Below are positions 1 to 30,514 of a DNA stretch of 30,514 bases, piece by piece. Numbering within the stretch: the stretch's first letter is position 1; each line of letters starts with the position of its first letter. The position numbers were made by a program, and so were the translations under genes. The DNA lies in the IMG/VR virus record IMGVR_UViG_3300027586_000029, positions 1 through 30,514 of that record; one strand, given 5' to 3'. The notes beneath the pieces were generated by a model that saw only the letters and a list, made by a program, of their open reading frames with translations, was not told the DNA's origin and searched no databases. The stretch is from a virus (taxonomy: Duplodnaviria > Caudoviricetes).

Positions 1-2492
1 GCATTTTTCATAACATTGCCGGCGTCAATTGCTGATGCACGTAATGAACCACCCGGGCCTACTCCAAATAAACTAGTTAATTTCTCATTTACTCCACCTG
101 GACTAGATGCAGATAATTCTGATTTCATTATTTGAGATTTAATGTCGGAAGGTGTAGTAGAAGCAGGTGTGTTTTCTTCTTTAACTACTGTTAAGTTTTG
201 AGGACCTTTAGTTAAGGGTTTTAGTGCGGCAGTCATAGTACCAAACACACCTGCAGCTATACCTTTGAGTTTATCGGCTGCATCAAACCCTCCAAGTTTT
301 ACTCCACTAAGCGCAGTCATACTTTTTTCTGATAGTCCGGCGGCAAAGTTACCTGATGCAATTAAATCTTTGGGTGATCCCGGAACCATATTAGTTAGTT
401 GCGTTGCTAATCCGGTTAGTGATCCGGGAAGTGCGGCTCCTTGTTTAAAACTGTTAACATAAGACATAGTTGGGCCCACACCTAGACTAGCGGCACTCAT
501 TAATAATCCCCCTACTTGGGAAGCGTTTTCACCCCCAGTTATTACTCCGGTAGCTTTTAATCCCATTTCGCTAGATTTCAATAAATCGATACCTGATTTA
601 CTTTGAGCCATTGGGTTGGACAAATATTGATTAACATTTTTAATACCATCTTTACCCGTGAACAAATTACTAGGCATTGCTTCTGCGATTGACTTACCGT
701 TTTGTATACCTGCATTTGCTACAACAGATGCGCCGGGCTTTAATAGTCCTGCTTGTTCAAGCTGTGTTGGATTAAGAGCAAGGCTACCCAACGCCGCAGT
801 TTTTATACCTTGCCCTGAAGTTAACACCCCGGCACCTTGTACTAACGCAGGACCAAACGGCCCGGCTACTGCTGTCAACGCCATCTGTGATACTAAACTG
901 CTACTGGCACCTTTACCAATTGAATCTGAAATTGCTCCTATGTTAGGAACTGTTGCTGACATTGATGAACTAGTTAATGACTTAGTATTCAATACAGTTG
1001 ATGCATTATTAACTGCACTCGCGGCAGGTGTAGGTGAACTTGGAAAATTACTAGAAGATTTTAAATCAGCTTTAGCATCTGTACCTTGTCCTGCGTGTGC
1101 CCATGGCATGTGAGCCGGAGCACGACTTGTAATACTAGATAACTTACCGGGAGCAGGTACATATCCTTTCTTAGCGTCTTCCAATGTATCAGTATGCGCT
1201 ACGATAGGTAATTGTTTTACTTCCTCAGGGTTCAATGACATTTCACCGCTGTTAAGTTTTACATCAGGTCCACCGTTAACATAAACAGTACCCTTAGATT
1301 TTAAACCCATATCGCCGGCGCTTGCTATAGCTATTTTACTTTCCACACGAACAGTATGGTCACCCTTAGTATATCCTTTATAGTTAGTACCTACGTAGTT
1401 TGTAGTTTCTTTTAAACTTTCTATTTTGACATTTTCTGCTGACAAGTTTAAATCTTTTGCGGCGTTAATATTAATATTTCTATCTGCATGTAAGTTTAAA
1501 TCGCCCATTGTTCTTATGTTAACACTATTAGTAGAGTACATATCAATTGTACCTTCTTTACCTAATTCGATATAACTTTGTCCGTTAGCATGAATGATTG
1601 TTATTAATTCTGCCGCATCATTCATCATTATCATATGACCGGTACCAGTTCTAAATCTCATTAACTGGTCTTTACCGTAGATATCACCGTCATCCATAAC
1701 CAATGTATGTCCACCGCGTCTACCTGTAATTTTGAAGTTCTCATTTGGAGTACTATCATTAGTAATAGCATCACCAATAGAACGGTCATCGTATCCGCCT
1801 TGATATATAGGTCTACCGGGAGTACTCATTCCAAATACACGACTGGGGCTTTCACGATTTGCGCTACTTGATATTGTTCCCCTATCTGGATCACGTATTA
1901 AACCTTGACGGTTTAATATTGCCGCCTGATAACTATGTACAGGTCTATATTGAGTAGAAAGAGCAGGATTGAGATCCTTATTCTTATTAGCATTATTATA
2001 TTCAGTCACTGGTAGTTTAGTTGCACCACCGTAACTTTCTGCTTCACCTTGATTTACTGATGGTCTAGTATCTGATCCTATTGCCGGAACCATTTGAGTC
2101 AATCCTGCTCTAGGTATACAACCTACATAGAACCCCTGACTAGGATCTCCGTTTAAGAAAATACAAATTACTTCTGTGCCTATGTCAGGAGGTGTAGCCC
2201 AAAAACCATAACTGTGCGGATTACCGGCAAATTTACCTTCATCATCTGCACTAGACTCATTTGTTGTATAACCAAAGAACGGGCTCATGTATCGTACAGG
2301 AACCCAATATACCGGGTTATCTTGTTCGGGACTATTACCTCGTACTAAGTATACTTCAATTTTACCTGAGCGTCCTGGGTCCATGTTATTTTTAACAATG
2401 CCAATAACTGCACTGGGAATTAAGCCTGCACCGCCGGTATCATCTTTAGTGGATCTTAGTTGACCTTTTAGTCGAATATCATTATCTGCCAT
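1..2492 (-). CDS. gp5: Baseplate central spike, gp5/VgrG-like (partial, >830 aa, runs off the left edge)
   Basis: Not in the ORF track. My translation from ATG 2492 reads MADNDIRLKG...IGIVKNNMDPGRSGKIEVYL...WVPVRYMSPFFG...SYGFWATPPDIGTEVICIFLNGDPSQGFYVGC, a gp5 OB-fold pattern. GHTLVMDDG and beta-helix-like repeats (VNIRTMGDLNLHADRNININAAKDLNL) follow. I saw no stop before position 1. Confidence 0.85.
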   Translation of the reverse strand, partial: MADNDIRLKGQLRSTKDDTGGAGLIPSAVIGIVKNNMDPGRSGKIEVYLVRGNSPEQDNPVYWVPVRYMSPFFGYTTNESSADDEGKFAGNPHSYGFWATPPDIGTEVICIFLNGDPSQGFYVGCIPRAGLTQMVPAIGSDTRPSVNQGEAESYGGATKLPVTEYNNANKNKDLNPALSTQYRPVHSYQAAILNRQGLIRDPDRGTISSSANRESPSRVFGMSTPGRPIYQGGYDDRSIGDAITNDSTPNENFKITGRRGGHTLVMDDGDIYGKDQLMRFRTGTGHMIMMNDAAELITIIHANGQSYIELGKEGTIDMYSTNSVNIRTMGDLNLHADRNININAAKDLNLSAENVKIESLKETTNYVGTNYKGYTKGDHTVRVESKIAIASAGDMGLKSKGTVYVNGGPDVKLNSGEMSLNPEEVKQLPIVAHTDTLEDAKKGYVPAPGKLSSITSRAPAHMPWAHAGQGTDAKADLKSSSNFPSSPTPAASAVNNASTVLNTKSLTSSSMSATVPNIGAISDSIGKGASSSLVSQMALTAVAGPFGPALVQGAGVLTSGQGIKTAALGSLALNPTQLEQAGLLKPGASVVANAGIQNGKSIAEAMPSNLFTGKDGIKNVNQYLSNPMAQSKSGIDLLKSSEMGLKATGVITGGENASQVGGLLMSAASLGVGPTMSYVNSFKQGAALPGSLTGLATQLTNMVPGSPKDLIASGNFAAGLSEKSMTALSGVKLGGFDAADKLKGIAAGVFGTMTAALKPLTKGPQNLTVVKEENTPASTTPSDIKSQIMKSELSASSPGGVNEKLTSLFGVGPGGSLRASAIDAGNVMKN

Positions 2493-2493
2493 A

Positions 2494-5121
2494 TTATGCG
2501 AATCTCTCGTTATTCGATGGATCAGGTCCACCGGCATTATTGTTAATAGTAGTATAGTTCTCTGGTAAATCTAGCCCGTTGATATTAGCGTCTGCTCTAT
2601 TATCCTGACTAGAATTGCCTCCTGTTGCATCGCCTTCGTAATCAAAGGGAGGAATACATGTTCTTAACTCTTGTGTAAATAATCCTCTACTGAAGTTGCT
2701 AGTAACTTGCCATACCATATATGCTACACCTTGAATCTTATCTTTAATATTTGATGGATAAGGCCAAAATATTATTTCTCCGTCTTTACTAGGATCTAAC
2801 AAGCCGGTTTCTTTATTGTAATCTTCAGCTTGTCTGAATGCTATTTCAATAAACACTTGTCCACTACTAGGATTTATACTATGCCCATCTTCACCATAAT
2901 GCTGGTTTAACGCAATCTTCATTCCTCTACTTACGCTAGTCATTAGATAATCAGGATCACCTAATATTGTTATCCTTGCCTTTAGCTGGTCACTTGGACT
3001 ATATAAAAAAGTTTTTAATGGACCAAGAACTTCATTCCATTTACCAGCAATCTTTCCTGTTTGGTTAGATCCACTACCATCATCAACTTTTATAGGTGCA
3101 GATGCTTCACCTGATTTACCTTTAATAGGTGCATCAGCTCCATATCCAGCAGTAGTAAAATATAATAAATTATATCCCTGTTCATATGACAATATTTCTT
3201 TTTGATGTTTGGTCGGGTCTTCCAAATCATTTGACATATACCAGTGCTTATACCTCTTATGTGGTCCGTTATATGTGGCTCGTTTATTTGCACTAATGGT
3301 TCTTACATACGGTACAGAATATTTTGAGATTATATATAAAATTTTACAAGCAAATGTATTACGTTTTTCATCATAGTCACCCAAAGTTACATTAGGTATT
3401 ACAGAATACCAAGTTAACAGTTGGTCATTACCTGAAACATAATTTGGGTCGGTTGATTTAGGTTTATTAACTTTTTCAATAGTCTTGGTACTTAGTGCAT
3501 TTGCTACATAACTACTTCCTGTTATTATTTGGTCAATTACAGTTAATATATGTTCACCCCTATTGATAGGTAACACTTTTACAGATTTGTCTATTACATT
3601 ACTTTTTTGAGAATTTTTTTCATTAACATCAGATCCCTTTTTCACACTAGTGTTTGGTGCATTATTATTTGATACAAGATCGATATCTAACATTGTAGCA
3701 TTTGGTATTCCGCTATTATCTTCAAAATCTATTGAGTATGTGTCTTTTACAGAAATCGCCCCTTTATCTAATAGATGTTGCTGATGGTCATTTAAATACT
3801 CGACAAGACCTTTTATGCTATCATTAGTAGAGTCACTAGTCTTACCTACTAACATTTCTTTTACGGTCTTACCTTGCAATGTAGTATTATCTAATATATA
3901 CCCTCTATATGGACCTAGAGCCTTTTCTTCACTTACTGTTTTAGCTTTCAATCGATATACTACCGATTTATTATCTAATTTAAATTCAAATGATGATAGT
4001 TGAATTGGAAAACTACGTTCAAACACAGATGATTGGTCAGTTACTATCTTGTCCGCATTTGGGAAATCGTCTGATGTTAATATTTTACCATTTTTATCAT
4101 AGCCATAAAAGCGTATCATTAATAAAAATTGTGTTTGCAATGCTATTACTGCACTTGATACATCTAAATTTTGTGCTTTGAATTCTTCTAATTTAATCTT
4201 GCTCTTTTTCTGAATATCATACGCGGCTTTAACTAAATTTGTGGGGAATCTAAATCCATATGGTTCCATAATGTCAAATGAGAAATCAAAACTAGTACTA
4301 GTAGTCATCGTTTCTTTACTACTAACATTGGTTACGATTCTTAAATTATCTATATAATAATCTAACTCAAAACCGGCTGCTCTTTCTCCCTCAGTTTTAG
4401 TAAACGTTGTATCCGCAGAACCTTGGTCTACAACAACACCACCTCCCGTAGTCACTGTCTTATATGTCGTTGTTTGTTTACCACCTCCACCACTACGACA
4501 AATAACACGCCAATCGTTTGGTACAAGTTTTTCTCCTAAGGTATATTGATTAAACGAATCAGGATTAATAGCATATAAAGTAATATTATAAGTATGACTC
4601 GCAAACTGACTTAATGGATTATCTCTAGGTTCACGCAATTTACTGCTAGAATTATTTGTACTTACTTTGATGGGTTTAACCGAAACTGCGGTATCATCCT
4701 TTGTGAGATTGCCTATACCATCTATATCAACTTTGAAAGCCGGTTGTGAGTCTGACGGTGATGGGGCCGATTCACTTACTACCGGTGTAACTTCTGTCGC
4801 CGGAAGTGCAGCCGTGTCTGGTGGTGCTGGTGGAGGCGCTGGTTCAGTTACTACTGGTGTTGGGGCTGGCTCTGGCAAAGGTGCTACTGGAGTTACAACG
4901 CTAGTTGGAGTGGTCGTTGGGTTACTATAACTGCCATTGCCTTTGCCGGCTGCAATTTTAGTTAAATTATCACCTGTTACAACTGTATAAGTTGTACCGT
5001 TTGGTAATGCCAACTGTTGTCCGGGTTTAATTAAATTGGGATTTTTACCTACAGTTGATTTATTTGCATTGTACAACGTCTGCCATGTTATAGGCGTAAA
5101 ATTACTTGGTGCTGTTGCCAT
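2494..5121 (-). CDS. Probable baseplate hub protein (gp27-like position) with N-terminal LysM-like domain and Pro/Thr-rich linker
   Basis: 875-aa ORF between the gp53-like and gp5-like genes. N-terminal LysM-type residues (NPNLIKPGQQL, YTVVTGDNLTKIA). C-terminal ITILGDP...Y..WQVTSNFSRGLFTQEL resembles hub proteins. Confidence 0.6.
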   Translation of the reverse strand: MATAPSNFTPITWQTLYNANKSTVGKNPNLIKPGQQLALPNGTTYTVVTGDNLTKIAAGKGNGSYSNPTTTPTSVVTPVAPLPEPAPTPVVTEPAPPPAPPDTAALPATEVTPVVSESAPSPSDSQPAFKVDIDGIGNLTKDDTAVSVKPIKVSTNNSSSKLREPRDNPLSQFASHTYNITLYAINPDSFNQYTLGEKLVPNDWRVICRSGGGGKQTTTYKTVTTGGGVVVDQGSADTTFTKTEGERAAGFELDYYIDNLRIVTNVSSKETMTTSTSFDFSFDIMEPYGFRFPTNLVKAAYDIQKKSKIKLEEFKAQNLDVSSAVIALQTQFLLMIRFYGYDKNGKILTSDDFPNADKIVTDQSSVFERSFPIQLSSFEFKLDNKSVVYRLKAKTVSEEKALGPYRGYILDNTTLQGKTVKEMLVGKTSDSTNDSIKGLVEYLNDHQQHLLDKGAISVKDTYSIDFEDNSGIPNATMLDIDLVSNNNAPNTSVKKGSDVNEKNSQKSNVIDKSVKVLPINRGEHILTVIDQIITGSSYVANALSTKTIEKVNKPKSTDPNYVSGNDQLLTWYSVIPNVTLGDYDEKRNTFACKILYIISKYSVPYVRTISANKRATYNGPHKRYKHWYMSNDLEDPTKHQKEILSYEQGYNLLYFTTAGYGADAPIKGKSGEASAPIKVDDGSGSNQTGKIAGKWNEVLGPLKTFLYSPSDQLKARITILGDPDYLMTSVSRGMKIALNQHYGEDGHSINPSSGQVFIEIAFRQAEDYNKETGLLDPSKDGEIIFWPYPSNIKDKIQGVAYMVWQVTSNFSRGLFTQELRTCIPPFDYEGDATGGNSSQDNRADANINGLDLPENYTTINNNAGGPDPSNNERFA

Positions 5122-5122
5122 A

Positions 5123-5422
5123 TTATAAACCCAATGATTCTTTCAAACTAGAATATTGTGGTAGGTAAATTTTAGTTCCTAACACAAAATCAAACATTGG
5201 ATCTTTAAGTATATTAGGATTACGTTGTGAAAAAACCCACCACAATTTACTATCATTATACAAGTCATGTGCTAGTAAATCTGGACGTAGGTTATATGTA
5301 GTGTTTATTTCAAATAGTACATCATCCATTTGAGAGGATATACTACGATTTTCCATTACATCTAAAAATAAATTTTTATATACTTTTGTTGAAAAATATG
5401 GACTTGTTTGGCTGTATGACAT
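5123..5422 (-). CDS. gp53: Baseplate wedge protein, gp53-like (LysM-like fold)
   Basis: RPDLLAHDLYNDSKLWWVF...N...DP matches the gp53 pattern. Start placed at ATG 5422, which overlaps the upstream stop (TAATG). Confidence 0.75.
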   Translation of the reverse strand: MSYSQTSPYFSTKVYKNLFLDVMENRSISSQMDDVLFEINTTYNLRPDLLAHDLYNDSKLWWVFSQRNPNILKDPMFDFVLGTKIYLPQYSSLKESLGL

Positions 5423-6726
5423 TACCAAATTCCTTTCTCTCTAATTAATTTACCAGAAGCATAATCTTTGAGACTGAAGTTTTTACTTATATCAGCACGT
5501 GATACGATTACGTGAGCACCTAACGTTATTTGCATTTTAGTTGGTACATATGTATTTTCAAAATATGCATTAGTCAATGACCCAGATTTAAAAACTGGTT
5601 GCGGTGGTTTTGCTTGGGGTTTTATTCCGGATAATTTAAGTCGTATTTTTTGAAAGAAGTTAGGACTAGACGCCGGTGTATTATCTTTGTCGTTGGCGTC
5701 TCCTATTCCAGAACCAGACCACGGTATCATTGCTTCAGTTCTTATATAGTCAACGTCAGTTGGTAAACTATAACTGAAGGAAGATATAACTATCGGGTGC
5801 TTGTTAAACTGATACGCTCCTAATCCGGACAAGAAACACATTGGCGGAGGAGTGCCAGCAACCGGGCTACCATCTTGTCCATAAAACATTTTAGTAACTG
5901 ACCTAAAGAAATGAATAACTGCTAATAAATATTTGGCTTCAGTGGTGTCTTGTGCAGTAAAGTCTGCGGTAATTTGTATATCATCAACACTACTTCCTCT
6001 ATAAAACTGAAGTTTATAATTACTATGTGTAACTTCCGCCGAATCATAATTTGCACGATATGATAAACTAATTGCCGGCATATAGGGAAAAATTATTCCA
6101 CTGGTGTCATATATTGGTTTTAGAATATGTTTACTACCATTATTTTTAACATCCGGATCATTGTATAGATAATTGGAACCATCTGCTAACGATAATTTAA
6201 CTCTCCAATCATTTATTTTTGATTGACCTTGTGGAACCACTTGTGATGCGGCCGGAGGTCGAGCACCAATAGCTGCCAACACGCTGTTATTTAAATCTAC
6301 GTTTGCTACTTGTAAATTAGATGGCTGTGTTTCCGGATTAGCAGGAGTAATTACTGCGTTTGGATTGGGATCACCGTTTGGATTAGTTGCGGCTGCATTC
6401 TGGGCTTCGGCAGCATTGGTGGTGTCACTAGCCGCTACTGTTTTTTGATCTGTACTAACTGGAGCATCTGTTACACTAGTAAGTACACCTTTAGAATCAA
6501 AGTTATTAACAGAGCCATCACCATTTGTTGTTTTAAACCCACCCCCGGCTTCAGCATTAACCCGTTCTTTCAAGTATGTAACAGATTTTTCTAGGTCGGC
6601 TACTCTAGCGGCCCCCATCTGAGCCATGCCTGGACGTCCTTGTGCAGTGTCTTGCGCTACTCCTAATTGGGCGGCTGCTAGATTTTGTTGGGCTACAGCT
6701 AGTGATTTTTCTGTTTCAGTTGCCAT
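5422..6726 (-). CDS. Baseplate/tail-tube initiator, gp48/gp54-like, with low-complexity N-terminal extension
   Basis: 434 aa. The C-terminal part (IFPYMPAISLSYRANY...IQITADFTAQ...GTPPPMCFL...PIVISSFSYSLP...VPTKMQITL) resembles tube-fold proteins of contractile tails. Lies next to the gp53-like gene. Confidence 0.6.
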   Translation of the reverse strand: MATETEKSLAVAQQNLAAAQLGVAQDTAQGRPGMAQMGAARVADLEKSVTYLKERVNAEAGGGFKTTNGDGSVNNFDSKGVLTSVTDAPVSTDQKTVAASDTTNAAEAQNAAATNPNGDPNPNAVITPANPETQPSNLQVANVDLNNSVLAAIGARPPAASQVVPQGQSKINDWRVKLSLADGSNYLYNDPDVKNNGSKHILKPIYDTSGIIFPYMPAISLSYRANYDSAEVTHSNYKLQFYRGSSVDDIQITADFTAQDTTEAKYLLAVIHFFRSVTKMFYGQDGSPVAGTPPPMCFLSGLGAYQFNKHPIVISSFSYSLPTDVDYIRTEAMIPWSGSGIGDANDKDNTPASSPNFFQKIRLKLSGIKPQAKPPQPVFKSGSLTNAYFENTYVPTKMQITLGAHVIVSRADISKNFSLKDYASGKLIREKGIW

Positions 6727-6748
6727 TGATATTTACCTTTACTAAATA

Positions 6749-6756
6749 TATTTATC
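6749..6756 (-). promoter_or_regulatory. T4-type late promoter (GATAAATA) for the baseplate operon
   Basis: Close to the T4 late consensus TATAAATA; ends 22 nt upstream of ATG 6726. Confidence 0.65.
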
Positions 6757-6789
6757 GCACAAAAAATCACCATTTTTTACCATATAGTG

Positions 6790-6818
6790 TTGCATTTCTG
6801 CAACTAAAGTGCTATACT
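6790..6818 (+). promoter_or_regulatory. Sigma70-type promoter for the gp55-like gene
   Basis: TTGCAT (6790-6795), 17-nt spacer, TATACT (6813-6818) with extended -10 TG. RBS GGAGA at 6836-6840. Confidence 0.7.
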
Positions 6819-6843
6819 CTACTCAACATAACTACGGAGAATT

Positions 6844-7740
6844 ATGAGTTTACCAAGCAAAAAACCAGTTAATTACCTTAATAATAAGGATATTTTAAAA
6901 GAAATACATTCAAGCAAAAACACATACTGCGCTTATCTACTACCCGAAGATCATAGATACGATTTCATCGTTGATATGCCGACAGAACCTTTAGAAAAAA
7001 GTTTAGAATATGCGTTTAATCCTGAAAGTATTCAGCAAGCAAAAGAAATTAGGGCAACTAGACTTAGTTTAGAAGCAGGAGAAAAAGATTCAATAGATCC
7101 AGAATCAATTCCTATTACAGATTTGGTATTTAGAGTAATGACATGGGACCATATCCCTGTAGCGCCAAAACAACCCAGAAAAGTTGATAAAAAGAAAACA
7201 GCAAAAGATTTCTTTGAGTTTAATGAAGATGGGGATGAAATATTTGCTGAGTTGGAAGATCCAACTACAAAAGCAGAAATTGATGACATGGTTCATGTTA
7301 AGGTTAACTTTCCCCCATTCCAACATTTTCGATTAGACAAGACCAACACATTTAAGTGTATTGGAAAAAGTCATTGGATTGGTGACTTAAAAACAGGTGA
7401 GTTTAGCAAAGACCAAGGTAATATCACAGATAAACTAGCACGTATGTACATTATGATGTGTCAAAAATATGCTATGAAGTTTAACTGGCGTGGTTATACA
7501 TATAATGATGAGATGCGTAATAGTGCTATTTTACAACTTACATATGTTGGGTTACGATTCAATGAAGCAAAAAGTGCCAATCCTTTTGCATACTACACAG
7601 CCGCAATTACTAATAGTTTTTGTCGTGTACTGAACAGTGAAAAGCGTAACCAAAATATAAGAGATGACATTTTAGAAATGAATGGTCTTAATCCAAGCTG
7701 GTCTAGACAAGGAACGTCTAGTACAGTGTACGAAGAATAA
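6844..7740 (+). CDS. gp55: Late-transcription sigma factor, gp55-like, with a large insertion
   Basis: N-terminal NYLNNKDILKEI and C-terminal NWRGYTYNDEM...FNEAKSANPFAYYT match gp55 motifs. Directly upstream of gp47/gp46, as in T4-like phages. Confidence 0.85.
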   Translation: MSLPSKKPVNYLNNKDILKEIHSSKNTYCAYLLPEDHRYDFIVDMPTEPLEKSLEYAFNPESIQQAKEIRATRLSLEAGEKDSIDPESIPITDLVFRVMTWDHIPVAPKQPRKVDKKKTAKDFFEFNEDGDEIFAELEDPTTKAEIDDMVHVKVNFPPFQHFRLDKTNTFKCIGKSHWIGDLKTGEFSKDQGNITDKLARMYIMMCQKYAMKFNWRGYTYNDEMRNSAILQLTYVGLRFNEAKSANPFAYYTAAITNSFCRVLNSEKRNQNIRDDILEMNGLNPSWSRQGTSSTVYEE

Positions 7741-7754
7741 TTTAACCACAGGGG

Positions 7755-7783
7755 TTGAAATATCACTCCTGTTCAATTATAAT
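7755..7783 (+). promoter_or_regulatory. Sigma70-type promoter for gp47-gp46
   Basis: TTGAAA (7755-7760), 17-nt spacer, TATAAT (7778-7783). The ATG begins at 7790. Confidence 0.7.
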
Positions 7784-7789
7784 AGATGA

Positions 7790-8803
7790 ATGAGTAACCT
7801 TTTTAAAAAAGCTGCCGTTTTTACGGACATACATTTCGGTCTAAAGAGTAACAGTCTACAACATAATTTAGATTGTGCTAATTTTGTAGACTGGTTCATT
7901 AAGAAAGCAAAAGATGAAGGATGTGAAACTTGTTTCTTTCTTGGTGATTACAATCACCATAGAGCAAGTATTAACATCCACACTTTGCAATTTGGACTAC
8001 AGGCATTAGAAAAACTAAATGCTAACTTTGATAGAGTATATTTTATCCCAGGTAATCACGACCTTTATTATCGTGACCGCCGTGACATTCATAGTGTTGA
8101 ATGGGCTAAACATTTACCCAACGTACACATCATCAATGACTTCTTTAGTGACGGTGACGTTGTAATTACTCCCTGGCTTGTACAAGATGACTATAAGAAA
8201 GTTCAAAAGTTATCTGGTAAATACATGTTTGGTCATTTAGAATTACCCAGATTCTACATGAATGCTATGGTAGAGATGCCAGACCACGGTGAGATTAACG
8301 AAGACCATATGAAGGGTTTTGATAAAGTATTCAGTGGTCATTTTCATAAACGACAAGCACGTAAAAATATTTGGTATATCGGAAATGCTTTCCCTCACAA
8401 TTATGCTGATGCTGGCGATGACGGACGTGGCATGATGATATTAGAATGGGGAGAAGAACCAATATTTCATAGTTGGCCTAGACAACCCATTTTTAGAGTA
8501 CACAAACTTAGCGAGATACTAGAAAACCCTGAAGGGTTGCTATTGATTGACAGTCATGTTAGAGTACATCTTGATATTGATATTAGTTATGAAGAAGCAA
8601 ACTTCATACGTGAAACTATGATACCAGAACATAAACTACGTGAAATGACATTGATACCCATGAAAATGGAACAAACTGAAAATCAAGGCTTTGACGGTCT
8701 TAAGTTTGAAAGTGTAGACCAAATTGTCATCGACCAGATTAACAGTATTGAGTCAAATACTTTTGACAAAAAGATATTGTTAGAGATTTACAACAATCTA
8801 TGA
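7790..8803 (+). CDS. gp47: Recombination nuclease subunit (Mre11/SbcD-like)
   Basis: Metallophosphoesterase motifs DIHFG, LGD, GNHD, GHLE and SGHFH; upstream of the Rad50-like gene. Confidence 0.95.
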   Translation: MSNLFKKAAVFTDIHFGLKSNSLQHNLDCANFVDWFIKKAKDEGCETCFFLGDYNHHRASINIHTLQFGLQALEKLNANFDRVYFIPGNHDLYYRDRRDIHSVEWAKHLPNVHIINDFFSDGDVVITPWLVQDDYKKVQKLSGKYMFGHLELPRFYMNAMVEMPDHGEINEDHMKGFDKVFSGHFHKRQARKNIWYIGNAFPHNYADAGDDGRGMMILEWGEEPIFHSWPRQPIFRVHKLSEILENPEGLLLIDSHVRVHLDIDISYEEANFIRETMIPEHKLREMTLIPMKMEQTENQGFDGLKFESVDQIVIDQINSIESNTFDKKILLEIYNNL

Positions 8804-9021
8804 AGATACCCAGAGAAGTAAGAGAATTAGAATCATTGATTAAAGTAAACAAGCATTTGGGTATTGCGTTATCTGAGTTGACCAACACTCATTCTTATAT
8901 AGGTAGTTTAAGAGAACAAAAAAGTTTGATTAGAGTTAAACTTAAACTAGAAGGTATAATAGAACGAACATTGAAGGCTGAGAAATTAGCCAAGAACAGT
9001 TTTTTTAGAAAATTAAAATGA
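8800..9021 (+). CDS. Small basic hypothetical protein
   Basis: 73 aa. ATGA overlaps with both gp47 and gp46 suggest translational coupling. Confidence 0.65.
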   Translation: MKIPREVRELESLIKVNKHLGIALSELTNTHSYIGSLREQKSLIRVKLKLEGIIERTLKAEKLAKNSFFRKLK

Positions 9022-11093
9022 TAATATTAAAGAATATCACTCTCCGTAATTTTTTATCAATCGGACAGGTAACACAAGCAGTTAACTTTGACCGCCAAGA
9101 TTTAACACTTATCCTAGGTGAGAATTTAGACTTGGGTGGTGATGGTGCTCGTAATGGTACAGGTAAGACCAGTCTTATTCAAGGCTTAAGTTATGCATTG
9201 TTTGGTGTACCCATTAACAGTATCAGAAAAGATAATTTAGTTAATCGTACAAATGGAAAGGGTATGCTAGTTACATTAGAGTTTAGTGTAGGCGGCATAG
9301 ACTACAAGATTGAGCGTGGTCGTAAACCAAATCTGTTAAGATTTTATGTAAATAACGATTTACAAAAAGGTTTGGATGATGCACAGGGCGAAAACAAAGA
9401 AACACAGTCTCAAATTGAAAAGATACTGTGCATGTCTAGTAGTATGTTCCGGCACATTGTGGCATTGAATACATATAGTGAACCGTTTCTAGCATTAAAA
9501 TCAAATGAACAACGTGAAATTATTGAACAGTTATTGGGTATTACTTTATTAAGTGAGAAAGCAGAAGTTATTAAGACTATGCTTAAGAATACCAAAGATG
9601 ATATTCAAAGCGAAGAATTCAAAGTTAAGGCTGTTGAGGAAGCTAACAAACGGGTCAAAGAACAAATTGAAAGTTTGAAACGTAGACAAGGACTTTGGCA
9701 AAAGAAACATGAAAGTGACTTAGCATACTTAGTTGCACAATATAATGATCTTACCAAAATTAATATTGAGACCGAGTTGTTATCGCACAAAGAACTAGTC
9801 ATATGGAATCAAAAGAAAAAACAACAAGATACATATATCGCACTATTGGCTAGACAAACTGCGTGGAAACAAAAGCAAGAAAAAGATATATGTGACTTAG
9901 AAGATACTGCATTTAAAATGCAACATATCGACATTGTTACAGAAATACTAGCACATAGAGCCTTAGCTGAGTATAATACTAAAACAAAAGAACTAGCAGA
10001 CAGAGATAAAGAAGTTACTAGATTGGACAAAGACTTAGAAAAAGAAAATAAACTAGTTGCTAAGTTAGCATTAGAGATTGTTAAGTTAAAAGATCATACA
10101 TGTTATGCGTGTGGTCAATCATTCCACGATGAACAACATTCTACTGTTTTGGGTGATAAAGAACAATTACTAATCGAATCCAATGTTCATGTAAGAGCAT
10201 TAGCAAAACAATTACAAGAACTGAATGATAAAGAAATTATTGTTGCCGACAAAAAACCAAAGACGCATTACAAAACAGAAGCAGAAGCAATTCGTCACGG
10301 CAGTGATGCAGAAAATATTCGCACAAAGATACTTGAGAAAGAACTAGAAGTTGATCCATATGCAGAACAATTAGCAGAACTTACTATAGTTGAAGTGGGT
10401 CCCATGCCAGTTACTCATTATGATACCGAAACACAAGCAATTGAACATCGTAGTAAAGTATCCGGGCTATTACAAAATATGGAAACAAAGGCTGCTGAAA
10501 CTGATCCATATGATGAACAAGTAATAGAAATGGAATCTAATGCACTACAATCAATTGACTTTGATGCAATTAACAAACTAACAAAGACTATGGAACATCA
10601 AAAGTTTTTGTTAGATATCCTAACTAGTAAAGATAGTTTTGTTCGTAAGAAAATCATTGACCAAAACTTAAGTTACTTGAATAGTAGATTGACACATTAC
10701 TTAGATAAGATTGGGTTACCGCATCAAGTAGTATTTCAAAATGATTTAACGGTTGAAATTACTGAATTGGGTCGTGAACTTGACTTTGATAATCTAAGTC
10801 GGGGTGAACGTAATCGATTGATTCTAGGATTGAGTTTTGCATTCCGTGATGTATGGGAGAACTTATATGCTCCAATCAATACATTGTTCATTGATGAATT
10901 AATTGACAGTGGTCTAGACACAATGGGTGTTGAAAACGCTATTGCTATTCTTAAGGACATGTCACGTAGACGACATAAGTCTATTTGGCTTGTTAGTCAC
11001 CGCGAAGAATTAGCGGGTAGAGTACCTAGTGTATTAAAGGTTGTAAAAGAAAAGGGTTTCACGACCTATAGTACGTCAGTGGATATGGAATAA
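9018..11093 (+). CDS. gp46: Recombination ATPase subunit (Rad50/SbcC-like)
   Basis: Walker A NGTGKTS, coiled coil with zinc hook CYAC, signature LSRGE, Walker B LFIDE, H-loop VSH. Confidence 0.95.
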   Translation: MIILKNITLRNFLSIGQVTQAVNFDRQDLTLILGENLDLGGDGARNGTGKTSLIQGLSYALFGVPINSIRKDNLVNRTNGKGMLVTLEFSVGGIDYKIERGRKPNLLRFYVNNDLQKGLDDAQGENKETQSQIEKILCMSSSMFRHIVALNTYSEPFLALKSNEQREIIEQLLGITLLSEKAEVIKTMLKNTKDDIQSEEFKVKAVEEANKRVKEQIESLKRRQGLWQKKHESDLAYLVAQYNDLTKINIETELLSHKELVIWNQKKKQQDTYIALLARQTAWKQKQEKDICDLEDTAFKMQHIDIVTEILAHRALAEYNTKTKELADRDKEVTRLDKDLEKENKLVAKLALEIVKLKDHTCYACGQSFHDEQHSTVLGDKEQLLIESNVHVRALAKQLQELNDKEIIVADKKPKTHYKTEAEAIRHGSDAENIRTKILEKELEVDPYAEQLAELTIVEVGPMPVTHYDTETQAIEHRSKVSGLLQNMETKAAETDPYDEQVIEMESNALQSIDFDAINKLTKTMEHQKFLLDILTSKDSFVRKKIIDQNLSYLNSRLTHYLDKIGLPHQVVFQNDLTVEITELGRELDFDNLSRGERNRLILGLSFAFRDVWENLYAPINTLFIDELIDSGLDTMGVENAIAILKDMSRRRHKSIWLVSHREELAGRVPSVLKVVKEKGFTTYSTSVDME

Positions 11094-11113
11094 TTTCAAA
11101 GAGAGAATGCAGT

Positions 11114-11121
11114 GATAAGTA
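11114..11121 (+). promoter_or_regulatory. Late promoter variant (GATAAGTA)
   Basis: One mismatch to GATAAATA. It has the same 5-nt gap to the ATG as the portal gene promoter. Confidence 0.5.
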
Positions 11122-11126
11122 AGTCT

Positions 11127-11699
11127 ATGCCAAGTCCACAAAAAGCAAAAGGTTCAGGATACGAGAGAGAAGTTGCAAAATTTCTCTCAGAGTTATACGG
11201 AGAAAGTTTTATCCGTGCTCCTGGATCTGGTGCATATGTGGGTGGCAAGAATCAAGCCAGAACTCAGTTCTTACATGAGGGACAGATTCGTTCTTTTAAG
11301 GGCGATATTGTTCCAGGACAGAGTTTCAGCAAAATGAATGCAGAGTGTAAGTTCTATGCGGACTTTCCGTGGCACCTATTACTGACAGGTGAGTGCAAAC
11401 AACTTGATTCGTGGCTAGCGCAATTACTTGACGTAGAAGATACCGATGATTTAAACATTCTTTTTATGAAGTTTAATCGTAAGGGTCAATATGTAGCAGT
11501 ACAAGGTAAACTAACATGGAAGGCAGATAATTGTCTTTTCTATAGTAGCCCAACATACGGCGATTGGGTAATAATGGAGCATACTAGCTTTTTCAAAAAC
11601 AATGCAGAATTAGTAAAAAAATATTCAGGCACAACAACAGACACCAAGTCAAATAATATAGAAACAAAAGAATTTTTAGATTTAAAAACCGTAGGCTGA
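11127..11699 (+). CDS. PD-(D/E)XK nuclease, Hjc-like Holliday junction resolvase
   Basis: KAKGSGYEREVAKFL...GDIV...AECK motif order is typical of Hjc-type resolvases; follows gp46. Start placed at ATG 11127 (MPSPQK). Confidence 0.75.
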   Translation: MPSPQKAKGSGYEREVAKFLSELYGESFIRAPGSGAYVGGKNQARTQFLHEGQIRSFKGDIVPGQSFSKMNAECKFYADFPWHLLLTGECKQLDSWLAQLLDVEDTDDLNILFMKFNRKGQYVAVQGKLTWKADNCLFYSSPTYGDWVIMEHTSFFKNNAELVKKYSGTTTDTKSNNIETKEFLDLKTVG

Positions 11700-12044
11700 G
11701 TTTGTCAGTCCTCCTTGAGTTTGTACAGATTGTGCTGTGCTGACGGATCTGGAGTATGTACGTTAGCAATAGCGTAGAACACCGAGAGGGCAATCTTCAT
11801 AGGGAACCCTCAATGAGTCTGTAATTAACTCTATCTTGCGATTACAGAACATGCGTTGTCGAAGAACCAAATTGAATTTGGTAGCTTCACTACAGTCCCA
11901 TATTACTTTACAGGACAACCGGTGGCGAATAGTAACATAAAAAGTTAACTAGTCGGGGAATAGATGGCAAAGGATGACGGGCATGGCAAAGTTTTTCCAT
12001 TGGTAGTGCAAATTTGCACTACCATGGCTTCAAAGCGGCAAATT
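11699..12044 (+). ncRNA. Candidate large structured non-coding RNA of unknown class
   Basis: No credible ORF. Many nested stems with G-U pairs and a GCAA tetraloop on the + strand, plus possible 5'/3' end pairing (see findings). Boundaries are approximate. Confidence 0.6.
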
Positions 12045-12092
12045 ATATCTAATCCACTAGAATGAATAAAAAGTATAGTAAGTTTAAAACAT

Positions 12093-12153
12093 TACCGAAC
12101 GTAATACTGAGCGAAGCGAAGTATAAGTGAAGGTAGATGACCGAAGGTCATCT
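12093..12153 (+). other. Two GAA-triloop hairpins, primosome-assembly-site/ssi-like
   Basis: TACC-GA-AC..ATACT-GA-GCGAAGC-GA-AGTAT..GT-GA-A-GGTA and AGATGACC-GAA-GGTCATCT, flanked by AT-rich DNA. Confidence 0.5.
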
Positions 12154-12198
12154 TTAAAGAATAAGGTAATGTAGTTTAAGATAAATGAATAGATACGG

Positions 12199-12429
12199 TT
12201 AAAAGAATGGAAGACCTGATTTCTTAGTAGTATCCATGTTATCTTCAATAATTTTACTTATTGTTTTTCTTTCATTGATGCTCATGTTCAATATATCTAC
12301 ATAACTAGCACCGCCCCGCATATACCAAGACATCTTTAGTGAGCTAGATTTTATCTCCTCACATTCATTCTCCAATTGTTCTATTAGGCCCTTGATTCCC
12401 TCGGAGTCAAGCGAAAGGAGCCTTAACCG
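12199..12429 (-). CDS. 76-codon -1-frame extension of the gp26-like gene (GT-like/gp51-like segment)
   Basis: Not in the ORF track. Open frame RLRLLSLDSEGIKGLIEQLENECEEIKSSSLKMSWYMRGGASYVDILNMSINERKTISKIIEDNMDTTKKSGLPFF*. The first ATG is at 12333 and would give only 44 aa. Confidence 0.75.
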   Translation of the reverse strand, partial: RLRLLSLDSEGIKGLIEQLENECEEIKSSSLKMSWYMRGGASYVDILNMSINERKTISKIIEDNMDTTKKSGLPFF

Positions 12430-12435
12430 AAAAAA
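12387..12435 (-). promoter_or_regulatory. Putative -1 programmed ribosomal frameshift signal
   Basis: Slippery heptamer T TTT TTC (12435-12429) in X XXY YYZ phase, a 6-nt spacer, then a GC-rich stem-loop (12422-12387). Confidence 0.7.
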
Positions 12436-13256
12436 GTTGATGCGTTAATTGTAAACTCTTGGTCGTATTCGTGCTGACAATGCATACATCTAATATGTAA
12501 TGGTTTGTTCTCTGAGTTTTTACGCAACTCTAAGTTCACATTTTTAATTTCTTCAAATGTGTTTTTGTCTATGTTTCTTAAGAATTCTTCAATATATGAT
12601 GGGTCGAATACAGTTGCCTCAGGAGTCTTTATATATTCAATGGTTTTAGTCATTAATTCAATAGTCATATGATTAATAGTTTCTAAAACTTTAGACATTT
12701 TATCATTCTTTGTATTGGGTTCTTGTTCATTTTCCATATCAATCATCATACGTTGCAATTCAAATTGCATGATGTTAGTATTGTTAACTTCTTTATAAGA
12801 CAATGGTTTAAATCTTATAGATAGTTCACCTACAGTTAATGGAGTTTTATAGTCGCCGGGATTAAAGCCAGCTAGTAAGCCAGCTAAGTTCACATCATAT
12901 TTTGATGGTTCAGTACATTTAGGACAATTTGTTTCTATCTCCATTTCATTACCATTAGTAGCCATACGTATTGCTACTAATAATGGATCTAAGTCAACTA
13001 CTGGAATTTGCCATGGATCTAATATATTGGGAACACAACTTTTAATAATTTCAAAAACAGCTACTCCGTTATACAATGCATCCGGGGTTCTGCTAGTAAT
13101 TTCATCAATAGCAGTCATAGGATATACAGGTAATTCACCGTTTTCAGTCATTATTAATGTACCTTCAGCATATCCAGCGCCCTGAGAAGGTAGTTTTAGA
13201 TATAATGCCGGTCTACGAAAATATTGTTGTAGTGGGTTGCTAGTTAGTGTTGCCAT
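12423..13256 (-). CDS. gp26: Baseplate hub/tail assembly chaperone, T4 gp26/gp51 family
   Basis: LKLPS.G..Y...VYPMTAIDE...DLDPLLVAIRMAT.G...CPKC and a second CMHC, ending STFFG. Start placed at ATG 13256 because the track's TTG start is part of the GGAGA RBS. Confidence 0.7.
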   Translation of the reverse strand: MATLTSNPLQQYFRRPALYLKLPSQGAGYAEGTLIMTENGELPVYPMTAIDEITSRTPDALYNGVAVFEIIKSCVPNILDPWQIPVVDLDPLLVAIRMATNGNEMEIETNCPKCTEPSKYDVNLAGLLAGFNPGDYKTPLTVGELSIRFKPLSYKEVNNTNIMQFELQRMMIDMENEQEPNTKNDKMSKVLETINHMTIELMTKTIEYIKTPEATVFDPSYIEEFLRNIDKNTFEEIKNVNLELRKNSENKPLHIRCMHCQHEYDQEFTINASTFFG

Positions 13257-13277
13257 AATTTTCTCCAATTTTTAGAT

Positions 13278-13285
13278 ACTAAATA
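13278..13285 (+). promoter_or_regulatory. Late promoter (ACTAAATA) for the tape-measure-like gene
   Basis: TAAATA core in a short intergenic gap upstream of ATG 13321. Confidence 0.55.
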
Positions 13286-13300
13286 CAATTAGTACCCAAC

Positions 13301-13308
13301 TATTTATA
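13301..13308 (-). promoter_or_regulatory. Late promoter (TATAAATA) for the gp26-like gene
   Basis: Exact T4 late consensus on the minus strand. Confidence 0.7.
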
Positions 13309-13320
13309 GGTAAAAAAACT

Positions 13321-15756
13321 ATGGCAGATTTAAGTCCCGAACAACTACAAGGTTTAGCTGATGCATTAACCGGCACGGCCAGATCCTCTAATGATTTAAC
13401 TAGAGAACAGCAGAATCAAGTACAACGTCAAAGAGAATTACAAGAATCATTAAGAAAAACACGTGAGTATTTTGCTGATTTGGGTAGTACTCTAATCAGC
13501 ACTGAAAGAGGTACTAGTAAGTATGCTAATGCTATCACCGGTGCTACTGATGCAGCCGCTGGATTAGCAAGTCAATTTGGCTTATTAGGGATGGCTGCCG
13601 GGTATGTAATTAAAGCACTAGGTGGGATAGCGGCAGCAAGTTTAAAGCAAAATGATGCATTAATAAAAACTTTTAAAACTTTAAGCGATTTTGGTGCCAT
13701 AGATTTAGATAATAATTTCAAAAATTTAAACGCACAGTTACTAAAATTAGGCTATACAGCAGAAACTTCACAAGAATTTTCAAACACACTTAGAAAAATT
13801 GCTCCTGAATTAGCAATGTTTGGTGGTACCGTATCTGCTGGCGCTCAAAAATTTATAGACGCCGGCGCAGAATTAACCGGTCCTAAAATGCAAAAGCAAT
13901 TGTATAACTTAGGTTATACAAATGAACAGATATTAGATTATGCCGGTAGTTTTATAGCAAGAAATACTAAAAATCAAACATTATTAGATAAGAGTACAGG
14001 AAATGTTGCTAACCAAAGTTTTGGATATTTAAAAACTTTGACTGAACTAACTGCTCTTACTGGTGCAAGCAGAGACCAAGCAGAAGAAGTAGCCAGAGCA
14101 CAGCAATTAGAATTGGGATGGAGATTGCATTTATCAGAAGTTGCAAAACGTAGCCCAGAAGAAGCTAAAAAATTGCAAGAGTCTATGCAATTACAGTTAT
14201 TAGTTAATAAAGATATGGCAATGACTGTCATGGATCAGATTGTTAATAACGGAGCAATAACAACAGAGAATAGCGCACGTAATATAAATTTAGTAGGTGA
14301 CACAGCTTTACGTACTGTTGAAATGGCAAAACGACAAGGTAGTGAGGCTGTTACAGATACAGCAGCCATTCTTAGTAGTAGATTGCCGGCTATTATGGCA
14401 CACATAGAACAATTTGGAGCCACTGGTAAAATATCTGCTGACGCTGCCAAAGAATTAGGTCTAAATGTAGAGTTACTGAATACTCTTACTCGTTTAGGAA
14501 TGATGGATGAAAAAACACTAACAAAATTAAAAACACAAATTGCCGGAATTATAGGTTCAGGTAATGCTAGATTAACATTAGAATCACAAGACGAACAAGA
14601 GCAACGTAAAAGAAGGGCAGCAGCCGAAGAACTTACTCGCCAAATGGGTGACTATATGGTTCCGGGAGTAACTAAGTTTTCAATATTGGTTAATCAGGCA
14701 GGGTTAGCATTAGCAAAATTTACAAGATTTATTACCGGGGGTACAGTTGACTTTGTAGATAATTTTAGAGATTTTAGTAATTTAGAAGAAGTTAAAGATG
14801 CATTAGGGGAATACAAACAAAAAGAACTTGATTTATTACAGAAACGTTTAAAAGCAGAAGAAGAACTTAAAGATGCGTTAGAAGATAAGGCAAGACAAGA
14901 GCGGGCTTATGCAAATGCAAATATCACCGAAACAGAAAGAGGAAAACTCATGGAAGGGGTCAATAAGGCTGTAAAAACAGCAAGAGAAGGCCTTCGTGAA
15001 GTTGATGATGCTACTAGAGCAAACAGAATTAATACTCAACAAGCTGAACAAACAAAAAACACATTAGAAAAACAAAACGCTAGTGGGCAAGGTGGAGGAC
15101 AGGCTATGGCAGGTCCTCAAGGTAGTAGTTTTGCAGGAATAAAAATTAAACCCGGGGCACATACTGAAGGTTCACAACTTGATCCTAGATTACCCGGACT
15201 TGCTAAAAAGATGTCAGAACTTTTTCCGGATGCCTATATCACATCAGCTAATGACGAATATCATAGAACTGGTAATATTGATCCAGCGACCGGTAAAGTT
15301 AGAGGTTCAAAGCACAAAACAGGTGAAGCATTAGATTTTGCATTCCCGCCCGGGAGCACTCCTAGTGTAGAAGAAGGTAACTATATAGTTGATAAGCTAA
15401 TAGGATTAGGATTTAAATCTGCAAGAGATGAATACAATAATCGTAGTGCCGGCGCAACTGGTGGCCACATCCATGCTGAGTTAGCTACTGGTGGTATTGT
15501 ACGCGGACCTAAAACAGGATATCCAGCTATGTTACACGGCACAGAAGCAGTACTTCCAATGAACATGCTTAAAGACTTTAGCAACCAAATAACTAAATTC
15601 CCGTTTACTAGTGGTAGTAATATGGGCGGAACAAATGATATGGATTCGTTACTAAGAATTATGGAACAGGTCTATGGTAAAATAGAAGAAATGGTTGATT
15701 ATCAACGTGCTACTAAGTTTGTACAAGAAGATATTTTAGTCCAAGTCAAACATTAA
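13321..15756 (+). CDS. Tape-measure-like protein with C-terminal M15-type peptidase domain
   Basis: About 590 aa of Ala/Leu/Gln-rich helical sequence, then SKHKTGEALDF...GGHIHAE (LAS zinc-peptidase motifs), then LATGGIVRGP...LHGTEAVLP, typical of tape-measure C-termini. Confidence 0.7.
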   Translation: MADLSPEQLQGLADALTGTARSSNDLTREQQNQVQRQRELQESLRKTREYFADLGSTLISTERGTSKYANAITGATDAAAGLASQFGLLGMAAGYVIKALGGIAAASLKQNDALIKTFKTLSDFGAIDLDNNFKNLNAQLLKLGYTAETSQEFSNTLRKIAPELAMFGGTVSAGAQKFIDAGAELTGPKMQKQLYNLGYTNEQILDYAGSFIARNTKNQTLLDKSTGNVANQSFGYLKTLTELTALTGASRDQAEEVARAQQLELGWRLHLSEVAKRSPEEAKKLQESMQLQLLVNKDMAMTVMDQIVNNGAITTENSARNINLVGDTALRTVEMAKRQGSEAVTDTAAILSSRLPAIMAHIEQFGATGKISADAAKELGLNVELLNTLTRLGMMDEKTLTKLKTQIAGIIGSGNARLTLESQDEQEQRKRRAAAEELTRQMGDYMVPGVTKFSILVNQAGLALAKFTRFITGGTVDFVDNFRDFSNLEEVKDALGEYKQKELDLLQKRLKAEEELKDALEDKARQERAYANANITETERGKLMEGVNKAVKTAREGLREVDDATRANRINTQQAEQTKNTLEKQNASGQGGGQAMAGPQGSSFAGIKIKPGAHTEGSQLDPRLPGLAKKMSELFPDAYITSANDEYHRTGNIDPATGKVRGSKHKTGEALDFAFPPGSTPSVEEGNYIVDKLIGLGFKSARDEYNNRSAGATGGHIHAELATGGIVRGPKTGYPAMLHGTEAVLPMNMLKDFSNQITKFPFTSGSNMGGTNDMDSLLRIMEQVYGKIEEMVDYQRATKFVQEDILVQVKH

Positions 15757-15758
15757 CA

Positions 15759-15766
15759 GATAAATA
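15759..15766 (+). promoter_or_regulatory. Late promoter (GATAAATA) for the portal gene
   Basis: Occupies the 15-nt intergenic gap, 5 nt before the ATG. Confidence 0.7.
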
Positions 15767-15771
15767 TCAGT

Positions 15772-17562
15772 ATGACTTATAAAAAGCGTTTTTCCGGACC
15801 CAACACAACAGGTCAACTTAGTCCGATATCGGGAAGTAATAGCAACCAGGGTGCATGGAATAGCGGTGTAACACCTTATAATCCAAAATCAACTAGCTCC
15901 TATAACAATGACCAATTTGGATATAGAAACTATCAAAGTCGTTTACCAGAAGTGTATACTGGTCACCCAAATCGTATTGAACGATACAATCAATATGAAA
16001 TGATGGATGTAGATGCTGAAATTAATGCATGTTTAGATATTATTGCTGAGTTCAGTACACAGAAAAACGAACAAAATAATACACCTTTTGAAGTTGAATT
16101 TACAGAAGAACCAACACCCCATGAAGTTGAATTGATTAAAAAGCAACTACAGCAATGGTGTAAACTCAACGAATTTGATACAAGAACATTTAAAATATTC
16201 CGTAATAGTATCAAGTACGGTGACCAAGTATTCATTCGTGACCCAGAAAATTTCAAGCTATACTGGGTAGATATGACTAAAATAACAAAAGTTATTGTTA
16301 ATGAAAGTGAAGGTAAGAAACCTGAACAATATGTTATTAAAGATATTAACTTAAATTTACAAAATTTAACGGTAACAGAGAAAGTAAGTACAGATTTTGC
16401 CGCAAGCCCAAGTACAGGATTTGGCGGCACCGGTGGAGGTGGCAGTTCAGGTGGCTATACAGTACCAAGCATGCCGCAGGGAACTGCTGGTAGTCGTTTT
16501 ACGTTAGGGTTAAATGAAGCAGCCATCGATGCTAAACACGTATTGCATTTAAGTTTAACCGAAGGTTTAGATAGATTCTGGCCTTTTGGACAAAGTATTT
16601 TAGAAAACGTTTTCAAAGTCTATAAACAAAAAGAACTATTAGAAGATGCTATCTTAATCTATCGTGTACAACGTGCCCCGGAACGTAGAGTATTTAAAAT
16701 TGACGTAGGTAATATGCCAAGTCATATGGCTATGGCTTTTGTTGATAGAGTTAAAAATGAAATTCACCAAAGACGTATACCTAGTGTACAAGGCGGTTCA
16801 AATTTCATGGATGCAACATATAATCCGTTGAGCATGAACGAAGATTACTTCTTTCCGGTAACTGCTGATGGTCGTGGTAGTGATGTTACTACATTACCCG
16901 GTGGTGATAATTTAGGTCAAATTGATGATTTGCGTTATTTTAATAACAGATTAGCACGTGGATTACGTGTGCCAAGTTCATATTTGCCACAAGGCCCGGA
17001 AGATAGCCCAACCCCATTAGCAGACGGTAGAGTTGGAACTGCTATGATTCAGGAGTTTCGTTTCAATCAATATTGTGAGCGACTACAGAAGTATATCAGT
17101 CAAAAACTAAATGATGAATTTAAATTATTCATGCGTTGGAGAGGATTTAATATTGATTCTAGTCTATTTGATATTAAATTTAATGCTCCGCAGAACTTTG
17201 CAGCCTATCGTCAATCAGAACTTGACACATCACGGGTAACTGTATTCCAGTCAATGGAAGCTTTCCCGTATATTAGTAAACGTTTTGCTATGCAACGATT
17301 CTTAGGGTTAACACAAGAAGAAATCGAAGAAAACAACAAACTTTGGTTTGAAGAACGTCAAGAACCAGAAGATAGTGAAGCTAGTGGAAGTGACTTACGT
17401 AGTATTGGTATAAGTCAAGGTGATATGGAAACTGATACTGAAACGGCTGAGAATTTAGAAGCAGGCCCGGATCCATTAGCTAGCCCAGATGGTATGCCAG
17501 TTGCAGTAGGCGGACCTGAAACTATGCCAATGGGCGGTGGCGCACCTGCACCAACTATGTGA
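15772..17562 (+). CDS. gp20: Portal vertex protein
   Basis: LLEDAILIYRVQRAPERRVFKIDVGNMP, EDYFFP and VTTLPGGDNLGQIDDLRYF are T4 gp20 hallmarks. Confidence 0.97.
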   Translation: MTYKKRFSGPNTTGQLSPISGSNSNQGAWNSGVTPYNPKSTSSYNNDQFGYRNYQSRLPEVYTGHPNRIERYNQYEMMDVDAEINACLDIIAEFSTQKNEQNNTPFEVEFTEEPTPHEVELIKKQLQQWCKLNEFDTRTFKIFRNSIKYGDQVFIRDPENFKLYWVDMTKITKVIVNESEGKKPEQYVIKDINLNLQNLTVTEKVSTDFAASPSTGFGGTGGGGSSGGYTVPSMPQGTAGSRFTLGLNEAAIDAKHVLHLSLTEGLDRFWPFGQSILENVFKVYKQKELLEDAILIYRVQRAPERRVFKIDVGNMPSHMAMAFVDRVKNEIHQRRIPSVQGGSNFMDATYNPLSMNEDYFFPVTADGRGSDVTTLPGGDNLGQIDDLRYFNNRLARGLRVPSSYLPQGPEDSPTPLADGRVGTAMIQEFRFNQYCERLQKYISQKLNDEFKLFMRWRGFNIDSSLFDIKFNAPQNFAAYRQSELDTSRVTVFQSMEAFPYISKRFAMQRFLGLTQEEIEENNKLWFEERQEPEDSEASGSDLRSIGISQGDMETDTETAENLEAGPDPLASPDGMPVAVGGPETMPMGGGAPAPTM

Positions 17563-17568
17563 TAAATA
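17561..17568 (+). promoter_or_regulatory. Late promoter (GATAAATA)
   Basis: Overlaps the portal stop codon, upstream of the 74-aa ORF. Confidence 0.6.
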
Positions 17569-17587
17569 GTATATAGGAAATATACAA

Positions 17588-17812
17588 GTGAAATTATTTG
17601 AAATGTTTAATCCATCTGTTGAAGGGTATCAAGATGTTACTAAAGATAACAGTCCGCCCAAGTGGAAAGAAACACGTAAAACAAAATTAACACTGCGTCA
17701 AATAAGAAAATTACGTAAAATGAATGATGTACGTAACTTTGAACGTACTAAAAATCTTAAAAAAATTCGCAAACAATTCACTCCTGTAGCCCCAGAAACT
17801 CCTGGATTATAA
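17588..17812 (+). CDS. Small basic head-module protein
   Basis: 74 aa, GTG start with AGGA upstream, Lys/Arg-rich. Lies between the portal and the core protein. Confidence 0.7.
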   Translation: MKLFEMFNPSVEGYQDVTKDNSPPKWKETRKTKLTLRQIRKLRKMNDVRNFERTKNLKKIRKQFTPVAPETPGL

Positions 17813-17881
17813 CGCTACTAGTACTATCTGTACTAAAAACGTAAAAAAATAGCACATATTGAGTAGTTTTAGCAACTACTC

Positions 17882-17889
17882 ACTAAATA
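17882..17889 (+). promoter_or_regulatory. Late promoter (ACTAAATA) for the core/protease/scaffold/capsid operon
   Basis: TAAATA core upstream of the AGGAGA RBS and ATG 17925. Confidence 0.6.
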
Positions 17890-17924
17890 ACTTTACAAAG
17901 CCATTTCTACGTAGGAGAACAACA

Positions 17925-18797
17925 ATGGATAACAAAAAATTTGAGCAGTTGATTGATTTAATTATCAATGAAGATGAAGATAAAGCACGTGCATTATTTC
18001 ACGATATCGTGGTTGAAAAAAGCCGCGAAATTTATGAATCAATGATGGACGAAGACATGGGCATGGGTGGTATTCAAAACCGTGACCAAGTAGGTGGATT
18101 ACAAAACGAAATCGGTGCCGAAGAACAAGGCATGGCTGAAGATGAAGATGAATTTGCTGACATTGAAATGGATGACGGCGAAGGTGAGATGGACGTCGAC
18201 CTTGACAGCGATGACATGGACGACGGCGAGATGGGTGAAGAAGATTTAGAAGACCGTGTTGTTGACTTGGAAGATAAACTAGACCAGCTAATGGCTGAGT
18301 TTGAAGAAATCATGGGCAACGACGGTGAAGAAGACATGGGCGGCGACGACATGGGCGGCGACGAAATGATGGAAGGTGAAGATGAAGACCTTGAAGAAGG
18401 TGAAGAAGAAGTAACTGAAGCTGAAGATGATGAAGAAGCATTAGAAGAATCTATTCAACTACAAAAAGTTAAGAGTGTAACACATGGCGACAATGGTCAA
18501 CAAACAAAGAGCCCAGTTGCTGGTAAGAACCCAATCGGTGCTCGCCCAGCTAACAAGCTAGGTGGACATGAGTCTACTACAGGTGGTACACAAAGTGGTT
18601 TGTTAAAGCCAACTCCAAGCACAATTCCTGGCAAGTATAAAAATGCCCCAGGCGCTACATTTAGCGAAAAAGGCGAAGCAGCACCAAAGCCAAAGCACGG
18701 TGATGACGGACAAAATACAAAGTCTATCACTAGCGAAAGCAAAAAGAGTGTTAAGAAGCCAGTAGCACAAGCTACTAAAAAGATTGTTAAAAGATAA
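17925..18797 (+). CDS. Acidic prohead core/internal protein (gp67/gp68 position)
   Basis: Start placed at ATG 17925 (RBS AGGAGA). D/E/M-rich middle and K/P/G-rich C-terminus; lies between gp20 and gp21. Confidence 0.65.
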   Translation: MDNKKFEQLIDLIINEDEDKARALFHDIVVEKSREIYESMMDEDMGMGGIQNRDQVGGLQNEIGAEEQGMAEDEDEFADIEMDDGEGEMDVDLDSDDMDDGEMGEEDLEDRVVDLEDKLDQLMAEFEEIMGNDGEEDMGGDDMGGDEMMEGEDEDLEEGEEEVTEAEDDEEALEESIQLQKVKSVTHGDNGQQTKSPVAGKNPIGARPANKLGGHESTTGGTQSGLLKPTPSTIPGKYKNAPGATFSEKGEAAPKPKHGDDGQNTKSITSESKKSVKKPVAQATKKIVKR

Positions 18798-18811
18798 GGT
18801 AACCTGAGATA

Positions 18812-19444
18812 ATGGCTTTGTATCTCAAAGAGCATCTAACTTTCGACCGTGCCAGTATGGTGGTTGAGAGTGAAGGTGAAGGTAGCAAGAAGTCCCTTTA
18901 TATGAAAGGGATATTCATTCAGGGTGGGGTAAAAAACGCTAACGAGCGTGTTTACCCTGTTTCTGAAATCGAATCTGCTGTAAATACTCTAAATGAACAA
19001 ATTCAAACTGGTTATTCAGTTCTAGGTGAAGTAGATCACCCTGATGATTTAAAAATTAATTTGGACCGTGTATCACATATGATTACTCAAATGTGGATGG
19101 ATGGTGCAAATGGATTCGGTAAACTAAAAATTCTACCAACTCCAATGGGACAGTTAGTGTCTACAATGTTGGAGAGTGGTGTTAAACTAGGTGTCAGTTC
19201 TAGAGGCAGCGGTAACGTTGATGATGGTTCTGGCAAAGTCAGTGACTTTGAAATAGTCACTGTGGATATTGTCGCACAACCAAGCGCACCCAATGCGTAT
19301 CCCAAAGTAATTTATGAAGGTATGATGAATTTACGTCATGGTCATAGAATGCTGGAAATTGCAAAAGATGCTCAGGGCGATAAGAAAGTACAGAGATACC
19401 TGAAAGACGAAGTGGTTCGTCTTATCAAGGACCTCAAGATTTAA
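18812..19444 (+). CDS. gp21: Prohead core protease
   Basis: GIFIQGGVKNANERVYP, LGEVDHP, LGVSSRGSG and DIVAQPSAPNAY motifs. Confidence 0.96.
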   Translation: MALYLKEHLTFDRASMVVESEGEGSKKSLYMKGIFIQGGVKNANERVYPVSEIESAVNTLNEQIQTGYSVLGEVDHPDDLKINLDRVSHMITQMWMDGANGFGKLKILPTPMGQLVSTMLESGVKLGVSSRGSGNVDDGSGKVSDFEIVTVDIVAQPSAPNAYPKVIYEGMMNLRHGHRMLEIAKDAQGDKKVQRYLKDEVVRLIKDLKI

Positions 19445-19455
19445 AGGGAAAAGAT

Positions 19456-20556
19456 ATGCTAGATGCAATCAAACCATTACTTGAGTCTGGACTAATCAAT
19501 GAAGAAACCAGTGTCGCTATTAACGAGGCATGGGAATCAAAATTGAATGAAGCTAGAGAACAAGTACGTGCTGAACTACGTGAGGAATTCGCACAACGTT
19601 ACGAACATGACAAACATGTAATGGTAGAAGCCCTTGATAAAATGGTTACTGATGGCTTGACAAGTGAAATTGAAGAATTTCAACTTGAAAAGCAAGCAAT
19701 GAACGAAGACCGTGTTAACGCAAAACGCAAACTACAAGAAAATGCAGCCAAGTTTAATAATTTTATGGTAACTAAGTTATCAGAAGAAATCAAAGAACTA
19801 CGTACTGAGCGTCAAATACAAAAAGAAAGTCAACAAAAGTTAGAACAATTTATTGTTCATGCTCTTGCCCGTGAAATTAAAGAATTCGCACAAGATAAAC
19901 AAGCTGTTGTTGAAGCTAAGGTTAAGTTAGTTGCAGAAGGTCGTAAACAACTAGAAACATTAAAGGCACGTTTCGTGTCTGAAAGTGGAAAACGTGTTAA
20001 CGAAGCTGTAAGTAAACATCTAAAAGGTGAAATGAGCCAATTGAGAGAAGATATTATGACCGCACGTGAAAACGATTTTGGTCGCCGTATCTTTGAAAGT
20101 TTTGCTAGTGAATTCAGTGCTACTCATTTAAATGAGAAGGCTGAAACACGTAAGTTAATGCAAGCATTAATGAAAAAAGACGAACAATTAGCTGAGTCTA
20201 CAAAGAAAATCGCTGAAACTAAGCAATTAGTTGAAAGCACACAACGTGAAGTCCGTATTATTAAAGAATCAACTAATCGCCAACAAGCGATGGATGAATT
20301 GCTAAGTACCCTTAATAAGGAAAAAGCAGTATTAATGCGTGACTTGCTAGAAAGCGTCCAGACACCTCGTCTACAAGCCGCTTTCGATAAGTATCTACCA
20401 GCAGTGCTGAATAATATCAATGAAAGAAAAGAGCCTAAAAAGCAAATGATTTCAGAAAATATTAAAGCAGTCACCGGGGATAAATCTGCCATTAAACAAT
20501 TCGAAGTCGAGCCGCGTGATAACGTGATTGACCTTAGACGTTTGGCAGGGCTCTAA
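19456..20556 (+). CDS. gp22: Prohead core scaffolding protein
   Basis: 366-aa coiled-coil E/K-rich protein between the protease and the major capsid gene. Confidence 0.85.
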   Translation: MLDAIKPLLESGLINEETSVAINEAWESKLNEAREQVRAELREEFAQRYEHDKHVMVEALDKMVTDGLTSEIEEFQLEKQAMNEDRVNAKRKLQENAAKFNNFMVTKLSEEIKELRTERQIQKESQQKLEQFIVHALAREIKEFAQDKQAVVEAKVKLVAEGRKQLETLKARFVSESGKRVNEAVSKHLKGEMSQLREDIMTARENDFGRRIFESFASEFSATHLNEKAETRKLMQALMKKDEQLAESTKKIAETKQLVESTQREVRIIKESTNRQQAMDELLSTLNKEKAVLMRDLLESVQTPRLQAAFDKYLPAVLNNINERKEPKKQMISENIKAVTGDKSAIKQFEVEPRDNVIDLRRLAGL

Positions 20557-20584
20557 ACAAAGACATAATTTAGGAGAAATATAA

Positions 20585-21781
20585 ATGTCACAAGTTCTAT
20601 TAGAAAGCCGTTGGGACGAAACCAAAGAAGCCCTACTTGAAGGTCTTAAAGGTAATCGCCGCTCAACAATGAGTGTTATCTTAGAAAACACTAAAAAACA
20701 GTTACTATCTGAATCTTCAGCTGGTACAACAACATCTGGTAATATTGCTACATTAAACCGTGTGATTCTTCCGGTTATCCGTCGTGTCATGCCAACAGTT
20801 ATCGCTAACGAGTTGGTTGGTGTTCAGCCAATGACAGGACCAGTTGGTCAAATTCACACTCTACGTGTTCGCTATGCTCAGTCTTTAACAGACAACAGCA
20901 CAGCCGCAACAAGCGTAACAGCTGGTGAAGAAGCATTGAGCCCATTCAAAATTGCTCAAGCATACTCAACACAGACAAATGCATCTGGTTCATCATCTAT
21001 CTATACTGGCAATAACACTGCTACTTTAGAAGGTAATGGCGGTAAGCAAATTTCTGTGCAAATCTTGAGACAAGCTGTTGAAGCTAAGTCACGTAAATTG
21101 CAAGCACGTTGGACATTTGAGGCAGCACAAGATGCTCAGTCTCAACATGGTATTGACGTAGAAGCAGAAATCATGGCTGCTCTAGCACAAGAAATTACTG
21201 CTGAAATTGACCAAGAGATTCTATTGAGTCTAAACACATTGGCTACAACAGAGTATACATATAACCAAGCTACCGTTTCAGGTACAGCTACATTCGTTGG
21301 TGACGAGCATGCCGCATTGGCAGTTCTAATCAATCGTGTTGCTAACTTGATTGCTCAACGCACACGCCGTGGTGCTGGTAACTGGGCAGTTGTATCTCCA
21401 GCAGCCTTGACAGTATTGCAATCTGCAACTACTTCAGCATTTGCACGTACAACAGAAGGTACATTCGAAGCTCCAACTAACACAAAACTAGTTGGTACAT
21501 TGAATGGTGCTATGCGTGTATTCGTAAACAGCTACGCACAAGACACAGCTCCTGTACTAGTTGGTTACAAAGGTTCTAGCGAAACAGATGCGGCAGCATT
21601 CTATTGCCCATACATCCCATTGATGTCATCTGGCGTTGTTTTAGATCCATCAACTTTCGAACCAGTCGTATCATTTATGACACGTTATGGTTACATTGAG
21701 TTGACAAACACTGCATCATCTTTCGGTAATGCGGCTGATTACTTGGGCGCTATCGCTGTAAGTAATCTTACATTCCAATAA
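20585..21781 (+). CDS. gp23: Major capsid protein
   Basis: IRRVMPTVIANELVGVQPMTGPVG, VEAKSRKLQARWTFEAAQD, AFYCPYIPL and FMTRYG are T4 gp23 hallmarks. Confidence 0.98.
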   Translation: MSQVLLESRWDETKEALLEGLKGNRRSTMSVILENTKKQLLSESSAGTTTSGNIATLNRVILPVIRRVMPTVIANELVGVQPMTGPVGQIHTLRVRYAQSLTDNSTAATSVTAGEEALSPFKIAQAYSTQTNASGSSSIYTGNNTATLEGNGGKQISVQILRQAVEAKSRKLQARWTFEAAQDAQSQHGIDVEAEIMAALAQEITAEIDQEILLSLNTLATTEYTYNQATVSGTATFVGDEHAALAVLINRVANLIAQRTRRGAGNWAVVSPAALTVLQSATTSAFARTTEGTFEAPTNTKLVGTLNGAMRVFVNSYAQDTAPVLVGYKGSSETDAAAFYCPYIPLMSSGVVLDPSTFEPVVSFMTRYGYIELTNTASSFGNAADYLGAIAVSNLTFQ

Positions 21782-21806
21782 TCTTTTCATAGGGATGGGA
21801 AGTAAG

Positions 21807-21832
21807 AAGCACTCTTCGGAGTGCTTTTTTTT
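21807..21832 (+). terminator. Rho-independent terminator with cUUCGg tetraloop
   Basis: AAGCACTC-TTCG-GAGTGCTT followed by a T-run, just after the capsid gene. Confidence 0.92.
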
Positions 21833-21862
21833 GGATACCGCAAAGTAGTATCCTTAAAAAAT

Positions 21863-21870
21863 GATAAATA
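21863..21870 (+). promoter_or_regulatory. Late promoter (GATAAATA) for the fibre gene cluster
   Basis: Downstream of the terminator and upstream of ATG 21899. Confidence 0.65.
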
Positions 21871-21898
21871 AATAATATAATGATAATTTGGAACATAC

Positions 21899-22630
21899 AT
21901 GTCTATAGCAGGAGATTCATTTAACGCAGTCGGTGGGTATACAATAGGTATACCACCTATACCAGTAATTACTGGAAATAGTAGTAGTGATGTTACTACA
22001 CTTAGTGTTACCTATGCCAATATTGCTACTAGTGCAAATATAGGCGGAGTGTTAATTAATGCTAATACTATATCTGGTGGTTTATTTCTGGGGAATTTTC
22101 AAGGTAACATCGTGGGTAATGTTGTTGTTGGTGGATTAGATACCCAACTTTTATTTAATGATAGCGGAAACATTGGGGCTGACCCAGGATTTACATTTGA
22201 TCCAGCTACACAAGAAGCAGAAATTTCGGGAGTGTTAAGTGTTGGAACACTGTCATTGGGTATAGGGGTAAATCAAGTTACATCTAGTACTGTAACTAGT
22301 GCGGCAACAAGTAGTTCAAATCCAGATCAGGTGTTACATTATTTAATAGCAAGTGAGGTGTGTTCGTTAGATTATACTATTATTGCCACACAAATGGACA
22401 TAGTAACAGAACTTCCAATAGCTAGACAAACTAGTAAATTGTTTGCAACAAAATTGAATACAGAAGTAAGTTATTATGAATATGGTTCGATTGATTTACC
22501 TGCACTAACTGCACATAGTGTAGCAGATTTTAAAGTTAGATATAATTTAGGTAATATTGAACTTACAGCAGAACCTACGTCAAGCGGTACTACCGTGTAC
22601 AAGATTAGTATAATAAGTTATAAAGAATAA
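21899..22630 (+). CDS. Virion fibre/decoration-type protein (short paralog)
   Basis: 243 aa, G/N/S/T-rich. Shares its N-terminal motif and FND-G module with the next two genes. Confidence 0.6.
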   Translation: MSIAGDSFNAVGGYTIGIPPIPVITGNSSSDVTTLSVTYANIATSANIGGVLINANTISGGLFLGNFQGNIVGNVVVGGLDTQLLFNDSGNIGADPGFTFDPATQEAEISGVLSVGTLSLGIGVNQVTSSTVTSAATSSSNPDQVLHYLIASEVCSLDYTIIATQMDIVTELPIARQTSKLFATKLNTEVSYYEYGSIDLPALTAHSVADFKVRYNLGNIELTAEPTSSGTTVYKISIISYKE

Positions 22631-22641
22631 GGAAAATAAAA

Positions 22642-24684
22642 ATGGCAATTAAGACCTTTAACTCAGTTGGTGGATTCTCAGTAGGAGAATCGATCACCAC
22701 AGTAATAGATTCAAACTCTAATGTCACAGCATCATATGCTAACTTTAGTGGAAACGTATCAATATTTCAAGGTAATGTAGATGCATTAAGAATCAAAACT
22801 GATAATCTACTATATGCAAATGGTGATCCATGGGACTTTGATTCTGCAAACGGTTCAACCGATTACGTTCAATTTAAAGGTAGTTCAGGTGACTTAGCAG
22901 GTAATATTAATTTTACATTCAGCGAATCTGGAAATCTATTCAGTGCTAATAGCAACGCAAATATTGCCGGAGCAAGATTTGTATACGAAAATGGTAATGC
23001 TAATGTAACTGCAAATTACTTTATTGGTAAATTTGATGGAGCTATTAGTGGTGCAATTTCTAGTCCTGGTAGTAATACTGAAGTTGCATTCAATGATGAC
23101 GGCATATTAAATGTAAGTAGCAAACTTACATTTATTAAAACTAGTGGTAACTTAACCGTAACCGGTAATGCAGATTTAGGTAATCTAACAACTAGTAATT
23201 ATTTTCATGGATACTTTGATTCATTATCAAACAATCAATCTAACATCACTCAAGTCGGTACACTAATAAATGCTAATGTATCGGGTAATCTTGCCGTGGG
23301 TAACGTTGCTAACGTAGGAAACTTAAAAGTAAACACTGCTGTAGTTTCTAATTTAATACCTAGCGTTGATAACACATATACATTAGGTAATGCAACTAAT
23401 ATGTGGGGAAATATTTGGACTGGTTCAAATATTTGGATTGGCACAGGGGATGCATACCTAAAAGCTAGCGGTGATGTTATACAAACTGCTAACATAAACG
23501 TTTTCAGTAAAACAACTACACTTGATTTGAAAGTTAGACAAGATTCTACTTTTGACAGAGATGTTACTATTTCAGGTAACTTAACTGTTTCAGGTACAAC
23601 TACATATATCAATGCAACTAACTTAAGTACTATTGATCCTTTGATTAGTTTAGGTGCTGATGCTGCCGGCGGAAATATAGCATCATATGATGGCAAAGAC
23701 CGCGGTTTAGTATTACGTAACTACAATGCAGTAGCAGATAGAGTTAATAACCAATTTCTAGGTTGGAGTTCTGCAAGTAATGAATTTAGAGCAGTTGCAG
23801 ATATATCAAGTATCATTCAGGAAGTTGTAACCCCAAATGCAAGTGCAACAGGTAGTGGTTATGCTAATGTACGTGCATATAACTTTTTGGGTAATGTATA
23901 TGGCACAGTTAAAACAGCGGCCCAAGGAGATATCACTAGTTTAGGTACTCTTACTGGGTTGACGGTTCACACAGCCGGAATGACCGGTAATGTAACAACT
24001 GATAATGCTAATGTACTCGGTGTACTTAAAGTAAGTGGGTTAACATATCCAATTGCTGATGGTACGGCACATCAAGTTTTAGAAACTGACGGATCTGGCA
24101 CATTATCATTTACTACCATTGACACGTATCGTATTGCAAATGGTACAAGTGTTGTAACAGTTAATGGCCCCGGTGGTAACATAGAACTTACATCAGCGGG
24201 TGTTACTACGCTTACAGTAACAGATACTTGGGCAAATGTTACCGGTAATGCCTACGTTTCAAATAATTTTACAGTAAACAATATTGCTACTGTAGGTAGC
24301 CTAACATTTAAATCATATTCTGCAGCCGACGGATCTCAATTATCAACTACATCTAGTATAAGAACTCAATCGTTTACTACAACCAGCATATCAAGCAATC
24401 AAACTATTGCTCAAATTGATATAACTGGTACAGGATATAGAGCCGCAGAATTTTTTATTAAAGGTGAGAACCCTGCAGGGGGTAAATACACTGTGGCCAC
24501 AGTACATGCTATACATAATGGGTCTACACTAGTTGATTGGGTGGTATTTGGTTCGGTGAATATAGGTGCCGCATTGCATACAGGATATAGTGTAACATTA
24601 ACGGCAGGCACAACACTTAGATTGAGAGTCTCCCCTTCAACTACGGATTCAATTGTTTGGACAACACAGATTAGATTAATTTAA
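22642..24684 (+). CDS. Virion fibre protein
   Basis: 680 aa, beta-rich GN/AN repeats, VLETDGSGTLSF module, RBS AAGGA. Confidence 0.65.
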   Translation: MAIKTFNSVGGFSVGESITTVIDSNSNVTASYANFSGNVSIFQGNVDALRIKTDNLLYANGDPWDFDSANGSTDYVQFKGSSGDLAGNINFTFSESGNLFSANSNANIAGARFVYENGNANVTANYFIGKFDGAISGAISSPGSNTEVAFNDDGILNVSSKLTFIKTSGNLTVTGNADLGNLTTSNYFHGYFDSLSNNQSNITQVGTLINANVSGNLAVGNVANVGNLKVNTAVVSNLIPSVDNTYTLGNATNMWGNIWTGSNIWIGTGDAYLKASGDVIQTANINVFSKTTTLDLKVRQDSTFDRDVTISGNLTVSGTTTYINATNLSTIDPLISLGADAAGGNIASYDGKDRGLVLRNYNAVADRVNNQFLGWSSASNEFRAVADISSIIQEVVTPNASATGSGYANVRAYNFLGNVYGTVKTAAQGDITSLGTLTGLTVHTAGMTGNVTTDNANVLGVLKVSGLTYPIADGTAHQVLETDGSGTLSFTTIDTYRIANGTSVVTVNGPGGNIELTSAGVTTLTVTDTWANVTGNAYVSNNFTVNNIATVGSLTFKSYSAADGSQLSTTSSIRTQSFTTTSISSNQTIAQIDITGTGYRAAEFFIKGENPAGGKYTVATVHAIHNGSTLVDWVVFGSVNIGAALHTGYSVTLTAGTTLRLRVSPSTTDSIVWTTQIRLI

Positions 24685-24709
24685 GTTAGGCCACATAACG
24701 GAAAATTAT

Positions 24710-27700
24710 ATGGCAATTAAAAAGTTCAACTCAGTAGCGGGGTTCTCAGTTGGAGAACAAGATTACGTTATAGATGTAGTCGATGACCAAGCCAATATCA
24801 CTGCTAATAACCTAACCGTAGGTAATATTACCTCATTGGGTGACGTAGGTAATGTAAAAATTACCGGTGGTAGTGCCAACTACGTACTGAAAACTGACGG
24901 ATCTGGTAATCTATCTTGGGCTACTGCTAAAGCTGGTGGTGGTTCTCCAGGTGATACATATGTACAGTTTAATGACGGTGGTGAGTTTGCCGGAGTAGCA
25001 GATTTTACTTTTGATAAAACTGCAAAATTACTTACTGTAACTGGTAATATTACAACTGGTAATTTATCTGGTGGAAATCTAATAACAGCTAACTACGCTA
25101 GTTTTAGTTCAAATCTAATTTCAGGTAATGCTAACTTAGGTAATCTAGCTACCGCTAACTATGTAACTATCTCATCTAACTTAATTTCAGGCAATGCTAA
25201 CTTAGGTAATTTAGCAAGTGCTAATTTTATAGATATATCAGCCAACTTAACATCAGGTAATGCAAGTCTAGGTAATTTAGCAACAGCAACTTATGTAACT
25301 GTATCAGCCAACTTAATTTCAGGCAATGCTAATCTCGGTAACGTAGCTAGTGCTAATTTTATAAACATATCATCTAACTTAACTAGTGGTAATGCAAATC
25401 TTGGTAACTTATTAACTGCCAACTATGTAACTGTAGCCGCTAATTTAATTTCAGGCAATGCTACCTTAGGTAATTTAGCAAGTGCTAATTTTGTCACCGT
25501 AAGTTCTAATATCACTGCTGGTAATATAAACGCCGGTAATGTACTAGTAGCTAATTATATTAGTGGTACACTTGATTCATTGTCAAATAACCAATCTAAT
25601 ATCACTAATGTAGGTACATTATTAGGATTAAGTGTATACGGAAACACTTACATGAATGGTAACTTACATGTAAGTGGTAATATATCGTATATAAACACTG
25701 TTATAACATTTGTAGTTGATCCTATCGTTGAGCAAGGCGGTGCGGCAAATAATGCTAGCGCATTGTCAACTGATGATGGAAAAGATAGAGGTACTCTACT
25801 TCATTATTATGATGAAAATATTACTGCACCCGTTGATGCATTTATGGGTTGGAAAAATGCATCTGATGAATTTATCTTTGCTAGTAATGTATCAGTATCA
25901 AATGACATAGTAACAGTAAACGAATATGGCAACGTACATGCTAATTACTTTATAGGTAAACTATCTGGGACCGGAGACTTAACATCGTTAGATGTATCAG
26001 GTAATATAACCGCAGGTAATATAATTGGACCATTAGCTAATGGCAATAGTAATGTAAATATACCAGTAGCTAATGGTAATATAAATTTTAGCGTATATGG
26101 AAATGCCAATGTAGCCATTATCACTTCAACGGGTGCTAATGTTAACGGTTATGCAAATATTTCAGGTCTTGTTAGTGCAGGTAATCTAACAACAGTTGGA
26201 AACATTACGGCTGGTAATGCAAGTCTTGGTAATTTAGCAACTGCAAACTACTTTACTGGTACACTAACGACCGCAAGTCAACCTAATATTACAACAGTTG
26301 GTACATTAACTAACTTAGATGTAGCAGGTAATTTGACCGTAGGAGGAACATTTACGTATGTAAATGCTACTGTATCTTCTATTACTGACCCATTGATTGA
26401 TTTGGGTAATGGTTCTAACAACGCCGGACTTACCAGCAATGATGGTATGGATAGAGGTGCAGTATTGCATTACTATGTAGGCAGTCCTGGTACCGGCACA
26501 GCAGTTGATGCGTTCATGGGTTGGGATAATAGTAATAGTGAATTTGTATTTGCTAGCAATGTAACTGTAGTAGATAATGTAATCACATTTAATGAAATTG
26601 GAAATGTTAGGGCTAATACTCTTACTACAATAGGTAATTTAACAATTGGCGGAACTCTCAATGTAACAGGTGGAATTTCCGGTAGTGTTGGTAATGCTAT
26701 ACCATTGGGCTATCCAACCGATGCAAACTTAATTACTCCCGGAGCTCTAGATATATGGACAACTACTACAACAGTAACAGATGCAATTGATGACTTAAAC
26801 GAAGTAATGTTGAATGTTGTTAAAGGAACATTTGTTGGTAACGTAGATTTTACTGCTAGTGTAGTAGCAGGACCCAGCCCATTAACACTTACTTTTAGTA
26901 GAACATTTAATGGAACTGGCACTAACTATCTATGGGATTTTGGTGATGGTACAACAAGTACTAGTTCAACACCTAGTAAGACGTATACGAATTTGTCAGG
27001 TGGACAATTTACAGTTACATTAACAGTAAGTAACAGTAGTGGTTCGGGTGCTGGAGCAAGTGATAGTAAAATTAAAACAGACTATATAACATTATACACA
27101 CCAACTCCAATCCCAAGTTTCACCTTAAGCAAAACTGCGTTAGATACCGGTACTAGCTTAAGTGTAACAAACACAAGTCAGTATGCACAAAGTTATGTGA
27201 TACATTGGGGTGACGGTACAAGTGATGCTATTGCATCAAATGGTGTACCTGGCGGTGTAGGTGGCGGGGCAAAAACACATACCTATACTATAACCGGATC
27301 AGCAGATACTAGATATCAACCATATATTATAGCTACAAGTACTACTGCAGGACCTAGTCCAGTAAGTGTAACCAGTTCTACACAAAATGTATATGTTTAT
27401 AAAACACATAGTCCAACCTTTACATATACTACACTAGAAGGTAATAACGATTATACTTTAACACCTGATGGATGGAATGTTACATTTACTAATACAACAC
27501 CTGCAGGCGTAGGAGCAACAAGTACGTTCTCTGGTAATTATTATAAATGGACATGGGGTGATGGTACCACAACAAGCGTAAACGCTGGATCAGGTAGTGC
27601 GGGTGACAGAAGTGTAAATATAACACATAAATTTAGTTTAACTAATCCTGCAGTAAATCAAAATTTTACAGTTAACCTAGAAGTTTATAATGGACATTCT

Positions 27701-29677
27701 ACTAGCCCATTCAGTTCAATTACAGTAACAGTAACGGTGCATCCTGATCCACAATCAATATTTACAGGTACAGCAGTAACAACATCAGACAGAACAGGTG
27801 ATTCCGTACAAAAAGGATATTTATTTACTGATTTGAATGGATTGAATAGAGCAATATTCCGCTTTACTAACACTTCATTGAATACTGACACATATAAATG
27901 GACATGGGGAGATACCACTGATAGTGGAATAATAACTAGTGGTTCAGGAACTCCTAGTGCTACGATAGACTATACTTATACTGCTACAGGTACATACACA
28001 GTTAGCTTATTAGCAACAGGCACATATAGCGAATCTGCTAGTGATGATACTAATACTAAGGCTAGTTATATAACTGTTGCATCAGCTCCGGCTGCACCAT
28101 CAGGATTGTCTACGGTAACATTAACAATGAGTACGGCAAGCGCTGGTACAACTCCATACTTGGCCGCAAGTGCTACTGATAATTCAGGTGGCGGTATACC
28201 ACTAGCCGGCACACTTGTTACTAGATATGTAACAGGAACTGTAGTAACTTCAACTGTCAGTGACATATATAATTCATATACTGGTACATTGTCTGCGTTA
28301 TTTAACGGTAGTACTGATGGTTCTAAAACCTTCACTAGTGGTAGTGATACGGGAACATATGGTAACTTAGTTATTACGGTAGATAGAGATGCACATTTAG
28401 TAAGTGCAAGCACATACCCTAGTGATTTTTATAAAGTGTTTAGTGGATACTACACTACAGCATTGAGCGGAGTAACAGTTGGTTTTAATAATATAAAATT
28501 ATCACACACTACTACCGGTGATTCAAGCACAGTTGGTTTTGTTAAAGATGATGTAACATTGACACCCACGGTTGATGTAAGTATTGCAACATTGACAGAA
28601 GGCACACCAGGTACATATCGTTATATTTCAGGTATACCATATTACAATACCGGTAGTCCAGTATTAACATTAACAACAGCAAAAATATATAACTGGATTG
28701 GACAAACATATTTAGGTCCATATAATACTGCAACGCCATTCACAATTGAAGCTAACCTTAACTATGAATCAACTACTGGTGCAGTAATTTCTTCTCAAAC
28801 TAAAACATATGCACAGTTGAATACTAGTGCACCAAGTAGTTTCTTAACAGGAAATAATCCAAATAGTGATACAGGAAAAGATAGTGGAAGTCCTGCAACA
28901 GTAGGTCCACAAAGCATAAGTATTAGTGCATCTTCTGTATTATCTGTACAAGATATCAGAGTTAAAGCAACTAACGTAAATGGAACTGGAAGCACTAGTG
29001 TGATTAGTAAAAAAATTCAAGTATTCACCGCTACACCAACTGGTTTTGTGGAAACTAGTATTACTTACGGAGCTACTACTGCTAAACGTATTGTTATATC
29101 CGGGGCAACTGGTGCCAACCCAACATACAATAGTGCAACAAATTATTACTCATCTTTCCCGTGGACAGGTGTACAAACAATTGCAGGCACAGATGAAGCA
29201 ATAGTTCGTTGGAATCAATTAAAATGGTTTAATACTGATTTAAGTACAGGTTACTTACCAGTAGGACCAGATTTGAATACAGGAAGAACTAGTGGATATC
29301 AATATTTCCGTGGTGCATTTTCTAAAACACTAGTTCAAAACTTTAGTGTCACTATAACAGGTAAGATATCAGGATTATTCTTTGCAGCTCCAGGAACAAC
29401 CATTGACGCGGCTAGTGGTTTAAATGGATGGATAGACGCATCAGTAACATATGCAGGTGGAGGCGCACCTGGTTCAAATACTGGTGCCGGCGGCAATGGC
29501 GGCAACGGATGTGCAAAAACAAATGCAGACAAAGTTCCTTTAGGATCAGTAATTTCAGGGACAACATATAACATGACACTAGGGTCAATAAGTACTTCAA
29601 ATTCTACAGGCAATCAAGTGCTATTCAGCATAGTATTAGCATCCGGGGATTATGTATCTTCATGGAGTTTTAGTTAA
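24710..29677 (+). CDS. Large fibre/adhesin-like virion protein with 22-aa repeats and four PKD-like domains
   Basis: 1655 aa with PKD motifs YLWDFGDG, VIHWGDG, YKWTWGDG and YKWTWGD, plus a repeat tract. Confidence 0.75.
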   Translation: MAIKKFNSVAGFSVGEQDYVIDVVDDQANITANNLTVGNITSLGDVGNVKITGGSANYVLKTDGSGNLSWATAKAGGGSPGDTYVQFNDGGEFAGVADFTFDKTAKLLTVTGNITTGNLSGGNLITANYASFSSNLISGNANLGNLATANYVTISSNLISGNANLGNLASANFIDISANLTSGNASLGNLATATYVTVSANLISGNANLGNVASANFINISSNLTSGNANLGNLLTANYVTVAANLISGNATLGNLASANFVTVSSNITAGNINAGNVLVANYISGTLDSLSNNQSNITNVGTLLGLSVYGNTYMNGNLHVSGNISYINTVITFVVDPIVEQGGAANNASALSTDDGKDRGTLLHYYDENITAPVDAFMGWKNASDEFIFASNVSVSNDIVTVNEYGNVHANYFIGKLSGTGDLTSLDVSGNITAGNIIGPLANGNSNVNIPVANGNINFSVYGNANVAIITSTGANVNGYANISGLVSAGNLTTVGNITAGNASLGNLATANYFTGTLTTASQPNITTVGTLTNLDVAGNLTVGGTFTYVNATVSSITDPLIDLGNGSNNAGLTSNDGMDRGAVLHYYVGSPGTGTAVDAFMGWDNSNSEFVFASNVTVVDNVITFNEIGNVRANTLTTIGNLTIGGTLNVTGGISGSVGNAIPLGYPTDANLITPGALDIWTTTTTVTDAIDDLNEVMLNVVKGTFVGNVDFTASVVAGPSPLTLTFSRTFNGTGTNYLWDFGDGTTSTSSTPSKTYTNLSGGQFTVTLTVSNSSGSGAGASDSKIKTDYITLYTPTPIPSFTLSKTALDTGTSLSVTNTSQYAQSYVIHWGDGTSDAIASNGVPGGVGGGAKTHTYTITGSADTRYQPYIIATSTTAGPSPVSVTSSTQNVYVYKTHSPTFTYTTLEGNNDYTLTPDGWNVTFTNTTPAGVGATSTFSGNYYKWTWGDGTTTSVNAGSGSAGDRSVNITHKFSLTNPAVNQNFTVNLEVYNGHSTSPFSSITVTVTVHPDPQSIFTGTAVTTSDRTGDSVQKGYLFTDLNGLNRAIFRFTNTSLNTDTYKWTWGDTTDSGIITSGSGTPSATIDYTYTATGTYTVSLLATGTYSESASDDTNTKASYITVASAPAAPSGLSTVTLTMSTASAGTTPYLAASATDNSGGGIPLAGTLVTRYVTGTVVTSTVSDIYNSYTGTLSALFNGSTDGSKTFTSGSDTGTYGNLVITVDRDAHLVSASTYPSDFYKVFSGYYTTALSGVTVGFNNIKLSHTTTGDSSTVGFVKDDVTLTPTVDVSIATLTEGTPGTYRYISGIPYYNTGSPVLTLTTAKIYNWIGQTYLGPYNTATPFTIEANLNYESTTGAVISSQTKTYAQLNTSAPSSFLTGNNPNSDTGKDSGSPATVGPQSISISASSVLSVQDIRVKATNVNGTGSTSVISKKIQVFTATPTGFVETSITYGATTAKRIVISGATGANPTYNSATNYYSSFPWTGVQTIAGTDEAIVRWNQLKWFNTDLSTGYLPVGPDLNTGRTSGYQYFRGAFSKTLVQNFSVTITGKISGLFFAAPGTTIDAASGLNGWIDASVTYAGGGAPGSNTGAGGNGGNGCAKTNADKVPLGSVISGTTYNMTLGSISTSNSTGNQVLFSIVLASGDYVSSWSFS
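25052..25579 (+). repeat. About 8 x 66-nt coding tandem repeat (ISGNANLGNLATANYVTISSNL-like)
   Basis: TCAGG(T/C)AATGC recurs at 66-nt spacing (e.g. 25121, 25187). The end units are degenerate. Confidence 0.9.
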
Positions 29678-30514
29678 TGGCACTAAGTACCACTGAACAA
29701 CTTGACTATTTGTGGAAAAAGATAGGTTACGGTGTAACCAAAACTGATAGCGCAAGTAATAAATTAGCATTTAACGAATCCATAGCAAGTCCGTTATTGC
29801 TTAGAGCCGATAAATTATGGACTCAAGCCGGAGAAATTCCCGGAGTTAAACCTACAACCACATCTAGTGTTGTAAGAATATATAAAGATGGTAGTGGCTC
29901 ATGGACATCAACTGTTAGGTGTGTAGAAGATACTACATCATCTGATAATAGAACTTGGAAGACTAATTCGACAGATTGGATTCCCCCTGAATTTGGTTCT
30001 ACCTATCTTGTTACAGTATATATTGATAGTAATACTTCTACTACACCGCAATCAACTGGTACTCAATTATTTGCAGCCGGCGCAAGCGGTAGTAGTAATG
30101 ACGAATGGTTCTTTGATTATCAATCAGGTGTATTATATTTTATAGGTACTAATTTACCAACTGATATTGCATCTGGTGTTACGGGCAAAAGTATATACAT
30201 AAGTGGTGCTAGATATATTGGTACATTTGGTATTAGTGGTTCAGTATCTAGTACAAGTGCTGATTTAGGCAATATTCATATTGAACAAAATACAATATCA
30301 TCTAGTAATACTAATGGAAACATTATATTAGATCCAAATGGTACAGGTGTTACTAACATTATAGGTAATTTGAATGTATCTGCTACTAGTAATCTAGGTC
30401 CAACGTCTAATGTAGTAATTACCGGTGGAACTATTGGTCAATTTTTACAAACTGATGGCTATGGATCATTAACATGGGCTACAGTAGACTCATTTAAAAT
30501 TGCAAATGGCACAT
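29677..30514 (+). CDS. Virion structural/fibre protein (partial, runs off the right edge)
   Basis: Not in the ORF track. TAATG overlap with the previous stop. Reads MALSTTEQLDYLWKKIGYG...DEWFFDYQSGVLYF...GQFLQTDGYGSLTW, open to the window end. Confidence 0.8.
   Translation, partial: MALSTTEQLDYLWKKIGYGVTKTDSASNKLAFNESIASPLLLRADKLWTQAGEIPGVKPTTTSSVVRIYKDGSGSWTSTVRCVEDTTSSDNRTWKTNSTDWIPPEFGSTYLVTVYIDSNTSTTPQSTGTQLFAAGASGSSNDEWFFDYQSGVLYFIGTNLPTDIASGVTGKSIYISGARYIGTFGISGSVSSTSADLGNIHIEQNTISSSNTNGNIILDPNGTGVTNIIGNLNVSATSNLGPTSNVVITGGTIGQFLQTDGYGSLTWATVDSFKIANGT

What the first reader, a model, noticed from the sequence alone, without database searches (positions are those of the whole stretch)
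11699..12044. Candidate ~345-nt structured RNA directly behind the Hjc-like nuclease
Seen: this is the only long non-coding gap in a densely packed window, and it is more GC-rich than other spacers. Stems found by eye: 11701-09/11739-47 (three G-U) with inner hairpin 11723-35 and a possible CTCC/GGAG pseudoknot (11711-14/11751-54); TACGTTA-GCAA-TAGCGTA (11759-76, GNRA loop); GAGGG/CCCTC (11786-11811); 11818-26/11840-48; a multibranch domain closed by CATGC/GCATG (11850-54/11981-85) holding GTTGTC/GACAAC, ACCAAAT/ATTTGGT and 11926-55; and possible end pairing 11699-11706/12037-44. G-U pairs and the GNRA loop favour a + strand RNA. I cannot match it to tRNA, tmRNA or RNase P. Inference: an unclassified phage ncRNA, perhaps co-transcribed from the promoter at 11114. 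Possible roles are replication primer, nuclease partner or ribozyme.
Basis: partly seen in the sequence, partly recalled or inferred. Interest (0 to 1): 0.85.

Follow-up and report, generated by a model that had tools for sequence, protein, structure and literature searches.

The report
Knotted phage RNA that grips DNA
This uncultured giant lake phage carries a conserved, double-knotted non-coding RNA of about 350 bases whose tail holds two short segments that always mutate together, so one of them likely pairs back onto the DNA it was copied from and would open that DNA to start replication; look-alike elements sit in lab-grown E. coli giant phages.

Summary
The RNA is real: window about 11690-12045, + strand, found behind the resolvase in 80 of 80 relatives. 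In 117 unique copies, compensatory changes support ten helices and two pseudoknots, and there is a probable base triple. No Rfam family matches.

The key feature is a direct repeat, R1 (11981-89) and R2 (12035-41), flanking the last hairpin. The two covary by identity, with no complementary partner nearby: 58 G/G, 20 U/U, about 11 changes on a gene tree. Homologous RNAs behind a GIY-YIG nuclease do the same, and their mismatches run one way (17 versus 0), as expected if R1 pairs with the strand complementary to R2. Cultured Rak2-like phages (121Q, GAP32) have the same 3' layout in this slot and in 3-5 dispersed, co-oriented copies, each matched to itself; their sequence homology to this RNA is not shown.

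Best reading (0.45, untested): a ColE1 RNA II-like primer precursor that clamps its own template DNA and exposes GAA mini-hairpins downstream. Against it: a late-type promoter, no skew signal, no RNase HI gene. This scan met this RNA on other DNA before, and one note proposed the same mechanism for a relative.

The parts
11115..11121 (+). ATAAGTA late-type promoter-like motif before the resolvase; likely drives a resolvase+RNA transcript
   Evidence: Present in most of the 25 commonest upstream 16-mers among 54 parsed relatives; resembles the ATAAATA motif called a probable late promoter in CBB (PMC5259590 passage); no sigma-70 match in 10900-12500
11127..11699 (+). PD-(D/E)XK nuclease, annotated as Holliday junction resolvase family; neighbour, not shown to be a partner
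   Evidence: PF24608 E 1e-23; phrog_244 E 2e-18
11690..12045 (+). Structured non-coding RNA, about 355 nt; ends inferred from conservation
   Evidence: 80 of 80 loci; profile match 11690-12048; covariation
11694..11710 (+). 5' hairpin
   Evidence: 5 of 6 pairs with two-sided changes
11711..11754 (+). Invariant CUCC/GGAG helix with invariant CUCCUUGA and CUGGAG, enclosing a variable stem-loop; shared with the GIY-YIG-clade RNAs
   Evidence: 100% paired, invariant; cross-family profile hit E 4e-9
11759..11776 (+). Variable hairpin flanked by AGUA and GGAA (loop-E-like motif, label recalled)
   Evidence: 7 of 7 pairs with two-sided changes
11780..11924 (+). Central multibranch domain closed by 11780-84/11920-24; holds hairpins 11786-811 and 11813-52 and helix 11855-60/11914-19 with hairpin 11861-88; probable base triple 11907 with pair 11780-11924
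   Evidence: 11907 covaries with 11924 as a complement and with 11780 by identity
11831..11967 (+). Pseudoknot 1: loop 11831-36 with 11962-67
   Evidence: 0.98 paired, 5 of 6 pairs with two-sided changes; slid controls 0.35-0.47
11896..11959 (+). Pseudoknot 2: 11896-99 with 11956-59
   Evidence: 0.95 paired, 3 of 4 pairs with two-sided changes; one slid control reaches 0.90 because of the G and C runs
11926..11955 (+). Hairpin with internal loop
   Evidence: 7 of 8 and 2 of 3 pairs with two-sided changes
11981..11989 (+). R1, GCAUGGCAA: a copy of R2 with a 2-nt insert; predicted to pair with the template DNA strand at R2
   Evidence: Identity covariation with 12035
12001..12024 (+). 3' hairpin between R1 and R2; possibly preceded by a short helix 11976-80/12028-31
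   Evidence: 0.99 paired, 1 of 9 two-sided; short helix 0.94 paired, 0 of 4 two-sided
12035..12041 (+). R2, GCGGCAA; conservation drops right after it
12111..12153 (+). Tail behind an A+T-rich tether: GCGAAGC (12111-17) and an 8-bp hairpin with a C-GAA-G loop (12135-53), on the non-template strand
   Evidence: Sequence; 74 of 96 tails have a C-GNA-G triloop (65 GAA, 8 GTA, 1 GCA), median 83 nt past R2; 12045-12200 is 31% GC

Best explanation
The locus encodes a conserved, double-pseudoknotted RNA whose segment R1 likely pairs with the template DNA strand at R2, about 50 bases downstream in its own gene, and so would anchor a persistent RNA-DNA hybrid (R-loop) that likely serves as a replication origin or primer, in the manner of ColE1 RNA II. 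Shown: the fold; the R1 = R2 identity rule in three sequence families; the one-way wobble mismatches in the GIY-YIG clades; the downstream A+T-rich tether and GNA-triloop hairpins on the strand that would be displaced. Inferred: that the partner of R1 is template DNA (about 0.65); that the hybrid extends into the tail; that the displaced hairpins load a primase or helicase; that a host or phage RNase H, or the RNA end itself, gives the primer.
For: (1) 11981/12035: 58 G/G, 20 U/U and no discordant row in 78 parsed of 97 loci; 11 changes by parsimony on a tree of the flanking genes; no other column from 750 nt before to 500 nt after carries more than 0.28 of the 0.82 bits. Neighbouring bases co-change too. 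(2) GIY-YIG clades, 21 repeat haplotypes from 59 of 63 sequences: five core states, each shared by R1 and R2 (identity of the 7-nt core was the selection rule). At the next two, unselected positions 17 mismatches are R1 = G/R2 = A or R1 = U/R2 = C, 0 are the reverse and 5 are other. After a G/A wobble the next base matches in 11 of 11 and the one after in 10 of 11. That is the pattern of R1 pairing with the complement of R2. (3) Cultured phages: 22 copies in five genomes; R1/R2 columns agree 22 of 22, 22 of 22 and 21 of 22 (the exception is G/A); copies within one genome differ from each other yet match themselves; no complementary third column. A partner shared genome-wide would not give this. 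(4) Those copies lie on one strand, 4-5 per genome (3 found in RaK2), about 50-110 kb apart outside RaK2, most behind a TATAAT promoter of the class found before DNA-synthesis genes in CBB (PMC5259590). (5) Precedent: ColE1 needs an rG stretch of the RNA to interact with a dC stretch of the template strand (PMC4412123 passage); T4 uses several promoter-plus-unwinding-element R-loop origins (PMC3016281 passages). (6) A copy with R1/R2 intact lies in a small integrase-bearing island in 2 of 5426 E. coli genomes (one island read), as a satellite origin might. (7) No RVT_1 reverse transcriptase in 5 of 5 complete genomes of the window's clade.
Against: No replication data exist. Four-fold-site GC skew follows gene direction on both sides of the RNA and shows no origin signal. 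The window's clade has one copy per genome (5 of 5; no distant paralogue in two genomes read in full) and a late-type promoter motif, whereas T4 oriF and oriG use middle promoters. No RNase HI (PF00075) in 5 of 5 genomes; the T4-type RNase H family was not tested. The 121Q-type RNA gives no significant profile match to this RNA (best E 0.11, in the tail), so points 3, 4 and 6 transfer by synteny and layout only. In the window's own clade the polarity is weak: 9 versus 4 in a noisy automatic register; 4 G/A, 1 A/G, 3 other discordant and 15 unparsed of 89 haplotypes. The predicted hybrid is short (7-8 Watson-Crick pairs with a bulge). No antisense regulator like RNA I was looked for.
Confidence: 0.45

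Rival explanations
1. R1 does grip its own template DNA, but the R-loop serves something other than origin priming: it controls pausing or termination at the convergent gp26/gp51 boundary, or marks a branched substrate for the neighbouring nuclease in late recombination or packaging.
For: Same repeat data. A nuclease gene sits next to the slot in the window clade, the GIY-YIG clades and most cultured relatives. The promoter motif is late-type. Several 121Q-type copies have a hairpin plus U-run between R1 and R2.
Against: The nuclease family changes (PD-(D/E)XK, GIY-YIG, EndoVII) and its orientation flips. Three other 121Q copies have no adjacent annotated nuclease and are not at convergent gene boundaries.
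Confidence: 0.18
2. A free, trans-acting ornate RNA like GOLLD or ROOL, in which R1 and R2 match because they form like-with-like non-canonical pairs, symmetric contacts in an oligomer, or twin binding sites for one protein.
For: Rich tertiary signal (two pseudoknots, a triple). Several repeat cores (CAUG, CGUG, UAUG) are self-complementary with wobble. RNA-library contigs cover the RNA.
Against: Self-pairing would not demand identity. One-way G/A and U/C mismatches fit pairing with a complement. Copies within one genome carry different R1/R2 states, which argues against one shared protein.
Confidence: 0.2
3. The partner of R1 is a small antisense RNA transcribed across R2 from the opposite strand, not DNA.
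For: It would give the same identity rule and the same polarity; the gp26/gp51 genes converge on the tail.
Against: Such an RNA would pair better with R2 itself unless the sense RNA stopped before R2; one RNA-library contig of a relative runs ten bases past R2. Three other 121Q copies lack the convergent operon.
Confidence: 0.07
4. A template RNA for a reverse transcriptase that realigns between the repeats (telomerase- or DRT2-like; comparison recalled).
For: A direct repeat flanking a 45-100 nt region is what such templates look like.
Against: No RVT_1 gene in 5 complete genomes. Repeat-making realignment predicts the opposite wobble polarity (0 of 17). Spacing varies freely and no reading frame is kept. 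No tandem copies in the genomes.
Confidence: 0.04
5. A new ribozyme (cleavage, splicing or circularisation) that treats R1 and R2 as alternative substrates.
For: Many invariant unpaired bases (CUCCUUGA, ACUACAG, AUGGCUUC) and a compact knotted core.
Against: An internal guide would covary as a complement and none was found. No Rfam ribozyme match. No R2-to-R1 joint in seven RNA runs laid as contigs, which is weak.
Confidence: 0.06

Closest known systems
ColE1 RNA II primer precursor and origin (PMC5043065 and PMC4412123, passages read)
   Same: A long non-coding RNA whose fold matters; an RNA segment that interacts with the template strand of its own locus further downstream; a displaced non-template strand offered to helicase or primase (inferred here).
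   Different: No sequence or Rfam similarity. Here the anchor is a variable mixed-sequence 7-10-mer with a bulge, not a G run. Phage, not plasmid. No RNA I counterpart known. Hybrid and priming untested.
Phage T4 R-loop origins oriF and oriG (PMC3016281, passages read)
   Same: T4-related phage; transcript followed by an A+T-rich region; several dispersed sites in the 121Q-type relatives.
   Different: T4 R-loops need no specific sequence or fold (about 100 bp, middle promoter plus unwinding element); this element is a 350-550 nt conserved structure, single-copy and behind a late-type motif in the window's clade.
GOLLD, ROOL and OLE large ornate RNAs (search listing; otherwise recalled)
   Same: Large, intricate, phage-borne RNA of unknown function.
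   Different: No Rfam match at gathering or E-value thresholds; shorter; I recall no self-matching repeat or hairpin tail for them.
Polynucleobacter-1 motif (RF01718; PMC2864571, table row and supplement passages)
   Same: Freshwater motif that an earlier scan note tied to a related slot RNA.
   Different: No hit at E 10 in the window or four related records, nor in 12 loci at E 0.5.
PA5oct ncRNA004 (246116-246734, +; PMC7318152, Table 1 passage)
   Same: A paralogue of the non-coding element in the same gp26-resolvase slot of PA5oct matches at 246155-246276, inside a transcript seen by RNA-seq.
   Different: Only a 130-nt module is shared among the PA5oct copies; no sequence match to this RNA and no clear R1/R2 pair.

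Membership tests
Any Rfam 15 family (RNase P, tmRNA, group I/II introns, GOLLD, ROOL, OLE, HEARO) | Covariance-model score at or above the gathering threshold | tested here: not met
   0 hits in the window; best E 0.48 in 11500-12450; 0 in 17 and in 12 related loci
tRNA / tmRNA | tRNA-like domain, tag frame | tested here: not met
   ARAGORN found 0 genes
Polynucleobacter-1 (RF01718) | Match to the family model | tested here: not met
ColE1-type RNA II origin | Sequence or structure homology to RNA II / RNA I | tested here: inconclusive
   No Rfam hit and the 121Q-type element has no match in 72,556 plasmids; no direct alignment to RNA II was made, and the window RNA was not searched against plasmids
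ColE1-type RNA II origin | An upstream RNA segment pairs with the template strand near the origin | tested here: inconclusive
   Predicted by identity covariation and wobble polarity; the hybrid itself was not observed
ColE1-type RNA II origin | Persistent hybrid, RNase H cut, priming of DNA synthesis | not testable with these tools
   Needs biochemistry; no PF00075 gene in 5 phage genomes, though ColE1 itself relies on a host enzyme (recalled)
ColE1-type RNA II origin | Antisense RNA I over the 5' end | not tested
   No stranded reads were available
T4 oriF/oriG-type origin | Middle-mode promoter directly upstream | tested here: not met
   No sigma-70-like site in 10900-12500; the motif before the resolvase is late-type. 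The 121Q-type copies do have TATAAT promoters
T4 oriF/oriG-type origin | A+T-rich unwinding element downstream | tested here: inconclusive
   Tail 31% GC against 43% in the RNA, but no lower than other spacers
Replication origin (any) | Strand-independent switch of nucleotide skew | tested here: not met
   Four-fold-site skew follows gene sense on both sides
Retron / DRT / telomerase-type template RNA | Reverse transcriptase gene beside it or in the genome | tested here: not met
   0 of 5 complete genomes for PF00078
Guide RNA of an RNA-guided nuclease (omega, bridge, tracr types) | Fixed partner protein family encoded next to the RNA | tested here: not met
   PD-(D/E)XK, GIY-YIG and EndoVII alternate in the slot; no annotated nuclease adjacent to three 121Q copies

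The most novel reading that the evidence does not exclude
A whole branch of giant T4-related phages, from lake and sea viruses to coliphage 121Q, starts replication with an ornate, pseudoknotted RNA that recognises its own template DNA through a freely variable, bulged 7-10-base guide: a sequence-programmed RNA initiator, unrelated to ColE1 RNA II, that small chromosomal islands have also borrowed.
Probability: 0.35. Interest if true: 0.95.

Novelty: new variant of a known kind. Interest (0 to 1): 0.83.

Why it matters
It adds an uncatalogued class of large knotted RNA and, unlike most such RNAs, one with a sequence rule that points to a mechanism: R1 must equal its own R2. I found no described origin for Rak2-like jumbo phages in the passages read on CBB, fEgEco12 and PA5oct. 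If the reading holds, these phages use an RNA-programmed R-loop origin. The look-alike copies in 121Q, PBECO4 and Sharanji make this testable in laboratory E. coli with a two-base swap-and-rescue experiment. If it fails, the repeat rule still constrains what this RNA class does.

Tried and rejected
Rfam at gathering and E-value thresholds: nothing; RF01718 alone: nothing. ARAGORN: nothing. blastn of the RNA against 50,697 cultured-phage records: no match. A 16-base motif in GTDB genomes gave 120 loci, none matching the profile beyond the motif's neighbourhood, so no host clue. Two loose gapped motifs in IMG/VR returned mostly chance hits but led to locus L362. By-eye likeness to RNase P conserved regions, group I P7 and group II domains 1, 3 and 5 (recalled) did not hold in order or pairing. 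An AUG-led small ORF from R1 is not conserved in frame or length (by eye). GC skew at 10-kb scale seemed to turn near the RNA, but gene by gene it follows coding direction; the main switch in gene direction lies 5-7 kb upstream in two syntenic genomes, too weak to count. No third column complements R1 or R2; a weak 11710/12037 signal rests on few sequences. Regular-expression picks of R1 failed for 8 of 22 rows, 2 of 22, L060 and L490; counts quoted come from alignment columns or. Profiles of the 3' module did not link the 121Q type to the other types. No R1/R2 pair could be fixed in PA5oct, Phosso or XacN1. RaK2 has no such element in this slot. RNA-library contigs give no strand, end or level; lack of cover at 12128-12311 in four runs and the absence of joints prove nothing. 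Ten paper searches found no description; the novelty-directed ones were 14, 16, 33, 77, 102 and 111. The alignment supplements of PMC10690425 (files 1, 2, 4) and of PMC5737381 could not be searched, so a sub-domain of 29-151 nt may already be listed there.

Full report
Setting. The window is a piece of an uncultured T4-related giant phage: late sigma factor, SbcD, SbcC and a PD-(D/E)XK resolvase-family gene on the + strand, then a 723-nt gap (11700-12422), then a convergent gp26-like gene, portal, protease and capsid genes. The top capsid matches among cultured phages are Vibrio 2.275.O, PA5oct, Phosso and 121Q/PBECO4 at 64-67% identity. Five complete genomes of the clade are 352-525 kb.

The observation. 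The gap is the only one of 450 nt or more in the window. The stretch 11699-12044 is 43% GC against 16-36% in nine other spacers and folds at z = -3.1. All 80 best resolvase loci in IMG/VR carry the RNA directly behind the gene, 78 of them with the gp26 gene beyond it. Searching the other way with a 15-base motif, 75 of the 80 loci fetched with flanks held the RNA, and 71 of those the resolvase. An alignment of 117 unique full-length copies (mean identity 69%, about 70 clusters at 90%) supports by two-sided changes: the 5' hairpin 11694-710, an inner stem near 11720-43, hairpin 11759-76, helix 11780-84/11920-24, hairpins 11786-811 and 11813-52, helix 11855-60/11914-19, hairpins 11861-88 and 11926-55, hairpin 12001-24 (1 of 9 pairs only), and two pseudoknots, 11831-36/11962-67 and 11896-99/11956-59. 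Position 11907 follows the pair 11780-11924, as in a base triple. Weighted G-U pairs outnumber A-C 174 to 41, which fixes the + strand. Controls were slid pairings only; R-scape was not available. Nothing in Rfam, ARAGORN or the cultured-phage collection matches.

Expression. Eighteen RNA-library runs from lakes, other fresh water and one marine sample hold part of the region; seven of them and one run of unknown kind were laid, all as contigs. Pieces with no difference from the window cover 11616-11956, 11709-11982, 11590-11900, 11590-11916, 11706-11847 and 11939-12111; three of these bridge the end of the resolvase gene and the RNA. A 490-nt contig of a related strain runs from the resolvase end to ten bases past R2 and stops. 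Contigs cannot show strand, ends or level, and DNA in the libraries is not excluded, so this is only consistent with transcription.

The unusual signal. The strongest non-complementary covariation links 11981 and 12035 by identity. In 78 parsed of 97 loci the aligned columns read G/G 58 times and U/U 20 times, never mixed; the state changes about 11 times on a tree of the flanking genes; no other column in about 1.6 kb follows it. The two positions start a direct repeat around the last hairpin: R1 GCAUGGCAA (11981-89) and R2 GCGGCAA (12035-41). R1 usually has a 1-2 base insert, and rarer variants change both copies together. In the larger set, 89 haplotypes parse as 48 G/G, 15 U/U, 3 A/A, 4 G/A, 1 A/G, 3 other and 15 unparsed.

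Relatives with another nuclease. Locus L362 has a GIY-YIG gene (PF19835) in the resolvase slot and a diverged RNA behind it. Eighty such loci gave 63 unique downstream sequences: three clusters of 15, 21 and 23, and four others. Profile hits chain them to the window RNA through the 5' module (E 4e-9; 9 of 106 sequences hit) and the tail (E 4e-5; 5 of 80 loci). All three clusters end in repeat, hairpin, repeat, hairpin tail. In 21 repeat haplotypes five 7-nt core states occur, each the same in R1 and R2; that identity was the selection rule, while anchored R2 by its context and found the same cores. At the next two positions 17 mismatches are G/A or U/C (R1/R2), none is the reverse and 5 are other. 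After a G/A mismatch the next base is identical in 11 of 11, in four different letters. G/A and U/C are the mismatches that become wobble pairs if R1 pairs with the strand complementary to R2. These haplotypes are related, so the counts are not independent events. In the window's own clade the polarity is weak (9 versus 4 in a noisy register).

Cultured look-alikes. Phages 121Q, GAP32, BF, Munch, Ecwhy_1, XbC2, fHe-Yen9-04, EJP2, Hallingskeid and A4 have an unannotated or spuriously annotated gap of about 700-1000 nt between gp26/gp51 and an endonuclease VII-type gene. It holds a conserved element of about 520 nt, oriented toward gp51 as in the window, ending in repeat, hairpin, repeat, hairpin tail. 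RaK2, SCTP-2 and Atu_ph07 show no such element in this slot. The 121Q element matches 72 phage records and recurs on one strand at 90, 193, 247 and 327 kb in 121Q, at five places each in GAP32, BF and Munch, and at three in RaK2. Across these 22 copies three variable R1/R2 columns agree 22, 22 and 21 times, the exception being G/A; copies in one genome differ from one another yet match themselves; no column is complementary. Most copies follow a TATAAT promoter of the class that PMC5259590 (passages) places before DNA-synthesis genes. Three other 121Q copies have no annotated nuclease beside them. One of two E. coli chromosomal hits was read: it lies in a small integrase-bearing island and keeps the repeat. 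Sequence homology between this type and the window RNA is not shown (best E 0.11): the link is slot, orientation and 3' layout. In PA5oct the same slot holds a different non-coding element, one paralogue of which falls inside ncRNA004, seen by RNA-seq (PMC7318152 passages). In Phosso an RNase HI gene borders the gap.

Mechanism. A rule that two segments of one transcript stay identical, copy by copy, with one-way wobble and no complement in the RNA, is most simply met if R1 pairs with the template DNA strand at R2. As polymerase passes R2, the folded RNA would hand R1 to the template and keep the bubble open, and the transcript would stay hybridised through the A+T-rich tether. The displaced + strand would then fold its hairpins: 74 of 96 tails have a C-GNA-G triloop about 83 nt past R2, a loop type I recall as typical of stable DNA mini-hairpins at single-strand priming signals. 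ColE1 works this way: an rG stretch of RNA II interacts with a dC stretch of the template to form the persistent hybrid (PMC4412123 and PMC5043065, passages). T4 uses several R-loop origins, though without a structured RNA (PMC3016281, passages). Dispersed, co-oriented copies fit several one-way origins. Each step after the repeat rule is inference.

Against. Skew shows no origin. The window's clade has a single copy behind a late-type ATAAGTA motif and no sigma-70 site. No RNase HI gene was found in five genomes. The hybrid would be short. I put template pairing at about 0.65 and an origin or primer role at 0.45; a cis R-loop with another job at 0.18; a free ornate RNA at 0.2; antisense partner, ribozyme and reverse-transcriptase template below 0.1 each (no reverse transcriptase in 5 of 5 genomes).

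Novelty. Not in Rfam, and not found by the paper searches. PMC10690425 (first fifth read) lists only motifs of 29-151 nt; its alignment files and those of PMC5737381 could not be searched. PMC10085705 (abstract and one section), PMC13070987 and PMC2864571 (passages; supplements searched for one motif name) do not describe it in what I saw. Earlier notes of this scan describe this RNA type and its tail in other lake phages, the multi-copy Rak2-type RNA, and, for a GIY-YIG-type relative, the same idea of an RNA gripping its own DNA. I had noted the repeat rule and that model, before seeing that last note; earlier look-ups had shown origin suggestions for the tail, which their follow-ups did not support. 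These notes are leads, not support. Verdict: a real, uncatalogued large RNA that probably works like a known kind of RNA-primed origin, without being a member of any described family.

Noticed in passing
window 12429-12435 (- strand) and about 12199-12435: The gp26-like gene ends on a TTTTTTC run, and another frame opens there and runs about 75 codons to the gp51-like C-terminus: a likely programmed -1 frameshift, as earlier scan notes report for relatives.
   Followed up: partly
window 12179-12187: A conserved ATAAATG motif on the + strand behind the hairpin tail looks like a late promoter pointing antisense into gp51/gp26.
   Followed up: no
L483, L488, L490, L493, L500, L510, L511, L513, L515: The GIY-YIG gene, RNA and tail are inverted as one unit relative to SbcC and gp26.
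   Followed up: no
L021, L026, L060, L079 at the position of window 11766: Insertions of 20-60 nt extend the 11759-76 hairpin without disturbing the core: a tolerant site for tags.
   Followed up: no
L466-L520 cluster, L512, L517, L518: In this cluster the middle of the RNA is replaced by different domains while the 3' repeat module stays: a modular family.
   Followed up: partly
G005:223696-241791 and G001:3839-5459: Several ORF-free gaps of 0.6-1.8 kb, 36-46% GC, in two complete lake-phage genomes; tRNA arrays or further RNAs.
   Followed up: no
L728:4752-15302 (E. coli NZ_AP027515): Small island behind the ffs gene with an IS3-interrupted integrase, a 121Q-type RNA element and DUF4326, DUF488 and dual-OB genes; possible satellite of Rak2-like phages.
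   Followed up: partly
L202:1480-2990; PA5oct 12900 and 246155: PA5oct keeps a different three-copy non-coding element in the same slot; one copy coincides with published ncRNA004.
   Followed up: partly
L203:1986-3000 (Sinorhizobium phage Phosso): A 1-kb gap between RNase HI and the resolvase carries GCGAAG and C-GAA-G hairpins, on the opposite strand relative to gp26 compared with the window.
   Followed up: partly
L694 and L699 (RaK2, 280 kb and 191 kb): These two distant copies are identical over long stretches of their 3' halves while their 5' halves differ, suggesting gene conversion.
   Followed up: no
window 8800-9021 (+): A 73-codon ORF with no Pfam or PHROG match is wedged between SbcD and SbcC, overlapping both.
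   Followed up: no
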